DNA of 64,000 bases from a virus. Its lineage: Duplodnaviria; Caudoviricetes. The stretch is taken from IMG/VR virus record IMGVR_UViG_3300011862_000001, positions 160,001-224,000 of that record; one strand, given 5' to 3'. This document shows, piece after piece, positions 1-64,000 of the stretch. Position 1 is the first letter of the stretch. The number at the start of each line of letters is the position of its first letter. The notes under the pieces were generated by a model. It searched no databases, was not told the origin of the DNA, and worked only from the letters and a program-made list of their open reading frames with translations. The translations under genes were made by a program, and so were the position numbers.

Positions 1-3
1 CGC

Positions 4-219
4 ATGGAAGAAGGCCAGTTTGTGGTTCTGGATGCGGAAGAAAACGAATACATGTTGTTCCACCCCGAAGTGGATACCACGGATGTGGTTGATGGTGTCT
101 GGTTGGCCTCCTGGCAGAATCAGGCAACCGGTCAATGGATGTGGGCAGTGGCGCACTGCACCGGCCCGAACAGTTTCACCCTGGACAGCAAACATCACGT
201 TGAACCCAAGCCTCACTGA
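4..219 (+). CDS. hypothetical phage protein (true start may lie before the window)
   Basis: 71-aa ORF at the window edge, co-oriented with neighbours; no motif recognised. Confidence 0.55.
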   Translation: MEEGQFVVLDAEENEYMLFHPEVDTTDVVDGVWLASWQNQATGQWMWAVAHCTGPNSFTLDSKHHVEPKPH

Positions 220-250
220 TCCGCTCCAGGTCATGCTCTAACGAAATTCT

Positions 251-293
251 TTTCAGATAGATGTTATTAAGGGGAGAACTGTTATCTCTCCCC
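251..293 (+). promoter_or_regulatory. putative early (virion RNAP) promoter motif followed by a short hairpin
   Basis: TTTCAGATAGATGTTATT, a variant of the motif repeated at 5091, 9511, 51001, 53535 and 62566; followed by the GGGGAGA...TCTCCCC inverted repeat; lies upstream of an AAGGAG RBS. Confidence 0.55.
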
Positions 294-316
294 CATTTCC
301 CTGAAGGAGTTTTATC

Positions 317-823
317 ATGCATTACACTCATCGCGTTCATGCCCGTAACAAAAACATCTTGTTCCTGGTAGACTTGTCGTCAACGGAGTTTTACCCGAAG
401 CCGCTCGTCATGAATGTGGCAGGCTACGATGCCAAACATCTGCGTAAAGGGGTGTTAGTGGGTTTTAAAGGTTTACCGAAACCGGCTAACCTGCACTATG
501 CCCGCGACAACCAAACCCTTAAGTTAACCCGCGTAGGTGAGCTTCCTAAATCCAAGCCGGATGTGGCTCCACGCTTTATAGTCGTGAAGCGCGAAGGCAG
601 TGTGATTTACTACAAGCTGCTTACCAAAGAAGACTCTACGGTCAAACGCCATTTCGAAGATGAGACGGCCCCCATTGTTACAATGGACTTGGAAGGCTAT
701 GCGTATCGTTGCATTCACAAACGGATTACCTTCTATTTTGAAAATAAGCATCTCCCGGGTGATATTCGCTTCTATACCCATAACCGCCTTGAACCGCGTA
801 AGTTAGAACGGCGTACTTATTAA
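317..823 (+). CDS. hypothetical protein
   Basis: 168-aa ORF with AAGGAG RBS, followed by a terminator. Confidence 0.8.
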   Translation: MHYTHRVHARNKNILFLVDLSSTEFYPKPLVMNVAGYDAKHLRKGVLVGFKGLPKPANLHYARDNQTLKLTRVGELPKSKPDVAPRFIVVKREGSVIYYKLLTKEDSTVKRHFEDETAPIVTMDLEGYAYRCIHKRITFYFENKHLPGDIRFYTHNRLEPRKLERRTY

Positions 824-825
824 CT

Positions 826-864
826 CTACTCGCCTTTTTTGGCGAGTAGGTCATTTAATTTTTT
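826..864 (+). terminator. intrinsic terminator (CTACT-stem family)
   Basis: CTACTCGCC-TTTTTT-GGCGAGTAG stem-loop plus T-rich tail. Confidence 0.7.
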
Positions 865-889
865 AGGACAGTAAAAAGGAGTGGTACCT

Positions 890-1348
890 ATGTTCGAGAA
901 CTCCGTTGTTAGCGAAAAAGAATTAACGGAATTCCGGCAGCGGACGCAAGAGATGATTGACAATGGTCAGATGGCACGTAGCCGCCTGAAAGAAGCCATT
1001 GCCCATTTCCAGCAAGTGCCGGACATTGCCACCGTGTGGTCGTGTGAAGGGATGATACGCGTTGAGAAAGGAAAACCGCGTACCCGTACCCCGCATTACA
1101 TGACCTTTGTGGTGACTGAACGTGGTCTTAAAATGCTGCAAGCGATTTATGCTGCCTGGCAGACCACGCAAGACGGAGAGCGCATCACCATGACGTTCGG
1201 CCGTCCTCAGCATCAGAATCGCCCTGACACTACGTATCCGGCCTGGACTGTGAAGCTCAATCGCCGTCCAGACGATGACGTGGTAGACCGGGTCTGCGAG
1301 TTTTGGGAGTTCTTAGCCCGGGCGTTAGCAGAGAGTGATGATTTTTAA
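890..1348 (+). CDS. hypothetical protein with a TxxSCEG motif
   Basis: AGGAG RBS precedes ATG 890; contains ATVWSCEG. Confidence 0.75.
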   Translation: MFENSVVSEKELTEFRQRTQEMIDNGQMARSRLKEAIAHFQQVPDIATVWSCEGMIRVEKGKPRTRTPHYMTFVVTERGLKMLQAIYAAWQTTQDGERITMTFGRPQHQNRPDTTYPAWTVKLNRRPDDDVVDRVCEFWEFLARALAESDDF

Positions 1349-1400
1349 CAACACCAACCCATCTTGTAGTAGAACCCCATTGAAGGAGAATCCTGGTAAC

Positions 1401-2057
1401 ATGGCTAAGCAGAAAAAAGCGCGGAATAAAAAATATAACCCGAAACAAGCCCACGCGGAAACCGCCCGCACGGTCACCGAAAACGCTCTGGGTCGTATCT
1501 CATTTATTGGTGCGTCTAACCGCCGTTTACAACCGTACGGCGGCCGTGGCTTCCAGTACACCGTGACGCGTGATGTACGTGTCACTGCCAGCGCTGCTTT
1601 AGCGGAAACCTTGTTTGAAGATACCCGCACTTGGCAGTTATGGATGTGCCATTTTGCTAACGGTGCCGAAGGCGTCGAAGCAACCTCAGCCGTGTTGTCA
1701 CTGGATGACTACACCCTGAACGATTTTAACGAGCATATCCAAACTCTGGTTGACCACACTAAGCCAGAAGAAGTTAGTGAAGAAGACTATATTGGTTTTG
1801 CGTTCTTCTGCTCGCCGAACCAACGTTACGACTTCGCTAACGAAACCACCGATCAGCGGTTGATTGAAAACTTTATGGCGTCCGGTGTGCTTGAAACCGA
1901 AACCCATATTCCGTTAACCGTCTGGCCACGTACCCGCGAAGAGCTGATTATCAGCCTGATGGCCGACCATCAGAAGTTTGATGCCAGCGTAAGCATTGTG
2001 CGTGGTGTCGGTGACGATTATCACATGGTCTCCAAACACGTTCTTGAAGGTGAATAA
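1401..2057 (+). CDS. hypothetical protein with a basic N-terminus
   Basis: AAGGAG upstream of ATG 1401 (MAKQKKARNKKYNP); stop overlaps the next start. Confidence 0.8.
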   Translation: MAKQKKARNKKYNPKQAHAETARTVTENALGRISFIGASNRRLQPYGGRGFQYTVTRDVRVTASAALAETLFEDTRTWQLWMCHFANGAEGVEATSAVLSLDDYTLNDFNEHIQTLVDHTKPEEVSEEDYIGFAFFCSPNQRYDFANETTDQRLIENFMASGVLETETHIPLTVWPRTREELIISLMADHQKFDASVSIVRGVGDDYHMVSKHVLEGE

Positions 2058-2635
2058 TGAACCCGATTAAACATTTGGTGCGGCGCTTTATTTCTGCCCC
2101 ACCTGCTCCACACAGCGAAGGTGCACGCTACAGTCAAATCGTTAGCGATTATTTTAAGGCCGGTAACCACAACGTGGTTGAGTTGTGTGATGCCATTGGC
2201 ATGACGCCAAGACAACTCTACTTCGCCTGTGATGATGACTCGGTGAAAGCGAGCATCTTACCGCGCTTGCCAGAAAGCTTGCGCCGCGAACTGACGATGG
2301 AAATCTGCTGTCGCATCTTCAGTGAGCAACCGGTCACGTTAGCCACCGTGTCCGCCGGGCGGATTGAGCATCTTGCGTTTCATAACCTGAAAGAGCTCTT
2401 AAAGCACGTAACGGACCTCCAGGAAACTACCCAGGTGACGGAAAACCTGAAAGTCACACCACCAATTCGTGCGTATATTCATACCCTCGTGCCACCCAGT
2501 GTCCGCTTAGAACTCAAACTGCCGAGTCATGATAAGCCCCTGGGAATCATCGAGAGTATCACCCGCGACCAACTTAACTTGCTGATGGTGAACTATGGAA
2601 AACTTAACCCCCGTGGAAATCGTCAAAGTTTTTGA
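2057..2635 (+). CDS. hypothetical protein (possible HTH-like segment)
   Basis: TAATG coupling to the upstream gene; VVELCDAIGMTPRQLY resembles an HTH; weak. Confidence 0.7.
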   Translation: MNPIKHLVRRFISAPPAPHSEGARYSQIVSDYFKAGNHNVVELCDAIGMTPRQLYFACDDDSVKASILPRLPESLRRELTMEICCRIFSEQPVTLATVSAGRIEHLAFHNLKELLKHVTDLQETTQVTENLKVTPPIRAYIHTLVPPSVRLELKLPSHDKPLGIIESITRDQLNLLMVNYGKLNPRGNRQSF

Positions 2636-4349
2636 CCAGTATGTCTACGGACAATCACTGGCGAAAAAGATGTTGGCGATTGCCTTGCGTAACCGTATCC
2701 GTATTGCTCAGTTAACGCTGGGCGATCGGGGCAGTGTGCGTAAGCAGAACCTGTTACTGATAGGCCCGACAGGTTCCGGGAAAACGGCATTAATGCGTGT
2801 ACTGCGCACCCAATTCGGATTGCCGGTACTGGAACTTGACATGACCGGTTTCTCTGAGACCGGTTACGTGGGCCGTAACGTTAACACCATCGGTGATGAC
2901 CTGATTGGCTTATCGCAGGCCACCGCCTTACCGGACTGGTACGTGACACTGCGTACCGGGATGGCCCTTGAGCAGGACAACAAGGAAGCGCCGCGTTATA
3001 CCGCCGAAGAGTGGGAAGTGAAACGTCGTGAGGAACAAGAGTCGGAATATCGTAAGCACGCGAGTGACGCAAAGCTTTATCGTGAAGCCAAAAAGGCCCA
3101 CGAAGCTAAACTGAAATCCCTCGGTCTGTTTCCAAGCGACGAAGAATACAAGCTGCTTCAGAACATCTATTACATGCGGGCCTTTCTGGTGGGGTACTGC
3201 GCACTCAAAGAGATTGAATACGATGACTTTGATTTGCGTGAGCTCGAAATTACCCCGGGCACAAGCCTAGGTCAGGCAGCTCAAAAGGCACACGCGTTGT
3301 TTGAAAAGCTGACCGGCAAGACCTTCACCAGTCCGGATGATTTGGATGTGAACGATACCGACGTCGATTTCGAAGAAATGCTGGAAACCAAACCGGAACT
3401 GTTAGGTGAGTTCATGGGTTTCGTCGGGTCAGTGGCTCCGCTTGTAACCTATGTGAACAAGGGCCTCGAGCTGCTCGGCAGTAATCCCGTTGCGGCTTGT
3501 GTCTCCGGCAGTGACTGGTTTGATGCCGCGTTTACGTTTAACGGCGAAGAAGAACGTCTTCCGCCGGGTATTGAATGGCGCTATTTCGATCAGAATCACT
3601 TCTTTCTCGAGATGGCAGTGCACTTATCGGTGGATGAGGGGTATCGTGACCTTATGGAGTCTTTCTGGTCAGTACGCGATTTCACGGAATTCGCCGACGA
3701 GAAACTCTGGACCGTTAAGGTCGAGTCACCCAATGACACAGCGCGTAAACGTAGCACCTCAGTTATCACGAAAAAAGAGCTGGCAGCACTTGACAACTGC
3801 AACGGCAAAGATTTCGTGGAAAACTTCGGGGTCGTGTTCCTCGATGAGTTCGACAAACTGATTGAAACCGATACCACCGGACGTACGCACGTTTCCCGCA
3901 GTGGGGTACAACGTAGTTTACTGAAGATGGTGGAAGGGGGATTGTACAGTGGTATCAACACAACCAATATCCTTTTTGTGGCTGCTGGGACGTTTGCTGA
4001 AGCGCCTGTTTCTAAACTCCTACCCGAACTCCAGGGACGCTTCTCATTAAGAGCGAACCTTGAGAAGCTAGATGCCAGTGCCATCAAAGCTATCTGTCGT
4101 CTGCCAAGCAGCGAGTTCCACGCTATGATTAAGCTTTTGAAGATTGAAGGTGTTAGCGTCCACTACGATGACGACACGTACAACTTCATTGCCGAACAAA
4201 CCGTGGAAGCCAACTTACACGATGACCTCGGTGCTCGCCGCTTAGCGGCCATCGTAGAATCGATTTTCCAAGAAGCGCTGTTCGAGCCGGAACGTTTTCT
4301 CGAGCGCGGCTTTGACATTACAGGAGTAAAGGTACGTGGAACAAAATAA
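2595..4349 (+). CDS. hslU: HslU/ClpY-like AAA+ ATPase (protease ATPase subunit)
   Basis: LTPVEIV...GQSLAKKMLAIALRNR N-terminus, Walker A GPTGSGKT, GYVG pore loop, Walker B VFLDEFDK, VSRSGVQRSLL, LLPELQGRF and LGARRL all match HslU motifs. Confidence 0.9.
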   Translation: MENLTPVEIVKVFDQYVYGQSLAKKMLAIALRNRIRIAQLTLGDRGSVRKQNLLLIGPTGSGKTALMRVLRTQFGLPVLELDMTGFSETGYVGRNVNTIGDDLIGLSQATALPDWYVTLRTGMALEQDNKEAPRYTAEEWEVKRREEQESEYRKHASDAKLYREAKKAHEAKLKSLGLFPSDEEYKLLQNIYYMRAFLVGYCALKEIEYDDFDLRELEITPGTSLGQAAQKAHALFEKLTGKTFTSPDDLDVNDTDVDFEEMLETKPELLGEFMGFVGSVAPLVTYVNKGLELLGSNPVAACVSGSDWFDAAFTFNGEEERLPPGIEWRYFDQNHFFLEMAVHLSVDEGYRDLMESFWSVRDFTEFADEKLWTVKVESPNDTARKRSTSVITKKELAALDNCNGKDFVENFGVVFLDEFDKLIETDTTGRTHVSRSGVQRSLLKMVEGGLYSGINTTNILFVAAGTFAEAPVSKLLPELQGRFSLRANLEKLDASAIKAICRLPSSEFHAMIKLLKIEGVSVHYDDDTYNFIAEQTVEANLHDDLGARRLAAIVESIFQEALFEPERFLERGFDITGVKVRGTK

Positions 4350-4611
4350 CAACGGTCTCGTCAAAGGTTACTACAACACGCCAACCGACCCGGCGTTTAT
4401 CACGGCACTGGGCAGAATCCATGAACTGGCACGTAAACGTGAAGTGTGCTACGGCCTGAATTACGGTGAGGCGCAAGACCAGTGGTACTTCACCGTCAGC
4501 TCTATGGCCAGCTGTGAAAACTTTGTCGGTAAAGATCGCTTACTGAGCTTTGCTGTAGAAGACGTTATTGAACATTTGGAAAATTTGGGGAAGGGTAATG
4601 GAGCAGAATAA
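4336..4611 (+). CDS. hypothetical protein
   Basis: 91-aa ORF overlapping both neighbours, GTG start. Confidence 0.7.
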   Translation: MEQNNNGLVKGYYNTPTDPAFITALGRIHELARKREVCYGLNYGEAQDQWYFTVSSMASCENFVGKDRLLSFAVEDVIEHLENLGKGNGAE

Positions 4612-5068
4612 CGTGACTGGCTTAACCATCACCGGACAAGGCGAAGACGTAGGCGGTAAGTTTTACACGGTTACCTTATTAGACCTTGGCAACTTGACTG
4701 CGGGTGATCGTGTGTACAACGGGGACATTGCCCACCTGACACGTAGCATTCGTCGTCTGCCGCGTGTGTACTGTGAAGTGGACCCGTATCACGACCATCG
4801 CTTTCAGATTCCGGAAAGCCAAGACCGTTTCATGCGTGCGGTAACCTCTATCGATGTGCAAAACGTCTGTGCGGCTATCGACAACATCCGCATCGATAAG
4901 GTAAAAGGAAAGGCCACCGGGGAACTGCGTCCGTGGGGTCCCCATGCCCGTATGGTACAGGGATTACTGGAAGACCGTAATGCAAATGTCACCTTCGGGA
5001 TGCGTGCACTGAAAACCTCAAGCGGTGCAATCGATCAAATCATCTGTTGGGACTTGTTGCCCGAATAA
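4598..5068 (+). CDS. prohead (head-maturation) protease-like paralog, probably inactive
   Basis: Pattern RVY...YCEVDP...IDVQNVC...GELRPWGP...NVTFGMRA...IICWD parallels the phiKZ gp175/T4 gp21-type protease motifs (GExxHP, KPxGP, FSxR, TWD) but lacks the His and Ser. Confidence 0.6.
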   Translation: MEQNNVTGLTITGQGEDVGGKFYTVTLLDLGNLTAGDRVYNGDIAHLTRSIRRLPRVYCEVDPYHDHRFQIPESQDRFMRAVTSIDVQNVCAAIDNIRIDKVKGKATGELRPWGPHARMVQGLLEDRNANVTFGMRALKTSSGAIDQIICWDLLPE

Positions 5069-5085
5069 GCCCACCTGTATGCCAA

Positions 5086-5120
5086 AGAAGCTCAGATAGA
5101 TATTATCTTGATGAGCTTCT
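5086..5120 (+). promoter_or_regulatory. putative early promoter motif enclosed in a 9-bp inverted repeat
   Basis: AGAAGCTCA-GATAGATATTATCTTGA-TGAGCTTCT. Confidence 0.5.
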
Positions 5121-5149
5121 GCTATTTCTTTTTTTCGCAAGGAAACGCT

Positions 5150-5347
5150 ATGTATATTGTTTACTGGGTGGTACTGATTTTATCCGCACCTATCGCAGGA
5201 ATGAAGCTTGCCCAACTGCAACACTGCTACAAGCACTGGAAGATATTGCATCCCTACCAACGGCAAATGATGATAGGTGCGTTCATCATGTTCCTGGCAA
5301 GCGTTAGCGCGTTGCTGTGGGCGTTGTACAGCATCTGGGTAAGGTAA
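5150..5347 (+). CDS. small membrane protein (2 hydrophobic segments)
   Basis: AAGGA RBS before ATG 5150; MYIVYWVVLILSAPIAG and MMIGAFIMFLASVSALLWALYSIW. Confidence 0.7.
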   Translation: MYIVYWVVLILSAPIAGMKLAQLQHCYKHWKILHPYQRQMMIGAFIMFLASVSALLWALYSIWVR

Positions 5348-5351
5348 CACC

Positions 5352-5735
5352 ATGGCTACCGTGCTGAACGTCTGGACGGTACAGATGGCGAAGTGGCGCA
5401 AAGCCCGTGAGCGCAATATCCCAACGATTGACATTACCGTCAAATCCGGGAACAAGAAGCTCGCCCCGACCTGGGAGTTTTTGATGGAGTATAAAAACTC
5501 TGCCAAAGACGAGGCAGCCCAAGCTGTCTACACCGAAAAATTTATTGCTAAAATTCAACAACTCAATCGGGATGAACCGGATGTGTTGTTGGAACTACTC
5601 TACAGTGGCGAGATAGCGCTGATGTGCTATTGTCCGGCAGGAAAATTCTGCCATCGTCATCTGTTGGTTACTGAACTCACCACGCTCGGTGCTGACCACG
5701 ATGTGACGGTCATCTACCGTGGTGAAATACGCTAA
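5352..5735 (+). CDS. DUF488-family protein
   Basis: LAPTWE motif and C-terminal ALMCYC...FCHRHLL motif. Confidence 0.75.
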   Translation: MATVLNVWTVQMAKWRKARERNIPTIDITVKSGNKKLAPTWEFLMEYKNSAKDEAAQAVYTEKFIAKIQQLNRDEPDVLLELLYSGEIALMCYCPAGKFCHRHLLVTELTTLGADHDVTVIYRGEIR

Positions 5736-5746
5736 GGAGAATTAAC

Positions 5747-6145
5747 ATGGGTTTCGATTTGCACAACGATGTACTGAAAGTGGTCATTCCGTCTGAGATT
5801 CCAGACGGGCATCCGCTGAGTTTTTCCGCCACGTCGATGCAGGAGCTCGGTACGTCTGCCGCTCTGCGTTTGACGAAAGAAGGCTTTATGAACGTCGTGC
5901 TGGTTGAGAAGCCGTTCGCGTTTTTCGTGCACTCGCAAAGTTCGGCGGATGAAAGGAAGAAACAGTTTGCCGGCTACATCCTGACACTGAAGGCGATATG
6001 TGCGGATAACGTCACACTCGGCGAGCAACAGAAGCACGCCCAAATAGTGAGGGTATATCACGATATGTTCACGCACCAGATACCAACCGATACCTGTGTT
6101 GATTTTTCCCCTACGTTGGCCATGGCTACCGTGTCCATCGGCTGA
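5747..6145 (+). CDS. hypothetical protein
   Basis: AAGGAG RBS, 132 aa. Confidence 0.8.
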   Translation: MGFDLHNDVLKVVIPSEIPDGHPLSFSATSMQELGTSAALRLTKEGFMNVVLVEKPFAFFVHSQSSADERKKQFAGYILTLKAICADNVTLGEQQKHAQIVRVYHDMFTHQIPTDTCVDFSPTLAMATVSIG

Positions 6146-6230
6146 TGACGCAAACACACCCCTCCGAGCCCTTCGGCGTCTTTATGGCGTCGAAGTGGTC
6201 TTGAGACTAAAATACCTAAAGGAGTATACC

Positions 6231-7226
6231 ATGTTTAAAGCCCCACATTTTGCTACCGGCTACACCAATATGCTGAAACCGCTTGCCCTTAAAGCGATAC
6301 GTAACTGTCATGAAATGGAACTCGTTGAAGTGCCCACTCCACGCACTGGCCACATCTTTGAATCTGGCTATTTTGAGTGGTTTCCGTTCTTGCGTGATGC
6401 GTATTTAGCGCTGCACAAATTGACTCCCGGTACGGAACAGGCTGAGATTATCAAAACGGCGCTGAATGATGCAGCGAAAATACTGTTGTCGGACCACCCT
6501 ACGATGGTGCCATCGATGGACAAGTTACGTGTTTTTCGTTATACCTCCACGATGTGCTCACTCACTGCCGAAGAGAGAAGCTTATCGAACTTACGTTCCA
6601 TCGCTGTGGTGTTAGCGGAAGATGCGACGAGAAAAGTAGAGGATGGCGAGAATCCCCATGCCTTGCGTCTGGATATTAATCGCCCGATTGGTAACCTGAA
6701 CTACGAAGAACTGAAAAGGACCTTAGCCGTCCTGTCGTTCCCGGTAGAAATCACCACCCTCGAAGACCGCCTTTCGGCATTACCGAGACCGGTGCACATT
6801 GTCTCATCGACTGCCACCGTCTTGGCACCGGAAAACACTATCGTCGCAAGACGCCTACGTCTCACGTTCACACTGAGCGAGGACTATATCAGTTCTCTGG
6901 CGCGTGACCTGATTAGAGAGTCTATTCAAAGGCGCAACCCAAGTTGTTACGCCCAGTGGCAGGACAACCAATTTATCGTCGAAACGTCCATGGCGAGTGA
7001 TGTCCAACTGAAAGACACCCTAGGCTGGCGTTCACAGATTGAAGCCCAGCTGGAAACGGACATGGCCTTAATGGTGGCCCATGCTAACAAGTCCTTCAGT
7101 GCGGTTCACAACGAGCCCGATAATTACGGTTACCACAATGTCCTGATGTCGTGGATGCTTTACGGGATGACTGATCCGAAAACCGGACAGCCGGGTATTT
7201 CTCCAAACGACACCTACAACCTTTAA
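6231..7226 (+). CDS. hypothetical protein
   Basis: AAGGAG RBS before ATG 6231; long ORF. Confidence 0.85.
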   Translation: MFKAPHFATGYTNMLKPLALKAIRNCHEMELVEVPTPRTGHIFESGYFEWFPFLRDAYLALHKLTPGTEQAEIIKTALNDAAKILLSDHPTMVPSMDKLRVFRYTSTMCSLTAEERSLSNLRSIAVVLAEDATRKVEDGENPHALRLDINRPIGNLNYEELKRTLAVLSFPVEITTLEDRLSALPRPVHIVSSTATVLAPENTIVARRLRLTFTLSEDYISSLARDLIRESIQRRNPSCYAQWQDNQFIVETSMASDVQLKDTLGWRSQIEAQLETDMALMVAHANKSFSAVHNEPDNYGYHNVLMSWMLYGMTDPKTGQPGISPNDTYNL

Positions 7227-7236
7227 GGAGCATCGC

Positions 7237-7749
7237 ATGCAATTGTGTTTATTTACCAAACGCGAGCGCGCCTTTATGAAGGGCGTGATTGACGGTATAC
7301 CGCAAAACGACGAGAGCATTAACCTCGATCCGTTGAAAATGGCGGTTGCCAAACGCTTTCCCATGGAAGAGTGGGATGAGTGGTATGCTAAAGCCCTGGT
7401 GGTCACCAACGACTTGATAACCTTGGCCGAGTATAACACCTGCAAACGTTTGGAAGGCTGGACGTGGGAAACTCCAGGCACCCCTACCAAACTCTACCCG
7501 ATGGATAAGCCAGATAGTCCCATCAATATCGTTACCGTGGCACATCCTGAATCGCTCGATGAACATCTGCGTTCGCTCTGGGACCGTCCCCGTGAAGAGC
7601 TGCGGACGTTAATTGAAATTATCCAGGATGCCGGTAAGTTCTATTTCATTGAATGGGTCTGCCCGGATAAGAACCGTCTGTTCTGGCGCTTAACCTGGGT
7701 TGCGGGCGTGCACCATAACCGTAACATCGTCTATTTGGTGAGAAAGTAA
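7237..7749 (+). CDS. hypothetical protein
   Basis: AAGGAG RBS, 170 aa. Confidence 0.8.
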   Translation: MQLCLFTKRERAFMKGVIDGIPQNDESINLDPLKMAVAKRFPMEEWDEWYAKALVVTNDLITLAEYNTCKRLEGWTWETPGTPTKLYPMDKPDSPINIVTVAHPESLDEHLRSLWDRPREELRTLIEIIQDAGKFYFIEWVCPDKNRLFWRLTWVAGVHHNRNIVYLVRK

Positions 7750-8025
7750 ATGCTGAACTGGTTACTGTCATTAATCAACAAACGTCAACAACAGCTGTTC
7801 CGGGAGAACCAACGACTCCAGGAACAGAACCGCCGTTACAAGATGGCGTACGAAGAGTTGGCGCTGTGGGTAGACTCTCTCGAAAACTACACCAGCACGA
7901 TACGTATCCTGACTGAGTCATCCACGGAACAACGCGTCGTGGAAACCAATGCTTTCGGGGTACAGTTAAGTTATAAAATTCGTCAACGTTTAAAAGTCTT
8001 ACAGGAGAAAATCAATGGATACTAA
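7750..8025 (+). CDS. hypothetical protein (coiled-coil-like)
   Basis: Abuts the upstream stop; 91 aa. Confidence 0.7.
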   Translation: MLNWLLSLINKRQQQLFRENQRLQEQNRRYKMAYEELALWVDSLENYTSTIRILTESSTEQRVVETNAFGVQLSYKIRQRLKVLQEKINGY

Positions 8026-8383
8026 CGTTACTACCGAGATGGCCCTGGCTATCGAAACCATGAAAGTCCACAGCTTAACGAATCTGCAAGCCAGAACGGC
8101 AGGCCAGTATGAGATGTTTAAGCTGATGTCCCAACACAACCTCGACGACCGTCGGGCGTTTATCAGCGAACTCAACGGGCTGGCCACCCGTATCCTCAAC
8201 GATCATCTGTCGCCACTCGATGCGCATGAAGCGCTGGACAAATTAAGCCGTCAGTTTACGCAGAAGCTCGAGCAGTTCCACACGGAAGACGAGTTCATCC
8301 GTGAGCAGCGTATCGACAAAGATGCCGAATTGCCGGATATGCATTTCCTGCGGAAACAACACCATGCCTACAGCAGCTATTAA
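8015..8383 (+). CDS. hypothetical protein
   Basis: AGGAG RBS; overlaps the upstream gene. Confidence 0.75.
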   Translation: MDTNVTTEMALAIETMKVHSLTNLQARTAGQYEMFKLMSQHNLDDRRAFISELNGLATRILNDHLSPLDAHEALDKLSRQFTQKLEQFHTEDEFIREQRIDKDAELPDMHFLRKQHHAYSSY

Positions 8384-8678
8384 TCTCGCCGGGAAATCCC
8401 CGACCGAGGTAATGGCAGCGTTGCAATCGGGCCTCCTTCTCTGTGATGGGAAGGAGACTGCGGATGCGGTTATGATGACACTCATCCCTGCTCGGGGTGA
8501 GTATTATCAAGTGGCTGCACTAGGGGATGAGTATGTGGTACGCACACCAGGACGCGAATATGAAGCGTTGCGTGTGCCGCGTACCCTGGGTGGTGTCATT
8601 CTACTCCTACAGGCATTACCAGAAGCAGTGAAGAACTGTGGGCTTTATATCGCCACAGGTGGACGAGGACATTTCTGA
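8364..8678 (+). CDS. hypothetical protein
   Basis: ATG 8364 in the frame of the 8301 ORF; operon context. Confidence 0.65.
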   Translation: MPTAAINLAGKSPTEVMAALQSGLLLCDGKETADAVMMTLIPARGEYYQVAALGDEYVVRTPGREYEALRVPRTLGGVILLLQALPEAVKNCGLYIATGGRGHF

Positions 8679-9034
8679 TGGGCTTATTTAACTGGCTAGG
8701 TGAGAAAGCTCGACTCCGTAAACAACTGGCTGAGCTTGAAGCCGAAAACGCAAATTTACACGCCGCGTTAACCAAGCTGCGTGACGATAACATCGCAGCG
8801 ACCAAAGCACTGTGCACCACGCTTGCTAACCTGAACGTCAGTATGCAAGCCGGGGAATGCTGGATAGAGGTGTTTAACGCACACCTTAACATGCTCCCAC
8901 CGCCCGACCAGGCGATGGTACGAGCTGCCACATTACAAGTGTTGCATAAGTGGTATATCGACGGGGTAGAGGTCAATATGAACCAACACCCTGCTTTCGA
9001 GTTCCCTACACCTCGTGAGTTGCCTCACGACTAA
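8678..9034 (+). CDS. hypothetical protein (N-terminal coiled coil)
   Basis: TGATG coupling, GAGGA RBS; N-terminus loosely like 7750..8025 (NWL followed by a heptad helix). Confidence 0.75.
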   Translation: MGLFNWLGEKARLRKQLAELEAENANLHAALTKLRDDNIAATKALCTTLANLNVSMQAGECWIEVFNAHLNMLPPPDQAMVRAATLQVLHKWYIDGVEVNMNQHPAFEFPTPRELPHD

Positions 9035-9062
9035 TTTTGCCGTTACCTTAAGGAGAATCATT

Positions 9063-9446
9063 ATGTTAAAACCGCGTAAGTGTCGTAAGGCGTTAGTTAT
9101 CATCACGCCAAAGATTCAACTGGCTGTCGGTAAGCGCCTTATTACCCTGGACGGCAAATGGGTGAGTGAGCAATTCTCGGAGTACCTGTCCCGCTGCACG
9201 CATGACAGAAAGTGTGCGGAAAACGGTCGGAAACCGAAACGCAGTCGTCAGCAATGTACACAGGTTGCTCGTGTGCTCGGTTCAGCATACGGCTGGTACA
9301 TGAAGAACAATTTCCCCACCCAGTTAGTTAGCCGTGCCATAACAGGTGCCTACTTCAAACCCAGCGATGAACCGGTGCTGACCAGTCAAGTACGTACCGA
9401 TAAGCCGGCGAGCTTGCAACGGTTGCAGGATGCCCAAACAAAATAA
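9063..9446 (+). CDS. hypothetical basic protein
   Basis: AAGGAG RBS before ATG 9063; followed by a terminator. Confidence 0.75.
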   Translation: MLKPRKCRKALVIITPKIQLAVGKRLITLDGKWVSEQFSEYLSRCTHDRKCAENGRKPKRSRQQCTQVARVLGSAYGWYMKNNFPTQLVSRAITGAYFKPSDEPVLTSQVRTDKPASLQRLQDAQTK

Positions 9447-9451
9447 GCCGT

Positions 9452-9490
9452 ACCCTACTCCTTCTGGAGTAGGGTTTCTTCTTTTTTTGT
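9452..9490 (+). terminator. intrinsic terminator (CTACT-stem family)
   Basis: ACCCTACTCC-TTCT-GGAGTAGGGT plus T-tract. Confidence 0.85.
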
Positions 9491-9510
9491 CTGGTTAGAT
9501 TAAAAAAGAT

Positions 9511-9550
9511 TTCAGATATATATTACTTAGGTGAGAGTAGTATGATACTC
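9511..9550 (+). promoter_or_regulatory. putative early promoter
   Basis: TTCAGATATATATTAC contains the TATATTAC core reported for phiKZ early promoters; near-identical copy at 51000; short GAGTA...TACTC hairpin follows. Confidence 0.7.
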
Positions 9551-9596
9551 CCTTTACTTTTAACCATTATCGTTTATCGACAATAAGGATTTCACC

Positions 9597-9800
9597 ATGC
9601 GTATCGCAACTTTTAACATGAACAAAACTCGCTCTACCAAAACTCCTGACATGCTTGACCTGCTGTTAATGATGTCCAACGAAGAACGTAACAAAGTGTT
9701 GAACGTACTTAACGAAGGCAAGAAAATGGCTGACGATATCAACGCAGTGTACGGCAAAGAAGAAGAGAAGCAAACTGGCGGACTTGTGTGGGTCTGCTAA
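9597..9800 (+). CDS. small hypothetical early protein (monocistronic)
   Basis: AAGGA RBS; lies between the promoter motif and a terminator. Confidence 0.75.
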   Translation: MRIATFNMNKTRSTKTPDMLDLLLMMSNEERNKVLNVLNEGKKMADDINAVYGKEEEKQTGGLVWVC

Positions 9801-9834
9801 GGACAAAGCAATGCGTAACTATTACATGCGTTGT

Positions 9835-9886
9835 TAGAGTGCGGGAATTCCCGCACTCTATGCTTTCTTCTTTTTTTTTTGTTTTG
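9835..9886 (+). terminator. intrinsic terminator (perfect 26-bp palindrome)
   Basis: TAGAGTGCGGGAATTCCCGCACTCTA followed by a long T-tract. Confidence 0.8.
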
Positions 9887-9998
9887 CCGTTGTTTTTTGT
9901 CGAAGCGGGCAGTCCCAGTACAGTCGCCACCTTTAATATGCTGGCAGGGGGTTGAGCAACCGTTTGACCTTAATAAACCTCATAACCGAGTTAACGCG

Positions 9999-10802
9999 AT
10001 GTCTTTTAAATCTAAACAGAATCTGCTAAAACTCATCAACCACGAAAACCGACTCGATCCCGAGTTGACTTTCGACGATGTTGATATCTCTCTGCCGGAG
10101 GTGGTTTCAGTCGATGGGCGTGATTCGAAAGTCTCACTGACGTCGAAGTTAAAAGGTGATGAAGGGTCGGTTGTTGAGATTACTTACCACCGTCGAGACT
10201 TACCCGACTACATCAAAGACGATTTGACGTTCGATGCAATCGACGTGGTCACCACGCACGATTTCATTCCCGCGCTTAACGATCGTTACAACCTGAACCT
10301 GCTTCCGGAAGACCTGGAAGACGCCCCGGTCTCGGGTGATGCTCACACGGTTTCTGCCGTGGCAAGCTCACACGAATGGCGTGGGAACGTTATACTACAA
10401 CTGGTCACCGCCAAGCCGTTGGCATCGGTGATTACCCAGCCTACCTTAACCGGTCTGGTCTACCCTGAGCACCAAGACACCACGGTGGGGCAAGGGGTTA
10501 TATATTCGTACGATTTAGACGCCACACGTTTGGCGGCCTGGATTCCGACCCTTCTCGCAGGTCAAGCAGCAAGTACAGCGTTTGCGAACGCTTTGTCTAC
10601 TGTGGTTCCTGAGAACTGGGTGGTTAGTGCGACCCCAGCACCGTATAACCTGGCCAATGCTACACTGGCCTTCGCTGACAAAACGGCAAACCGTCCTGGC
10701 ACCAATCCGCATTACCAGTGGGTAATTGGACTGACGCTAGCGCCCGAATGCACCAACCTGCAAGGCACCCTGCTCTTGCACTTTACTGACCAGGAGGGCT
10801 AA
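9999..10802 (+). CDS. virion structural protein, tail/baseplate fibre paralog 1
   Basis: Family motifs LINxEN, YxRxxL, LNxxYxLxL, SxxWxG, LxxVITxxxLxGLxYP, GQGxIYSY, C-terminal GxLxLHF. Confidence 0.75.
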   Translation: MSFKSKQNLLKLINHENRLDPELTFDDVDISLPEVVSVDGRDSKVSLTSKLKGDEGSVVEITYHRRDLPDYIKDDLTFDAIDVVTTHDFIPALNDRYNLNLLPEDLEDAPVSGDAHTVSAVASSHEWRGNVILQLVTAKPLASVITQPTLTGLVYPEHQDTTVGQGVIYSYDLDATRLAAWIPTLLAGQAASTAFANALSTVVPENWVVSATPAPYNLANATLAFADKTANRPGTNPHYQWVIGLTLAPECTNLQGTLLLHFTDQEG

Positions 10803-11645
10803 GTGGGCTTTTACAACAAACCCTCGCGGGCGATGCTGCTGGACGCGATTAATCAGCAGAACGGGCTGATGGACAACCCGCTCACTTGGGACCAAATTGC
10901 TTCCGGGTATCCCGAAGAAGTATCGACCCCAGGTGCCGATCGCAACACGCGTGTGCTGCTGTATGGGATTACCAACGCCGGTTACCGGGGTAACGTTGCT
11001 ATCACCTACAACCGCATCCAGATGCCAATTCTGTTTCAGAATATCGTGCCGGTAGTCGTCACTGACCCGGTGCAAAAGCTCTCTGACCTGTTGCCGTTTC
11101 TGAACGACAAATACGGTTTATCGCTGACGGCTGACGACGTGGAAGATTTCTCCGTTGCGGACAAAGGTGAAAGCTGGTTGGCCGAGGTATCCATTCGACC
11201 GGGTTCATTAGCCTGGCAGGGCGTGTTTCGTTTGCGCTATGCCAAGTTCTTTCCGAACCTGTCTGATGTGATTACTGATGTTGACCTGACCGCGATTGTC
11301 GCCCCGTTTACAGTTGGGGATAAACCGCACGCGGAGTATGTGGCGTACGGCTACGATTGGACGGACCTTCAGAAGGTGTTCGAGGAAACCTGGAGCTATA
11401 ATCGCCTGCTTACCACAGACGACGTAGACCGGTTAAACGAGGTCGTACCGCTTGGCTTTACGATAGCACCTGCTGAGACGGCAAAGGCTGATGAGATTTC
11501 ACTGTTCGGTGCACGCTTTATGGGCACAGCCGCAGTGACAGACACCGGCCCGTATAATCCCGACTACCGTCGTGTGGCCGTCATTAAGTTAGCGACCACC
11601 AGTAACTACACCGGTAGCCTCTACCTCCATTATTCACCGAAGTAG
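10803..11645 (+). CDS. virion structural protein, paralog 2
   Basis: Same family motifs (AINQQN, RNT, YNR, LNDKYGL, SLAWQG, GSLYLHY). Confidence 0.8.
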   Translation: MGFYNKPSRAMLLDAINQQNGLMDNPLTWDQIASGYPEEVSTPGADRNTRVLLYGITNAGYRGNVAITYNRIQMPILFQNIVPVVVTDPVQKLSDLLPFLNDKYGLSLTADDVEDFSVADKGESWLAEVSIRPGSLAWQGVFRLRYAKFFPNLSDVITDVDLTAIVAPFTVGDKPHAEYVAYGYDWTDLQKVFEETWSYNRLLTTDDVDRLNEVVPLGFTIAPAETAKADEISLFGARFMGTAAVTDTGPYNPDYRRVAVIKLATTSNYTGSLYLHYSPK

Positions 11646-11653
11646 GGGACAAC

Positions 11654-12499
11654 ATGCCAATCTTAGCAACCGCTGAAGAAATTCTCATTAAAGAGATTAA
11701 CCTGGAAAACGGTCTGGACCTGTCGGTTGACGACATTGTCTTTGGTCCACCCCAGGTACCCACCAAGGATGAGGACGTGGCGAAAGCCAACGGCCACAAC
11801 AGCATGGTGCGACTGCAAGCCTTAGCCACGGCGAGTGCTATCGGTTACACCACCGTTTATTACGACCGGATTGATTTTGCTGATTTGTTTACGCCCCCCG
11901 ACGGTAACTCACCGCTGCGGGTGCCTGCACGATTAGACAGTGTGTTTACCACTCACCAGGTGCTAGAACTGATTAACCAATTCTACGGGTTACGGTTACG
12001 TCCAAGTGATGTGGAAGATGCGACTATCAATCGTAGCAACTGGCAAGTGCTCCTGAAAGCCACCCCAACCTCGCTAGGCTGGATAGGTGAGCAAACGGTA
12101 CAGTTAGTGCCAGGCGATGCGTCACTGCCTGCGAACTTTGTCCCGAAGACGGTCACCGCGTATCAGTATCCGCAATCCAACACGCGTGTAGGACAGGGCG
12201 CAATTTACTCCTACCCGTGGCGTTTTGATGATTATGCTGATGTGTTAAAGGCCGGTGGGTTAAGCCTGACCACTGAGCGTCTGGCGACGATTTTAAAAGC
12301 CGTCACCAAAGATGAATGGTTAGTCTACCGCAACCCGGTTAACTTTAACCTAAAAGAAGCCACCGTGGTCTACAATGGGCCGAACACCGTCGATATGCCG
12401 ACTAACCCCTCCGTGGATAACGTAGTGGTGATTGAACTGTCGTTGTATTGTCTTAATCTTGGCGGGCGTTTGTATTTGCACTACAACGACCCCGAATAA
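11654..12499 (+). CDS. virion structural protein, paralog 3
   Basis: Same family motifs (INLEN, YYDR, INQFYGL, SLGWIG, GQGAIYSY, GRLYLHYN). Confidence 0.8.
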   Translation: MPILATAEEILIKEINLENGLDLSVDDIVFGPPQVPTKDEDVAKANGHNSMVRLQALATASAIGYTTVYYDRIDFADLFTPPDGNSPLRVPARLDSVFTTHQVLELINQFYGLRLRPSDVEDATINRSNWQVLLKATPTSLGWIGEQTVQLVPGDASLPANFVPKTVTAYQYPQSNTRVGQGAIYSYPWRFDDYADVLKAGGLSLTTERLATILKAVTKDEWLVYRNPVNFNLKEATVVYNGPNTVDMPTNPSVDNVVVIELSLYCLNLGGRLYLHYNDPE

Positions 12500-12517
12500 C
12501 CGTGAAAGGAAGTTAGA

Positions 12518-13426
12518 ATGAAACCTTTAAACAAAACGTCCGACCTGCTGGTTCTCGACCTGATTAACGAAACGAACCCAGATGCCAAGCTGTCTTTGAA
12601 CAAAATCCTGTTTGAGCATCCGCAGGTGAAAGACGATGCTGATGGCACCAATACCTCTTTGCTGGTGAAAGCCCGTAAGAACTCTGGTTACATCTACAGC
12701 CAAGAGGTTGACTATAACCGTTTAGACGGTCACGCTTTGTTCCGCAACGTCACTGCGTATCTGGACGTGAAATCACCGACCAGCTCCAAAGACCTGCTGA
12801 ACCTGCTGAACAGCCAATACGGTCTGAAAATCACCGCAGACGACATCGTCTCTGCACCGATTGCCGAGGGCACCAACCCGCCGCTGGAAAACCCGGACGA
12901 TCCGGACCCGGTACCGGTTGACCACACCATTACCTTCGCTGACACCTGCTTGGCGTTTATCGGTACTATCCCGGTTAAAATCGGTCCACGTCCTCAGGTC
13001 GGTGAGCGTCTGAGCCTCGTCATTACCCAGCCGAAACTGGATGGCCTACATTACCCAGACGGTGCGTCGGCTAAAGGCCAGGCGTACATCTACTCCTACG
13101 GTGTGGATGCAACCGCTATCGCCTCGTTCCTGAAAGTTCAGGCTCCGGGTATCGTGGTGAACGACACGGCGTTCTTTGCTGAACTGAACAAAATCGTGCC
13201 GGAACTGTGGGTAGCAGAAGCAGAAGCTGCTGACTACAACCTGAAAGGGGCAGAGGTCATGTACAACGGTTCGACCACTGAACAAGTGGACGACGGTAAA
13301 GGCGGCACCATGCCGAAGCCGGTGGTGGGCGCGAACATGAACTACAACAGCATCATGCTGCTGAAGCTCAGCGACACCCTGTGCAGCAACTTCACCGGTA
13401 CCTTGTACCTGCATTACAACGCCTAA
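12518..13426 (+). CDS. virion structural protein, paralog 4
   Basis: Same family motifs (LINETN, YNRL, LNSQYGL, GQAYIYSY, GTLYLHYN). Confidence 0.8.
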   Translation: MKPLNKTSDLLVLDLINETNPDAKLSLNKILFEHPQVKDDADGTNTSLLVKARKNSGYIYSQEVDYNRLDGHALFRNVTAYLDVKSPTSSKDLLNLLNSQYGLKITADDIVSAPIAEGTNPPLENPDDPDPVPVDHTITFADTCLAFIGTIPVKIGPRPQVGERLSLVITQPKLDGLHYPDGASAKGQAYIYSYGVDATAIASFLKVQAPGIVVNDTAFFAELNKIVPELWVAEAEAADYNLKGAEVMYNGSTTEQVDDGKGGTMPKPVVGANMNYNSIMLLKLSDTLCSNFTGTLYLHYNA

Positions 13427-13434
13427 CGGCAGCG

Positions 13435-13490
13435 CCAGAGGGATGGGTTAGGCTCGTCCTAACCTGCCCTCTGGACCCTCTTACTTTTTT
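13435..13490 (+). terminator. long intergenic hairpin / weak terminator
   Basis: CCAGAGGG..GGTTAGG-CTCGT-CCTAACC..CCCTCTGG, then a T-rich run. Confidence 0.55.
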
Positions 13491-13511
13491 AGACCTGCCG
13501 AGGAGGCTACT

Positions 13512-14348
13512 ATGCCACTTTATAGTAAGTCTCAGCAACAGTTTCTGCTTGATGCGATTAATGCCATCACGCCTGGGGCGATATCGCCTGCCGATATGGA
13601 AAACACCACTTTCGGCTTGCCCAAAGCGATTGCAGCAGCGCTACCGGACTCACCCAATACCGAGATTACCCTGCGGGGTCGTCAAGGTCGCGGCTACACC
13701 GGTACGCAAACCTTTCGCTATCGTCGCCTGTCGCTGAATGACTTATTTAAGAACTTTGTGCCGCAGGTCACGGCACCCACCGCTTACGGATGGCTCACTA
13801 CTGAGGCCAAAAAGAAAGCGTTTGCCCAAAACCTTAACGGCCGTTACGGGTTAAACCTGGTGGCCGCAGATATCCCGGATCAGTTCGTACAGCTCAACGT
13901 GGAGAACACCCTGGGAGTCCTCTCCAGTTGCCTTCAGTACACAGGCTCCATTACGTTTATGTCGATTCGTGGCAAGAACGATTTGGAAGAGCTGGTGCTT
14001 AACGATGTGCTGGACACGCTGAACCATCCGGTGGCAGTCGAAGATAAACTCTGTTTACCGCTGCTCAGTTACGGGTGGGACTTCACGGATGAACAACAGC
14101 TGATGTCCGGGTTCGTTAACGGCAGTCTGAGTGTAGGGGCGAATGCGACCAGTGGGCGTACTGACCAGTTGATGGCGCTGTTAGTCGAACGCGGTATTCC
14201 AAGCTTTGACCCAACAGGTGCGCGCATTACCCGTTACCTGACCACCGCTGAAACGCGTGCTAACACCCGCTATGATAACGTGCTGGTGATTACGGGTATC
14301 CGTGATGTGAATGTCGCGGGCGACTGCCTGCTTCACTACAATAATTAG
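13512..14348 (+). CDS. virion structural protein, paralog 5
   Basis: Same family motifs (AINA, GRGYTG, YRRL, LNGRYGL, LLHYN). Confidence 0.8.
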   Translation: MPLYSKSQQQFLLDAINAITPGAISPADMENTTFGLPKAIAAALPDSPNTEITLRGRQGRGYTGTQTFRYRRLSLNDLFKNFVPQVTAPTAYGWLTTEAKKKAFAQNLNGRYGLNLVAADIPDQFVQLNVENTLGVLSSCLQYTGSITFMSIRGKNDLEELVLNDVLDTLNHPVAVEDKLCLPLLSYGWDFTDEQQLMSGFVNGSLSVGANATSGRTDQLMALLVERGIPSFDPTGARITRYLTTAETRANTRYDNVLVITGIRDVNVAGDCLLHYNN

Positions 14349-14360
14349 GAATGAACACGA

Positions 14361-15245
14361 ATGGCTATTTATCAACCCGCGAAAGACGTTATTCTGGCCG
14401 CGGTTAACGCCCAGAACTCGCTGAGCATTAAGGCCACTGACGTGGTGTTCAGTGCACCGAAAGATATCCGTGGTACCGATAAAGGCACCATCACGGGTAA
14501 GAATACCCAAATCAAACTGACCGCAGCGCCGGTAGGCTCTGGTTGGTCAGGTAAGAAGAACGTGACCTATAACCGTTTAGACCTTGCTGATTTAGTGACC
14601 CTGATAGGCGACACGCTTATCATGGGTTCCTCGGTGCAGATGTTGCACGACGGTTTGATTGGTCTTAACAACCGCTACGGCTTTATCTTCGATACCGGGG
14701 ATTTAGACAACACCGAAGTCGAGTGGGCATCGGAGGGCGCAACCGGTAAAGTCATGCTGCGTGCGAAAGCAGACAGTGTGGGTTGGATTGGTGCGTACAA
14801 CTTCAATGTTAAACGTGGCGATGAATCGTTGGAATCGGCAGTCACCACCAATGTCCTCTCGGGCCTCAAATACCCGAACGGTCAGATGGGCTCCGAAACA
14901 CCGACTGCGATTATGGCACAGGTGTACTCTTACCCGTACAACTTCACCGCGTACCGCGACCAGTTGTTGGCAATGGCACCTCAGGTATTGACCGGTCAGG
15001 TTTTGACCGACATCACCAATATCCTGAAAACCGTCACGGGTGCCGCATGGCTTGCCACCACCTCCGCAACGTGGGGCTTGGCAGACGGCCGTATCCTGAG
15101 CGTCGGGCTCAACGATCCGATTACCATGCCGACCAACGCCAAGTACAAGTACGTCATGGTTATTCAGTTGCCAGCGGCTACCACCAACATCACCGGGAAC
15201 CTGTACTTGCAGTTCAACGACCCGGAAAACCCGTCTGAGGTGTAA
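14361..15245 (+). CDS. virion structural protein, paralog 6
   Basis: Same family motifs (VNAQN, YNRL, LNNRYG, SVGWIG, GNLYLQFN). Confidence 0.8.
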   Translation: MAIYQPAKDVILAAVNAQNSLSIKATDVVFSAPKDIRGTDKGTITGKNTQIKLTAAPVGSGWSGKKNVTYNRLDLADLVTLIGDTLIMGSSVQMLHDGLIGLNNRYGFIFDTGDLDNTEVEWASEGATGKVMLRAKADSVGWIGAYNFNVKRGDESLESAVTTNVLSGLKYPNGQMGSETPTAIMAQVYSYPYNFTAYRDQLLAMAPQVLTGQVLTDITNILKTVTGAAWLATTSATWGLADGRILSVGLNDPITMPTNAKYKYVMVIQLPAATTNITGNLYLQFNDPENPSEV

Positions 15246-15248
15246 TCC

Positions 15249-16085
15249 ATGCTGAACTACTCCAAACCGTCTAACGTGCTGGTGTTTGATTTAATCAACT
15301 TGGCTAACCCGGGGCTACCTGCCTCGATTAATGCCGACAACTGTACGGTAGAGAAAATCGTTGAAATGACACCGGGGCCGGCGAGTAACTTTCGCAATAC
15401 CAGTGCCCGTATTCGTGGGGTGCAGGGTTCCGGTTTTCGTGACAGTATCACCGTCTATTACGACCGTGTGAAGCTGCCTACGTTACTGCCGTTTGGTAAC
15501 TCAGCTATCCGTGATGCCGCAGCCTTTACCACCTTTACGGCGGCAAACGTGCATGCTGCACTCTCGGCTATCAATGAAACCTACGGGTTGAACTTCGGTA
15601 CCATGGATGTGGTGAATGCCGCTATCGGTGGGGCAGGGGTGGCCAATAACATGACCACCATTGCACTCACTGCGACGGTTAACTCACCGGCGTATACCGG
15701 CAGTGCCAGCATTACCTGTAAACGTGGTTTACCGGTGCTTGACACCTCGGTGGTCGTTGATGTGTTAGACACCCTGAAGCATCCGATTGAGCCGAGTTTG
15801 CAGAAGAAATCCATCAGCTTGTTGACGTATGGCATTGACTTCACCGCCTACAAAAACTTGCTGGCAGTCGACGCTTCTGGTCTGCCGCAGTGGGCGGGCT
15901 TGCGTGCGCTGCTGGATGAGCTCGGTATCCCGGCATACGACGGTCCGCTTAACAGCAACACCGTACAAGACGTCCCGACCTCAACGGCGCAGTACGCCAA
16001 CAAAGCGTTTGACCGCGTGGTGATTCAAACCGGCATTGATAATGGACAAGTAAAAGGCCAAGCCTACTACCATTATAACAGTTAA
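15249..16085 (+). CDS. virion structural protein, paralog 7
   Basis: Same family motifs (LINLAN, RNT, YYDR, INETYGL, YYHYN); C-terminal half resembles paralog 5. Confidence 0.8.
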   Translation: MLNYSKPSNVLVFDLINLANPGLPASINADNCTVEKIVEMTPGPASNFRNTSARIRGVQGSGFRDSITVYYDRVKLPTLLPFGNSAIRDAAAFTTFTAANVHAALSAINETYGLNFGTMDVVNAAIGGAGVANNMTTIALTATVNSPAYTGSASITCKRGLPVLDTSVVVDVLDTLKHPIEPSLQKKSISLLTYGIDFTAYKNLLAVDASGLPQWAGLRALLDELGIPAYDGPLNSNTVQDVPTSTAQYANKAFDRVVIQTGIDNGQVKGQAYYHYNS

Positions 16086-16089
16086 TACC

Positions 16090-16116
16090 AGGCCCTTCGG
16101 GGCCTTTTTCTTTTTT
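16090..16116 (+). terminator. intrinsic terminator
   Basis: AGGCCC-TTCG-GGGCCT plus T-tract. Confidence 0.85.
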
Positions 16117-16128
16117 GAGGATGTTGCA

Positions 16129-17439
16129 ATGATCAATTACAACAAGCCCACGGCCCAGCTGGTCTGGGATCAGATTAATCGCGATAACCCAGGCCTGGCA
16201 AAACCGCTGAATGCGAATAACGTGGGTGTATTGCAAGGTCCTTTAACCAGCGGGTTACAAGGCAACCGTAATACCAAGCTGATTATCACCGGGCTACCGG
16301 GCAGTGGTTATAGCGGTAAGCAAAGCATCTACTACGACCGCCTGGCGTTGCAGTCCTACGCCCGTAATTTCGTACCCATAAAAGTCCCTTACCGGGCCAC
16401 CAAGATGCGTGAGGTGTTGCCCGCGTTCAACGAGGCAGTAGGGTTGCAATTAACGGTTGACGACATCGCCAACCCTGATGCGATATTCGCACCCGTGACG
16501 ACCGGCAGCGGCAACCTGATACTGACGATAAATGCCAATTCCTTATCGTTTACCGGGTCACTGTATGTTAACTGGACACGAATGGCACCGAGTCTTGCAG
16601 ACATTTACACCAAACCGCAAATCGACTTATGGCCAGCGCTTGACGGGCACACCAAAATTTATAATACCGATTTCACACCCTACTCGTCTGTCCTCACCGC
16701 ACTGGCGTCAGGCTCGGTGTTAAAGTCCAGCCTCGGGACCAATGTCACGAATTTGATAAACGTGATTAAACGTTGGGCACTTGTACCGGTCACGGTGGGA
16801 ACGACACCCTCTGGCGCACCGCTTGATTTGACAGACTGGGTCCTGACAAAAATCACACCCAGCACGGGGGTACCGGATGCCAACCCGCTCTACTCTAACG
16901 CCGTGGTACTTACACCGCCTATCACCTCAGCGCATCAACGGCCGTTGTACTTGCATTACGGTAGACGCGATGGCAAAACCACTTACGCGCAAGAAGCTGA
17001 CTTGCTGCGCTATATTGCCCTTCAGGGCTACGACCCAGAAGGGCCGATGATAGGCGGGCCGGGAAGTGGTAGCGTGTGGCGCTCCGTATTACCGACTACA
17101 CCACAGCCAAGTGATTACATGTGGGGTTCACCGTGGGGTCAGTTTGTGGCGGCGGGTTATTGGTCACGTATTTGTCAGCACGCTTTTCCAACCCTTGCCA
17201 TGTTCCAGGACAGCGTACAGGCCAAACGTCGTGTACTGGTGCAGTACAATAATGAAACGGGCGCGAATACCAAAATTATCGGCACAGACCGTAATGGTTA
17301 CTTAAGCGAAACCGTCACAATAAACGGATGGCGACGCGTTACAGGATTTATCTATTACGACACCACGACTGGTGGTTACATGACGGTCAACCCCTTTACC
17401 ATGAGTGCGGCGACTGCCTGGTATCCACCTTATGCTTAA
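16129..17439 (+). CDS. virion structural protein, extended paralog (module copy A, gene 1)
   Basis: Family N-terminus (INRDN, RNT, GYSG, YYDRL) plus an extra C-terminal domain (GSPW...HAFP...FIYYD...AWYPP). Confidence 0.85.
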   Translation: MINYNKPTAQLVWDQINRDNPGLAKPLNANNVGVLQGPLTSGLQGNRNTKLIITGLPGSGYSGKQSIYYDRLALQSYARNFVPIKVPYRATKMREVLPAFNEAVGLQLTVDDIANPDAIFAPVTTGSGNLILTINANSLSFTGSLYVNWTRMAPSLADIYTKPQIDLWPALDGHTKIYNTDFTPYSSVLTALASGSVLKSSLGTNVTNLINVIKRWALVPVTVGTTPSGAPLDLTDWVLTKITPSTGVPDANPLYSNAVVLTPPITSAHQRPLYLHYGRRDGKTTYAQEADLLRYIALQGYDPEGPMIGGPGSGSVWRSVLPTTPQPSDYMWGSPWGQFVAAGYWSRICQHAFPTLAMFQDSVQAKRRVLVQYNNETGANTKIIGTDRNGYLSETVTINGWRRVTGFIYYDTTTGGYMTVNPFTMSAATAWYPPYA

Positions 17440-17453
17440 AAGGTAATACATCT

Positions 17454-19574
17454 ATGCCGTTTATTCCAGACTTAAGAGACGCGGTGGTGCGTGCACTGAA
17501 CCGCATTAATAAACCGGCACAATCCGCCGTGCTTGCTGATGTGAAAGTTATCGGGGTGACGCCTTACGCCGGTGAGCGTTTAGATGTCACGATTACGGGC
17601 AATCAAAACCAACCCACGTACGGGGAGTACACCACCCAGCTTAAACGGCAGAATATCGCCGATTACTTCGCTGCGGTAGGGCCGTTGAAAGTACCGACCA
17701 GTGCGACACTGCACATTCTGCTGCCTCGTTTGCAACAGTCGGTTGGGTTTACCATGACCACAGACGACTTTGAAGACACACCGATAACCTGGGTGGATGG
17801 CAAAGCACAAGTGACCTTCACTGCCAAACCCGGCAGTGTGTTCTGGTACGGCAGTGCGACAGCAACGCTGTTGGATGGCGACCTCGACATGAGTGTGGCG
17901 TATTTAGCCCAAGCAGTGACGGTCGGCTCGAATATCACTAACCTCGACCAGTTGATAACCTACTATGGCGTCTCCGCTCGCCGGGCGGTTGATCTCGAGC
18001 GAGTCGAAGTCACCGGACCGTTTACGCTGGAAGAGGCCGGGTTAACCAACGCCAGCTATAACTCGGTCATAATTCTCACAGCCAAACCGTTCTCGGGGTT
18101 CAAAGGCTCACGCACGGTCTTCTTTAACCGCTTTAACCTCGCCACCGCAGAAGGCAAGACCACCCTTACCCCGGATGATTTTACCGGCAATACCCGTGAT
18201 GCGTTATTGACAGAAACACTGGGGATGGGGACGGCGGTACCGGTTGTTGACATTCGTGACGATGTTCTGCCTGACGGCTGGCCTAAAACCACCAAACTGG
18301 TGGCGATGCGACAGTCCGTGAGGGTCTTCGGGGAAGCCAACGTTACCGTAAAACGCTTTATGGATGACGCCAAAGTCATCAATGTGACCATCGGCAGTGG
18401 CGTATATGCTTACAGCGATGCCACATGGGATTTTTACGTCTACAACAAATACCCGTCGGCGGGACGGATCACGATTAACGTTAACGTCGCAGCCGACGCA
18501 TTGATGTTTGCATCAACCAACACCAACCACGCGATACCCATTAAACGTATGCCGACCGTCGGTGATGTGATTTGGAATATCGTTAACCGAGGAATTATCT
18601 CAGGACGCGGTGGCACAGGACAGGCAAACGGCGTAACGCCTGTGAAGGCGACCGATGGGATTAATATTGCCGCTGACTTCAAGGGCGTGGTCAATATTGA
18701 GAACTACGGGCTTATCGCCGGTGGCGGGGGTGGAGGTGACGCACAGGGCTATCCTGGGTGTATCATCCCGGGGAACGGTGGTGTACCTTCCGGTGATGCG
18801 GGGTCGGGTGACTATAATGCGCCAGGCCAAGTGGGTGGACAGAAGGTTCCGGCACCGGAAGTGTATTTGACCGGCTCTGATGGCAAGAAGTATTTCAATG
18901 GTGCAGGTGGGGGCTTTGGTCAACCGGGTAAACACGCGCGGTTCGAGTCGTATACCAACGGGGTTCTCAAAAGTGCCTCCGAAGGGACGAGTCCGTATAC
19001 CATGCCCGGACAACCGGGTGCGTCTATCGGTGGGCAACTGGCAGCGGTTAAGTGGATAGCTGAAGGTACCACGATGCCACCGGCTAAAAAACCGTATGCC
19101 GATTTCCTGGACTACCTGTCAACGCTTTCGACTACTGCGCTTATCGATAGCGACAATATGTCGCGTGTCAGTACGCTGCCGGTGGTGGTACAGATGTACG
19201 GCGGTAGCATTTCCAATAACTGGAAGCAATCTATCACCACCAAAAATGCGTTGTATGGTTCACCGTTCAAAGGGCCGGTTCTGGTGCGTCCAGAGTGTAT
19301 GTTGTTTGCGGTTATCTCACACTGCTTCCCACATCCGGACCCGTTGTACGACAACTACTTTACCAGCCGCAAGGTATTGATGTATCTCAGTGATGCAGGT
19401 AGTGCAAGTTCACCCACTCCGATTTATCGTAACTACATCAACAGCCTTGGCTCTGCGGAGTTTCCTGCGAAGCGGGTGGATAAATTCGTTTACTACGATG
19501 GCTTTAAAGGCATGATGATGGAATGCAACCCGTTCTTGGGCACCGATCCGGTACCTTGGGTACGACCAAGCTGA
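17454..19574 (+). CDS. putative tail fibre/receptor-binding protein with a gp38-like glycine-rich domain (module copy A, gene 2)
   Basis: Family N-terminal domains; NRGIISGRGG, IENYGLIAGGGGGG and further Gly-rich loops as in T-even gp38 adhesins; start placed at ATG 17454 by analogy with its paralog (MPF/MPY). Confidence 0.8.
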   Translation: MPFIPDLRDAVVRALNRINKPAQSAVLADVKVIGVTPYAGERLDVTITGNQNQPTYGEYTTQLKRQNIADYFAAVGPLKVPTSATLHILLPRLQQSVGFTMTTDDFEDTPITWVDGKAQVTFTAKPGSVFWYGSATATLLDGDLDMSVAYLAQAVTVGSNITNLDQLITYYGVSARRAVDLERVEVTGPFTLEEAGLTNASYNSVIILTAKPFSGFKGSRTVFFNRFNLATAEGKTTLTPDDFTGNTRDALLTETLGMGTAVPVVDIRDDVLPDGWPKTTKLVAMRQSVRVFGEANVTVKRFMDDAKVINVTIGSGVYAYSDATWDFYVYNKYPSAGRITINVNVAADALMFASTNTNHAIPIKRMPTVGDVIWNIVNRGIISGRGGTGQANGVTPVKATDGINIAADFKGVVNIENYGLIAGGGGGGDAQGYPGCIIPGNGGVPSGDAGSGDYNAPGQVGGQKVPAPEVYLTGSDGKKYFNGAGGGFGQPGKHARFESYTNGVLKSASEGTSPYTMPGQPGASIGGQLAAVKWIAEGTTMPPAKKPYADFLDYLSTLSTTALIDSDNMSRVSTLPVVVQMYGGSISNNWKQSITTKNALYGSPFKGPVLVRPECMLFAVISHCFPHPDPLYDNYFTSRKVLMYLSDAGSASSPTPIYRNYINSLGSAEFPAKRVDKFVYYDGFKGMMMECNPFLGTDPVPWVRPS

Positions 19575-19597
19575 CCGCCAGGCGATGAGGATTAAAC

Positions 19598-20917
19598 ATG
19601 GCGTTATATTCAAAAAGAGCCTTTGGGCTTATTTGCGAACAGGTGAACCGGGATAACCCCCAACTGGCTGTACCGGTAAGTGAACGCAACATCACCTTGC
19701 TACAAGGTCCTTTCAGTACCGCCATGGAAAAAGGGCGTAATACCCGCGTGGTGGTAAACGGAATACCGGAAGGGGGCTACAGTGGCAAACAAACCCTGTA
19801 CTACGACCGGTTAAACCTGACGCAACTGTTTAAAGGAATCCCCATTCCCGTCACAGTTCCGTTTAGGGCACAACGTTACCGGGAGATTGTCACGCAGCTC
19901 TCAGAAGCCTGTGGGTTGTCGCTCTCCGTGGAAGACCTGGGTTACCCGGACAGCGTGTTTGATGCAGCGAATTTAGCAACAGGACAACGCACGGTACAGA
20001 TTCATGCCAACAGTGCGGCGTTTGCCGGTTCTATCACGATAAACTTTACCCGTGATAATCCGTTGTTGACAGATTTGTACCAGGTTACCGAGACCAGCGC
20101 GTGGGAATCACCGGATATCTACACTCGGGTTTACCAACTCGACTGGACGCCGTATATGCAGTCGACGCTGTCGTATCTGCCGCTCGGTACACCGATATAC
20201 AGTGGTATCAACAGCTATATAGCCAACTGCGTTAAAGCGTTGCGAGCGTGGACAGGGATACCCTTTACCTTAAGCTCAGCGATGAACGACAGTCCCTACG
20301 AGTTGTTCGGCTATGTCGTCACCCGGGAAAACAACCCCGGGCTCGACCCGGATATGCGCGGTGAGTTTGCTATCTGCTTTAAGTTCACCCCACCGGCTGC
20401 GTACGGTATGTTGCGCCAACCCTTCTTTTTGCACATGAGTCGCAAGGACAACACCAAGTACCTCACGCAGGAAGAAGACTTACGTCGCTATGTCAACTGG
20501 ATGGGATTTTTGCCGAACAGTAAAACGGATTTACATGCTGATGACTGTAACCGCTATGTGTTCATGGAAGCTCTCGCCCCGATTGGCAGTGACGTGATGT
20601 ACGGCTCACCGTACAAGAACCGAATGGCCATGGGTAAGTTGTCGCGTATGATTCAACACGCGTATCCCACCCAAGCAGACTGGGAATCAGCACTGGCTGC
20701 CAAACGTCCGGTTTTATTCATCATGGGTAACCAGATTTATAGCAGCTCCACCATGCGCTCGGGTCTTAACCGCAACGGTTACCAGAGTCTTGGTTTGAAT
20801 GATGTGCGCTCGTTCTGGTGTACCGAGTTTATTTACTACGACGTGGCGAAAAAAGGCTACATGACCTGGAACCCCGATAGCGCGACAACGCCTGTGGCGT
20901 GGTATCCACCGATATAA
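19598..20917 (+). CDS. virion structural protein, extended paralog (module copy B, gene 1)
   Basis: Colinear paralog of 16129..17439 (VNRDNP, LLQGP, GYSGKQ, YYDRL, QEEDL, FIYYD, AWYPP). Confidence 0.85.
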   Translation: MALYSKRAFGLICEQVNRDNPQLAVPVSERNITLLQGPFSTAMEKGRNTRVVVNGIPEGGYSGKQTLYYDRLNLTQLFKGIPIPVTVPFRAQRYREIVTQLSEACGLSLSVEDLGYPDSVFDAANLATGQRTVQIHANSAAFAGSITINFTRDNPLLTDLYQVTETSAWESPDIYTRVYQLDWTPYMQSTLSYLPLGTPIYSGINSYIANCVKALRAWTGIPFTLSSAMNDSPYELFGYVVTRENNPGLDPDMRGEFAICFKFTPPAAYGMLRQPFFLHMSRKDNTKYLTQEEDLRRYVNWMGFLPNSKTDLHADDCNRYVFMEALAPIGSDVMYGSPYKNRMAMGKLSRMIQHAYPTQADWESALAAKRPVLFIMGNQIYSSSTMRSGLNRNGYQSLGLNDVRSFWCTEFIYYDVAKKGYMTWNPDSATTPVAWYPPI

Positions 20918-20926
20918 GGTACTGTT

Positions 20927-23134
20927 ATGCCGTACACACCTGATTTAGTGAAAACGGTTATTGATTCGCTTAACCGTAAAAACGTGGCGACGCTTGCAAA
21001 AGTAAAGATTGACCCGGTCAACATTCAGTTGGTGTCGGTGGTCTATCGTGATGAAACCACCTTAGACGTGACCGTGGCCGGGAAAGGGCCGATTGCCAGC
21101 TATGGGCAAGTCACTGCTCAGGTAAAAAAGCAAAGCATCGCCAGCTATTTTACCGCCATCCCGGTCAGCAAGCTACCACCGCGCACCACGGTACATGCTT
21201 TGCTGCCGGACCTTCAGCAGATACTGGGTCTCACATTCTTACCCCAAGACTTTGTTGACCTGCCGATTAACTGGCAAGACGGCCAAGCGGTCATCACCTT
21301 CCAAAGCACACCCACCAGTTTATTCTGGTACGGGACTGCCGACGTTACCGTCGTCAGTTCGGAAGTGGATATCGCGACCGTCTTTACCATTACCTCGCTT
21401 ACGGTCAGCGCGAAGAGCTGCACCCGTGCGGAGTGGATAACGCAATTAGAAACCGCCGCTAAGCGGCTGGTTGATGAAAGCAAAATCACTGTCAGTGCGC
21501 CGATGACCTTAGCCGAAGCGGGGGTCACTAATGCCTCGTTCAACACCGTGATTCGTCTTACCGCCAAACCGAACAGCGGCTATACGGGCACCAAAGACAT
21601 CTTCTATAACCGGGTTGACCTCAACCAGTTTAAAGGACTGCCTACGGCGGTGCCGGATGACTTTACCGGTACGATCGTTGATGCGCTCGCCATTGATAAC
21701 ATCGGCATACGACCGGTGCTGTCTTTAGACGAGCTGGACATGGGGCCCATTACTGGTGACTGGCCGAAGCAAGCGACCATCTCGGCTAAACCGGGCTCGT
21801 ATAAAACGTTCGGTACAGCGGCGATATCCGTGATTCGCTACGGCGATAGCGTGCAAACGCTTACCATCACGGCGGCGACGGCGATGGAGTTTAACGCTGC
21901 GTACTGGAAATCCTTGATAGATAACCGTGCACGTTGCGGACGGTTGTTGATGAACATCACGATAAACCAGAATATCTCCGTGTGGAATGATACCGTTAGC
22001 AACGCTACTCTGGAGCTCAAAGAGTTCCCACAGATTGGTGAGATAATCTGTACTATCGTTAACCGTGGCAACTTCTGTGGCCGAGGCGGCAACGGGGCGA
22101 GCTACGCCACCCCTCTCGGTGGTGCCGATGGCGGGACGGCTATTTCAATTAGCGATAACTTCCGCGGCAAGCTTATCATCGATAACTACGGCACCATCGC
22201 CGGCGGCGGTGGAGGTGGCGAAATGTGTTTGATGGGCTCCTATGCAGTAAGCGGTGGGGGCGGTGCACCGCGTGGTACGTCCCCGGCTCCAGGACTCGGT
22301 ACCTACCAAGCGACCAGTCAGAATGCTTCTGATACCTTCGGTGGCAACCCGTCGTTACTCACTTATAATGGGTCGGGTTACCGACAAGATTATGTCGGTG
22401 GTCGTGGGGGTGATATCGGTAAACCGGGTCAAGTCGCGCTGATGAACTCCTACAACACCCCCGGGGGTAATCTGCTATTTACCGGGAGCACGCTTGCAGG
22501 TTATTCCTTTAGGATACCAGGGCAACCCGGTAAAGCGATTGCCGGTAAGCTTGACAAAGTCACCTGGTTGAATAAAGGCACGGTGTTGCCGCCGGTGGTC
22601 GATGAGTATCAGGAATTCTTAGCCTACCTCGAAACCTTGAGTGCCACCCGCTTAGGTAACACGGACGTCTTTAGCGCCTTTAACGGGAAAAGCACGGCGG
22701 TGGTAGTCGAGCTGGCGGGGTTTGTCAACGGGACGCGTACTGCACCGAGTACCAACTCAGGGGATTATCTGTACGGGGCTCCGTGGGGCGGTCCTTTCGC
22801 GCTGGACGACACTCGCGCACTGGCGTTGTTGTGGCATTGTATGCCGAAGTTGGAGACGATGTTTGATAACTTCTTCCTTAACCGTAAAGTGTTGATAGAA
22901 CTGGCCCCCGAAGCCATGGGTGCAGTAGGGTCTGACCTGCGCAACGCCCTTCAGTCACGATCGAATGGCTCGCAGGTTAAGCGGGGCAGCGTGGTGCGCT
23001 GCGTCTACTACGATGCATTCCTCGGCAAGATGATGCAAACGAAACCGAAGACACTAGGTAACGACCAACCTTGGGTACGTCCACCGAAACTTCTCTCTGC
23101 GCTTAACGGCGAGCTCGACGGGTTTATTTCGTAA
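20927..23134 (+). CDS. putative tail fibre/receptor-binding protein with a gp38-like glycine-rich domain (module copy B, gene 2)
   Basis: Colinear paralog of 17454..19574; NRGNFCGRGG, IDNYGTIAGGGGGG, GGGGAPRG. Confidence 0.8.
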   Translation: MPYTPDLVKTVIDSLNRKNVATLAKVKIDPVNIQLVSVVYRDETTLDVTVAGKGPIASYGQVTAQVKKQSIASYFTAIPVSKLPPRTTVHALLPDLQQILGLTFLPQDFVDLPINWQDGQAVITFQSTPTSLFWYGTADVTVVSSEVDIATVFTITSLTVSAKSCTRAEWITQLETAAKRLVDESKITVSAPMTLAEAGVTNASFNTVIRLTAKPNSGYTGTKDIFYNRVDLNQFKGLPTAVPDDFTGTIVDALAIDNIGIRPVLSLDELDMGPITGDWPKQATISAKPGSYKTFGTAAISVIRYGDSVQTLTITAATAMEFNAAYWKSLIDNRARCGRLLMNITINQNISVWNDTVSNATLELKEFPQIGEIICTIVNRGNFCGRGGNGASYATPLGGADGGTAISISDNFRGKLIIDNYGTIAGGGGGGEMCLMGSYAVSGGGGAPRGTSPAPGLGTYQATSQNASDTFGGNPSLLTYNGSGYRQDYVGGRGGDIGKPGQVALMNSYNTPGGNLLFTGSTLAGYSFRIPGQPGKAIAGKLDKVTWLNKGTVLPPVVDEYQEFLAYLETLSATRLGNTDVFSAFNGKSTAVVVELAGFVNGTRTAPSTNSGDYLYGAPWGGPFALDDTRALALLWHCMPKLETMFDNFFLNRKVLIELAPEAMGAVGSDLRNALQSRSNGSQVKRGSVVRCVYYDAFLGKMMQTKPKTLGNDQPWVRPPKLLSALNGELDGFIS

Positions 23135-23158
23135 TTAACTTTAAGGAGTAACGATACC

Positions 23159-24640
23159 ATGGGGTTGTATAGCAAACCTTCATTGGAACTCCTCTGCCAA
23201 CAGCTCATTCGTGACAACCCCGCTTTAGCTAACCGGGCTACCCCAGACGCATTCGGCGTGAAAGGGAGTCCGGTGGCGAAACAGGTCAACGGGCGTAATA
23301 CACAAATTACGCTGGCAGGGCGGCCAGGGAAAGGCTTTAGTGGGGAGCTCACGGTCTACTACGACCGGGTGAATCTGTCCCAATTGTTTCGTTCATCAAC
23401 ACAGCTGATTGAGGTACCACGCACGGCAAAGACGTACGGGGATTTACTCCCGGCGTTTAATGCCGCGCACGGCCTTAACTTGCAACCGAGCGATATCCAA
23501 CTGCCTGACCGGCCTATCGTGCTTTATGCCACACCGGTGACCGTACCGATTGTGACAACACCAGGAGCACTGTGTTTTACGGGTGGTACCAACATTACCT
23601 ACCGCGCCGCACCGATTGGTTATTATCCAAACAGTGGGCCAGGTGAGAAGTATTTACGGGCAGGTAATGAGCTCAACGGTTACTTTGGTTCAGTCAGTTC
23701 CGAGCAGTTGTTTGGCAGCGACTACTTTGCCCAGCGGTTATACGGCGACACAGGGTGGCCGTCACTGAACGCGGTGATGTGGTTGAAGTTCATGCTAAAC
23801 GGGAAGGTCGTCTTTATCCCGGGGCGGGGCTTATTCTACACCGACTGGCAACGACTTTACAAAGCCGGGGCGATATTCGGTACCAGTGGACCAGGACGGC
23901 GTCCACAGACACTGACAGGTGATGTGCCGCAAGAGCTTTACATCTCACGCACCGATGGTGATAAAAGCTATTATTTCAAGGTGTATACGCCGTTCTATCA
24001 AGAAGGTGTTGATATACCGAGTATGGCACAACCGCCGTCACCCACCTCGATATTCTCCCTGACGAAAAAACTGGGGACGTACAGCACCCCTGGTGAGTGG
24101 GGGCAACTTAACGGCACCGAAGGGTATTTAGGGACTGAAGTCTGGACACAGCACAGCGACATGTACAGCAAGGCGTATTACATTGCCATGGACGGCGGCA
24201 TGATGCGCAATACTGATTTGTTTATCAGTGCTGACTGGGCACCGATATTGGAGCTTATCGACCCGGCGACCAATGTGCTTCCGCCTACGGCAGTCACCTA
24301 CGCCCAAACCAAAGCCTTCCCGCCTCTGGTAGTGCAAAGCAAAGCGGCAGCACCGATTAAGCCAGTTAATCTCGACTTGCTTATTCAGCCGGCACCACTA
24401 CCGCTGGTAGGCAGTGCCAAACCGACTAACCCGCCGATTAAACCGGTGACGTTAGATGCGCCGGTGATCACCATACCGCGTCCGCTCGTGGTCAAAGCCT
24501 CAAACACCAATGGTGTTATTGCACCACCGAAGATACTGGGTGTTTACTCGACTGCTCCACATCCGTTGGCCGCTGTTTCACGCAGTTCGTCAAAAACTCC
24601 GCTCGCCAACACTCAAGCAGAGTTGGACGGGTTTAAGTAA
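23159..24640 (+). CDS. virion structural protein (family N-terminus, GPG/GYFG domain, Pro-rich repeats)
   Basis: RNT/YYDR N-terminal family domain; SGPG..L..G...GYFG...KF...GKVVFIP domain; Pro-rich C-terminus ending ELDGFK. Confidence 0.8.
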   Translation: MGLYSKPSLELLCQQLIRDNPALANRATPDAFGVKGSPVAKQVNGRNTQITLAGRPGKGFSGELTVYYDRVNLSQLFRSSTQLIEVPRTAKTYGDLLPAFNAAHGLNLQPSDIQLPDRPIVLYATPVTVPIVTTPGALCFTGGTNITYRAAPIGYYPNSGPGEKYLRAGNELNGYFGSVSSEQLFGSDYFAQRLYGDTGWPSLNAVMWLKFMLNGKVVFIPGRGLFYTDWQRLYKAGAIFGTSGPGRRPQTLTGDVPQELYISRTDGDKSYYFKVYTPFYQEGVDIPSMAQPPSPTSIFSLTKKLGTYSTPGEWGQLNGTEGYLGTEVWTQHSDMYSKAYYIAMDGGMMRNTDLFISADWAPILELIDPATNVLPPTAVTYAQTKAFPPLVVQSKAAAPIKPVNLDLLIQPAPLPLVGSAKPTNPPIKPVTLDAPVITIPRPLVVKASNTNGVIAPPKILGVYSTAPHPLAAVSRSSSKTPLANTQAELDGFK

Positions 24641-24651
24641 GGAATTACTCC

Positions 24652-25644
24652 ATGGCATTTAAACTAAGCTGGAAAAATGACAACCCGGCTGGGTCAGTCA
24701 TCAAGATATATCGTAGTACGACCATGATGAAACTGGACAGTTTACCGACGGCACTGGCAACACTCAGTAACGGGGAAACGTCGTGGACGGATAACACTGT
24801 GGTGTTAAACACCACCTACTATTACCTGTTAACGGTAACCGTGAATGGAAGAACGGTCGCAGGTCCACAGAAAAGCATCACGATAAAGAACCGTCGTGGA
24901 ATCGGCCCAAGCGATTTCATTAACTGGGGCGATTCCGATGATTTAGCCTACTTAGGCGGTACACCTTACGCTGAACAGTTTACCTATAACGCTTTTCCGG
25001 CAGGCTTTCGAGCACTGACTGGTTTCTCGGGAGACTCACCGATAAACTTCGTCAAGTACCTCCACCGGGGGAGAGTGTTGTACCTGGCTGCTACGGCCGG
25101 CGGCAGGATACTTGGCCGTAAAGTATCGTGGGACAGTATCTATAATGCCGGGTTGGTGTATGGGGTAGACGGCCCGGGTCCCGACGGTGGGCGCGGTACT
25201 CTGGCTCCGGTTGACCAGGGCGGGTTGTTTGATTGGCAAGGTGATACTTATCGCATGCGGTTACTCACCGGGTTGTCGGATTTGGGGCAATCGCCTGCGA
25301 TGACGCTTCCTGATGAGATTAACAATGCGCAGCACGATGCCTTGCCGTACGGTCGCTGCGAGTATAACGATCTGATTTATCCGTCGTGCGAATGGGTGCC
25401 AGTCAAACAGCGTGTCCCGAACTGGGTCAACAACCCCTTATCGTCGGTGTTTAACAATACTGCGACGTGGGCGGGTACCGGTTTCTTGTGCCAAGAGCGA
25501 GACCCACAACGCAATGTGGTGGTGATGCGTGGCCAAGCACCCCTTGCCTCTGAAGGTGGCCGTGACCTGCTCCAGATGATTAAATTAGTCGACCCCAGTG
25601 TTGCTAATGGCCATTTTGTTCCTGTTATCGAATTAATGGAGTAA
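24652..25644 (+). CDS. virion structural protein with an N-terminal FN3-like domain
   Basis: LSWKN...IYRS...WTDNTV..NTTYYY; then the GPx/YLG/GRVLY domain shared with neighbours. Confidence 0.75.
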   Translation: MAFKLSWKNDNPAGSVIKIYRSTTMMKLDSLPTALATLSNGETSWTDNTVVLNTTYYYLLTVTVNGRTVAGPQKSITIKNRRGIGPSDFINWGDSDDLAYLGGTPYAEQFTYNAFPAGFRALTGFSGDSPINFVKYLHRGRVLYLAATAGGRILGRKVSWDSIYNAGLVYGVDGPGPDGGRGTLAPVDQGGLFDWQGDTYRMRLLTGLSDLGQSPAMTLPDEINNAQHDALPYGRCEYNDLIYPSCEWVPVKQRVPNWVNNPLSSVFNNTATWAGTGFLCQERDPQRNVVVMRGQAPLASEGGRDLLQMIKLVDPSVANGHFVPVIELME

Positions 25645-25648
25645 GGAC

Positions 25649-26548
25649 ATGTCAATCACGTTAAGCTGGAAACAGCAACCCAGACAAACGTTAGATTCGA
25701 TTGAAATTTATCGTTTCGCTGATCCGCGTGCAACGCCTAACCCACTGGCATTGGGTACACCCCTTGCGGTGTTGCCGGGGGATGCTACAAGCTATGTGGA
25801 TAACACGGTAGCCAACTATACGACGTACCAATATCGCATCGTGTCGGTTAAAGGCAGCGACAAGTCGATGGGCTTCCCGATTGTCCAGGGCTATTTCCCT
25901 CAGACCGGTCCCGGGCCACAAGAGCTGTTGCGTGGTGACTGGTACTGTGGGTATTTTGGCACGCTGTCGAACACCGAGTTCTTCCTCAGTGCTAACGAGT
26001 TTAATGGGTTATTCGGCAACGCAATATGGTCTTATAGTCCGCTGTTGTTCCACAAGTTTGTGTTTCGTGGAAAGATTCTCTTCATCCCTGACACGCAAAC
26101 CGCACAAAATACTCCATGGCGTACCTACGCCGCTGGCGTAATGTATGCCGTAGAGGGAAACGGTCCGCTTGTTCCTGTGGGCTATAATGGCGTTAGCCAG
26201 AGGAAGACGGTGGTTAAGAACGGCTACGAGTATATCGTACGTTTACCGTTACTGATGGAGGGTGCTTATAATGCGAGCTGGAACCAGCCGGTGAACTATA
26301 ACTCTGGCGAATGGTATAACACCATGGGACGTCTGTACTGGATGACCACAGGCCTGCAACGCTTTAACGATCTGCGGTTAGCGGCAGGGGGTTCGCCTAC
26401 CGGCGTAGGTTCTGTGTTATTTGCGAGCGCTGCCGACGCAGGGCGCAACTACTGGTACTGGAACCCGGCGGCACCGACCGCACCTGCGACAGTCGATGTG
26501 GATGCTAACTGTAGCATTTTCCATGTCCTGGAACTGGTGTTGAGTTAA
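25649..26548 (+). CDS. virion structural protein with an N-terminal FN3-like domain
   Basis: LSWKQ...IYR...YVDNTV..TTYQY; TGPGP..L.RG...GYFG...KFVFRGKILFIP. Confidence 0.75.
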   Translation: MSITLSWKQQPRQTLDSIEIYRFADPRATPNPLALGTPLAVLPGDATSYVDNTVANYTTYQYRIVSVKGSDKSMGFPIVQGYFPQTGPGPQELLRGDWYCGYFGTLSNTEFFLSANEFNGLFGNAIWSYSPLLFHKFVFRGKILFIPDTQTAQNTPWRTYAAGVMYAVEGNGPLVPVGYNGVSQRKTVVKNGYEYIVRLPLLMEGAYNASWNQPVNYNSGEWYNTMGRLYWMTTGLQRFNDLRLAAGGSPTGVGSVLFASAADAGRNYWYWNPAAPTAPATVDVDANCSIFHVLELVLS

Positions 26549-26554
26549 TCGTTA

Positions 26555-26601
26555 GAAAAAAATAAAGCTCTACTCCCTGAAGGGAGTAGAGGCTTTTCTT
26601 T
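26555..26601. terminator. bidirectional terminator (CTACT-stem family)
   Basis: A-tract, CTCTACTCCC-TGAA-GGGAGTAGAG, T-tract; between convergent genes. Confidence 0.85.
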
Positions 26602-27065
26602 CATTTGCTGAGCATGGGCGGCGTTGGTGTCGGTGTGCACTGCAAGAACGTCATCCCGGTGCCTTCTCCAGTACGTCCATCAACAGACGAGTAGGAATAG
26701 GTCGGTGCTTTGGCGTTCACACCCCGGATACGATAATAACGGATACCGGTTGTGACATCGACGGCACCATCAATCTTACCGAGCAAGTCTTTATACAGTT
26801 GCGGAGACTCTACTTTCCCACCCGGGAAGGTTGCGACCCACGTCGAACCGTTGTCGATAACTGTGGCTGCGAAAGGCAGCAGTTGTAGCTTACCGAGTTG
26901 AGGCTGGAAGTGGGCAAATGTTTCTTGGGTAGCGCTGCACTGATAGACCGCAAAGGTCTCGGCGGTTTCCACAGGCACCGTGCCAAATTGACCCGCTTGA
27001 TTCGGAGCCATAGCACAACCTGCCAACAGTGCGGAGGCTAACACCGCAAACAAATACTTCACCAT
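26601..27065 (-). CDS. putative lipoprotein
   Basis: Signal peptide MVKYLFAVLASALLAG-C with a canonical lipobox; AAGGA RBS. Confidence 0.8.
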   Translation of the reverse strand: MVKYLFAVLASALLAGCAMAPNQAGQFGTVPVETAETFAVYQCSATQETFAHFQPQLGKLQLLPFAATVIDNGSTWVATFPGGKVESPQLYKDLLGKIDGAVDVTTGIRYYRIRGVNAKAPTYSYSSVDGRTGEGTGMTFLQCTPTPTPPMLSK

Positions 27066-27181
27066 AACGTGTTCCTTTTTTAAAATTGACGCAAGTCGTC
27101 ATATTACGGGCCGTGTCTGTAGAAAGTTGCCAGCCGAGCCCGCTTTTCTATGAACCACCCACACTAGCGAGGATGTAAACC

Positions 27182-27718
27182 ATGGCCATTGTAACGGCAC
27201 AGGCGCAACTGGTTGCCCTGTTTAATGCAAAGAATAGCAGTCTTGCCCAGGCGTTGACTGTAGGGGATGTCGACTTTGGTGCCGTTGCTGCATACAGCCC
27301 GACGGACGGAGCAGATACCCGTAACTCCAAGCTGACCATCACCGCAAAAACCGCGTCTATCTATTTCACTGGCGCAAAAGAACTCCACTACACCCGCTTG
27401 CCCGCTGCCGTTATCGGTGCGCAAGCTATCACTGAAGACCAGGCTAACTGGGACACCGATGCTAAAGTGTTGGCAAAAGTCAACGCAGCGGTTATCGCGG
27501 CCGGTAAAACCCAGGATGAGTTCGCACAGGCGGATTTGACTATTACACGCACCGATGGTGCCGATGGCGATGCAGGTAAGAAAATCGTCACGGTGGCCAT
27601 TAAAGCCGGTCACATCAAATACCTCGCGGGTAACCTCGCGGTGTATACCATCACTCAGCCTATTGTTAAGAATGACCTGAGTGCATCCAACGGTGAACTC
27701 GATACGTTTACCAACTAA
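27182..27718 (+). CDS. virion structural protein (short family member)
   Basis: FNAKN, RNSKL and HYTRL family motifs; ends LSASNGELDTF. Confidence 0.8.
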   Translation: MAIVTAQAQLVALFNAKNSSLAQALTVGDVDFGAVAAYSPTDGADTRNSKLTITAKTASIYFTGAKELHYTRLPAAVIGAQAITEDQANWDTDAKVLAKVNAAVIAAGKTQDEFAQADLTITRTDGADGDAGKKIVTVAIKAGHIKYLAGNLAVYTITQPIVKNDLSASNGELDTFTN

Positions 27719-27722
27719 GTTC

Positions 27723-27760
27723 TAAGCCCACTTCGGTGGGCTTATTGGTTTCTTTTTTTG
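27723..27760 (+). terminator. intrinsic terminator
   Basis: TAAGCCCAC-TTCG-GTGGGCTTA plus T-tract. Confidence 0.85.
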
Positions 27761-27762
27761 GC

Positions 27763-27805
27763 AAATAAAAAAGAAAAAGACCTACTACCCATTGGGGTAG
27801 TAGGT
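27763..27805 (-). terminator. intrinsic terminator of the - strand lysis operon (CTACT-stem family)
   Basis: ACCTACTACCC-ATTG-GGGTAGTAGGT preceded by an A-tract on +. Confidence 0.8.
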
Positions 27806-27836
27806 ATCTCTATTTTAAGCGGCCTGTACGCCATTC

Positions 27837-28547
27837 TCAGACGTTTAAAATGGCAAGCTGCGTAATCGGATTACTTAGCGGTTGCACGCCCCAAAACGCC
27901 GTCTGTGCGTTAAATGCACGTTTGATGTTTTGGTAGCGCATATTCACACACCGCCCAGTCGTCAAATCGAAACGCTCGTGGTCAGGTACCCCAGCATCAA
28001 CATCCGTTCGAAAGAACAGGTAGTTGCGATTGTAGTTGAGCGTGACGTCTGACGGTGACGGATAGGAATAGACGTGCGGGTTATCGTTGCGGTCAGCATA
28101 CGACGGCCAGCCGAAACATTTCACCGCCTCGTAGAACGAGTCACGGATAAAGGTGTCAACCCTTAAGCTTTCCATGATGCGCAGAAACATCAAATCGGCA
28201 AAGGCTTTATCAGTGCAACGCGACAGATTCCCCGCCGGGGTATCCGGGTACGCTACCGGTGACGGGGCACGTTGGTACAGCAGGTCGTGAATACACGCCC
28301 CACCGGCCCACGGTCCATCGGGATGCAGAATCGGACGTAAAGCTTCCGGGATACTCGCCAAGTCCGTGACAAACCCTTTCGGGGCCACCACGTACATCGT
28401 CGTATCAGGATGCACACCCGACAGGTGTACCATTTCATCCATCCCCGGTTTATCGCGGTACAATGAGCGCAGCGTAAACTCGAAGTGGTAGTCTTCGGTT
28501 AAGATAAACCACGGCTTTTCCAATACCTGGTACTTCAACTGGAACAT
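27837..28547 (-). CDS. DUF1353-family protein
   Basis: VVAPKGFVTDLASIP, IHDLLY and ADLMF motifs; start placed at ATG 28547. Confidence 0.8.
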   Translation of the reverse strand: MFQLKYQVLEKPWFILTEDYHFEFTLRSLYRDKPGMDEMVHLSGVHPDTTMYVVAPKGFVTDLASIPEALRPILHPDGPWAGGACIHDLLYQRAPSPVAYPDTPAGNLSRCTDKAFADLMFLRIMESLRVDTFIRDSFYEAVKCFGWPSYADRNDNPHVYSYPSPSDVTLNYNRNYLFFRTDVDAGVPDHERFDLTTGRCVNMRYQNIKRAFNAQTAFWGVQPLSNPITQLAILNV

Positions 28548-28693
28548 ACAAGCACCTTCATACAGGCTAACACCACCATACCGAGCAATGACCCCCACAG
28601 TACAAACGGAGGCGGATCGTCATCACCAAAGAATTTATATTCTTCTCGGATTACTTGCACTTCGGGAAACACTGGGGGTACCGGTTTTTTCAT
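28535..28693 (-). CDS. unannotated 52-aa single-TM peptide (possible lysis accessory)
   Basis: Hand translation MKKPVPPVFPEVQVIREEYKFFGDDDPPPFVLWGSLLGMVVLACMKVLVCSS; GAGG RBS; fills the gap between the endolysin and DUF1353 genes. Confidence 0.65.
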   Translation of the reverse strand: MKKPVPPVFPEVQVIREEYKFFGDDDPPPFVLWGSLLGMVVLACMKVLVCSS

Positions 28694-28712
28694 GGTGTTA
28701 GCCTCACGGTTA

Positions 28713-29315
28713 TTATTTAGCGCACACGCCTACCTTGATGGCATAGTCATCCATCTCGCCGTAGACACGATCGTACCAGCCGTAGGTGAACTCTTCGTTC
28801 TGCACACGCTTCTCAGAGATTTCCGTGTAGTAGGAAACCTGATGGCAGCACAGCGCAAACATCAGACGGTTCAGGCCAGCGGCACCACGGGCTTTCACAA
28901 AACCGCCTAAGGCAGTAAGCGTAGCCGGGCCGATACCGCCATCTGCGTCGATGTCATCGTAGAGTTTACCCTGACGGTTCAGTACGTTCAGGACGCGTTG
29001 TAGGGATTTGATACAGTTAGCACGACCGGCGTTAATGCCGAAGTCGAACATACGGTCAGCCAGCAACGGGCTCATTGCAGTAATCTGGTCAAGACGCATA
29101 CGGTCCCACCAGAGTTTCTTGTAGATAGCCAAAGCCATCTCACGAGTTAGGTTACGCATGTCACCGGTATATCCATATTCACGAGCGGTAACTTGCGTGA
29201 TACCGAAGTTAGTTGGACCACCTAAGTCATTCGCGTTATTTACATAGCCAGCCTCAATGTTCACCTTGGCGGCAATGATGCCTTCCATGCTCCAGCGGTC
29301 TACGGCCATCGCCAT
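28713..29315 (-). CDS. glycoside hydrolase family 108 endolysin with a C-terminal peptidoglycan-binding domain
   Basis: EAGYVNNANDLGGPTNFGIT GH108 motif; FDFGINAG, LQRVLN, DGGIGPAT, FTYGW. Confidence 0.9.
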   Translation of the reverse strand: MAMAVDRWSMEGIIAAKVNIEAGYVNNANDLGGPTNFGITQVTAREYGYTGDMRNLTREMALAIYKKLWWDRMRLDQITAMSPLLADRMFDFGINAGRANCIKSLQRVLNVLNRQGKLYDDIDADGGIGPATLTALGGFVKARGAAGLNRLMFALCCHQVSYYTEISEKRVQNEEFTYGWYDRVYGEMDDYAIKVGVCAK

Positions 29316-29354
29316 AATTAAGTCCTCATTCTGTTATTGGATTCATACGAACGA

Positions 29355-29389
29355 GGAAAAAAAAAATAACAGTGGCCCGAAGGCCACTG
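29355..29389 (-). terminator. intrinsic terminator ending the rSAM cluster transcript
   Basis: CAGTGGCC-CGAA-GGCCACTG (TTCG loop on -) preceded by a long A-tract on +. Confidence 0.85.
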
Positions 29390-29393
29390 AGGA

Positions 29394-30050
29394 TTACAAC
29401 AGACCTTCGTCTTTTGCCAACTGCATCACTGCGGTAAAGTCACCTTGTTCGGCGAGCGTACGCAGACGTTGCTTTTTGACGTTGAGCGACATATGCAGGT
29501 CGTTATCACGTTGGATAATTGCCGCATACAGACCTTTCACATCATCAATCGCAAACGGTTCAACCGGGCTGTTGGTGGCATCAATCCAGTACATCGGGTC
29601 AACCCCAGACTGGATATAGCCGGTGAGTGCGGTGCGGGATTTCTCGTCAGCCTGGTAACGGTGACCAGCAAACTCGATATCCTGATAACGCAGCTCTGCA
29701 TAGCGGGTGTTCATCGCTTGCATCACACGGTTAAACTCACGCCACAGGTGACCTAAGGTTGAGGTCAGCCCTTTGCGGATATCATCCAACGGCAGTTCCA
29801 ACACGTCTTTGATAAACGCTTTGGTCTTTTCCATGGTGAACGCCGCTTCGGCATCAGAGAGGTCATGCCCTTTCAGCGCTTTCATCGCCTCTTTATCACT
29901 CATGCCGTTTAGCAGGTGATAATGCAAAAGGGTACAGAACCCTTGGCGCGTGGCGTCTTCAGTTCGCAGAATCCCGCTGTAGTTACCATGGCGGTCAATC
30001 GGGGTGCCAAACTCGAAGTAGCGACGCTTTATTTCGTCATTACTAAGCAT
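29394..30050 (-). CDS. DUF4376-like protein (tail-fibre-associated)
   Basis: C-terminal IEFAGHRYQADEKSRTALTG...YWIDATNS pattern typical of DUF4376-type phage tail-associated proteins. Confidence 0.65.
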   Translation of the reverse strand: MLSNDEIKRRYFEFGTPIDRHGNYSGILRTEDATRQGFCTLLHYHLLNGMSDKEAMKALKGHDLSDAEAAFTMEKTKAFIKDVLELPLDDIRKGLTSTLGHLWREFNRVMQAMNTRYAELRYQDIEFAGHRYQADEKSRTALTGYIQSGVDPMYWIDATNSPVEPFAIDDVKGLYAAIIQRDNDLHMSLNVKKQRLRTLAEQGDFTAVMQLAKDEGLL

Positions 30051-30586
30051 TCAGTTGCTCCTACTAAGCCCAGGTCCATCGCCAAGTCAAAGTCGAACAG
30101 CTGGAAGTCAGTGTAGATATCCTGGCCCCAGACGATGTTCATTTGCTCAGCGTGGTCCTGATTTTGTTCCATATAAGCCCGCGTCAAGTGCATCTCTTCC
30201 CCGAAGGCGTCATACGCTTCGTGGGAACGCACGGCACGTACCCGAAGCTCAGGCCAGCTTAACGCCAGACCAATCAGGTTTTCCGTGTCGAGATTACGCG
30301 TAGAGCGGCGTAAGATTTCGATTTTGTGGCGCGGGAAGTCAGTGACACGCGCTTCAAAGCCCGGGTTACGTTTTTCCACTTCGACCACCGAGTTATGGTG
30401 TTCTTCGACACCGTCCAACGTCAGTATCACGTTTAAGCCAAACCGGATACACAGTTTAACGACGTCGTCGGTAAAGGCATCGGGCGCTACCAGCGCATGG
30501 GCGTTGTACAAGCCGTGCTTGTGCAAAAACGCCGCCACCAGGTGGTGACTACGCTTGGTAAAATTGTGTATCAGAAAGGCTTTCAT
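30029..30586 (-). CDS. hypothetical protein in the rSAM cluster
   Basis: GGAG RBS before ATG 30586; overlaps both neighbours. Confidence 0.75.
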   Translation of the reverse strand: MKAFLIHNFTKRSHHLVAAFLHKHGLYNAHALVAPDAFTDDVVKLCIRFGLNVILTLDGVEEHHNSVVEVEKRNPGFEARVTDFPRHKIEILRRSTRNLDTENLIGLALSWPELRVRAVRSHEAYDAFGEEMHLTRAYMEQNQDHAEQMNIVWGQDIYTDFQLFDFDLAMDLGLVGATECLVMTK

Positions 30587-31889
30587 TAGCAGTGGCTCCA
30601 GTTTGGGTCTTTTTCGCTGCTTCTGCACGTTGACGTACGCAAGACACGCAGTAGCATTGGGTTTTATCGTTTAAGTCGGTATAGCGTACGGTACCAGTTT
30701 TCTGGTAGAAGTATTCCGCGACTAACAGCTTCGCCGTCGTCCATCCACACTGGCGACGTTCAGCGTGGTACTCTTTACGGGCTTCAATCTCACCGTCACC
30801 GTTTTCGTACGAGGCCGCAGCACAGCTGCCGCACGCGTGTTTCATCGGACACCCTAAGCAGGTCTCTGGGTAGTTGGTGTACTGATTTTGAATCTCATTC
30901 AGTAACTTACCACCGTCGATGTTAACGATTTCCCGGCCACGCAGTTCAGCGACCGCCTGACGGGTCGTTACGGTAGACATAAAACGGTTGCAGCCGTAAA
31001 TCTTACGATCAAAGCCCAGGCAGGTCATGTGGGATACTGTACCACAGAAAGGACGCACACGCTCCGGGTTCAAACGGGTGGCTTCGTCGTCGAGTAACTT
31101 CTGACGCCAGTCCGGGTCCCAGGTCGCCATAAAGTCCAGACCATCCGGGAAGATGTGAGTCAGACGGTTACGCGGGTCATGCTGCAAGCCTTTGTCAAAC
31201 CAGTAGTCAATCACATCCATCATCTGGTTGGCAATCGACAACGCCGACTGACGTGGCAGCACGTCTTCGTACGTTACGTTACCCGAGATGGTGCCACCGC
31301 CGGTGACGTCAATCAGGTGCTTCATGCTCTCGGCATAACGCGGCAGGGTTTCACTGGTGAAGGTCGCTTTGATACCAAGCTCCAGGATACCCACCGACTT
31401 CAGGTAGTTGTAGCCGCGCATCGCTTTCTCATACGAGCCTTCACGGCTTACCGTAAAGATACGATAGCGGTCGTGCACTTCTGGCAAGCCATCAATCGAC
31501 ACCCCGATAGACAGCTTGTCGCGCCAGCGTTCGATAATCTGCTGGTTCAGTGGACGGTCAAACAACGTACCGTTAGTGGAGATAGAAAAGATAACGTCGC
31601 GATTATCGCGCTTGGCTAACTCTTCTGCCGCCTCAAAGACACCGAGCAGGATTTTCGGTTGCATCATCGGCTCACCACCGATAATGTCGATAATCACTTC
31701 CACGTTCTCTAAGTGACGGTCACGGTCAAAACACGCATGGATAAAGTCTACCGCGTCATCGACTTTGTTGTTACGCGGGTACTTACGCTCGTAGCAGTAT
31801 TCACAGTCGAGGTTGCACGACAGGTTGGTGACCACCTGATAAGTCTTGGTGATTTTGGGTGTTACCACCGGCATTTTATTATCGCGCAT
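30549..31889 (-). CDS. radical SAM peptide maturase with a SPASM-type auxiliary Fe-S domain
   Basis: CNLDCEYC SAM-cluster motif, IIGGEP, STNG, SIDG; C-terminal CG...GCNRF...CLGC...CGSC...C SPASM-like cysteines; extra CYCVSC near the end. Confidence 0.92.
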   Translation of the reverse strand: MRDNKMPVVTPKITKTYQVVTNLSCNLDCEYCYERKYPRNNKVDDAVDFIHACFDRDRHLENVEVIIDIIGGEPMMQPKILLGVFEAAEELAKRDNRDVIFSISTNGTLFDRPLNQQIIERWRDKLSIGVSIDGLPEVHDRYRIFTVSREGSYEKAMRGYNYLKSVGILELGIKATFTSETLPRYAESMKHLIDVTGGGTISGNVTYEDVLPRQSALSIANQMMDVIDYWFDKGLQHDPRNRLTHIFPDGLDFMATWDPDWRQKLLDDEATRLNPERVRPFCGTVSHMTCLGFDRKIYGCNRFMSTVTTRQAVAELRGREIVNIDGGKLLNEIQNQYTNYPETCLGCPMKHACGSCAAASYENGDGEIEARKEYHAERRQCGWTTAKLLVAEYFYQKTGTVRYTDLNDKTQCYCVSCVRQRAEAAKKTQTGATANESLSDTQFYQA

Positions 31890-32784
31890 TGCTTAGCCCC
31901 ACTTGAATTACACGATTGATGTAACGATACGCGTCCAGACCGATTACTTCAGCCAGACGGTTACAGCCCGAGTCCAACGCATCGACCGCGTTCTCACTTT
32001 GCCCAAAGGTGGCATCCGATTTCAACCACACCAGGTCACTACAGGCATCACAGTGATGAGTAAAGAACTTGTTCACCGACAATGCGATATGATGACGGTT
32101 AATACGGTTCAGGTTCATCAGCTGTTCATGCATACGGTTATAGCCGTACATAAAGTTCATAACGTGGTCAGGCGACAAGGGCTTCGGCATGAAGTTGTCA
32201 AACATCAAACGGAACCCCTGAAGCTTGTAGTGGTACATCGCCTCGTGTAACTTCAGCACGTCAAGGTACCAGTATTTGTTCCCTAACTGCTCACGAGTCA
32301 CCACCGACCACAGCTGCACGTTATCGAGCGCATGCAGCACCTCAAACACTTCAAAACGGCGCTCTTCAGCGACGCGCAGTAACGGACGTTCGGTTTCAGC
32401 ATAGCCATCAAACGACACGAATATCCGATCAAACTGCGCCAGCACCGGAAGCTGCTCCAGCGTCAAACGTAGCGCGTTGGTGTACATCTCATGTTGCAGG
32501 TGCGGGTAGCGTTCTTTCACCTCCGCCAGAAACTCCCGGATCTTCGGGAATGCCAGTAAGGGCTCACCCCCCGTCCAGTTGATTTGACGAATGGTGGGGT
32601 ACTGCTCGAGCAACGCGAACAGTTTTTCTTTTTGAATATCACGACCGCTGTCTTTGATATCCATGTAGCCCGCACCACCACAGAAGCTACAACTTAAGTT
32701 GCATTTCGATGTGGTCACGATCGACAACTCGGCAGGAGTTGCCGTCGGGTCGCGACGAATGGCCGACACAGCTTCTTCATTCAT
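31879..32784 (-). CDS. second radical SAM protein (short, truncated auxiliary domain)
   Basis: CNLSCSFC, WTGGEP, YTN, SFDG; only CDAC...C at the C-terminus. Confidence 0.88.
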   Translation of the reverse strand: MNEEAVSAIRRDPTATPAELSIVTTSKCNLSCSFCGGAGYMDIKDSGRDIQKEKLFALLEQYPTIRQINWTGGEPLLAFPKIREFLAEVKERYPHLQHEMYTNALRLTLEQLPVLAQFDRIFVSFDGYAETERPLLRVAEERRFEVFEVLHALDNVQLWSVVTREQLGNKYWYLDVLKLHEAMYHYKLQGFRLMFDNFMPKPLSPDHVMNFMYGYNRMHEQLMNLNRINRHHIALSVNKFFTHHCDACSDLVWLKSDATFGQSENAVDALDSGCNRLAEVIGLDAYRYINRVIQVGLSNAR

Positions 32785-32805
32785 TGCAGGTTTACTCCAG
32801 TTTTT

Positions 32806-33690
32806 TTAAAAGGTCAGCGCAAACAACGGATCGTCTTTGATGTCCACACCCGTTTCTAAGATGAACGGTGAGTGGTAAGCGTCCAGGATAGTGTTCAAGA
32901 CTGTCTGACGGTCGTTGATACGCTTTAAATCCGCAAGCGTGACGCTACGCGCAAGAATTTGCGAGACAGCCGCTTGTTCTTCTTTACTGAGGGTAACTTT
33001 GTTCAGTAAGAAGCACACCACTTTCGCCAAATCGGCTTCGGTTCCAGGCGCTTCACCAAACTTCCACTGCACCAGGTACTGCATCCACGGTTTGCGGATA
33101 CGCTTGGTGATTTCGTGTTTATCGGTAAGTCCCACAAACTTCTGCTCAGCGTGGTGCCAGACGAATTTGTAGCTGTAGGCCAGCAGGTCGAGCATATGGT
33201 GAATGCCGAGCTCTTCGTAGCCTTCAATCGGGTAATAGGTTTCGAGACCGCTGTAGTCCACGGTGTCTGCCGGTACCTGGGAATACCAGGTCGGGTGTGA
33301 GCTTGGGTAGTCCCAGCTCCATTCACGACGCACCATCGGCTTTAACCCAGATTGGGTAAACGGCGTCAGCAACATTTCCAAGTCGGCGGTTTGGTTTAAC
33401 ATCCCGTCACTCAGGAAATACTTACGGTCGACGAACTTGCCAGTGATTTCCAGTTCGCCGGTGTTCAGATGGATATGTTCTACGGTGTGACCAAGCAGCG
33501 TAAAGCTGTTCAGCACTTCATAGTTCTTCGGGTCCACCAGTTCACGACCACGCACCTTTGGCCATTCGCCAGGCAGCTGCGTAATCAAGCGAATTTGGTC
33601 TAACAGGTGATACTTCACGCTGTCGTAAATGCTGATATGCAGTGGGAAGTTTTGCGTTGTGCGAAACGCCAAGTGCAAATCGTTCTTCAT
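32806..33690 (-). CDS. hypothetical protein in the rSAM cluster
   Basis: 294-aa ORF between the Cys-rich peptides and the rSAM genes; no motif recognised. Confidence 0.85.
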   Translation of the reverse strand: MKNDLHLAFRTTQNFPLHISIYDSVKYHLLDQIRLITQLPGEWPKVRGRELVDPKNYEVLNSFTLLGHTVEHIHLNTGELEITGKFVDRKYFLSDGMLNQTADLEMLLTPFTQSGLKPMVRREWSWDYPSSHPTWYSQVPADTVDYSGLETYYPIEGYEELGIHHMLDLLAYSYKFVWHHAEQKFVGLTDKHEITKRIRKPWMQYLVQWKFGEAPGTEADLAKVVCFLLNKVTLSKEEQAAVSQILARSVTLADLKRINDRQTVLNTILDAYHSPFILETGVDIKDDPLFALTF

Positions 33691-33702
33691 GAAAAGTTCC
33701 CC

Positions 33703-33909
33703 TTAGAGGTTGCCTGCGCCATGGCTACAGCCGCCGCTGCATGTCCAGCTACAGGAACCGCCACAGTTATAATGCCATAAGGGCAGTCCGGCGAGGTTGT
33801 TGGTGTAGCTTACCGTTCCGCGTGTTGCAATGTATTCGTTGGCGTCATCGGTCTTGATGTACTTCTCAACCAGGACCATCCGGTTACGAATGTCTTTGAG
33901 TGATACCAC
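33703..33909 (-). CDS. Cys-repeat precursor-like peptide 3 (short core, 4 Cys)
   Basis: Leader VSLKDIRNR...NNLAG followed by NCGGSCSWTCSGGC; GTG start at 33909 aligns with its paralogs. Confidence 0.85.
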   Translation of the reverse strand: MVSLKDIRNRMVLVEKYIKTDDANEYIATRGTVSYTNNLAGLPLWHYNCGGSCSWTCSGGCSHGAGNL

Positions 33910-33957
33910 ATTAACCCCCAAATGTGTAAAAAGGTCGCGTGAGGGAAAGGTCCGCGC

Positions 33958-34353
33958 TTATCGCGACGGGCCGGAACACCCAGAACACCCAGAACACGAT
34001 GAGCTGCACGTCGAGCTACAGCCGGTACACGCACTGCTACAGCCTGCTGAACAACCACCAGAACACCCTCCCGAACAACCGGTACAGGTTCCTGAACAGC
34101 CAGACGTACAACTCGCAGAACAACTCGCCCCACACGTCCCTGAGGCTGAACCTGAGCACCCACCTGAGCATGAAGAACACGTCCAACTGCACGTTCCCCC
34201 ACAGTCGTAGTGCGTCCGGTCAAAACCGGCAAAGCGGTTAGCGTTATTGGTGGCTTTCCCACGGATATAATTCTGCACCCCATTGACATCACGCAATGCG
34301 GTGGCGTCAATCGCATTAATGCGATCGCGAATATTCTTTAATAAAATTGCCAT
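33958..34353 (-). CDS. Cys-repeat precursor-like peptide 2 (20 Cys)
   Basis: GAGG RBS; leader MAILLKNIRDRI...NNANRFAG, then a CxxxC/CxxC Ser/Gly/Thr repeat ending CSGCSGP. Confidence 0.9.
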   Translation of the reverse strand: MAILLKNIRDRINAIDATALRDVNGVQNYIRGKATNNANRFAGFDRTHYDCGGTCSWTCSSCSGGCSGSASGTCGASCSASCTSGCSGTCTGCSGGCSGGCSAGCSSACTGCSSTCSSSCSGCSGCSGPSR

Positions 34354-34364
34354 GCGTGTTTCCT

Positions 34365-34748
34365 CTACGGTCCAGAACAACCGGAACACCCGGTGCAACT
34401 GGATGAGCAGCTACCGGAACACCCGGAACAGCTTTTTGAACACCCGCCGGAGCAACTGCCGGAGCAACCCGAACAGCCGGAGCATCCCGTAGAGCAACCC
34501 CCTGTACAACTTCCCGTACAGGTCGAGGTACACGTCCCCGAACAACTCGTACAGCTTGCAGAACATCCGTTAGAACACGACCAGCTACACGACCCGTTAC
34601 AATCCAGTCCCGGTTGCGACCACCCGGCGAAGCTGTCTTGTGCGTTATTCGCTTGCACAGCCACCTGGTAATCAACCCGAGGGCCAGTAGCGTATGTGTT
34701 TTCCACGTTCTGCAAACGGTCGCGTATGTTTTTAACTGAGATAACCAT
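34365..34748 (-). CDS. Cys-repeat precursor-like peptide 1 (21 Cys)
   Basis: AAGGA RBS; leader MVISVKNIRDRL...NNAQDSFAG, then a CxxxC/CxxC repeat ending CSGCSGP. Confidence 0.9.
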   Translation of the reverse strand: MVISVKNIRDRLQNVENTYATGPRVDYQVAVQANNAQDSFAGWSQPGLDCNGSCSWSCSNGCSASCTSCSGTCTSTCTGSCTGGCSTGCSGCSGCSGSCSGGCSKSCSGCSGSCSSSCTGCSGCSGP

Positions 34749-34762
34749 ACGTTTCCTTTGTT

Positions 34763-34801
34763 AATAAAAAGTGAGGACTCTGCCATATAGACAGGTCCTC
34801 A
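34763..34801 (-). terminator. possible terminator/attenuator between the fibre gene and the peptide genes
   Basis: TGAGGAC...GTCCTCA inverted repeat with an adjacent A-run on + (U-tract on -); large loop. Confidence 0.45.
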
Positions 34802-34811
34802 TGTAATTAGA

Positions 34812-36011
34812 CTAACGAGTACCGGCTTCTGCCTGTACGTCGTCACGCGTGGTCAGGCTGGCGTTGACGTGAACGTTGGCCTGAATCACGCCACCGTACT
34901 GTTTGTGCAGGTATTGAGTGTGTGGGTCAACGGCTGCCGTGTGGTTAGCCAGACTCTGCGACACGCCAGAGATACCGGCGGTGTTGTTAGCGACCTGTTG
35001 ACGCAGTTGCGCCAAGTCGGCTGCCACATCGCGGAATTTCTGCTCAGTCGCAGCACCCTGAGTTTCCAGGTTAGTGACCCGTTGCGCCAAGGCAGCAATT
35101 ACCTGATTCTGGTCGGTGACCATCTTCTGGAGTTGCAGCACCAGGTCGTTAAGGTTCGCTAACTGAAGCGCCATACGCTGGTAGTTCTGCGCAACCGAGT
35201 TCAGCTGGTCATTCCAAGACGCCAGGGCTGAAACGATAGCATCGATACGTCCGTTAATCGCGGTGTCCGCTGCTTTCAAATTCCCGATGTCGGAGAGCAC
35301 TGCATCAATCGCGGTTTGTACCTGAGCAATCAGTGCTCGGATTTCCGTTTCGGTTAAGCCGTTGGCCTGATGAATGTCCAGACTGTGAACGTTACCCTGG
35401 GCGTTGATGTGGGTTTGAAGCGCAGTCATAAACTGCGTTTTCATGTCGGTAATCAACGTGGCGAGCTGTTCAAGCTGAAGCGATTGCCCGGCATTAATCA
35501 CATCACGGATACCGGCAATTTCGGTAATGACGTATTCAAAGCCAAACAAGTCACCCAAGTCTTTAAACATCGGCGCACCCGGGAAGGTGTCCGGCACATT
35601 ACGCAGGTTCTTAAAGTCAATGATTTTGTCTTCAAGATTGGCATCAGCCAAGCCCTGCTTAATCGCGGCAATGTTCGCTGACTGCGGACCCCCAACCACT
35701 TGCGCTACCGCAATCAGGTCGGTTGGTACAGAGGAATCGGTTACCACCACCGCCATACAGATTTCGCGGTTGTTTGCCATCTTCTGATAAACGGGGTGGG
35801 TCAGGATAAGCTCGTAGTGGGTACCGCGCACTAAGTTCGTGTTCGGGGCACTGGCAGGACGCAAGCGGAACGTGTCTGCATAGAACGGCCCTGCGGGAAA
35901 CGCAAAGGCACGGTTAACTTTACCACCGCCCAAAACGATAGGTACCGAGACCGCATTCGAGGTCATCGTCCCTTTCAAATCAAGCGGGTACTGATAAATG
36001 ATATCTGGCAT
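34812..36011 (-). CDS. virion protein / short tail fibre with a long coiled coil
   Basis: N-terminal YPLD...GPFY...LVRGTHYEL domain shared with the three upstream fibre genes; heptad coiled coil; HTAAVDPHTQY fibre motif. Confidence 0.8.
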   Translation of the reverse strand: MPDIIYQYPLDLKGTMTSNAVSVPIVLGGGKVNRAFAFPAGPFYADTFRLRPASAPNTNLVRGTHYELILTHPVYQKMANNREICMAVVVTDSSVPTDLIAVAQVVGGPQSANIAAIKQGLADANLEDKIIDFKNLRNVPDTFPGAPMFKDLGDLFGFEYVITEIAGIRDVINAGQSLQLEQLATLITDMKTQFMTALQTHINAQGNVHSLDIHQANGLTETEIRALIAQVQTAIDAVLSDIGNLKAADTAINGRIDAIVSALASWNDQLNSVAQNYQRMALQLANLNDLVLQLQKMVTDQNQVIAALAQRVTNLETQGAATEQKFRDVAADLAQLRQQVANNTAGISGVSQSLANHTAAVDPHTQYLHKQYGGVIQANVHVNASLTTRDDVQAEAGTR

Positions 36012-36057
36012 AGCCAAACTCCCTTAGCAGGACTTCCTTGTCCCTTATCGTGAATGG

Positions 36058-39000
36058 TTAGAAGCTGGTCGACATAAAATGAACCGCGAGATCGCTTGCC
36101 GTTTTGCGCCCGATAAGATCACACCACTTGGTGGCGACGATAACCCCTTCTGGTACAAACAACGCAGGCGGTGTGGTTTCCACCCCGCCGGCCATGACCA
36201 CCGGTACGTAACCGTTGCTGTCTGGATAAGGAATCAGCTCGGCTTGTTGCACGGTGCCCGGGAAGCCTTTGACGCCAGTGGCATCAATTGTCATCTCGGT
36301 ATCCGGCCCACTGGCTGCCAGCAAGGTTTCGGTGTTGGTCCCCGCATCGTAGTCGTAAATGGCAAACGCGACGAGCTTATTGCCCCAAGCTTGTACCATC
36401 GCCGTTAACAACAACCCATTGACCCGCACCCCGGTTAACACGTTAGGCACAACCCCAATCGTTGCAGTTACCGTTGAGCCGACCGGACACGATGCATCCA
36501 CCCCGTTAACCGAGGAGGCGACCGACTGTCCCGTGGTACCGGCTGGGTAGTAAAGCTTGACCCGCAGCTGGTTCTTGGTTGGGGTGACCCGCATAAACGC
36601 ACTGAACGACATACTGCTGGCAGGCAAGCTAGGCGCAGTTAACCCAACCCAGATACGACCAGCAGCATACGCACTCGCGTTCTCTGCCTGTGTGGCAGCA
36701 GCCATTTTCAACTGCGTCGAGAAGCGAAACGCCATATTGCCGTCTTCGGCACCGAGAAAGTTTTTCACGGGCTTTTTGACGACCGGCACACCTGTCGGGC
36801 GAAGTTGGCTCACGGTCACACGACTATAGTAACGACTGTCAAAATAGTTGCCGGGCGTCGCCATGTCATCAGTGAGCGGGACTTTACGCAGCAGACCGAG
36901 CGGTGAGTTGGCCGCATCTACCGCCACGTTCAAATCGTGACTGTGAGACACACCCTGGTGCTCAGCCAGTTGCTTGACATTACCCAGACGTTTTACCTTG
37001 TTGATTTCCAACCCGGTAATACGCGCGTCATCGGTGGTCACTTTCCCCACCCACAGACGGGAGGTAGTGTCCTGAAGACGCTGGGTAGACAACTCGTAAT
37101 GGGCGCTGTCGCCGCTACGCACGACGTACAAGTAGAACGTTTGGTTTTGATAGTTGGCAGGAAACGCCTGCTTCAAATCCACGCTCCACGGAGCCAACAT
37201 AAACTCAGTAGCCCCGATACGCCAGACAGTTTGTTCGGTGGTGTAGAAGTTCCACCCCTCCGCTGTCTTCATCCCGGTAATAATCACTGAGCCGAGCGAT
37301 GTCGTCACCCCGTTGACTAAATCAGACGCCTTCAATAACGGACCGCCTAACAGCGACGGGTCAAAGCCGTTCGATAACTGGGCAAAGCCGCCTAAGTCCG
37401 GTACGTACGTCTCGTACACAGCAGCCGGATAAACGTAGGAGTTCGACGACAACGCGGCAACCGAACCTGACCACACACCCGCTGCCTTAGTCAATGTCAA
37501 TGCCAGACTTATCGCATAGGTCCCCCCTGGCATATACGCGGCCATCGCAAACGGCAACGTCAAACGGTATTTCGCGCCGTCTGCGGTAAACAGTGAGGCT
37601 TGGCCTACCCGACGGTTACGGTTGCCATCAAACAGGTCTTGGCGCACTTGCGAGGCATACACCATGGCGTTCGCACGAAAACCGACTGACTTCAGTACCA
37701 CCCCTGCAAAGCTCATCTTACCGGCGACGATTTGTGGCGTCAGCTGGTAGAAATAGGTGCTGAGGTAATTGCGGTCGGTGACCATGTTAATGGTAGACAC
37801 CATCGCGATAACCAGCGGGCCATCACTTTGCGATAACCCCAATACCCACAGGTCGATACCAAACGCTCTGCCTCCGGCCATTGCGGCTTCAGCAATGCGT
37901 TCTGAGGCGTAGCCGTTAGCACTGCCCGCTTGTGCCTGGTCGATAATGGCTTGGCGTAACACGGCCCAATCAGCATCAGCCACCGTTAAGCGGTCAGCGG
38001 TTATCCCGGTACTGCCAACAATGCCCCGATACGGTAACGTGGCCGGACCAATGAAGTGTGCACCGTCAAGTAACCCATTCGGGTTTTGAGCATTGACCAC
38101 CATCGGAATCTGCGCCATGGACGCATAGGTTGCCCACGGGACGATGGTACGATTATTCGTCGGACCAAAGCCACCAAACCCTGGCACCCCATAACTGCCT
38201 GCCGGGTCGTACTCGGCCTCCACACAATCGGCCGATGTGACATCGTTCAACCACACTTTACGGGTACCTGGGAAGAACAGCGGCGCTGACATCCCCGCCC
38301 TAATAACCGAACCACGACCATCCGGAATGTGCGTTTCAACAAACTGCGCACCACCGTACTGCATAGCCAGGAAATCAAAGAACGAGACCCCGTCTGGTAA
38401 TTTCTGAATCTCCACACAGTAGTCACGGTTGGTTTCAGTGGAAACGTGGAAGTTCACACTGCGACCATCACCGACGTCAGTAAGAGACACAACGGTATAC
38501 CACGATTGACGGGTGTTCCATTTCACTGGCAGGCCGAGTTTCACGCGGTCACGGGTATACACCCCGTCTGCATCAATGATGAGCGGGAAGAAGTCCGTTA
38601 ACAGCGTCAGGTTACCGGTAGCGACGTCAATGTCGACTGCCGAGCTCCAGGTGCCGTACGAGGTGTTCTGCACGTTACCAAAGTAATACGACTGGTGGTT
38701 ACCCCCGATACGTAATACCCCGCCTTTACACTGTGCGGTCACACGTTGGTTCGGACCACGGGTAAGCTCCAGTGCACGCGGCCAGGCTGCGTTAGCGGCC
38801 GGAGTGACATAAGCAAACTTACTGGTCCCTGCCACCTCGTTGACATAACTGCCCGGTGCCACAATATCCGCACACTTACCGACCATGCGGCTATAGTTGA
38901 CCTTCGCCTGCTTGACGACCAAGCTGTTGGCAGCAAGTCCACTTAACGGGAAGCTATAATAGCCTACCCGGTAAATCGCACTGGCAGAGTAGTTCCCGTT

Positions 39001-41130
39001 GATATTCGCACGCGTAACATAAAAGGTGGTGCCATCAAAGGTCAGTACGTCAGTATGCATATTCGGGACAAACGGCGCAGTGGTGTCTTCCGCGTAGTCC
39101 TCAAACTGAAGCGCACACACGGTCGTGTGCTTGCGATAGTTTAAGGTACCGTTAAAGTTCACCATATACAGCCTGTCGTCACTGCCACGGGCAATCAGCC
39201 CTTCCGCCCCACTGATAACAATCTCGCGCAGATACACACCCGGGTATTTGGTGGTCATGCCTTCCGGTTGATAACGGAACGAGGTTTTCTTGATATCGGT
39301 GACGCTGTTATCGGCATTGACGTTGCCGTAGGCGTAATAGATGCGGCGACTGTCCTGCGTACCAGAATGACAGTTCAGCAGCAGGTACACCACATCCCCT
39401 TCCACTTTGGCAGCACCCATCATCTCCACGGTGTTACGGGCAAAGCCTTCGAAGTTCCCGACACCGGGAATTGGCAAGTAGCCCGGGTTACCGAACGACT
39501 GTCCACCCATGGCCCAGCTTGGCAACAGGTCATTGACTTTCTCACGCAGCGTGTTGATACGCTGTTGAACCGCATAACCCTGCTTGGAAGTCACCACTTT
39601 ATCGGTGGTGGCATCAATGGCATCCCACAACTGCACCAGACCGGCATCGGTATCTGAGGCGGTCGGTACACCGGTTAAATCGCCAAAGGTGTGGGCGTGA
39701 CCCAGGGGTGCTTTTTCCGTGAGTGCCGTTTTAATGGCGTTGGTCACCGGCTTGTCAATCGGCGCGGTGTTGGTGACCTGGTCTAAGCCAAAATCGCCAG
39801 CTGACAGCGTCAGGTCTTGGCGGTCGTTAGCCAAAACAAAGCCTTTACCGTTAACGGTGTAGGTGTTGTCCACGTAGTTGTCAAGCGCACTCTTTAATGC
39901 ACTGACCGCCTTTTGTGAAATGGCCGCCCCGGCAGCGATGTTCGCTGAGAGGTTAGTGACCAGCAACAACCCGGCTTCCGTCGCAGACGCTAAGGGCAGC
40001 ACCGCGTTCATGTTGACCGGGGAAAACTCTTGTGCCGTGCCATAGATTTTCAGGCTGTCGGTCGATTCGAAATAGGCGTTGGCCGGTAACAGCTTCACGG
40101 CTGACAGGTACAACGACACCATCTCTGGGGTAATCAGATACGCCCCGTTAAAGATAGGCGCTTTGGCACCCGAGGCCACATACATCGCGTTCAGGCCAGC
40201 ACTGACTTCCACCGCTATCCCCGGGTCGTTATTGTCGGCATCGGCAATCAACGTTAACGGTTTGGTGGTGGTAATCAGGAACTTATCACCTTGCATGGTA
40301 ATGACGTGGCTGGAATCGGCCGTACGGAACGTCAAGGCACCGTTGTTGATAACCCGCAGGCGACCACGCAGCTCGCCTAATACCACCGGCATCAAGGTGT
40401 CGATGTGGGTCTGCTGGATACCGTTGACTTTCATCACCTCAACCAGTTCGTCCACCGTACGACCAAACGCACGGGTACAATCCACGGCTTTGGTTAAAAG
40501 CTTTAAGGCCCCGATTTCTTCGGCTGTGTACTGGTGGGCGTTTTTGATTTTGTGATGCTGGTAGAGGTTGTCATCAAAGATTTTCTTACCGACCTGGAAG
40601 ATTTGTTCGGTCACCGCTGCAAAGGCGCTGTCCATCTCAGTCGCACGGGCAAGAATCCCTACCCGGATACGGTCCAGTTGGGCGACGACTTCATCACGTA
40701 AAATCGCTTCATCTAAACTGTGGGGTGGGTCAATGGCAGGCACCACCGGCGCATAGCGCATCAGTGAAGCCCAGTCGATATTACGCGGGTCTTTTAAGTC
40801 CGGGTTAACCAGGAACTTGCCAATCTCAGATTGGGGGACACGGTATTCACGACCCACGGAATTAATGGTGTACTGAACGGTGGTTTCCGTCAGTAGCATG
40901 ATGCCGCCGAACACCTGCGCTTGCAGGGCGTCAGCCGCTTCTTTAAAGTAGTAACAGAGATAGTAATCCAAACCCTCAATCAGGTTACGCCCTGCGGGGG
41001 TTTTAAGCACTAGCCCTACGCGGTAAAACGGCCCCTCGGGCGGCACCACGACGTTAAACTTGTTCGGGTAGGTGACCGTGGTCAACGTCCCGTTAAACGG
41101 TGCCGGGCTTTGCGTCGACATGAATAACAC
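36058..41130 (-). CDS. large tail fibre-like virion protein (1690 aa)
   Basis: Shared GPFY/EGLDY N-terminus; GLDQVTNT..DKP, HAH and ASDTDAGLVQL fibre motifs. Confidence 0.85.
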   Translation of the reverse strand: MLFMSTQSPAPFNGTLTTVTYPNKFNVVVPPEGPFYRVGLVLKTPAGRNLIEGLDYYLCYYFKEAADALQAQVFGGIMLLTETTVQYTINSVGREYRVPQSEIGKFLVNPDLKDPRNIDWASLMRYAPVVPAIDPPHSLDEAILRDEVVAQLDRIRVGILARATEMDSAFAAVTEQIFQVGKKIFDDNLYQHHKIKNAHQYTAEEIGALKLLTKAVDCTRAFGRTVDELVEVMKVNGIQQTHIDTLMPVVLGELRGRLRVINNGALTFRTADSSHVITMQGDKFLITTTKPLTLIADADNNDPGIAVEVSAGLNAMYVASGAKAPIFNGAYLITPEMVSLYLSAVKLLPANAYFESTDSLKIYGTAQEFSPVNMNAVLPLASATEAGLLLVTNLSANIAAGAAISQKAVSALKSALDNYVDNTYTVNGKGFVLANDRQDLTLSAGDFGLDQVTNTAPIDKPVTNAIKTALTEKAPLGHAHTFGDLTGVPTASDTDAGLVQLWDAIDATTDKVVTSKQGYAVQQRINTLREKVNDLLPSWAMGGQSFGNPGYLPIPGVGNFEGFARNTVEMMGAAKVEGDVVYLLLNCHSGTQDSRRIYYAYGNVNADNSVTDIKKTSFRYQPEGMTTKYPGVYLREIVISGAEGLIARGSDDRLYMVNFNGTLNYRKHTTVCALQFEDYAEDTTAPFVPNMHTDVLTFDGTTFYVTRANINGNYSASAIYRVGYYSFPLSGLAANSLVVKQAKVNYSRMVGKCADIVAPGSYVNEVAGTSKFAYVTPAANAAWPRALELTRGPNQRVTAQCKGGVLRIGGNHQSYYFGNVQNTSYGTWSSAVDIDVATGNLTLLTDFFPLIIDADGVYTRDRVKLGLPVKWNTRQSWYTVVSLTDVGDGRSVNFHVSTETNRDYCVEIQKLPDGVSFFDFLAMQYGGAQFVETHIPDGRGSVIRAGMSAPLFFPGTRKVWLNDVTSADCVEAEYDPAGSYGVPGFGGFGPTNNRTIVPWATYASMAQIPMVVNAQNPNGLLDGAHFIGPATLPYRGIVGSTGITADRLTVADADWAVLRQAIIDQAQAGSANGYASERIAEAAMAGGRAFGIDLWVLGLSQSDGPLVIAMVSTINMVTDRNYLSTYFYQLTPQIVAGKMSFAGVVLKSVGFRANAMVYASQVRQDLFDGNRNRRVGQASLFTADGAKYRLTLPFAMAAYMPGGTYAISLALTLTKAAGVWSGSVAALSSNSYVYPAAVYETYVPDLGGFAQLSNGFDPSLLGGPLLKASDLVNGVTTSLGSVIITGMKTAEGWNFYTTEQTVWRIGATEFMLAPWSVDLKQAFPANYQNQTFYLYVVRSGDSAHYELSTQRLQDTTSRLWVGKVTTDDARITGLEINKVKRLGNVKQLAEHQGVSHSHDLNVAVDAANSPLGLLRKVPLTDDMATPGNYFDSRYYSRVTVSQLRPTGVPVVKKPVKNFLGAEDGNMAFRFSTQLKMAAATQAENASAYAAGRIWVGLTAPSLPASSMSFSAFMRVTPTKNQLRVKLYYPAGTTGQSVASSVNGVDASCPVGSTVTATIGVVPNVLTGVRVNGLLLTAMVQAWGNKLVAFAIYDYDAGTNTETLLAASGPDTEMTIDATGVKGFPGTVQQAELIPYPDSNGYVPVVMAGGVETTPPALFVPEGVIVATKWCDLIGRKTASDLAVHFMSTSF

Positions 41131-41139
41131 TCCTGCGCT

Positions 41140-41177
41140 GAAATAAAAACGGATACCGCCCCCCGAAAGGGGCGGTA
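41140..41177 (-). terminator. intrinsic terminator
   Basis: TACCGCCCC..CGAA..GGGGCGGTA stem-loop with an A-rich flank on +. Confidence 0.7.
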
Positions 41178-41208
41178 ACTTACGGACGCACGCCCGTAAG
41201 CGTGTCGT

Positions 41209-44200
41209 CTACACCCAATGACCGAAGTCCGTGCCATCCTGCTGCCGCTCTGCATCCATCTGGGCAGTCAGGTATTCCCACACCCGTTGCGTCATGTGAA
41301 AATCGCTATTACGCGGTAGAATATACCGCAATCCAGCGAATCGTAATGTTGCAGGCGTATTGTGGGTAAAGCTTTCGCTAACACCACCATTGTAGTTAAA
41401 CGTTACCGTGTATTCACACACCAACGGTCCCCGTATTCCCAGCGGTCTCGGCAAGAAGTACAAATAGGCATTGAGTACGGAACGCGCGGCCACGCCCGAT
41501 ACGGACATGTTTATCGTCTGTACGGTGGTAGGATCAGCAGTCACCGACAACCCATCGCCATACGCACCCGAACCCAGGAACACATCGTGGTTACAACGCA
41601 CATCGAGGGTGATTGACGTTACCGGTGTGTTTTTAGTGGATTGAAGCTTCAAAGCAAGCGGCGTATTAAGAATAGCCATAGTGCCTGAACCATCAACAGA
41701 CGCCCGCCAGTCGGTTGGTGACACATTGTCTAGCCCCGGCGAACCCACATTGATGGCTTGCTCCCAAAACATCGTCGGTAACTGCCCAACGTGGGAGATT
41801 TCCACTGACCCTTCCTCACACGGCAGAGAAATAAACTCGGTCGTATTCGGCTGCAATGTAGATGACCCATACGCTGTGCGTGGCATTAATGGCGTAGCCC
41901 AACGATTCACCGCGTTATCCACGTACGACTCAAACAACGACCGGAAATAATGGTATTTGTTTGCGTCGAAACCACTCGCAGAAATGTCCATCAACGTCGG
42001 GAGCATTTTTATCTGCGTGTACGGCGTGTTAGCCGGAATCACCAACCCAACAAAGCCACCCATAAACAGACTGGCGTCAAAGTTGAACTGGTATTCTAAC
42101 TCCGTGAGCTTAATCACATCTGCCACACCGTCGTAGTACAACTTAAACACCCGCAGTACGCGTGTCTTCAGATTGTAACGATAACGGATGTGTTGACGCG
42201 GCATGCTGTTTTTCAAGGTCGGGTAGTCAAGCGCTGATGCATCCGTGATATCCGCCTGACGGACCACCGTTTTCGTGTACGAAGGGGTAACCCCTGCAAA
42301 CGTCGGTAGTGTCTTTTGATAAAACGTCTGGACCGCAATCCCTTTCGCAAACCCAATCTCGACACTGTCGTCGGCTTTCAGTTTCAGGTATTTCAACCGA
42401 TAGTAAGACGATGACGCACCCGTACGTGGGGCGACAAACAACAGTTCCGGTTGGGAAGGTAGATTGGGGTACGGCAGCTGATGCTCTGCCAGCAAACTCC
42501 CTTCAAACGTCGGGTTGCCGTTCTCCTTGGGGTTATACGGCGTACGCCAAAAGGCAGGCGACTGGTTATCGACTGCGTACAGCGCGATAAGCGGGTTGGT
42601 GTCCTGGCGAGAGAGATTCGCGTACCAACGATTAGGGTTAATCTCCGTATCGCGGTCCGAATAGACAGCCAGTTGTACCGCCAGTTGAAGTTTACCCAAC
42701 GGAAGCATACTCGAGTTATCCGAGAAGCGCCAATCACCCCGTAGCGGGATATGCGCGTCTTTACGCACGATATGCGTGGCTAACTCTTTGCTGCTACCAA
42801 AGTCGGTCATCTTCTCAAAGCTGACACTGCTGCCCACTAACCCACCTACCGGCACATCGATGTAACCGATGAAGGCGCGTTCGATGTCAATCCCTTCGGA
42901 GAGAATCGGTTCAGCACGACTGAACAGTGACCCGGTTGCCATATTCAGATACAGGTAATGACGCATCCCTTCTGGGTTGGTCACAAAATCCTGAAGCTGG
43001 GTAATCGGGTTACCGACCTCACTACGCGCGACCGGAGCATTACCATCAAAGATTTCATAGGTAATTCCCGCAGCCCGCGAGGTGTTGTTACAGTTCGACA
43101 GAATACCAATGCAATGGGTGTCTTGCGTTGGGTCGACATCCGCTTCCACGTACAACGGTGCCGCACCGGCAATCAGTTGTGCCCCATCGAGATACACCGT
43201 AACCGGTCCACCGCCACTGACGTACATCTTAAGCTTACCGCTACAAATCCGCACTCGGGTTTTGGTAATCATCGGCACCCCAGCGGTGGTACCGCGGGCG
43301 GCTGCTGTTACCGACAGCACCTGAGGTTGGAGCGTCAACGGCGGCGGCGGCGTTATGCCATTCATTGAGGTTGCCAGCCCACTGCTTTGTACGCCCGCCG
43401 GCCAGGTGTTCTCCAGCACGTTGTTCGGACTAAACCAGTTGAACATCGGGGTGGTTTGCAAATCGATAGTTCCGTTCGCTACCCCTTCACCACGTTCACC
43501 ATTCAGCAAATAGAAGTAACGCAGGTCTTTAACCGTCAGCCCTTTTTTGGTGGCGGTTATCGTCCAGGTCGAATCGTCAATCGCTGAGAAATCGGTGGTT
43601 TGCCCTGGGCGGTTATTCATCGTCGCCGTAGCGATAATGTCTAACCGGTCAGACAACTGTTTTAACAGATTCGGCGTAACGGCTTTTGCCCCACCGACAC
43701 CATCGACCGTGTTGGTGAAACGCGCGGCACCGTACGTGCTGCTGGTTGCAGGCACAAAGTCAAGCTCTGACCAATCGTGCTTGTGACCTTTGAGACTTAA
43801 CGCATCCAGTTCAAACTGCTGGGCGACTGAAATCGGTTTATCGACATCACGGGTGTTATCGACGTTACCGAGTTGCAGGTCAGCTTTGGTCATCGTACGC
43901 TGCCCATCGTCCATGGCTTTGGAGTTCAGCATGGAGGATTTGGCGACGTACGTCCCGGTCTTCCCTTCGTACGGCGTTAACGAGTCCGGTGTGGCTGCTA
44001 CCCCACTGGTTTCGGTCCCCGGCCCTGATTTCAAGCGAGCCACCCCTTTGGTGGTGGTAGTGGCAGTCGGGGGCGTTAAGGTGCCTTTAATCGGGTCGGC
44101 TTTGGAGCCTTTACCGGTAAACGCTAAACCATTACGGCCTTCTATCCACAGCTTGTTATCATCAGGGTCAGTGTTGTCCGCGTTGCCTTGGCTTTGGTAA

Positions 44201-45267
44201 GCACGCAGCGTGGTGGTGGTCAACAGCACAACGCCGTTAAGCATCAGCTTGTCCATCCCCAGCGCATTACCGGATGACTCAATACGCAGGGTATTGACAC
44301 CGGACTTCCACTCCATAAAGCGCAGCGTCGGGTCATCAGGAAGGTAGCCTGCGGCGAGGACAATCGAGCCGTTAGACTTAAGCGTAAAGGCCGTATCACT
44401 GAAGGTGATTTCTGAGGTACCACCGGCAGATTTAAACAACTGACGGTTAGGAGCCAGTTGCTGGACAAACACCCCATCGACGTTTTTGCACGCCCATTTC
44501 TCGACGTACTTATCGATATCCGATTGCTGTAAGCCGAGAGCCCGAATCTCTGCGGTTAACTGGCGCAGTGTTTTACCGAAGGCCAAAAAGGTATCCGGGG
44601 TTTTCAGGTTAACGGGATGTGCCCCAGATTGAGCAAGGGTGATGCCGTGTGCTTTGTGGTCAGCAATGTGCGCTGGGTAGTTAAACGCCGTCACCTCAGC
44701 TTGAAGCGCGGTCACCGTGAGACGCAGGCTTTCCAGCTTGGCTTTCAATACGTCATTGGCATTACCTGACGCCAGTTCAATATCGGCTACCGCAGAAGCG
44801 AGGTATTTTTTGTTGAGCAAATCCGCCCAAGAGGTTGCCGAGGGCATGGTCGGATAAAGCGTCGGTCGGTTTTCGGTATTGAGCCAATCGCCTTCTTCCG
44901 GGTTATTCAGGTACTTTACCAACTCATCGAGAATATCGACAAACGGAGAGTAGAAACTGTCACCGAGCACTTGGCCTTTAAAGGTTAAGGTGCCGGAAAC
45001 TAACGGGTTGGTTAACTCAATCCCACAGAACACCGGGGATGCCACACTGTCATCTAACTCAGCGAGTTGATAGACCAGTTCATAATCCACACCCCGCACA
45101 AGCGGGGTGGTGCTGCCTGCTACCGTAACAACCAGACTGGTGCCGAAAAAGGGGCGGTGCTTTAGCACCACCACTCGGTCAGCTTGGTTATCAGCGCTCA
45201 CGATGCGATCTTCAGTAAACGCGTTAGCAGGATTGGTACCCTTCCAATCGTAAGGATACGTTCCCAT
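41209..45267 (-). CDS. large tail fibre-like virion protein (1352 aa)
   Basis: YPYD...RPFF...LVRGVDYEL N-terminus; ATTTTKGVARL, LGNVDNTRDVDKPIS and HKH fibre motifs. Confidence 0.85.
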   Translation of the reverse strand: MGTYPYDWKGTNPANAFTEDRIVSADNQADRVVVLKHRPFFGTSLVVTVAGSTTPLVRGVDYELVYQLAELDDSVASPVFCGIELTNPLVSGTLTFKGQVLGDSFYSPFVDILDELVKYLNNPEEGDWLNTENRPTLYPTMPSATSWADLLNKKYLASAVADIELASGNANDVLKAKLESLRLTVTALQAEVTAFNYPAHIADHKAHGITLAQSGAHPVNLKTPDTFLAFGKTLRQLTAEIRALGLQQSDIDKYVEKWACKNVDGVFVQQLAPNRQLFKSAGGTSEITFSDTAFTLKSNGSIVLAAGYLPDDPTLRFMEWKSGVNTLRIESSGNALGMDKLMLNGVVLLTTTTLRAYQSQGNADNTDPDDNKLWIEGRNGLAFTGKGSKADPIKGTLTPPTATTTTKGVARLKSGPGTETSGVAATPDSLTPYEGKTGTYVAKSSMLNSKAMDDGQRTMTKADLQLGNVDNTRDVDKPISVAQQFELDALSLKGHKHDWSELDFVPATSSTYGAARFTNTVDGVGGAKAVTPNLLKQLSDRLDIIATATMNNRPGQTTDFSAIDDSTWTITATKKGLTVKDLRYFYLLNGERGEGVANGTIDLQTTPMFNWFSPNNVLENTWPAGVQSSGLATSMNGITPPPPLTLQPQVLSVTAAARGTTAGVPMITKTRVRICSGKLKMYVSGGGPVTVYLDGAQLIAGAAPLYVEADVDPTQDTHCIGILSNCNNTSRAAGITYEIFDGNAPVARSEVGNPITQLQDFVTNPEGMRHYLYLNMATGSLFSRAEPILSEGIDIERAFIGYIDVPVGGLVGSSVSFEKMTDFGSSKELATHIVRKDAHIPLRGDWRFSDNSSMLPLGKLQLAVQLAVYSDRDTEINPNRWYANLSRQDTNPLIALYAVDNQSPAFWRTPYNPKENGNPTFEGSLLAEHQLPYPNLPSQPELLFVAPRTGASSSYYRLKYLKLKADDSVEIGFAKGIAVQTFYQKTLPTFAGVTPSYTKTVVRQADITDASALDYPTLKNSMPRQHIRYRYNLKTRVLRVFKLYYDGVADVIKLTELEYQFNFDASLFMGGFVGLVIPANTPYTQIKMLPTLMDISASGFDANKYHYFRSLFESYVDNAVNRWATPLMPRTAYGSSTLQPNTTEFISLPCEEGSVEISHVGQLPTMFWEQAINVGSPGLDNVSPTDWRASVDGSGTMAILNTPLALKLQSTKNTPVTSITLDVRCNHDVFLGSGAYGDGLSVTADPTTVQTINMSVSGVAARSVLNAYLYFLPRPLGIRGPLVCEYTVTFNYNGGVSESFTHNTPATLRFAGLRYILPRNSDFHMTQRVWEYLTAQMDAERQQDGTDFGHWV

Positions 45268-45278
45268 TGTGTCTCTCC

Positions 45279-48200
45279 TTATTCACGAATTATCACCGCC
45301 CGGTACGTGGTACCGGAACGGGTCACTATCGCACGTTCTTTATTCAGGTAGTCAGGAATACCAGCAGGGCGTTTGACCGCACTGGCAAAGTCGTCATTGG
45401 TCGCTTTATCCTGAAGTGCATCCACACTTCTGGCAACCCCCGCGTCACCCATTATCACCCGGAAACGGCGCACATCACTAATGCCATTAAAAAGCGCAAT
45501 CCCGGTTGCATAACGCGACTGGAACTGACCATCGTTGGCATAGCTCATTTTGACAACCGTGTTGGTCGCCATTATCCCACCCACACCGTGTTGAATCGGC
45601 CAGGCAGGGTCACTTACCACATCACTGATATCGGTTGATGTCAGGGACAGGTAGGTGGTGATGTTCACCGATTGATTAACAGGGCCAGTGACACTGAAGG
45701 TAGGCATACCGGCTAACTGCAAGGTGAAGTTGTGCACCACATCGCTGCTGCCGATGGTGAGCGTTAACGTGCCAGTCACATACGGCGCACCGTTAGCGTC
45801 GCGTGACATGGCAAACGACACCCGAGGGTTTAACGCACTCCACGTCCACCCGGTGGTGTACTTGGTGCCATTGATGGCAATAATATATTGCCGTGACGTT
45901 CCGTAGTTGATAGCGAGCGCGGCGTAGCACAACGACCCATCGCTTGCGGTAATGAAGTTGGTGCGGTTAATCAGCAACGACAAGCGTTGACGACGGCCAC
46001 TGCGGTCGACGAAACTCATCAACACCACTTCCAATACCGAGGCAGCAACCGGGGAGGTTAAGCTGAACTCAACATTAATACCACCGGTGGCGTAGTAGTC
46101 ACCCATGTTGAGTAACACTTTGTGCGCCGCCACCGTGCTGCCTTTTTGGGCAAACAGAAAACTGTCGGGGTTATAATCGACATCGGTAATCGGCACAAAG
46201 CTCTCGCCTTTTACCATACGCCAACTGCTATCGCCTCTCACCATGTGACCCGGAAAGCCTCTCCAGTCCGCACCGTTACGTCCGAAGTTGAAACCATACT
46301 GGGCTTCTGTCATCTGACGCGGTGTGTGCGCGTTAACATTCGCGGCGTGTTCTTCTAACTCACGGAACTCACCTAAGCGTGTGACGTTGCGGATAGTGAT
46401 TTGGTCGATACCGGTTTCCGAGGTGAAAATCTCACCGATTCTGGTTAAGGTATCGGTTTCCCCGAAGGCTGGGTTAGCGTTAAGGACATAACGGGCGGCG
46501 TTATCAATCAAATCCACAAACACGCCAATCACCGTGTCCTCGTGCTTATCAGGAAACAGTTCTGTCAAGTTAAAGGTAGCAACCGGTACCGTGTAATCCT
46601 GACCGAGGAAATAGTTGTTGGGCTTCACGGTGACCATCCAACCGTTTATCGTGGTCAGATTATCAATCGGGCTACTGCCGGATTGACCGTAGCGAATGAT
46701 GTTGATAACCGCTTCGGCGTCAGAGTGAGCAACCAGCGCTTCCAGTTGGCTGACCGCGTCAAACTGTGGCAGCACGTACTGACCATCAAGTGCTAAGGTA
46801 GCATCATCGACCGGTCCACCAAACTTCACTAAGCCTGCCTTAGCCGTCGTCGCATTCCCAATGCCGAACGCATCGGCGGTGTGGGTATGGGTGGTTTGGG
46901 CGTACTTGCGAAACTCGGTGTTCTGTAAGCTTGACACCGGCAGATTAAGGTCAGCGATGTTCTCCACGTTCGCGAGGTTAATATCGCTCTTGCCTAAGGT
47001 CACAGAAGAAAGCAGCGGGATACCGTTGATGTACGCTTTGGCCATCTCCAGTTTACCGACAAACGCGTTGGCAAGCTTTTGAATCAGTGCCGGGGTTGCC
47101 GCTAAGCTTTCGGAGTTACCGAAATCGTTGGTCAGTTGACGATACGCGTTGGTGGATAAGTCGCTGTCGTCTGGCGGCACGTAGGTGCAGATAAACGGCA
47201 TGGTTTGAATACCACTGCCCACTATCGTGACGCTGTTGCTGTTGACCCCGTAGAACACCCCTGAACCCCCGCCTTCGTTACCCGGGATATACGGGCCTAC
47301 GGTCGTTGGGTCAAGCAGCTTCTTACCGTTCCACTGAAAGCCCCGGTTATCGGGATAGAGGACAAGGCTGTTGTTACCCCCTTTAAAGGTAATCGGATTG
47401 GTACCAGCATTGATAGTAGTGGAGTCACGACTTAACAGACGAATGACTTTGTCATCAACCTGAAGGCTACTGCCTACCCCATCGCTTTCATTGCCTTTGG
47501 CAGACGTCACAGACGCCAAGCCCGGGATCATGGTGAAGGTACCGGTGATAGTACGCGGTGCTGCACCCACGCGTTGCATCTTATCGCTAAAGTCGCTGGC
47601 TTTGGCACTGCGCTGATTCACGTAGTCGGTCAGGTTCGCTTGGTTGCGACCGGAGACAAGTGTCGTGTCATCGGCAATACCGTTTAGCTCAACGGTGCGC
47701 ATCCGCCCGTAGGACGCATCCTGGTGGGGGTTGGCAGTATCGGCAACATGAGGATGGGCCGGCGCATCACGGTAGATTTTATCGACGATGGCGTGGTATT
47801 GCTTTAATAAGGTAAGCACATCGGAGTTGTCACCGTTGGGGGTGGCAAGCTTAGCCCCGAGGTCGGCAATGGCTTGCATCAGCTCACGTTCAGCTTTCCA
47901 CTGGTCCCAGTCAAACTGGATATCCACCGGCGGGAAGTAGAGTTCACCGATGACTTGTTCCCACTGACACTTCGAGGGGAACACATCGCTGTTAGCCGCC
48001 CGTTCTGCACTAATCTGCGCGGGGGTTGCTTTGCCAATACCGAGTGCATGATAGCTCAGGGTAAAGCCTGAGGTATATGCCGGGTTCACCACCAACACCA
48101 TACCGTGTGCCGAACGCCCGGTTCGGGACATTGCAGTCATGTACGGATGGGTTATCAGGTAGTCGTTACCCAGTTTTAATTCAGTTGTGCCGCTTTTCAC

Positions 48201-48332
48201 CACCAGAGTGTGGGAGTAAAAAGGGCCTTGAGCCGGGACCAGCATACGGTATTTTGTACCGGTAACCGTCGCCGTCTCATTGAGGATTTTATTCCCCGGT
48301 TCGTTCTGATGTGGGTCAAAGACGACTGCCAT
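45279..48332 (-). CDS. large tail fibre-like virion protein (1017 aa)
   Basis: GPFY...LGNDY N-terminus; LANVENIADLNLPVS, HTH and ATTAKAGLVKF fibre motifs. Confidence 0.85.
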   Translation of the reverse strand: MAVVFDPHQNEPGNKILNETATVTGTKYRMLVPAQGPFYSHTLVVKSGTTELKLGNDYLITHPYMTAMSRTGRSAHGMVLVVNPAYTSGFTLSYHALGIGKATPAQISAERAANSDVFPSKCQWEQVIGELYFPPVDIQFDWDQWKAERELMQAIADLGAKLATPNGDNSDVLTLLKQYHAIVDKIYRDAPAHPHVADTANPHQDASYGRMRTVELNGIADDTTLVSGRNQANLTDYVNQRSAKASDFSDKMQRVGAAPRTITGTFTMIPGLASVTSAKGNESDGVGSSLQVDDKVIRLLSRDSTTINAGTNPITFKGGNNSLVLYPDNRGFQWNGKKLLDPTTVGPYIPGNEGGGSGVFYGVNSNSVTIVGSGIQTMPFICTYVPPDDSDLSTNAYRQLTNDFGNSESLAATPALIQKLANAFVGKLEMAKAYINGIPLLSSVTLGKSDINLANVENIADLNLPVSSLQNTEFRKYAQTTHTHTADAFGIGNATTAKAGLVKFGGPVDDATLALDGQYVLPQFDAVSQLEALVAHSDAEAVINIIRYGQSGSSPIDNLTTINGWMVTVKPNNYFLGQDYTVPVATFNLTELFPDKHEDTVIGVFVDLIDNAARYVLNANPAFGETDTLTRIGEIFTSETGIDQITIRNVTRLGEFRELEEHAANVNAHTPRQMTEAQYGFNFGRNGADWRGFPGHMVRGDSSWRMVKGESFVPITDVDYNPDSFLFAQKGSTVAAHKVLLNMGDYYATGGINVEFSLTSPVAASVLEVVLMSFVDRSGRRQRLSLLINRTNFITASDGSLCYAALAINYGTSRQYIIAINGTKYTTGWTWSALNPRVSFAMSRDANGAPYVTGTLTLTIGSSDVVHNFTLQLAGMPTFSVTGPVNQSVNITTYLSLTSTDISDVVSDPAWPIQHGVGGIMATNTVVKMSYANDGQFQSRYATGIALFNGISDVRRFRVIMGDAGVARSVDALQDKATNDDFASAVKRPAGIPDYLNKERAIVTRSGTTYRAVIIRE

Positions 48333-48362
48333 GATATACTCCTTCTGTCTGTGTCGTCGCGT

Positions 48363-48373
48363 TCATACTATGA
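48363..48373. promoter_or_regulatory. possible back-to-back late promoters (TATG on both strands)
   Basis: TCATA-C-TATGA inverted repeat in the short gap between divergent structural genes; TATG is the reported phiKZ late-promoter core. Confidence 0.4.
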
Positions 48374-48397
48374 CCTGAAACCTTAGAGGAACCGCTT

Positions 48398-49654
48398 GTG
48401 GACGCTATTTATCAAGTGCGGGCGGACAGCGCGTATGGCTACTCCCGAGACACCCGGACTTGGGGTCTCCTCGATGTGACACTGCCATTAAAAACGCTGT
48501 TTAACCAGTACCATCTGTTCGAAGTCGGGCTTGAATCGCTCGGCCAACTCTACACCTTAAACAGCCAATATTTTCAGGCCAGTTTACAAAACCGCAATGA
48601 GACATTACAAAGCTGGCTTAACAGCAAAGCCGGTGTCGCCTTAGCGGAGTTAAAGCCCGGCTTACCCACGCTTGAGTACAGCTACGCGCACTACCAGTCG
48701 CTCAATGCCAATATTGGACCCGAGGCGTACGTGTGCCCGCCGAACTATCACTACACCCAGGACTTCGCATTAGAAGACGCCCACGACGTGGTGGTGTTAG
48801 ACTCAGGCATTGGCGATACGCTGCGTAACAACGTGCTGTTTTGCAACAACGGTCAATGGGTAGCCCACCAGTCTGACCCGGCTGGGGTGCGCTTATTAGG
48901 CGCAGGCAATATCACCCGTCGCCGTGGCTATCTGGATATCGGCTGTCTGGTATTTAACGACATCGGTAGTGTCGCGACTTTCCCGATTAAAGACCTGACG
49001 CTTAGCAAGCTTGACACCAGCCGTGATTTCTACTCGACGTTGATGCTCACCTTGCCGGTCAGTATCACCGGGAAAACGGTGGCGTACGTGATTGGCGGGA
49101 TACTGCACTGGTTACGTCCAGAAGGTTATTTCAGTGACCGGGCGATTATGTTAAGCCTGCCGAACTTCAACGTGACGAAAACTGTCCTGGAAACCCGTGC
49201 CTATTACGACTGGGATGCCATTGGGGTCGGCGACTTGCATACGCCAACAGCGGTGGCGAAGCTTCGTAACTCAGAAACGTTTAAAGCGATGCTGCTGCAC
49301 GAGTCTTCCTTTATCGTGGTGATTGATAACCCGTATGTCGAGTTTGAGCACGTTGGGTTAAACCACGGTGCCTCGTACGGACGCTTTCATCTGCGTGACC
49401 CACGCGACCCCAGCGGCGAGAAACCCTTAGGCCCGCTGTTTAACGAGTTTGGTAAGTGCATCAGTTACTGGCCGACCTGGGAAGAAGGGGAGTGGACGTT
49501 CCACACCGATGAGATTACCCGACAGAAGTTTCTCTTTAGTAACGCCAAGTGGCAACAGCAAACACTGGTGAGTGACGCTCTCGATTACGCTGGCGCGTCG
49601 CCTTATCGGATGATTAACGCTGAGATGGTGCGTATCAAAGGGCGAAAAAAATAA
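48398..49654 (+). CDS. hypothetical protein, likely virion/baseplate
   Basis: 418-aa ORF, GAGGA RBS, located between fibre and spike genes. Confidence 0.75.
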   Translation: MDAIYQVRADSAYGYSRDTRTWGLLDVTLPLKTLFNQYHLFEVGLESLGQLYTLNSQYFQASLQNRNETLQSWLNSKAGVALAELKPGLPTLEYSYAHYQSLNANIGPEAYVCPPNYHYTQDFALEDAHDVVVLDSGIGDTLRNNVLFCNNGQWVAHQSDPAGVRLLGAGNITRRRGYLDIGCLVFNDIGSVATFPIKDLTLSKLDTSRDFYSTLMLTLPVSITGKTVAYVIGGILHWLRPEGYFSDRAIMLSLPNFNVTKTVLETRAYYDWDAIGVGDLHTPTAVAKLRNSETFKAMLLHESSFIVVIDNPYVEFEHVGLNHGASYGRFHLRDPRDPSGEKPLGPLFNEFGKCISYWPTWEEGEWTFHTDEITRQKFLFSNAKWQQQTLVSDALDYAGASPYRMINAEMVRIKGRKK

Positions 49655-49700
49655 GGTTTACCTACTCCCCAATCGGGGAGTAGGGCCTTACCTTTTTTTT
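49645..49700. terminator. bidirectional terminator (CTACT-stem family)
   Basis: CCTACTCCCC-AATC-GGGGAGTAGG flanked by A- and T-tracts between convergent genes. Confidence 0.85.
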
Positions 49701-49854
49701 GCAACGTTAATTTAAACCAGACGGTCTGTTGCAAGGGTAATGCTTCCAAACTTTTTTTGCGAGAAAAAGTGGCTGATGCTTGCGCACGACAGTTAAAGTT
49801 TTGTCGAGTATCGACATCAGTGACTCGAGGTCATATAAGGGGAACATCCTGTTT

Positions 49855-50802
49855 TTAGTGCGGAGGCGAGACATCGTTATAGTCACCCTGCTCTTTGTGA
49901 AGGTGCAAGCTGAACGTGATGCCTTTGATAATCGCTTCGGATACGGTAAACGTGCCTTTCCCTTCCCCGACACCCATATACGCGAAGTCTTTTCCGACGG
50001 TGAAGTTGCCGGTGTATAAGGACTTCGGTGAATCGGTAAGCCAGTCTGCGGTTTTGTATTTGACACTGGAGTCCGCTTGCACATCAAAAGTATCACACTT
50101 GCCTTTGAAGTGTTGGGTCTCAAAGTTAATCGAACGGGTCGAAAACAAGAAGATGTCTTCTTTATTCATGTTAATCTTTGAGAGCATCGCATTTTCAAAA
50201 CCGAGGTCGTACTCAGTCGAGTTCATCCAGAACATATTCCCGAGGTGGTCCCGACAGACCCAGGTGCCGTCACGGGTATTGAACTGGTGAATGTACGCTG
50301 CCTTCTCCCCGTTGCGCATCGAGGTACGCAAGGTAACGTGGCCATCGAGCGGTGAGTAGTTAACCACGTAGGCGTTAGACAAGTCATCGGCCATCTGATT
50401 GTGGGGATCGGCTGAGAAGGCAAAGATAGCGTCTTCCAGGCGCTTAACGTTGGCGGTGTTCAGGTCTACCCAGAAATAGATGTCGGTGTTGCCTAAGCGG
50501 TAGATAATCACCTGGTCTTCTTTCTTCACGTTCGGTGAGTTTACCCGGTTGGAGTTGAACTTCCACCACTTAGCAGTAATGCTATTGCCTTCTTTGACAG
50601 TGAGGTTGTCCTGCGAGTTTCCGGTCGCATGGTTCACTTCAGTGTCTCGTTCCTGCACCGCCACTTTGGTCGGTTGCATAAAGCTTACTTCAATAGGAAT
50701 GATTTTCACCCGATCGGTATTGCGTGCTTTATCCTCGGCCACAATACCCAGCGAGTAGAAATGCACTTGTGACTTTTCCACGTTGCCCTCCTCAGTTGTC
50801 AT
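49855..50802 (-). CDS. baseplate central spike-like protein (gpV/gp5-type)
   Basis: OB-fold-like N-terminus (GIVAEDK...RVKI...PNVKKEDQV), beta-strand repeat C-terminal half, terminal HLH (HxH metal-binding) motif. Confidence 0.7.
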   Translation of the reverse strand: MTTEEGNVEKSQVHFYSLGIVAEDKARNTDRVKIIPIEVSFMQPTKVAVQERDTEVNHATGNSQDNLTVKEGNSITAKWWKFNSNRVNSPNVKKEDQVIIYRLGNTDIYFWVDLNTANVKRLEDAIFAFSADPHNQMADDLSNAYVVNYSPLDGHVTLRTSMRNGEKAAYIHQFNTRDGTWVCRDHLGNMFWMNSTEYDLGFENAMLSKINMNKEDIFLFSTRSINFETQHFKGKCDTFDVQADSSVKYKTADWLTDSPKSLYTGNFTVGKDFAYMGVGEGKGTFTVSEAIIKGITFSLHLHKEQGDYNDVSPPH

Positions 50803-50998
50803 ATTACTTCTTTTTTACGGATCGATCCTATCCTTTTGCTTGAAGGGAACTTCAGGGGGTAGGGGGATCTGTGTACGCTGTGAGCGGATCAGCGGAGGAG
50901 GAACGGAGTGACTCCGACATCCTTTATTCTTTTCTCTGTTGACCTAGGTTTTTAACAATAGCCCTTAGGACCTTCGGGTCCTCTAGGATTAAATATTT

Positions 50999-51040
50999 TT
51001 TCAGATATATATTACCTAGGTGAGATTGCGTTGGTAATCT
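50999..51040 (+). promoter_or_regulatory. putative early promoter
   Basis: TTTCAGATATATATTACCTAGGTGAGA, nearly identical to 9510; AGATTGC-GTTG-GTAATCT hairpin follows. Confidence 0.7.
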
Positions 51041-51078
51041 TTTAACCTCTTACTTTATTGACCATCAAGGAGTAGTAC

Positions 51079-51726
51079 ATGTTACCGATTATTGCAGCAG
51101 CACTCGAGAAAACCATTGCCACCGGCGAAGAAATCTTTCTGGTGAATGCGCTGATTCATGCCGTGGGTGAACAGACCGGCTCTATTGTCTTTACCCAATC
51201 TCTGGTCGGGTTGGACTACGACCCGGTAGACGGTACGGTTGAGGTACCGACGATTTATCCGGGCGGGGCAACCGAATCGTGGGCAACTTTCAAAGCGAAC
51301 ATCATGGAGACGATAGAGCATGTGTTAGTGGGTTTGGGGTACGGTGCCGCAGACGTCACCTTCGCGATGGGAGCGACTGACTGCGACGGCAGAACGCCAC
51401 ATGTCTACACGCAAGAGGTGGTAAACCCAACCCACTACGGCATTCGTCTCAATATCCAAACCCCGGTGTCGACGCTCGTTGGTTTCCACCTCGACTTGGC
51501 GGTACTGGAAGGGCGTTACGTCTCAGTCGCCGCTGACTTACTGCCGAAGCCAACCGGGTGCACCGAAGATGAACCGGCGGTGTTGATGCGTAAGCACGAG
51601 ATTGCCGCACTGGTCTATCCGGCAGAGGTCGATGTGGATGCGCTGGAATCGGTCTCTATTGCCGCACTGGCCATTGGCTGGTCGGACACGGAAAGCTACA
51701 GCAAAACCTTACTGCTGCTTGCTTAA
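51079..51726 (+). CDS. hypothetical early protein
   Basis: AAGGAG RBS; promoter upstream, terminator downstream. Confidence 0.85.
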   Translation: MLPIIAAALEKTIATGEEIFLVNALIHAVGEQTGSIVFTQSLVGLDYDPVDGTVEVPTIYPGGATESWATFKANIMETIEHVLVGLGYGAADVTFAMGATDCDGRTPHVYTQEVVNPTHYGIRLNIQTPVSTLVGFHLDLAVLEGRYVSVAADLLPKPTGCTEDEPAVLMRKHEIAALVYPAEVDVDALESVSIAALAIGWSDTESYSKTLLLLA

Positions 51727-51733
51727 ACACAAC

Positions 51734-51761
51734 GGCCCCTAGGTTGGGGCCTTTTTCTTTT
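51734..51761 (+). terminator. intrinsic terminator
   Basis: GGCCCC-TAGGTT-GGGGCC plus T-tract. Confidence 0.75.
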
Positions 51762-51776
51762 ACTCAGGAACCTGCA

Positions 51777-52328
51777 ATGTTAATTCACAAAATGACCGCT
51801 GTGGATGTGGTGAACACCTACATCCCGACTGTACCGGTGTTGTTCGAGACGGTGAACAAATATCCGGATCAAGACTTCGTGGTGTTTGAAGAAGACAACG
51901 TGCCGAAACTCGTGTGCCTGTATCGCAGTCACGACGTACTGGGAAAGACCATGCACATCCTGACGGGGGTGGCCCATCTGACCTACGACTTAGAGCTCAG
52001 GACAATGCGCAGTTTCCGTGACCGCTACGGGAAGAAGACCGACCTCGTGGCGTATGATTTACCCCAGCAAGTCCACATTGACGAGGTTGAACCCAACGTG
52101 CTGGTCTATACGGCTTCTGAGGTACCGCCGGACGCCATCTTTAAAGGGGTGGAGCTCGACGACTCAGATGACACTATCGGCACGCGTGAGCTGACCGAGA
52201 TGATTCAGCAAGCACCGGGGGTGAGTTTCAGTCTTGGTTATCGCAATCCGGCCAAACAAGCAAGCGTTGCGCGCTTCTTAGCCGAAACCCATAATTACCA
52301 AATGAGCCGCCGCATCTACATCCTGTAA
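51777..52328 (+). CDS. hypothetical protein
   Basis: AGGA RBS before ATG 51777. Confidence 0.8.
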   Translation: MLIHKMTAVDVVNTYIPTVPVLFETVNKYPDQDFVVFEEDNVPKLVCLYRSHDVLGKTMHILTGVAHLTYDLELRTMRSFRDRYGKKTDLVAYDLPQQVHIDEVEPNVLVYTASEVPPDAIFKGVELDDSDDTIGTRELTEMIQQAPGVSFSLGYRNPAKQASVARFLAETHNYQMSRRIYIL

Positions 52329-52338
52329 GGAGTTTACC

Positions 52339-52875
52339 ATGCAATACCAAGGTTATATTGTTGCGACTGATAAGCAGAAAGCTTGTCCGGTCATTGTCTT
52401 AAAACGTGCCAGTGCATTGGAATTAGCGGACGTACTGCAAAGCCACACGTTGATTCCGGTCACCGTGGCCATTGGCAATCCGTTTATTAATCGCCCGGAA
52501 GACCCGTTCTTCGAGCCAGCGGTGTTACGCACACTCGGTTGGGACGATATGGAAATCCGTCGTCGTTTGGTCGATAACCCAGCGATGTGTGAGCAAATCA
52601 CCAACACCAACTTCTGGGCGGATGTGATTGCGCACATTGAAGACCCGAATTACGGGCTGGGCGATTTATTTGAGCAAGACCGTGAAAGCTTTATGCAATT
52701 ACCGGTCAACACTGAGCTGTTCTTCAGTTTCCCCGCAAACGTTGACTCAGTACAAGCCCAGCATTACGACGGGGTAATAACCAAAGGCATGGCCGCCTGT
52801 CGTGATAGTACGCTGGTAATCAGTTTTCGTCCCGACGAAATCCATTACGGTAGTGAAGAACACCTGCCACTTTAA
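52339..52875 (+). CDS. hypothetical protein
   Basis: AAGGAG RBS, 178 aa. Confidence 0.85.
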   Translation: MQYQGYIVATDKQKACPVIVLKRASALELADVLQSHTLIPVTVAIGNPFINRPEDPFFEPAVLRTLGWDDMEIRRRLVDNPAMCEQITNTNFWADVIAHIEDPNYGLGDLFEQDRESFMQLPVNTELFFSFPANVDSVQAQHYDGVITKGMAACRDSTLVISFRPDEIHYGSEEHLPL

Positions 52876-52948
52876 TCGACAGAGGGGCGCATAGACGCCC
52901 CCTTTCTCATTTTTTACGCGACTAATCATTCATTGTAGGAGTATCCCT

Positions 52949-53524
52949 ATGTTGCTTTTCCAGAAATATTTCAGCGTCTCTGAGCTCGAACGTCTTCACA
53001 AAGAAGACCTGTTACCACGTGGTGATATACTGGCAACTGCCCGGCGCTATATGGACCACCCGAACAGTGTGCTTTTATTAGTACGCGATGAATCGAGCTG
53101 GGAAATCCGTGGTGTGTTTGTGGATTTACCGGAAGCAGAATTTCCGGCACACCGGCGTATCTATTGCATTTACGCAGGTATCGACGGTCTGCCTGTCAAA
53201 CACTTCGTCGAGTATCTGCGTGCCAGTCATTTTGCAATGGCTGAGCTACACTTACCCGCGACCTGTTTGTTAGAGGACGAGGCGTTTAGCTGGACCGTGA
53301 TGCGCCACCATCGCCAAGCGGTCGGTGTGTTAAAAGCGGTGCAGTTAGTCGATGGCGATACGCTGCCACAGAAGCTGCGCAAAATTAAGAACAGTGACGA
53401 TGTGACAAAAATGGAAATCCATATTGCCACACCTCTGCGCTTAAAAGAACGCGATATCACCCGTGAGCTGAACGCGCTCGGCTTTGCTACCCGCAAATAC
53501 ATTTATCACCTCGTCCCGCAGTAG
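52949..53524 (+). CDS. hypothetical protein
   Basis: AGGAG RBS, 191 aa. Confidence 0.85.
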   Translation: MLLFQKYFSVSELERLHKEDLLPRGDILATARRYMDHPNSVLLLVRDESSWEIRGVFVDLPEAEFPAHRRIYCIYAGIDGLPVKHFVEYLRASHFAMAELHLPATCLLEDEAFSWTVMRHHRQAVGVLKAVQLVDGDTLPQKLRKIKNSDDVTKMEIHIATPLRLKERDITRELNALGFATRKYIYHLVPQ

Positions 53525-53534
53525 AAAAAAATAT

Positions 53535-53572
53535 AGATATATATTACCCATGTGGAGTTAGGCAATTACTCC
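53535..53572 (+). promoter_or_regulatory. putative early promoter
   Basis: AGATATATATTAC followed by a GGAGT...ACTCC hairpin. Confidence 0.7.
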
Positions 53573-53603
53573 CGACCATCATCAATTTATTAAGGATTAC
53601 ATC

Positions 53604-54053
53604 ATGGCGCGCAGTGTCGAAATGAATACCGTACTGGATACCCTTAACCATCGTAGCGAAATCATCGGTCATCTGAAAACCCACCGTCCGCAATTGCTGG
53701 CGCTGTTTTCAAACGTGCTTACCCAGACCGATAATGCCGCAGCAGGTAAAACACACACCTTCGCCCCGGGTGTGCTGGAGGCGTTACCGTCGCGTGCTAA
53801 AATGCATTTCATGCGTGATTTCTGCGAATGGGCTGAGCGCTTCTCAGAAGAGATTATCGGCGGCGGTGCTATAGAGTTGTCGCATCGTGTGCAGGTGATA
53901 CCGGGTGTCGAGCAAACCACGTTTGTGGTGTACGACCGCGAGACCACGTACCACATCCAGTACACGATTACCTTTGACGATCTGGTACCGTACCTGCGTG
54001 GCGGCCTGGACTGGCATCCAGACAGTCGTACGTTCTTCGTTCCACGTTCCTGA
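53604..54053 (+). CDS. hypothetical early protein
   Basis: AAGGA RBS; promoter upstream, TTCG hairpin downstream. Confidence 0.85.
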   Translation: MARSVEMNTVLDTLNHRSEIIGHLKTHRPQLLALFSNVLTQTDNAAAGKTHTFAPGVLEALPSRAKMHFMRDFCEWAERFSEEIIGGGAIELSHRVQVIPGVEQTTFVVYDRETTYHIQYTITFDDLVPYLRGGLDWHPDSRTFFVPRS

Positions 54054-54060
54054 CGTGATC

Positions 54061-54089
54061 GGCGGCCTTCGGGTCGCCGCTTTATTTTC
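54061..54089 (+). terminator. intrinsic terminator
   Basis: GGCGGCC-TTCG-GGTCGCC plus T-rich tail. Confidence 0.7.
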
Positions 54090-54105
54090 AACCCCGGAGA
54101 CCATC

Positions 54106-54345
54106 ATGGAAGTCATTGCGGTAAACGCCCAGTACCAAGTTATTCAGCGTTACCGTATCATCACATGCAGCGAAATGCTAGGCGATGTGTATGAAGTCCT
54201 GTTGTATACGGACGGTGTCGTGGGGATGCTGGGTCGTTCAGCATCACATCGTCCGTTGTGCTGTTCTTTGCTCATTACTGAGCTCACTCCACCGTTTAAC
54301 ACACGTCGATTGCATGTGCAATACGGTCGCTATACATTTGATTAG
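54106..54345 (+). CDS. small hypothetical protein (79 aa)
   Basis: GGAG RBS before ATG 54106, in the frame of the 53905 ORF. Confidence 0.65.
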   Translation: MEVIAVNAQYQVIQRYRIITCSEMLGDVYEVLLYTDGVVGMLGRSASHRPLCCSLLITELTPPFNTRRLHVQYGRYTFD

Positions 54346-54357
54346 AGTATAACAAAA

Positions 54358-54735
54358 ATGCGTAAACTTTTAGCAGTGATTGCCGTTAGTTGTTTTAGCC
54401 TGGCCGGCGGATTAACCGTGGCCGACAGTCGTCCCAAAACCTTAAGCGATTTCCAGCCTGTCGCCAACACCTACCCGGTGTCGCCTGACGAGCAGGAAGT
54501 GATGTTGCGTGAACAGTATGACTTCTATGTCTTTAAGCTGGTCAACCGCACAGGCAAATGTTTGGGCATTGCGTTGGCTAACGGCAAGACTCGCTATTAC
54601 CAACGCCTGGACGATATCGGTTGCGACCCGGATGTCGACCATGTCAGCTTAACGCCATCGGAACTCGATGGGTACATTACCATTAACTTCTACCACCAAA
54701 CGATTAACACCGGTCGCATGACCGTCCATCAATAA
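54358..54735 (+). CDS. secreted/periplasmic protein 1
   Basis: Signal peptide MRKLLAVIAVSCFSLAGGLTVA; Cys pair. Confidence 0.75.
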   Translation: MRKLLAVIAVSCFSLAGGLTVADSRPKTLSDFQPVANTYPVSPDEQEVMLREQYDFYVFKLVNRTGKCLGIALANGKTRYYQRLDDIGCDPDVDHVSLTPSELDGYITINFYHQTINTGRMTVHQ

Positions 54736-54745
54736 GGATTTTCTC

Positions 54746-55147
54746 ATGAAACGTTTTCTCGTTGCAGCAAGCTTTGCGCTGACCACCCTCGTGTCGTTTA
54801 CCGCTGCGGCGGTAGACGTTTTCATGCCCAACCATATCGTCGATCGCGACGACGGGGAATCAGACTATTGGTGCCAGCCGAGTGACTTAGGTTCCTCGAT
54901 GTGCACCATGGTGGCCGCCTCGGATGATGGCGAATACGTACTGATTAAAGACTCTCCCGGCTATGCGTGTGCAGACAACACGTTTGGTGTGATTAACACC
55001 AACGAAGGCACCGGCATGAATGTGGACTATGCCGGGGGTGAGTGTAAGGGCGATATTAATGCCCGGTTCGTACGCAATGAAAACCATCAACTGTATGTGC
55101 AGATTTACAACGGCAAGCATATCCTCGGTAACTACCCCGTTCATTGA
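54746..55147 (+). CDS. secreted/periplasmic protein 2
   Basis: Signal peptide MKRFLVAASFALTTLVSFTAAA; four Cys. Confidence 0.8.
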   Translation: MKRFLVAASFALTTLVSFTAAAVDVFMPNHIVDRDDGESDYWCQPSDLGSSMCTMVAASDDGEYVLIKDSPGYACADNTFGVINTNEGTGMNVDYAGGECKGDINARFVRNENHQLYVQIYNGKHILGNYPVH

Positions 55148-55159
55148 TAAGGAGATTTC

Positions 55160-55537
55160 ATGAAGCGTTATCTGTTTGCAACATTGCTGTTTTCCGGCCT
55201 GGCTATGGCCCACACCAGCGTCGAAGACCTGACGTTGAAAAGCGTGGTAGATGGGCGTTACAACCCACCTACCTTTGACGTGTGTACCTCAGCTACGTCT
55301 GATTGTCGCGAAGTCGCAACCAAGGATGAGTTTATCCTGGTGCAAAAACCGGGAGACGCTGCCTGTCCGGCCGGTTACTATTTCCTGCTCAACAGCAAAG
55401 AAGGGGTCGTGGATGATGTCAATACCGCGACCTGTGACCCCAGCTTAAAGCTCGGTTTCGCCAAAGACGCCCGCGAGCTCGTAATCACTTTGTTTAATCA
55501 GCACATCGGTCGGCTACCGCTTGACCCGGTGAACTAA
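55160..55537 (+). CDS. secreted/periplasmic protein 3
   Basis: Signal peptide MKRYLFATLLFSGLAMA; four Cys spaced as in 54746..55147. Confidence 0.8.
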   Translation: MKRYLFATLLFSGLAMAHTSVEDLTLKSVVDGRYNPPTFDVCTSATSDCREVATKDEFILVQKPGDAACPAGYYFLLNSKEGVVDDVNTATCDPSLKLGFAKDARELVITLFNQHIGRLPLDPVN

Positions 55538-55620
55538 TGTCTTTACCTTGGCCCTGTACGAGAGTGTCCCAGCGATTGGGTACAGGGTCCTTTTTCATCG
55601 ACTATCTAGGAGTATGGATT

Positions 55621-56160
55621 GTGAATATTTTTGCTACCCTGAATTGCGCCCGTAAGTATTTTGAAGTAATGGTTGCCTACAACATCGACCGTTTCCGTTT
55701 ACAGTCAATGCTCAGTACCGCCCATAAACTGCTACGAGCAAAACGGGCTATTGACCAGCAGTCGAGCGTGGAAGAGCTGCAAGCGCAGATCGCCACTATC
55801 AGCGACTATTGGTTCTATAAGACAGCACACAGTCCGTTGTTCGCCCAGCACGAAGAAGACTTCCAATTCGTGCGGGACTGGGCTGAGAAGCATCAGCTGA
55901 GTTTTAATACCAGCGAAGCAAGCTTTGGCACCGACCCGATGTGTCGCCACATGCTGGTATTAAGTCCTTACACCGGGGGTCATGAAGTGTTTGACCTGGA
56001 AACCGGTAAAAGTTTTGCTATTCACACACTGCCGGTGCGTGAGCCGTCGCCTGCGAGCGCCGTGTCCATCGACGGTGTCAGTGTTCCTTTATACAATTTT
56101 ACTCGTCGTGAGTGTGATGCGAGCGTGGGTGGCCTGATTAGCCACACCGTTTCGCGTTAG
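55621..56160 (+). CDS. hypothetical protein
   Basis: AGGAG RBS before GTG 55621; the longer called start would run through a hairpin at about 55550-55595. Confidence 0.75.
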   Translation: MNIFATLNCARKYFEVMVAYNIDRFRLQSMLSTAHKLLRAKRAIDQQSSVEELQAQIATISDYWFYKTAHSPLFAQHEEDFQFVRDWAEKHQLSFNTSEASFGTDPMCRHMLVLSPYTGGHEVFDLETGKSFAIHTLPVREPSPASAVSIDGVSVPLYNFTRRECDASVGGLISHTVSR

Positions 56161-56166
56161 TCGCCA

Positions 56167-56199
56167 GGGGTGGGAAGCGATTGCCCACCCCTTTTTTTT
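56167..56199 (+). terminator. intrinsic terminator
   Basis: GGGGTGGG...CCCACCCC plus T-tract. Confidence 0.75.
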
Positions 56200-56215
56200 A
56201 TCCCAAGGAGTTCGC

Positions 56216-56809
56216 ATGTCCATTTATGATAATCAGCTGATTAACACCCTGCACCGTTTACGCGCCTGGGAACGCACGCAAGCAGGTAACAGCTTTGCGC
56301 TGACCTGTACGCAGTCTACGTTTGCAAAGTTTCTTGCCCATCCGGCGTTAGGTCCGTATCTGCAAGCGGAGTTTCCTAAAGCGCTCGCGCACCTACAAGC
56401 GTATCTGGCACAGCCTGAGGAGACCCGTGACCCACGCCTTGACCCGTTCCGCCTGGAAGACCGTACTGGGGGTGAGAAGCGTACCCTGCTGCTGTATGCG
56501 AACGAAGAGGGTCATTTCTGCGAAGTGGTTAACTGGGAAGACGAATCTCGCGATACCTTCGCGCTGGGTAAACTCGCCGTCACTGAACCGCGTCGTGCAC
56601 CGGGGTCTATCTATAACTTTGCTACCCCGCACAGTGCGTACCTGGAAATGCTGATTTTGTGTGACACGGTACCTACCTACCGCCACGATTTGTGCATCTG
56701 GTTAGCCGAACATTTGTATCAGGCCGTCTCCAGTGAAGAGGGCCGTGACTTTGGGAAGTCGTTAGAAATGCTCGACCGCCAACGGGCGATGCTCGAGCAG
56801 GAAGCGTAG
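56216..56809 (+). CDS. hypothetical protein
   Basis: AAGGAG RBS, 197 aa. Confidence 0.85.
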   Translation: MSIYDNQLINTLHRLRAWERTQAGNSFALTCTQSTFAKFLAHPALGPYLQAEFPKALAHLQAYLAQPEETRDPRLDPFRLEDRTGGEKRTLLLYANEEGHFCEVVNWEDESRDTFALGKLAVTEPRRAPGSIYNFATPHSAYLEMLILCDTVPTYRHDLCIWLAEHLYQAVSSEEGRDFGKSLEMLDRQRAMLEQEA

Positions 56810-56816
56810 CTATATC

Positions 56817-56855
56817 AAGAGAATCCTTCGGGATTCTCTTTTTTTTTGGTTTTTT
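56817..56855 (+). terminator. intrinsic terminator
   Basis: AAGAGAATCC-TTCG-GGATTCTCTT plus long T-tract. Confidence 0.9.
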
Positions 56856-56910
56856 ACAGCACCACCCAACGATATGGACATCTCACACTTTCGTACTAGG
56901 ACCCGACGAC

Positions 56911-59421
56911 ATGCTAAAAGTCGAACGTATTATTCTTAAAGGGTTTACCGGGATGGGCCTGCACGAAATCGAAACGTTTGATTTCCGTGTCCAAGGCAAT
57001 GTGACCATCATCTTAGGTGGTAATGGCTGTGGTAAAAGCAGTTTGTTGGCGGTGTATTTTCCGATAGCTCCGAACAAAAATGAATTCCGCGACGGCGGCT
57101 CATACACCAACATAGCCCAGATAGATGACGCCCGGTACCAATTCTTTATTAAGCGCACAGGCAACAGCTTAGTGTGCACGATTACTAATCTGACCAGCGG
57201 TGAAAAGCTGGTTGACGGGGTAAACCCGAAAGTCTACAACTCGCGTGTCGAAGAACTGACGCGCCTCAATAAAGAACGCAAAGAGCTGATTAACGGCGAA
57301 GCGGTCTTAACCCGTGCCAATACCGAACAACGTCGCAAATGGTTCTCTGCGATGTCAACCTCGGATTTAAGCTACGCGCTGGACTTCTACAAAAAGCTGC
57401 GTAAGAACTTAAGCTTGTTAAACGGGGCGATTGACCACACGGCGAAGAAAATCACCGATTTAAAAGTGCGGGTAGTGGAAGAAGAATCCGAACGTGAACG
57501 CTTAGCCCAGCGCATCCGTGAACTGGAAGTGGAACTGGCAGACCTCGGTCATGCGCTCGCCGCGTTACCGGGCCTTAATCGCAGCATCAGTAAAGAGAGT
57601 ATTGCCGCACGCTTACATCAACTCTCTCCGGATGTCAAGCTGATACTGGACGCCCCTAGCCTGCCGACTGCGCATCGCTTAGAAACGCTCCAGGGTCAGC
57701 TTAACCACTGGCGTGACTTAGTTGCGGCGGCCGAAGCCAACAGCGCCACGTACAACAAAGAGCTGTCGATTTTATTGGATGAATCCAACCGTCTGGATTA
57801 CTTAATGCGTAACCATGCCGGGTTAAAGGATACCATTCAACGCCTCGACACCACGCTCGCTGAGTTTGGTATTGAACGTTGGCGTTGGCCGGAGTTGGCT
57901 GAGAGCGAAACGTTAACGCTACCGATGCTCCAGAATGCCCTTAAAGAGACCCGTCAGTGGTCTTCCTCTTTATCCGGGCAAATGGACCAAATTAGCTTTA
58001 ACGACCCGCTGCGTGTCATGGAGGAGCGTTTACTGGCCTTTGATGCCAGGACGGCGATGCTCACTGACAACCAACGACGGGTGCAAGGGATGATTGACCG
58101 CTTAAATCATGACCGCACCCATTTCCTGGAAACGCAGGAAGTCAACTGTCCACGCTGTAACTATATCTTCCGTCCGGGGATTAACGACAGCCTGGAAAAC
58201 ATCGATGAGCAGTTGCGTATCCAACAGGCTGAACTGAATGGGTTGAACGCCACTCGCGAAGCTCACCTGGTAGACCGCCCACGCCTCGAAGAAGACGTGG
58301 TGGCCAAACGGGTGGTACGTGACATTGTGATGAGCTATTCGCGTGACCCGGTGATTGCGGTGTTGTTTAAGACCGTGCAAGCCGAAAGCGCCTTCTTATT
58401 GCATCGTAATAAGCTCGGTGGGTTGATGAACGCGTTCTTCCAGGAGTTGGACGAGGCGATACGTTATCGTCAAACGCTTGAGGCGTTAACCAAAGCCAAA
58501 CGCGAATGGGAAGAAGCCGCCCGTGCGGTGGGCAATACCGATACCACGCTTTCTGATAAAATCAATCGCCTACGGGGGTTGTTGGACGCGGAGTCACAGA
58601 CTTTGACCTTGAGTCGGGCACAGTTGACCACAGTTCAGCAAGACTACGAACGTGAACAGAAACTCTTTACCGTGCTACACAGCGTACAACGCGCCTGGGA
58701 GACGGTGGAGCAGGAAGTGGAAGTCTCGGTCAACAACGAAGCTGTGCGCCACCTGAGCGCAGTACGTGAGGCCAAATTGGATGCCTATGCCACGGCCCGT
58801 GATCGCTATCGGATTATGGAAAGTGAGCTGACGACACTCCAGGGGTTGGAGCAGGAACTCAGTGAGTTACGGGTGCGTCAGTTTAACAACCGCCAGATGA
58901 TTGCGGCATTCTCTCCGGAGAAAGGGTTGCTCAGTCGCTACATCTATAACTCTGTGGTGCGTATCACCGAACTGATGAACAAATATATTGATGCTGTGTG
59001 GCAGTACCCGATGCGGGTGTTGCCGTGTGACGTCAGTGAGGGGGACATGGACTACACGTTCCCGTATTTGCTCAAAGACAGCCTGGAACCCGCACCGGAT
59101 GTCTGCAAAGCCTCGAAAGCCCAGGGCAAGATGTTTGACCTGGCTTACCGTCTGACCGCGTACAAGGCAATGAACTTACAGGGCTATCCCTTGTTATTGG
59201 ATGAACCCTCTGAAGGCATGGACGAAGAACACCGTCACGCACTCGTGGGTTTTATCAAAATGCTCGCTAATTCCGGCGAGTTCTCACAGGTGTTGGTGGT
59301 GTCCCACGATTCAGATGTGCATTCGAAATTAAACGAGGCCGAATACTGCGTGATAGACCCGTCAGGGGTAACCCTGCCTCCGGTCTACAACGTGGGGACT
59401 ACCATTATTTACGCGGATTAA
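56911..59421 (+). CDS. sbcC: SbcC/Rad50-like SMC-family ATPase
   Basis: Walker A GGNGCGKS, long coiled coils with a central CPRC zinc hook, degenerate signature ASKAQ, Walker B LLLDEP, H-loop VVSH. Confidence 0.9.
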   Translation: MLKVERIILKGFTGMGLHEIETFDFRVQGNVTIILGGNGCGKSSLLAVYFPIAPNKNEFRDGGSYTNIAQIDDARYQFFIKRTGNSLVCTITNLTSGEKLVDGVNPKVYNSRVEELTRLNKERKELINGEAVLTRANTEQRRKWFSAMSTSDLSYALDFYKKLRKNLSLLNGAIDHTAKKITDLKVRVVEEESERERLAQRIRELEVELADLGHALAALPGLNRSISKESIAARLHQLSPDVKLILDAPSLPTAHRLETLQGQLNHWRDLVAAAEANSATYNKELSILLDESNRLDYLMRNHAGLKDTIQRLDTTLAEFGIERWRWPELAESETLTLPMLQNALKETRQWSSSLSGQMDQISFNDPLRVMEERLLAFDARTAMLTDNQRRVQGMIDRLNHDRTHFLETQEVNCPRCNYIFRPGINDSLENIDEQLRIQQAELNGLNATREAHLVDRPRLEEDVVAKRVVRDIVMSYSRDPVIAVLFKTVQAESAFLLHRNKLGGLMNAFFQELDEAIRYRQTLEALTKAKREWEEAARAVGNTDTTLSDKINRLRGLLDAESQTLTLSRAQLTTVQQDYEREQKLFTVLHSVQRAWETVEQEVEVSVNNEAVRHLSAVREAKLDAYATARDRYRIMESELTTLQGLEQELSELRVRQFNNRQMIAAFSPEKGLLSRYIYNSVVRITELMNKYIDAVWQYPMRVLPCDVSEGDMDYTFPYLLKDSLEPAPDVCKASKAQGKMFDLAYRLTAYKAMNLQGYPLLLDEPSEGMDEEHRHALVGFIKMLANSGEFSQVLVVSHDSDVHSKLNEAEYCVIDPSGVTLPPVYNVGTTIIYAD

Positions 59422-59424
59422 TAC

Positions 59425-59598
59425 ATGTTTAATTTGATTGTTGTTGCGCTCGGCTGGGTGGGTGTATTTTTGTTCGGTGCTTGTTTGTTAGCAAAACTGT
59501 TGAGCCGGAAGCTCATCTCGTTGGTAGTGTACCTTTGGCCATTACCTGGGCGGGTAGTGGACCGGATGTGGAGCAAGTATAAAGGAGCGTTAGGATGA
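59425..59598 (+). CDS. unannotated 57-aa membrane micro-protein
   Basis: Hand translation MFNLIVVALGWVGVFLFGACLLAKLLSRKLISLVVYLWPLPGRVVDRMWSKYKGALG; ATGA overlap with the next ORF. Confidence 0.6.
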   Translation: MFNLIVVALGWVGVFLFGACLLAKLLSRKLISLVVYLWPLPGRVVDRMWSKYKGALG

Positions 59599-59723
59599 AT
59601 GCAGAACGATTCGACACTGTGCTGGTATCAGTGTTGTTTGCAGGGTTGTGTGTATGGTTGGCAGGTTCAGCGTTAAGCTGGGTCATCACACAAGCAAAAA
59701 AGAAAGGGGCAATACATGGATAA
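59595..59723 (+). CDS. unannotated 42-aa membrane micro-protein
   Basis: AAGGAG RBS; MNAERFDTVLVSVLFAGLCVWLAGSALSWVITQAKKKGAIHG. Confidence 0.65.
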   Translation: MNAERFDTVLVSVLFAGLCVWLAGSALSWVITQAKKKGAIHG

Positions 59724-59850
59724 TAAATCAGACGGGGAGCAACCTGCCCCCCAAACTGAAAGATTAACCACGAACGGTAAGCGAAAGCTACTTAACACCC
59801 GTCATGGTCATTTCACCTACCCAGAGGCAAATAAGAGGAAGGGTAAATGA
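59716..59850 (+). CDS. unannotated 44-aa micro-protein
   Basis: AGGGG RBS; MDNKSDGEQPAPQTERLTTNGKRKLLNTRHGHFTYPEANKRKGK; ATGA overlap with the next ORF. Confidence 0.55.
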   Translation: MDNKSDGEQPAPQTERLTTNGKRKLLNTRHGHFTYPEANKRKGK

Positions 59851-60065
59851 CCGATTCTGGTGGCAATGTCAAAACCGTAGTGGGGATACAACTCGGTCTA
59901 GTGGGAGTGGGGGTCGGTAAAGGTGTTCAGCGCTTAGTTGTCGCTGAAGTTGCCGACCCCATGGATTGGTCAATGACATTACGGAACGGTGAGGACTGGC
60001 GTGGGGATGCCCGTCAACACCAGCGACGACTGCGGAACCGTACGCACCGTCGTATCCTGTCATGA
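59847..60065 (+). CDS. small hypothetical protein with an Arg-rich C-terminus
   Basis: GAGGA RBS, ATGA coupling. Confidence 0.55.
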   Translation: MTDSGGNVKTVVGIQLGLVGVGVGKGVQRLVVAEVADPMDWSMTLRNGEDWRGDARQHQRRLRNRTHRRILS

Positions 60066-60181
60066 CGCATGGATGATCGTATAAAAAGCCTGCTGTTCGT
60101 ATGCAGGTAGCGTATAATACGCGCAGTTCGTTTCGACACTCACCACCCGGTTGACCACAACCGGATTCACTCAGGAAATCC

Positions 60182-60664
60182 ATGATGACCGCGATTGTTA
60201 TCCTCGATGATGCTTCCCAACTGACTTCAGAGCAGCAGAAGCATGTTCTTAATTTGCATTATTCTTTCTTGAACTTTCAACGTTCCGTGTTAGAAGCCAA
60301 TCACCCGATTCCGGACCTGCGCTTATCGCAGCTGTTTTCAGGTAACCGTATCGGTGTGGCGATGAACAACGGTACGCCGGTAGGCTATTGTATCTACCGG
60401 GTTATCGCGGGTGTTTTGAAAATTCGTTCGTTGTATGTAGTAGAGCAGTTCCGACGTAATGGCTTGATGTCTGATTTATTGAACCACATCCGTCAGAATA
60501 CCACTTTCTGGCAGGCGCAACTGACAATCCACAAAAACTGTACTGCGGGTCGCGAGTTCTTCGCCAGCCGGGGCTATCAAGCCAAAGCAGACGGTGACTG
60601 GTTACAGTTGGTCTTCTTCGTTCCGGTGACCACAGAAGAATCACCGGCAGCACTGACGGCGTAA
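60182..60664 (+). CDS. GNAT-family acetyltransferase
   Basis: VGYC...LKIRSLYVVEQFRRNGLMSDLL acetyl-CoA-binding motif A; N...FFASRGY motif B. Confidence 0.85.
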   Translation: MMTAIVILDDASQLTSEQQKHVLNLHYSFLNFQRSVLEANHPIPDLRLSQLFSGNRIGVAMNNGTPVGYCIYRVIAGVLKIRSLYVVEQFRRNGLMSDLLNHIRQNTTFWQAQLTIHKNCTAGREFFASRGYQAKADGDWLQLVFFVPVTTEESPAALTA

Positions 60665-60733
60665 AAATACGCTCTCCTTATGTTTTCCATGTTCACTATG
60701 AGTGAATGTGTTTTAACCTGAGGAGAGCTTTTT

Positions 60734-61057
60734 ATGTTTAACAGTCAAAATGTCGCCGGTTTACCCACTGCGGTCTGCTGGCAAGAATACCAACGTGCCA
60801 TCCCTTTCTTAAAGGATACGCTAATGGAAACCCCTAAACACCCTAACGTCGGTACAATCGGTCAGGTTGAGCACGCACAGAGTACGCTCAGTGCAAGCAT
60901 CACTGGCGCGGCTACCCCGATGAGTGGTCCTAACCAATGGCTGTCGAAACATCAACAGCCGCTCAATGCCATGAATGCCACCGTTGCAGAGCTGATTGAA
61001 GATGCTGTGCTAAACGGTAAAGACTTCTATGTGGTGAAGATGAGTCCGGTGGTCTAA
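60734..61057 (+). CDS. hypothetical protein containing an EF-Tu N-terminal-like segment
   Basis: KHPNVGTIGQVEHAQSTLSASIT; two possible starts (60734 with GAGGAG, 60824 with AAGGA). Confidence 0.7.
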   Translation: MFNSQNVAGLPTAVCWQEYQRAIPFLKDTLMETPKHPNVGTIGQVEHAQSTLSASITGAATPMSGPNQWLSKHQQPLNAMNATVAELIEDAVLNGKDFYVVKMSPVV

Positions 61058-61572
61058 TGGCAAACCACGTCGATTTCTTTGGTGAAGAACACACGGTTGA
61101 AGAACGTAACCGGGTGGAATGGCTGATTATCGACAACCACCGCAAGACGCCTTATGATTACTTGCTTTGCGAAGAGCTTGGCCCACACGCCTGGCTCACG
61201 CCGACTGCAATTCGTAAGGCCATCAAAGACCAGATGTGGAGTATCTCTCCTCGCGGGTTAGAGTTGGCACTCAAACTGGGTATTCCTGCTGTGGGTATCG
61301 ACTGCTGGGACGATGCGACGTTCAAGCACGATATCAAAGACAAAAACGGTATGGCCGTCGATTTTCGCCACAGCTTTCTGATGCGGGAAACGAAGATGGT
61401 CAAGACCGTGCAGGAATATCGGAAGAAGGGTCGCTTAGCAGTGATGCTGGGCGATACCCATTTGCGTACCGTTAAAACCAAAGAGTTGGGCGATGAATCT
61501 CTGGTGTGGTTGACCTTTCGCCGTGACCAAGATGTGACCATCTATCGCAGTCCGAAAAAAGAGATAGCATGA
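61057..61572 (+). CDS. possible TIKI/EreA/ChaN-superfamily protein
   Basis: Ordered motifs FFGEEH, LLCEE, RETKM, AVMLGDTH. Confidence 0.55.
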   Translation: MANHVDFFGEEHTVEERNRVEWLIIDNHRKTPYDYLLCEELGPHAWLTPTAIRKAIKDQMWSISPRGLELALKLGIPAVGIDCWDDATFKHDIKDKNGMAVDFRHSFLMRETKMVKTVQEYRKKGRLAVMLGDTHLRTVKTKELGDESLVWLTFRRDQDVTIYRSPKKEIA

Positions 61573-61645
61573 GTCAAGAATAATTACAGGTGCGCACCAT
61601 TATGTGTCGTACCTGCCCTTTCTAATTTTTTCTTGGAGTTGAATC

Positions 61646-61903
61646 ATGCAAACCGTCATACCCGAGTGTGCACGTATTGCACTCCGGGAAATCACCGGTG
61701 TTCACAGCCCGGTCATTAACACGGTCACCGACGCCAATCGCAATTACCTGCATTCGGGGTTAGCGATTGCTCTGACCTATTACGAGCAGTACCAGCAGCC
61801 TGCCCGTTCCGGTTACAGGCGCACCTTTTACTATACACATCGTCCGGAGTTTCCTCATGCGGCGGTGTTTACGCATGTTGATACGGAGGTCGTATATGGG
61901 TGA
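61646..61903 (+). CDS. hypothetical protein
   Basis: GGAG RBS, 85 aa. Confidence 0.7.
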   Translation: MQTVIPECARIALREITGVHSPVINTVTDANRNYLHSGLAIALTYYEQYQQPARSGYRRTFYYTHRPEFPHAAVFTHVDTEVVYG

Positions 61904-62078
61904 AGTGGCTGACAGACTGAAAGAGTCATCGAAAGGGTACACGGTTGACCCACGCGAATGGTTTGGCACGGTGGGACGTCGTTACCCGCAGCGGACAGCC
62001 GTTAGCATTGCGGTGCGTATGGCACTGGTATGGCCAGTGGTTCCGATTACGCAGCCAGAGTACATCACGGTATGCTAA
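61896..62078 (+). CDS. small hypothetical protein (60 aa)
   Basis: GGAGG RBS before ATG 61896; overlaps both neighbours. Confidence 0.6.
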   Translation: MGEVADRLKESSKGYTVDPREWFGTVGRRYPQRTAVSIAVRMALVWPVVPITQPEYITVC

Positions 62079-62557
62079 TCTTTCGCGATGAACGTCATGT
62101 GCAGGGTGATATTTTCAATGCCGCAGACGCCTACAAAGTGGTGACAATCAACTGCGTAGGCGCAATGGGCAGGGGAATTGCCCTGTCTTGCAAAGAGCGT
62201 TTTCCTAGAATCTATGAGGACTACCGCAAACGTTGCAGGAAAAATGAGATTATGGTGGGTCACGTTTACTTATACGAGGACGAGAAAATTATCCTGCTGC
62301 CCACCAAGGTACACTTTAAAGACCGTTCAGAAGTCGTATACGTCACCAAAGGTATAGATGCTTTGGCGCGTCTTGGAAACGACCTGAAAGCTGAGGTAGC
62401 ACTCCCACCCCTCGGGATGGCTAACGGTTGGTTGCGCGCCCACGAGCGCTGCGAAATCTATCACCACCTGTTCAGGACACTGAACCCCGGAGAGCAACAC
62501 TATCGGATATACTTACCCACCACGTTATACACAGAAGCCAAAGCGGCACTATTGTAA
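62072..62557 (+). CDS. macrodomain protein, DarG/OARD1(TARG1)-like ADP-ribosyl hydrolase
   Basis: GDIF, TINCVGAMGRGIA..KERFP, LPTKVHF and ALPPLGMANG motifs. Confidence 0.85.
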   Translation: MLIFRDERHVQGDIFNAADAYKVVTINCVGAMGRGIALSCKERFPRIYEDYRKRCRKNEIMVGHVYLYEDEKIILLPTKVHFKDRSEVVYVTKGIDALARLGNDLKAEVALPPLGMANGWLRAHERCEIYHHLFRTLNPGEQHYRIYLPTTLYTEAKAALL

Positions 62558-62565
62558 TGTTTTTT

Positions 62566-62580
62566 GAATAGATATTATCA
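62566..62580 (+). promoter_or_regulatory. putative early promoter motif variant
   Basis: GAATAGATATTATCA, similar to the 5091 copy, in an intergenic position. Confidence 0.45.
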
Positions 62581-62669
62581 CTTGGGCACTTAACAAGGAG
62601 TCAATCGCTAGTTGCGCCGTCACCCATGGTGGGTCACGGAGAAGTATACATCCGTTCTGGAGAATTATC

Positions 62670-63431
62670 ATGATGCGTTCCCTTTTCATTGTTCTGGCTA
62701 TGATGTTGGCATTCAACGCTAATGCCTCGAAGTCGGCCAAGAACGACTACAGCAAAGAGTTCAAACAAATTGAACACCGCTTCACCAAAGTGAAGCCCAT
62801 GATTGTGAAAATTTCTAACGAGCAGGGTGTCCATCCCGGCTTAATGACCACCTTGATTTACAAGGAATCTCGTTTCAACCCAAAGGCAAAAAACAAATCG
62901 TCCACCGCGCACAGCTTGGTTCAAATGACCATGCCTACCAAGCGCACGATGCTCAAGCTCTACGGTAAGCAATTAGGGCTACCGAAGAATGCCGACCTCA
63001 ACAACCCCCGTAATGCAATTCTGATTGCCACGGCGTACGTTAACCACATTGAGGATGAACTGACCCGACGACTCAAACGCAAGCCGACCAATGCCGAAAT
63101 ATACCTCGGTTACCGCTTTGGCGAAGGTGCCGCGTACACCATGATTAAGAAGAACTCCACCCGTGCAGCGAAAGAGATTCGCCAGTATAAACGCGATGCC
63201 GCGTTTTACAGTGCCAAAGTGGACACCTTAGTTGTGGCTGACACACCCAAACAGCTGGCGTTTGTGAAGACTGATGACACTGACAAAGTCATCGAAATTC
63301 AGCAAATTTGGCACACCCTTTACGGTACGTACGTACCTATCGTCGATCAGCGTGCGCTGGTTGCGAACAATTTCACCATAGGAGCGAACATTGAACATCG
63401 TCACACAACCCTGGTATCCGGGCTTATGTAA
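62670..63431 (+). CDS. lytic transglycosylase (SLT/GH23-like) with an N-terminal signal peptide
   Basis: LIYKESRFNPKAKN catalytic motif, SLVQM, NPRNAI, YLGYRFGEG; signal peptide ending ANA. Confidence 0.85.
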   Translation: MMRSLFIVLAMMLAFNANASKSAKNDYSKEFKQIEHRFTKVKPMIVKISNEQGVHPGLMTTLIYKESRFNPKAKNKSSTAHSLVQMTMPTKRTMLKLYGKQLGLPKNADLNNPRNAILIATAYVNHIEDELTRRLKRKPTNAEIYLGYRFGEGAAYTMIKKNSTRAAKEIRQYKRDAAFYSAKVDTLVVADTPKQLAFVKTDDTDKVIEIQQIWHTLYGTYVPIVDQRALVANNFTIGANIEHRHTTLVSGLM

Positions 63432-63966
63432 AGCTGCCCAGTTGTCCGCATCTGATGTCTTTAATCTGATTTCAGGTGGGGCCACGAGTGTGCAAACGAA
63501 TCCAGATTACGTTGAACCGCCCGCCGGTGAAGAACCGACCGTGCAGCCGACGTACGTAGACTACAACGAATGGTTTGCGGCAAACCATCAGTTCTACGAC
63601 GCGCTTAACTCCGCGTTCGGTGATGACGAAGACGAAGGGCTGGAGTTTGACTGGAACATCAACCTGGCCCTGCTGTGGATTTGTGGACTGCGTCCGCGTA
63701 TCGATGAAACCGAAGCGGGCTTTGTGCTGACCTGGCGTCAATCAGCAGCGTACAACCCGACCCTGACGTTCAAAGAAGCGTATATGGACGTGACGGTTGA
63801 ACTCCAGAAAATGTGGTTTGGTGAGTCGGCCTATGTGCAGCGCTCTTTCCTGACCATCCTGGAAAAGCTTGCCATTACTCACAAGCTCTGGCGCAGTGAC
63901 ACCGCCCCGGAACATCTGTTTGTTCTCGAGTACCAGGTCGTTCCTAATACCCCGTTCTTCGAATAA
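63391..63966 (+). CDS. hypothetical acidic protein
   Basis: AGGAG RBS before a TTG start; followed by a terminator. Confidence 0.75.
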   Translation: MNIVTQPWYPGLCKAAQLSASDVFNLISGGATSVQTNPDYVEPPAGEEPTVQPTYVDYNEWFAANHQFYDALNSAFGDDEDEGLEFDWNINLALLWICGLRPRIDETEAGFVLTWRQSAAYNPTLTFKEAYMDVTVELQKMWFGESAYVQRSFLTILEKLAITHKLWRSDTAPEHLFVLEYQVVPNTPFFE

Positions 63967-63971
63967 TACCT

Positions 63972-64000
63972 AACCAGACCTTCGGGTCTGGTTCTTTTTA
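63972..64000 (+). terminator. intrinsic terminator
   Basis: AACCAGACC-TTCG-GGTCTGGTT plus T-tract. Confidence 0.85.

Follow-up and report, generated by a model that had tools for sequence, protein, structure and literature searches.

A jumbo-phage cassette of Cys-repeat proteins and two radical SAM enzymes: a possible fibre-tip maturation module

Introduction

Several described systems resemble the locus analysed in this work. The bacterial CXXX-repeat system comprises a radical SAM (rSAM)/SPASM maturase (TIGR04115), a maturase domain (TIGR04119) and target proteins (TIGR04114, TIGR04117 and PF27846). To our knowledge the chemistry of its product is uncharacterised, and our literature search gave no paper on it. 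PapB and CteB are thioether-forming rSAM-SPASM maturases (ranthipeptide, sactipeptide), and PapB uses Asp or Glu as acceptors. In the His-Xaa-Ser system a SPASM enzyme (HxsB) is paired with a non-SPASM rSAM enzyme (HxsC) beside a short-period repeat peptide (HxsA). On the phage side, DUF4376 proteins were experimentally shown to be tail-fibre chaperones in the Alteromonas phages V22 and A5 (PMC7289586, PMC10579305). There the DUF4376 gene ends the fibre module (gp26/gp27 and gp8/gp9, respectively) and its product is not in the particle.

Layout of the cassette

ORF calling within the whole 64,000-nt stretch of phage DNA (the window) confirmed all 8 minus-strand ORFs at 29394-34748. Together with the stem analysis it bore out the original prediction of eight contiguous genes closed by a terminator. 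The cassette and its two neighbours are, in the direction of transcription:

34812-36017, minus strand: 401-aa coiled-coil virion protein, directly upstream of the cassette (phrog_2163, E=3e-97)
34365-34748, minus strand: pepA, 127-aa Cys-repeat protein (ORF; phrog_6085, E=3e-44)
33958-34353, minus strand: pepB, 131-aa Cys-repeat protein with 20 Cys (phrog_6085, E=1e-48)
33703-33909, minus strand: pepC, 68-aa short paralog with 4 Cys (phrog_6085, E=1e-25)
32806-33690, minus strand: 294-aa accessory protein (ORF; PHROG match, phrog_8030)
31879-32784, minus strand: short rSAM enzyme, 301 aa, CNLSCSFC (PF04055, 53.7 bits)
30549-31889, minus strand: rSAM/SPASM enzyme, 446 aa, CNLDCEYC (TIGR04115, PapB and CteB matches)
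30029-30586, minus strand: 185-aa accessory protein (phrog_7988; start corrected to 30586)
29394-30050, minus strand: DUF4376 protein, 218 aa (PF14301, E=2.9e-10, 41 bits)
29360-29389, minus strand: intrinsic terminator closing the cassette (stem, TTCG loop, T-run)
28713-29315, minus strand: GH108 + PG_binding_3 endolysin, immediately past the terminator (Pfam, 76.6 and 71.1 bits)

The core of this strong terminator (29389-29370, minus strand) pairs over 8 bp, 6 of them GC, around a TTCG loop and is followed by TTATTTTTTT. The gene overlaps noted earlier are present at 31879-31889 (short rSAM and rSAM-SPASM), 30549-30586 (rSAM-SPASM and 185-aa gene) and 30029-30050 (185-aa gene and DUF4376 gene). 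Start corrections were required for three genes. The 146-aa TTG ORF of pepB was replaced by the one starting with ATG at 34353, so that its apparent overlap with pepA disappears. The start of pepC is most likely the GTG at 33909, and in the 185-aa gene the PHROG 7988 match begins at residue 15 of a 199-aa ORF. Family profile searches of the cassette proteins gave no match to a peptidase, an ABC exporter or an immunity family, in line with the absence remarked on before.

Cys-repeat proteins

The three tandem paralogs consist, as predicted, of an N-terminal segment followed by a Cys/Ser/Gly core; in pepA a 49-aa segment precedes a 78-aa core. Cys, Ser, Gly and Thr make up 90-92% of the cores, and the core Cys residues (21, 20 and 4 in pepA, pepB and pepC) are spaced by 3 or 2 residues, which is far beyond chance. 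Segment and core meet in a common junction motif, xFxGxxxxxY-[DNR]-C-x-G-x-CSW-[ST]-C; even the short pepC has an N-terminal segment like those of pepA and pepB plus the entry motif CGGSCSWTC.

Conservation is stronger in the core than in the N-terminal segment. The number of Cys residues is fixed at 21, 20-21 and 4 in the three genes, the 21 of pepA being kept in four phages and in 17/17 IMG/VR loci. Two long copies and one short copy are present in all 17 related jumbo-phage loci of IMG/VR, and a short copy like pepC is also retained in an unrelated phage (L005/L006). When the window is compared with phage Caitlin, the codons of the pepB core differ by 46 synonymous vs 8 non-synonymous changes. 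The repeats form a genuine reading frame, and purifying selection on it is strong.

Radical SAM enzymes

In alignments the rSAM-SPASM enzyme has 8 further conserved Cys residues beyond CNLDCEYC and a CxCxxC extension at the C-terminus. Its top NCBIfam family is TIGR04115, the CXXX-repeat maturase (123.6 bits), about equal to PapB (122.9 bits); among solved structures CteB (5wgg, E=1e-22) comes closest. Membership of either family was rejected, since the curated cut-offs are 350 and 340 bits. What stands of the predicted Cys-rich-peptide maturase is thus the kinship: judged by its sequence, the enzyme belongs among the relatives of such maturases and, with scores this far under the cut-offs, may catalyse something other than thioether formation.

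As in the CXXX-repeat system, the proteins encoded next to the phage enzyme have Cys as every third or fourth residue, set among Ser, Gly and Thr. TIGR04115 is also the best family for the enzyme of prophage L011 (185.8 bits), and relatives of the phage peptides show weak PF27846 matches. Unlike that system, the phage cassette has neither a TIGR04119 domain nor an ABC exporter. It has in addition the short second rSAM, the 294-aa protein, the 185-aa putative pseudo-enzyme and the probable fibre chaperone, and its targets have, ahead of the repeat, either 50 fibre-like residues or an entire fibre, plus the invariant CSW entry motif. The complete SPASM Cys set is shared with PapB and CteB, but the phage enzyme is without an N-terminal RRE domain, as its CxxxCxxC motif starts at residue 25. 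Moreover, the phage cores have no acidic acceptors of the kind used by PapB, and the substrates resemble structural proteins.

The short rSAM enzyme is without a full SPASM domain; near its C-terminus the alignments show two invariant Cys residues and a nearly invariant one. Its best matches in profile searches are weak (PapB N-terminus, twitch, HxsC) and the resemblance is generic, i.e. it includes weak MoaA, viperin and QueE matches. The pairing of a SPASM with a non-SPASM enzyme beside repeat peptides recalls the His-Xaa-Ser system, with matches of the window enzymes to HxsB (79 bits) and HxsC (37.9 bits); HxsC is the top match of the L011 short rSAM (49.3 bits). However, none of these scores comes near its cut-off, the repeat is Cys and not His-x-Ser, and the context is that of a phage.

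Accessory proteins

The fold of the 294-aa protein is predicted confidently (AlphaFold pLDDT 88, pTM 0.83), and no known structural relative was found (Foldseek none at E<=0.001, best VIA Z 4.7, Atlas TM 0.31). In L005, L011 and L012 homologs are encoded next to the two rSAM enzymes. The 185-aa protein is predicted to form a partial TIM barrel like the rSAM core (pLDDT 90.9). Many of its best VIA matches are rSAM enzymes (PFL-AE domain Z 9.0, SuiB 8.7, QueE 8.2, CteB 7.9, anSME 7.8). The hhalign comparison with the rSAMs was not significant. As it is without the CxxxCxxC motif, this model suggests that it may be a pseudo-enzyme.

The DUF4376 assignment holds, the PF14301 score being above the gathering cut-off of 25 bits. 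The protein had been thought to be a tail-associated part; its family is one of chaperones and the SPN3US ortholog gp161 is absent from virions. By analogy with V22 and A5 it is a probable tail-fibre chaperone, and here too its gene ends the module. Unlike in those phages, the fibre-like genes are separated from the chaperone gene by four presumed maturation genes (two of them rSAM), and the "fibres" are just 68-131 aa long.

Longer homologs in other phages

Over their whole length, "leader" included, pepA, pepB and pepC are homologs of the last ~110 residues of longer proteins from other phages. The "leader" is included because the phrog_6085 profile aligns from position 7-12 on to the C-termini of these proteins (P0082, P0083, P0084, P0087). 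The longer homologs (240-570 aa) carry the same Cys-repeat module and entry motif as their C-terminal domain and are found in tail or structural gene positions, with the same two rSAM enzymes and a 294-like protein encoded beside them.

In prophage L011, genes for a tape measure, a minor tail protein, an NlpC/P60 protein and a gpJ-like tip are followed by a 475-aa Cys-repeat protein, then by an rSAM, two 294-like proteins, a SPASM rSAM, and a GH108 endolysin and holin. The order fibre, rSAM cassette, endolysin is the same as in the window. In L031 a baseplate-wedge-like gene precedes the gene of a 568-aa protein (phrog_16122, virion structural) in which LDLKAPL..A.LTG is repeated; the rSAM genes come next. 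L007 has three tandem paralogs in which a T4 gp9/10-N-like domain (Pfam E=5e-4, PHROG 967 E=1e-5, Atlas 0.95) is fused to the Cys repeat. The N-terminal parts of the longer homologs mostly gave no significant match to a tail-fibre family, so that the term "fibre" rests mainly on position and on the L007 and L031 matches. A profile of the window N-terminal segments (plus a few unrelated sequences) found no match among the phage's own fibre proteins.

Gene order around the cassette is conserved in Caitlin, SEGD1, CR5 and SPN3US. In SPN3US the flanking gp167-171 are tail proteins; gp167, the ortholog of the 401-aa protein, is tail-associated, i.e. found in whole virions and missing from tailless particles. 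The enzymes and accessory proteins (gp161-165) are absent from virions, which matches the expectation for maturation factors; the published virion proteomics could not have registered the Cys-repeat peptides.

Interpretation

We give an even chance to the reading that the cassette is a fibre-tip maturation module. A modified virion appendage is favoured over a secreted bacteriocin on comparative grounds, i.e. the homology to fibre C-termini, the tail-fibre positions with the same rSAM pair and the chaperone family of the DUF4376 protein. The earlier guess of such an appendage gains from these comparisons, but it does not account for L005/L006, where the neighbours of the homologous cassette are nucleotidyltransferase, Acb2/Tad1-hairpin-like, GIY-YIG and GroEL genes and not tail genes.

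The three peptides would be miniature fibre-end proteins, with a short helical N-terminal segment that would be retained, the junction motif and the Cys/Ser/Gly/Thr repeat domain. The two rSAM enzymes probably cross-link them, installing covalent links at the repeated Cys residues in the reducing host cytoplasm, where disulfides are impossible. These links would most likely be Cys-to-carbon thioethers, given the kinship of the SPASM enzyme with the CXXX-repeat, PapB and CteB maturases. The short rSAM may work on the CSW entry motif, the 294-aa and 185-aa proteins would aid the cross-linking, and the DUF4376 chaperone would then help the product to fold or attach. The product might join the tail on the tip-less 401-aa coiled-coil protein, a candidate carrier, giving a rigid distal element resistant to proteases and redox changes. 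If so, the virus hardens its host-recognition gear enzymatically; our literature search found no paper on this system or on such hardening.

It is unlikely that the cassette encodes a classical RiPP. On that reading the first 50 residues would be a genuine leader that the enzymes or the 294-aa protein recognise and that a protease, from the host or encoded elsewhere in the phage, later cuts off. Release of the cross-linked core at lysis would make an exporter unnecessary, and the core would act as a diffusible antibacterial, anti-competitor-phage agent or signal. In favour of it, known systems share the architecture of leader, core and rSAM-SPASM, a bacteriocin-type ABC exporter goes with genuine bacterial CXXX-repeat systems such as L009, the L005/L006 cassette is unlinked to a tail module, and an endolysin gene lies immediately downstream of the cassette. 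Yet a peptidase occurs in 0/7 cassette contexts and the operon includes a fibre chaperone. The stronger conservation of the core and the fixed Cys counts are unlike diversifying natural products, and the "leader" corresponds to the shaft end of longer proteins, an internal segment that cannot be a leader there. The peptides are thus probably not precursors with a disposable leader.

An intracellular role of the Cys-repeat proteins, modified or not, in metal or Fe-S binding (metallothionein-like), redox buffering or anti-defence seems quite improbable. The CX2C/CX3C spacing and 26% Cys in the core are as in metal-binding proteins, the rSAM enzymes themselves require several Fe-S clusters, and the Acb2/Tad1-hairpin-like gene is just upstream in L005/L006. 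However, the fusions to fibre-like or gp9/10-like domains and the tail-module placement are hard to reconcile with such a role, and the operon, which includes a fibre chaperone, has late structural and lysis genes around it.

That the rSAM enzymes act on another substrate (a nucleotide, a cofactor or another tail protein) beside Cys-repeat genes that are mere neighbours would fit the generic similarity of the short rSAM, but is very hard to credit, as the pairing is maintained across at least five unrelated phage backgrounds at 31-50% enzyme identity and the best family is a maturase with CXXX repeats as known targets. It had been considered that related phages might have the rSAM genes without the peptides; their strict co-occurrence (63 vs 62-64 phage records, besides the 17 loci above) speaks against this. 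In GenBank records the Cys-repeat genes of the cassette are mis-annotated.

Layout of the cassette

The phage genome to which the window belongs is complete, has a length of 236.9 kb and carries terminal repeats. Over the cassette region its nucleotide identity to the Erwinia jumbo phages Caitlin, ChrisDB, Asesino and phiEaH2 is ~76%; Salmonella phage SPN3US and Cronobacter phage CR5 are more distant relatives than these. All eight minus-strand genes of the original prediction are present as ORFs:

34365-34748, minus strand: pepA, Cys-repeat ORF
33958-34353, minus strand: pepB, Cys-repeat ORF; the ATG start gives 131 aa, and the 146-aa ORF from a TTG is over-extended
33703-33909, minus strand: pepC, Cys-repeat ORF
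minus strand: 294-aa gene, accessory protein
minus strand: short radical SAM (rSAM) gene, CNLSCSFC motif
minus strand: rSAM-SPASM gene, CNLDCEYC motif
start at 30586, minus strand: 185-aa gene
minus strand: DUF4376 gene (PF14301)

The overlaps that had been proposed are found at three of the junctions, and the strong terminator expected at the end of the cassette is an intrinsic one (8-bp stem plus T-run, 29389-29370). The next gene after it encodes a GH108/PG_binding_3 endolysin. Upstream of the cassette lie the genes of a 401-aa coiled-coil virion protein and of a 1690-aa fibre.

The radical SAM enzymes

The HMM comparison proposed with the original prediction agreed with an rSAM-SPASM enzyme for the 446-aa protein: PF04055 was matched with 50.2 bits, and the best NCBIfam families were TIGR04115 and PapB. 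The CNLDCEYC motif and 8 further Cys residues, CxxCx5CxxC among them, are invariant in five diverged homologs, i.e. the SPASM set is full. The TIGR04115 match covers profile positions 5-346 of 359 (E=1.3e-35), but its 123.6 bits are below the curated cut-off of 350 bits, and the match to PapB (NF047865) reaches 122.9 bits against a cut-off of 340. The nearest solved structure is that of CteB, a thioether-forming enzyme (E=1e-22). Since the protein matches these families best and yet falls far below both cut-offs, it is, judged by its sequence, a sister lineage of Cys-peptide maturases that stands outside the named families.

The SPASM enzymes of the jumbo phages also carry an extra C-terminal CxCxxC and a conserved QFY(Q/E)A end (window 30549-30700), which are absent from the shorter homolog of the phage locus L007. 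This tail may be a docking site or an extra metal site.

The short rSAM (301 aa) is a plain rSAM enzyme in which two C-terminal Cys residues are invariant and one is nearly so. Its similarity to other enzyme families is of a generic kind (PapB N-terminus, twitch, HxsC). In SPN3US, SEGD1 and CR5 the annotated 'radical SAM protein 2' starts too far downstream (L004:13346-14257, L003:6103-6981), and the CNLxCSFC (CxxxCxxC) motif that is thereby cut off is found in frame upstream.

The Cys-repeat proteins

Cys repeats open long ORFs in several frames, and the public records have picked wrong ones. SPN3US gp166 (L004:15410-15745) is an out-of-frame, Val/Ala-rich ORF lying over pepB, and pepA and pepC are unannotated in that phage; the Caitlin record (L001:16637-17149, gp175 and gp176) gives, instead of the Cys-repeat genes, a fragment of 37 aa and an ORF on the other strand. 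The frame used here is shown to be correct by four kinds of evidence. PepA, PepB and PepC match PHROG 6085 at E-values of 1e-25 to 1e-48. In a comparison of the window with Caitlin, the codon changes are 46 synonymous and 8 non-synonymous in the pepB core and 37 and 9, respectively, in pepA; third codon positions dominate, and the core is better conserved than the N-terminal segment. The number of Cys residues is fixed (21 in PepA, 20-21 in PepB and 4 in PepC) in four phages that share just 60-90% identity in their SPASM enzymes. Finally, each of the 17 related loci of an IMG/VR survey has one short and two long ORFs with the entry motif, and no more than these, and PepA has 21 Cys in all of the 17.

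In SEGD1, pepA (L002:4098-4499) is seemingly frameshifted: the leader ORF ends after 47 aa and the core follows in another frame. The gene of the near-identical SPN3US is intact at this point, and the break in SEGD1 reflects a sequencing error or else a pseudogene of recent origin.

Cys, Ser, Gly and Thr make up 90-92% of the cores. The gaps between successive Cys residues are 3 or 2 residues long, with a single gap of 7 where Ala stands for Cys, so that the cores show the regular 4-residue Cys period in a small-residue matrix that is seen in CXXX-repeat rSAM targets. The invariant parts are the junction, (F/L)xGxxxxxY-[DNR]-C-x-G-x-CSW-[ST]-C, and the end, CSGCSG(P). None of the three proteins matched NCBIfam or the local Pfam at E<=0.01 (PepB not even at E<=10), and the CXXX-repeat target profiles TIGR04114, TIGR04117 and PF27846 were likewise unmatched by them; PF27846 matches, precomputed and mostly weak, were confined to the relatives P0004, P0006, P0082 and P0089. 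A profile of the family gave nothing significant among PDB sequences, the best match being a nematocyst wall Cys-rich domain (E=0.5).

A metagenomic protein of 767 aa, P0086, matches both TIGR04114 and TIGR04117. Its N-terminal ~400 residues are a continuous CXXX repeat, followed by three tandem ~90-aa repeats that share an 'SGSWxNAHH' motif and are possibly Ig-like.

The N-terminal segment resembles part of longer, fibre-like proteins

The conserved N-terminal segment had been taken for a RiPP-style leader, and this reading probably does not hold. From position 7-12 on, the phrog_6085 profile, which was built on the jumbo-phage peptides, aligns to the C-terminal ~110 residues of longer proteins. 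As the alignment includes the segment in question, the latter is the counterpart of a stretch at the shaft end, inside proteins of 240-570 aa that cannot be leaders. These longer proteins, whose C-termini are homologous to the pep proteins, are in fibre positions, and we rank first, at roughly even odds, the reading that the cassette is a fibre-tip maturation module.

The N-terminal parts of most longer homologs had no significant fibre-family match. In tblastn searches, those of P0087 and P0084 gave weak matches (E 5e-5 to 7e-4), all of them to annotated tail-fibre or minor-tail genes, and that of the protein from the phage contig L031 gave none. A profile of the N-terminal segment showed no similarity to the phage's own fibre proteins among all ORFs of this genome; it included a few unrelated sequences through its selection pattern, which accounts for two weak extra matches. 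A Mtd_N-like domain at the start of P0082 was not confirmed by Pfam and was dropped.

Radical SAM/SPASM maturases are known as makers of small secreted natural products, and a classical released RiPP is the reading that we rank second, as unlikely. Systems in which an rSAM-SPASM enzyme is paired with a Cys-rich target are known. The bacterial CXXX-repeat locus L009, whose enzyme is a true TIGR04115 member, differs from the phage cassette in several respects: it scores 507 bits where the phage enzyme scores 123.6, it carries a TIGR04119 domain, and it adjoins a bacteriocin-type ABC exporter. Neither the TIGR04119 domain nor a peptide-export ABC transporter was matched in the phage cassette with NCBIfam or Pfam, and hhalign comparisons of the 294-aa, 185-aa and short-rSAM profiles with the C-terminal domain of L009 gave probabilities <1%. 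The earlier remark that a leader peptidase and an exporter are missing was borne out more widely, with no peptidase or transporter family in this cassette or in six other cassette contexts.

The phage version is a known kind of system that is new in its make-up. Its own features are the paired rSAM enzymes, a fibre chaperone, targets that are homologous to fibre ends, and two accessory proteins outside characterised families, one of which has no recognisable fold. A literature search found no paper on the system, nor any that ties its genes to Cys-repeat proteins or fibres.

Related cassettes in other phages

Searches with PepB recovered the Cys-repeat module in other phage settings. L007 has three tandem paralogs of 226-245 aa. 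Each combines a domain resembling T4 gp9/10-N (Pfam E=5e-4; PHROG "baseplate wedge tail fiber connector" E=1e-5; Atlas 0.95) with a Cys repeat at the C-terminus that has the entry motif of the pep proteins, and the rSAM pair comes after them. The Synergistaceae prophage L011 has a lambda-type tail module, and directly behind its gpJ-like tip protein comes a coiled-coil protein of 475 aa with the C-terminal end "…NAEKLNGYTSSYFRCSNACSWTCSS…"; next are the short rSAM, two 294-like proteins, the SPASM rSAM, a GH108 endolysin and a holin, in this order. The 213-kb phage contig L031 encodes, after baseplate-wedge-like genes, a protein of 568 aa that contains LDLKAPL..A.LTG repeats and belongs to phrog_16122 (virion structural protein); its C-terminus has the same entry motif and 28 Cys residues; the rSAM genes are next. 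L012 and L013 are arranged similarly.

The loci L005 and L006 have a homologous five-gene core, including a 289-aa protein with 30% identity to the 294-aa protein of the window (E=9e-32), a 172-aa protein, the short rSAM, the SPASM rSAM (50% identical), and three peptides, of which two are long and one is short. The neighbours of this cassette are non-structural genes, and there is no link to tail genes. Set beside the fibre-type carriers of L007, L011 and L031, an intracellular metal, redox or anti-defence role comes third in our ranking and appears improbable.

Every setting shares the Cys-repeat module and the paired rSAM enzymes. In the window the targets of the SPASM rSAM are encoded by three genes upstream of it in the same operon. 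The original prediction had named rSAM genes without Cys-repeat genes in related phages as a finding that would speak against it; the two co-occur in 17 of 17 loci, and an rSAM pair that acts on an unrelated substrate, the reading ranked last, is very improbable.

The 294-like accessory protein was detected in the window, L005/L006, L011 and L012, more weakly in L013, and not in L007 or L031.

Three neighbouring genes are also recorded. Directly upstream of P0083, a 238-aa Cys-repeat fibre-like protein, L012 has a reverse transcriptase gene (L012:5-1099, phrog_1423, E=3e-127), which may be part of a diversity-generating retroelement beside an rSAM-modified fibre. L005 (and L006) has a third rSAM gene (394 aa, 4271-5455) ~5 kb upstream of the cassette and, ~500 bp upstream, a gene of the Acb2/Tad1-hairpin family (9220-9441), a family of anti-CBASS or anti-Thoeris sponges.

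Accessory proteins and the DUF4376 protein

The model of the 294-aa protein (pLDDT 88) has an N-terminal domain rich in beta structure and a helical one at the C-terminus. Fold searches gave no Foldseek match in the PDB at E<=0.001, a best VIA-wide Z of 4.7 and a best Atlas TM of 0.31; an ESM Atlas feature search gave weak leads. A complex prediction with the N-terminal 66 residues of PepB scored 0.00, which gives no verdict.

The 185-aa protein is modelled (pLDDT 91) as a partial TIM barrel in which the cluster-binding Cys residues are absent. Among its closest structural neighbours, rSAM enzymes are over-represented (PFL-AE domain Z 9.0, SuiB 8.7, QueE 8.2, CteB 7.9, anSME 7.8), these Z values of 7.8-9 being in the middling range. 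The hhalign comparison of its family with both rSAM families was not significant, and on fold similarity alone it is reasonable to regard the protein as a putative rSAM-derived pseudo-enzyme.

The 218-aa protein encoded at the 3' end of the module contains DUF4376 (PF14301) at residues 112-198, with 41 bits against a gathering score of 25. DUF4376 proteins have been identified by experiment as tail-fibre chaperones in the Alteromonas phages V22 and A5 (PMC7289586, PMC10579305).

A possible function

In a fibre-tip maturation module, a Cys-repeat tip that is unable to rely on disulfides would be stapled by thioethers in the cytoplasm. The invariant CSW motif is a possible site of action of the short rSAM, and assembly onto the tip-less 401-aa fibre might be aided by the DUF4376 chaperone. 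More generally, it is conceivable, though we hold it to be somewhat short of probable, that several unrelated phage lineages use a dedicated rSAM pair to cross-link a Cys-repeat domain at the distal end of tail-fibre proteins, the targets of the SPN3US type being separate mini-fibre chains of 68-131 aa.

If so, the product would be a receptor-binding or tip structure, stapled by thioethers and independent of disulfides, and the first case of a virion structural protein modified post-translationally by a radical SAM enzyme, and the orphan CXXX-repeat rSAM target family would gain a biological role. A class of maturases for secreted peptides appears to be tied here to the host-recognition hardware of phages, in a cassette that recurs in Erwinia, Salmonella and Cronobacter jumbo phages, a Synergistaceae prophage and several metagenomic phages. 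A cross-linked fibre tip would explain how a knotted, extracellular-grade domain can be built in a reducing cytoplasm, and it would bear on the host range and particle stability of phages investigated for biocontrol (Erwinia amylovora, Salmonella).

Virion proteome of SPN3US

In SPN3US, gp160 and gp167-171 are virion proteins, and gp167-171, of which gp167 is the ortholog of the 401-aa protein, are missing from particles that lack tails (Thomas et al. 2016, PMC5105663, Table S4). None of the gp161-166 products was detected in the virion (PMC5105663, Table S4). Gp161-165 are the DUF4376 protein, the 185-aa protein, both rSAM enzymes and the 294-aa protein, and their absence fits non-structural maturation factors. 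The proteome is uninformative on the peptides, because none of the three is correctly annotated in the SPN3US record, against whose annotated proteins we assume the spectra to have been searched, and because the cores are without tryptic sites. Reference records, that of the model phage SPN3US among them, lack three conserved genes or give them in a wrong frame, so that published proteomic data can immediately be re-searched against the correct ORFs.

SPN3US gp160 is an abundant 18.5-kDa head-associated virion protein (124-280 spectra; found in tailless particles as well; PMC5105663). At its position the window encodes a DUF7941 protein of 178 aa (27182-27718, plus strand), a putative ortholog by gene order only.

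Follow-up and report, generated by a model that had tools for sequence, protein, structure and literature searches.

Three cysteine-array genes beside two radical SAM enzymes in the fibre module of SPN3US-like jumbo phages: candidate cross-linked fibre tips

Introduction

Radical SAM (rSAM) peptide maturases are known for producing small, secreted natural products, and PapB, CteB, and QhpD are representative maturases of this type that form thioethers. The CXXX-repeat system, which has been catalogued by comparative genomics as the families TIGR04114-04118, includes an rSAM maturase family, TIGR04115. In our search of the literature we found no experimental characterisation of TIGR04115 systems, and their chemistry is apparently uncharacterised. 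The distal parts of phage tail fibres are known from quite different systems: the needle of T4 gp37 is metal-lined, and Peptidase_S74 domains are intramolecular chaperones.

We report here a locus in which these two subjects appear to meet. Three paralogous small genes, designated pepA, pepB, and pepC, lie between tail-fibre genes and two rSAM genes of a jumbo phage, and the reading that we prefer, with a probability of roughly 55%, is that they encode stand-alone fibre-tip modules cross-linked by the two rSAM enzymes. No paper on this phage cassette was found in the literature. The system type itself has already been catalogued, and what is new is its split version, with three paralogs and two enzymes, in the fibre module of a jumbo phage.

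Results

Organization of the locus

The window, i.e., the whole 64-kb stretch of DNA that was analysed, is part of a complete jumbo-phage genome of 236.9 kb, and its DNA is approximately 76% identical to that of the Erwinia phages Caitlin, ChrisDB, and phiEaH2, members of the SPN3US-like group. The order on the minus strand is 1690-aa fibre, 401-aa fibre, pepA, pepB, pepC, 294-aa protein, rSAM2, rSAM1, about 190-aa protein, and DUF4376 protein, followed by a terminator-like hairpin and the endolysin gene (Table 1). Ribosome-binding sites are found upstream of pepA (AAGGAA) and before the ATG of pepB (GAGGA). The stem-loop that precedes pepA has a minimum free energy of -18.8 kcal/mol (z -2.9) and an invariant loop, T.TATGG, and its stem is preserved by compensatory changes in SPN3US and CR5. 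Wastewater runs labelled as RNA libraries contain SPN3US-like DNA, with long contigs evenly spanning the 7.9-kb locus, and are hence uninformative on expression.

Table 1. Features of the cassette and its neighbours (positions within the window)
Feature	Position	Strand	Description
1690-aa fibre		-	SPN3US gp168 homologue; precedes the 401-aa fibre in gene order
401-aa coiled-coil fibre protein	34812..36017	-	SPN3US gp167 homologue; phrog_2163, 328 bits; directly upstream of pepA
Conserved stem-loop	34772..34801	-	Between the 401-aa fibre gene and pepA; T-rich run after it
pepA	34365..34748	-	127 aa, 21 Cys; N-terminal helix, then 78-aa CXXX array ending CSGCSGP
pepB	33958..34353	-	131 aa from ATG; 20 Cys in 21 slots; phrog_6085
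pepC	33703..33909 from GTG (68 aa), or 33921 from TTG (72 aa)	-	4 Cys; only helix, junction, and entry motif kept
294-aa accessory protein	32806..33690	-	SPN3US gp165 homologue; phrog_8030
rSAM2	31879..32784	-	301-aa radical SAM enzyme without SPASM domain; Pfam PF04055, 53.7 bits
rSAM1	30549..31889	-	446-aa radical SAM/SPASM enzyme; SPN3US gp163 homologue
About 190-aa (185-199 aa) accessory protein	30029..30628	-	phrog_7988; SPN3US gp162 homologue; gene overlaps the rSAM1 end
DUF4376 protein	29394..30050	-	218 aa; Pfam PF14301, 41 bits; last gene of the unit
Strong terminator-like hairpin	29370-29389		After the DUF4376 gene

Sequence features of the three peptides

The three products share one architecture composed of an N-terminal helix, an NN..[FL][AG]G..HY junction, and a C-x-G-[ST]-C-S-W motif, and all of them match the phrog_6085 profile over its full length (pepA 151 bits, pepB 165 bits, and pepC 91 bits). 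A first-pass annotation, made by reading the letters of the DNA, had pointed out the similar leader strings, the NN..[FL]AG segment, and the entry motif [DN]CxG[ST]CSW[ST]CS in all three, and these were found again in every one of the three ORFs. The translations also agree with it on the cysteine counts (21, 20, and 4 for pepA, pepB, and pepC, respectively), on the CSGCSGP terminus of both long cores, and on the Trp of the entry motif, apart from which the two long cores of the window contain no aromatic residue and no His. When C.G[ST]CS[WF].. was searched in the six frames of the window, exactly three matches were obtained, all at the pepA/B/C stretch, and these three are the only copies in the entire 236.9-kb genome.

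The alternation of CxxxC and CxxC spacing described in the first-pass annotation was, however, not borne out. The arrays are CXXX repeats with the repeat unit C-[ST]-G-[SGT], in which neighbouring cysteines are spaced by 4 in 15 of the 20 intervals of pepA and in 14 of the 19 intervals of pepB. Intervals of 3 occur a few times, and a single interval of pepB is 8, corresponding to a slot where Cys has been lost and Ala is present (in CSGSASGTC); in CR5, the spacing of the pepA array is 4 in all 20 intervals. Cysteine accounts for approximately 26% of the arrays, and the spacers consist of small residues only.

An AF2 model of pepA, built with a 31-row alignment, reached a pLDDT of 44, predicting only two helices (residues 5-20 and 23-34) and no fold for the array. 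Structural look-alikes of pepA in the ESM Atlas were uninformative (best score 0.80), and a Pfam search with the leaders alone gave no match at E up to 10. The earlier suggestion that the leader is a short coiled coil is sustained in part, by the amphipathic helix predicted at low confidence for residues 5-20 and by the alignment of the module with the C-terminal ends of fibre proteins, as described below.

Conservation and reality of the genes

The ordered triad was found in 14 IMG/VR loci, in Caitlin, phiEaH2, SPN3US, CR5, Kwan, and Phobos, and in a distant contig, L027. It is thus present in every SPN3US-like jumbo phage examined (more than 15 phages) and is retained down to 51% identity of the SPASM enzyme, the value for L027. 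When 10 pepA orthologues were aligned, 21 of 21 Cys columns were invariant, each of them with TGT as well as TGC codons. Of the 56 spacer columns, in contrast, 42 varied within Ser, Gly, Thr, Ala, and Asn. Evidently, the three ORFs are real genes under strong purifying selection on every Cys. Public annotations mostly omit the peptides or call another frame at this place (SPN3US gp166, Caitlin gp175/gp176, and phiEaH2 gp087/gp088), and would imply, as do several GenBank and RefSeq entries, that the ORFs are low-complexity reading frames overlapping genes encoded in a different frame. We assign a negligible probability to this reading, which is contradicted by the frame-specific conservation of Cys codons with synonymous turnover and by the fusion of the module to fibre proteins elsewhere; the ribosome-binding sites and the persistence of the triad down to 51% enzyme identity also argue against it.

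Conservation is not limited to the arrays. The N-terminal region is conserved among homologues, which is the opposite of what the first-pass annotation had named as evidence against its view of the leader, and the middle segments of the "leaders" are paralog-specific and conserved within each type. pepC has 68-72 aa in all relatives, and in L027 and the CR5 group it is down to 2 Cys. The 21 Cys of pepA are common to all phages examined, L027 included, and pepB has 21 slots, one of them lost to Ala in the clade of the window, except in Kwan, where there are 23. The spans from the first to the last Cys of A and B measure 74-79 residues and in most cases differ by only 1-2 residues, the pepB of Kwan having a span of 88. 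This constancy of the rung number suggests that length or stoichiometry is constrained, for instance by a gauge function, by an arrangement in seven turns of three, or by the need to fit a partner.

The similar spans could also be read as those of an obligate A:B:C heterotrimer, one of the arrangements proposed in the first-pass annotation, in which the shared helices would form a three-stranded coiled coil with pepC as a short cap and the A and B arrays side by side. The N-terminal helix common to all three, their constant occurrence together in the same order, and A/B spans that match within 1-2 residues in most phages (74/75, 77/78, and 79/79) are consistent with such a complex. None of these observations favours it over homotrimers, however, and we hold it to be very unlikely: Kwan breaks the A/B match (21 versus 23 Cys and spans of 79 versus 88), similar spans may merely reflect common descent, and the fused homologues P0207, P0208, and P0212 described below are single genes, which would form homo-oligomers.

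The two radical SAM enzymes

The best NCBIfam family of rSAM1 is TIGR04115, the CXXX-repeat maturase, with 123.6 bits, followed closely by PapB with 122.9 bits; both scores are far below the cut-offs of the models (350 and 340 bits, respectively). TIGR04115 is also the best family for 42 of 42 rSAM1 relatives, in which the residues C25, C29, C32, C282, C300, C344, C347, C353, C356, and C381, i.e., the CxxxCxxC motif and seven SPASM cysteines, are invariant. The closest solved structure is CteB (5wgg), and the alignment begins at CteB residue 104 and query residue 22. Because it begins after the RRE of CteB, rSAM1 lacks an N-terminal RRE and thus a built-in leader-binding domain. rSAM1 is the presumed maturase of the Cys arrays.

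In rSAM2, C28, C32, and C35 of the CxxxCxxC motif, G72-P75 (GGEP), and the C-terminal cysteines C245, C248, and C274 are invariant among 10 orthologues, including the distant L024 and L027, and the enzyme is probably active and twitch-like. The Trp of the entry motif had been proposed as a second modification site that would explain the presence of two different rSAMs. It is near-invariant, but it is replaced by Phe in pepB of the SPN3US clade and by Tyr in pepB of L027, and aromatic residues near the start of the array are found also in systems with a single rSAM. The occurrence of the aromatic residue is thus independent of the second enzyme and does not explain it; the residue may serve to set the register for the maturase or to anchor the structure.

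Accessory proteins

The 294-aa family (phrog_8030) is restricted to these phages and has a homologue in L027. Its AF2 model has a pLDDT of 88, and Foldseek gave no match to it in PDB at E up to 0.001; the best VIA-align Z was 5.6, on a helical stretch, the best ESM Atlas TM was 0.32, and no family was assignable. A complex prediction for the 294-aa protein with pepA residues 1-64 gave a score of 0.01, which weighs neither way. A 218-aa protein of the distant phage contig L024, in which a DUF4376 gene also follows the rSAM pair, showed a weak relation to the 294-aa family (probability 28%), and a 178-aa protein of a Clostridia prophage cassette was rejected as a member, showing no similarity. 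The about 190-aa protein is poorly conserved, with 2 invariant residues, and the possibility that it (199 aa in the window) is a degenerate rSAM was dismissed on the basis of an hhalign probability of 1.1%. Neither the 294-aa nor the 199-aa protein gave an NCBIfam match to a TIGR04116-type helper at E up to 0.1.

Relatives in bacterial genomes

A scan with the rSAM1 family alignment, covering one genome per prokaryotic species, returned 80 loci, and Cys-repeat ORFs were found beside the rSAM1-relative enzyme in 22 of these 80 bacterial loci. The enzymes of two loci, L032 and L034, are bona fide TIGR04115 members (384 and 363 bits). The 18-residue target model TIGR04114 gives 16.2 bits to pepA against its cut-off of 20, and the targets adjoining bona fide maturases score 16.8-19.5 bits or nothing; the target-model score of pepB is 15.3 bits against a cut-off of 50. 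Because the pepA score is in the range of those of true TIGR04115 neighbours and the enzyme families are related, the phage cassette is, as judged from profile scores, a distant variant of the CXXX-repeat system.

This recurrence bears on the view that the peptides are metal or Fe-S thiolate proteins, resembling metallothionein or the metal column of T4 gp37, with the rSAM enzymes acting elsewhere or needing the arrays as scaffolds. Arrays with 26% Cys, only small spacer residues, and no predicted autonomous fold would suit metal binding, and a fixed number of 21 Cys equals 7 x 3. On the other hand, Cys-repeat ORFs are found beside enzymes of this rSAM clade again and again in different phyla, which argues for an enzyme-substrate relation, and profile searches with Pfam and NCBIfam detected no metal-handling genes in the operon. 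A metal-binding role thus seems distinctly unlikely to us.

Link to tail fibres and published virion data

Three lines of evidence, independent of one another, connect the cassette with tail fibres. The cassette is fixed within the fibre module of all SPN3US-like phages, between the virion fibre genes and the DUF4376/endolysin genes. In L027 it is located in the fibre module beside Peptidase_S74 fibres, and in L024 it is in the module too. Clostridia prophages with a bona fide TIGR04115 enzyme have a comparable arrangement, in which a baseplate wedge protein, a baseplate protein, a tail fibre, the CXXX protein, the maturase, a tail-collar fibre, and an endolysin are encoded in this order.

When longer proteins containing the pepA module were searched for, three proteins were obtained. 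P0207 (370 aa), identified by phrog_910 (74 bits) and phrog_972 (46 bits) as a tail-collar fibre, has phrog_6085 at its C-terminus (62 bits); this C-terminal module carries ..YYRCASGCSWTC.. (quoted also as ..YLNGQPGSYYRCASGCSWTC..) and has exactly 21 Cys over a 75-residue span, the same number as in pepA. P0212 (251 aa) shows weak tail-fibre matches (phrog_5073) together with positions 5-126 of phrog_6085, which include nearly the entire "leader". P0208 (226 aa, 18 Cys) is encoded on a siphophage contig between the gene of a gpJ-like tail protein, which it directly follows, and a radical SAM gene. This short rSAM resembles rSAM2 only slightly more than rSAM1, and the contig breaks off ahead of any SPASM gene that might follow. 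The "leader" helix and the N..[FL].G....HY junction of the phage peptides align with the shaft end of all three proteins, and the pepB junction ..FAGFDRTHYDCGGTCSWTC agrees with those of P0208 and P0207. The idea of alternative tips, raised in the first-pass annotation, is therefore partly supported, since the entire module, with its helix and N..L.G....HY junction, aligns to the C-terminal ends of P0207, P0212, and P0208. As to the particular fibre encoded upstream, comparison of a profile of the aligned peptides with the 401-aa fibre showed no similarity (probability 2%), and BLASTP of P0207 against this fibre gave nothing.

These homologies are important also for judging whether the products are precursors with a removable leader, as the first-pass annotation described them. 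A classical phage RiPP would have a true leader of approximately 50 residues, would be cleaved by a host protease, and would release cross-linked Cys-rich cores at lysis that are bioactive against bacteria or phages or act as a signal. The division into a leader with an amphipathic helix and a core, a junction whose conserved [AGS]-G resembles a double-glycine site, and the position of rSAM1 in the thioether-maturase neighbourhood of PapB, CteB, and QhpD are in line with this possibility, as is an Anaerolineae relative, L040, which has short peptides and an ABC transporter in a classical RiPP context; because of the latter, the family is, to judge from gene context, not always structural. However, the helix and the junction have their homologues in the shaft end of fibre proteins, profile searches with Pfam, NCBIfam, and PHROG found no peptidase or exporter among the eight operon genes, the "leaders" keep paralog-specific conserved segments, which is unexpected if they are discarded, pepC is nearly coreless (2-4 Cys) and yet always present, and the phage lineage is strictly lytic with the cassette fixed inside the fibre module. 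We therefore consider a classical RiPP unlikely and the precursor-with-leader description probably the wrong frame. On the present sequence comparisons, the N-terminal segment of approximately 50 residues is better described as a retained docking or oligomerisation segment, which fits the paralog-specific conserved middle parts, the lack of an operon peptidase or exporter, and the universal retention of the near-arrayless pepC.

Published proteomic data on SPN3US particles (PMC5105663 Table S4) list gp167-gp171 as virion tail proteins, and gp167, the homologue of the 401-aa fibre, is present in virions and missing from tailless particles. In the same data, particles yielded none of gp161-gp166, among which are the enzymes and accessory proteins. 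The mass spectrometry used an annotation that lacks the pepA/B/C ORFs, so that it could not have found the peptides.

Discussion

Proposed mechanism

We judge it slightly better than an even bet that the three ORFs are late genes encoding a stand-alone end module of a tail fibre, consisting of a short amphipathic helix that is probably a coiled coil, the N..[FL].G....HY junction, the C-x-G-x-C-S-aromatic motif, and the CXXX array. In this mechanism, the unfolded array would be the substrate of the adjacent rSAM1, a distant relative of TIGR04115. rSAM1 would convert many or all Cys residues into intramolecular cross-links, most likely thioethers to carbons of the neighbouring Ser, Thr, or Gly, a chemistry that we infer by analogy with the relatives PapB, CteB, and QhpD, and the outcome would be a stiff, protease-resistant ladder of approximately 21 rungs. 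rSAM2 and the 294-aa and about 190-aa proteins would act as accessory factors that may supply a second chemistry or hold the substrate, given that both enzymes lack an RRE of their own. The N-terminal part would not be cut off and would oligomerise and dock the product on the baseplate fibres, with the tip-less 401-aa fibre, to which the peptides show no profile similarity (probability 2%), as an obvious candidate partner. The sequence comparisons show selection on the genes, the family relation of enzyme and target, a tail-module setting in two phage groups that are unrelated, and the fusion of the module to fibre proteins. The oligomeric state is inferred, and the docking partner, the presence in the particle, and the roles given to rSAM2 and to the 294-aa and about 190-aa proteins are speculative. 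Weighing against the mechanism are the low TIGR04115 score of rSAM1, the failure to detect a TIGR04116-type helper, the RiPP context of L040, the dissimilarity of the peptides to the 401-aa fibre, and the fact that cargo genes, too, are often located near tail-fibre genes.

A more specific form of this idea is a ladder of exactly 21 Cys rungs, stapled by radical SAM enzymes as a structural part of the host-contacting fibres of SPN3US-like jumbo phages and made as three separate small proteins, two long ladders and one cap, in which the fixed number would serve as a length or stoichiometry gauge shared with the fused fibre tips of unrelated phages. We put this forward tentatively, with the odds somewhat against it.

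Significance

rSAM maturases have been associated with small secreted products, and here, in contrast, an enzyme-target pair of this kind seems to be built into the host-recognition apparatus of a phage. If the fibre tips are indeed cross-linked, they would be the first case of radical-SAM (RiPP-type) maturation in a virion component and a new type of post-translational chemistry in virions, they would represent a new way to stabilise or diversify receptor-binding structures, and they would give a first biological role to the uncharacterised CXXX-repeat family. Members of the jumbo-phage group concerned are the genetic model SPN3US as well as phages that have been studied against Erwinia, Salmonella, and Cronobacter, and the genes, being missing or mis-framed in reference annotations, have been absent from the existing proteomic searches.

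Comparison with known systems

The nearest described relative is the CXXX-repeat system, composed of TIGR04115 and its TIGR04114/04117/04118 targets. In both cases an array with Cys at every fourth residue follows a non-repeat N-terminal part and is encoded beside an rSAM/SPASM enzyme, and bona fide members of the system were found here also in phage tail modules. Unlike that system, the phage cassette has three paralogous small targets with 21, 20, and 4 Cys, and it includes an additional rSAM without a SPASM domain as well as the 294-aa and about 190-aa proteins, which belong to no known family, with no TIGR04116-type helper detected.

PapB/PapA (freyrasin), CteB with SCIFF, and QhpD resemble the phage cassette in that an rSAM/SPASM enzyme acts repeatedly on Cys residues separated by three others. 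The PapB-type acceptor, Cys-X3-Asp/Asn, is absent from the phage peptides: the phage cores offer no Asp, Glu, or Asn acceptor pattern (CX3D) but only Ser, Thr, and Gly, and the pepA and pepB arrays contain no Asp or Glu at all. The phage enzyme differs from CteB, a SCIFF/sactipeptide maturase, in lacking a fused N-terminal RRE, and the phage product, unlike those of this whole group of enzymes, is probably not a free peptide.

With regard to fibre distal domains that depend on a maturation of their own, for example T4 gp37 (with gp38/gp57) or those with Peptidase_S74 intramolecular chaperones, the likeness lies in the position in the fibre module, in the coiled-coil helix and N..L.G....[YF] junction that are typical of fibre shafts and are followed by a specialised distal domain, and in the dedicated non-virion helper genes that are adjacent. 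The helpers of the phage cassette are, however, radical SAM enzymes, which implies covalent chemistry rather than chaperoning, and the putative tip is a separate small protein and not the end of a fibre chain.

Conserved and variable parts of the cassette

The distant phage contig L024 has a reduced cassette that carries, in place of the three Cys-array paralogs pepA, pepB and pepC, a single 110-aa protein with a C-terminal 8-Cys array, together with a 218-aa protein whose similarity to the 294-aa accessory family is weak, two radical SAM enzymes (rSAMs) and the DUF4376 protein. The conserved core consists of the rSAM pair and DUF4376, whereas the number of Cys is lineage-specific. The Cys count of pepA is 21 in every phage examined (orthologues in L005-L020 and in the distant contig L027), and the fused tail-fibre protein P0207 has 21 Cys also; the pepA and pepB spans co-vary within 1-2 residues, with Kwan as the exception.

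For rSAM2, the radical SAM enzyme of the pair without a SPASM domain, C245, C248 and C274 are invariant from the window phage out to L024 and L027, and these C-terminal Cys suggest one auxiliary cluster (twitch-like) in place of the SPASM domain. In the model of the 294-aa protein the N-domain is rich in beta structure and the C-domain is helical, and neither PDB nor the ESM Atlas holds a match to it. Although residues 1-12 are modelled as disordered, M1, K2, H6 and A8 among them are invariant in 29 homologues, which suggests that this segment is a docking peptide.

Between pepA and the gene for the 401-aa fibre lies a stem-loop that compensatory stem changes preserve in Caitlin, L009, SPN3US and CR5; it has an invariant loop T.TATGG and is followed by a T-rich run. 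Possible roles for it are transcription termination, RNA processing or service as a late-promoter element of the phage. The annotations of SPN3US, Caitlin and phiEaH2 lack the true pepA and pepB genes and have ORFs in the wrong frame or on the opposite strand instead, and proteomic searches of these phages therefore had no chance of finding the real products.

Features and their coordinates
Feature	Location	Strand	Remark
rSAM2	window 31879-32784	-	three C-terminal Cys
294-aa protein	window 32806-33690	-	confident model, pLDDT 88
Stem-loop	window 34772-34801	-	compensatory stem changes
Reduced cassette	L024 4020-7919		104-kb phage contig
Three short paralogous peptides	L040 3167-3694 and 8597-8870		Anaerolineae MAG
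SPN3US gp166 / ACQ60_gp100	L003 6977-7312		mis-called over pepA/pepB
Caitlin gp175, gp176	L001 6561-6674 and 6855-7073		mis-called over pepA/pepB
phiEaH2 gp087, gp088	L002 6434-6679 and 6931-7065		mis-called over pepA/pepB

Related Cys repeats and known maturase systems

The L040 peptides have entry motifs ..HYG[ST]CGGTCF.. that closely resemble the phage HYDCGGTCSW. With an ABC transporter as well as an rSAM relative for neighbours, this target type occurs here in a classical RiPP setting. The same repeat has a further kind of host in two metagenomic, lipoprotein-like proteins that do not look phage-derived (P0210 and P0211; 539 and 512 aa), with PF27846 Cys arrays on both sides of a central GHEYVDLGLSVLWA-type domain. 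In Margulisiibacteriota / Termititenax (L028-L031 and L033), giant proteins of 500-670 aa carry 79-122 Cys in CXXX register, and rSAM relatives lie directly downstream (TIGR04115, 265 bits in L028).

TIGR04115 maturases, bona fide or near-threshold, were found in six Clostridia MAG contigs (L032, L034, L035, L036, L038 and L041), each paired with a 200-250-aa CXXX protein of 23-31 Cys. They are sited in prophages, among genes for baseplate, tail-fibre and tail-collar proteins and the endolysin. What is catalogued as a 'peptide' system thus belongs, in these Clostridia genomes, largely to phage tail modules.
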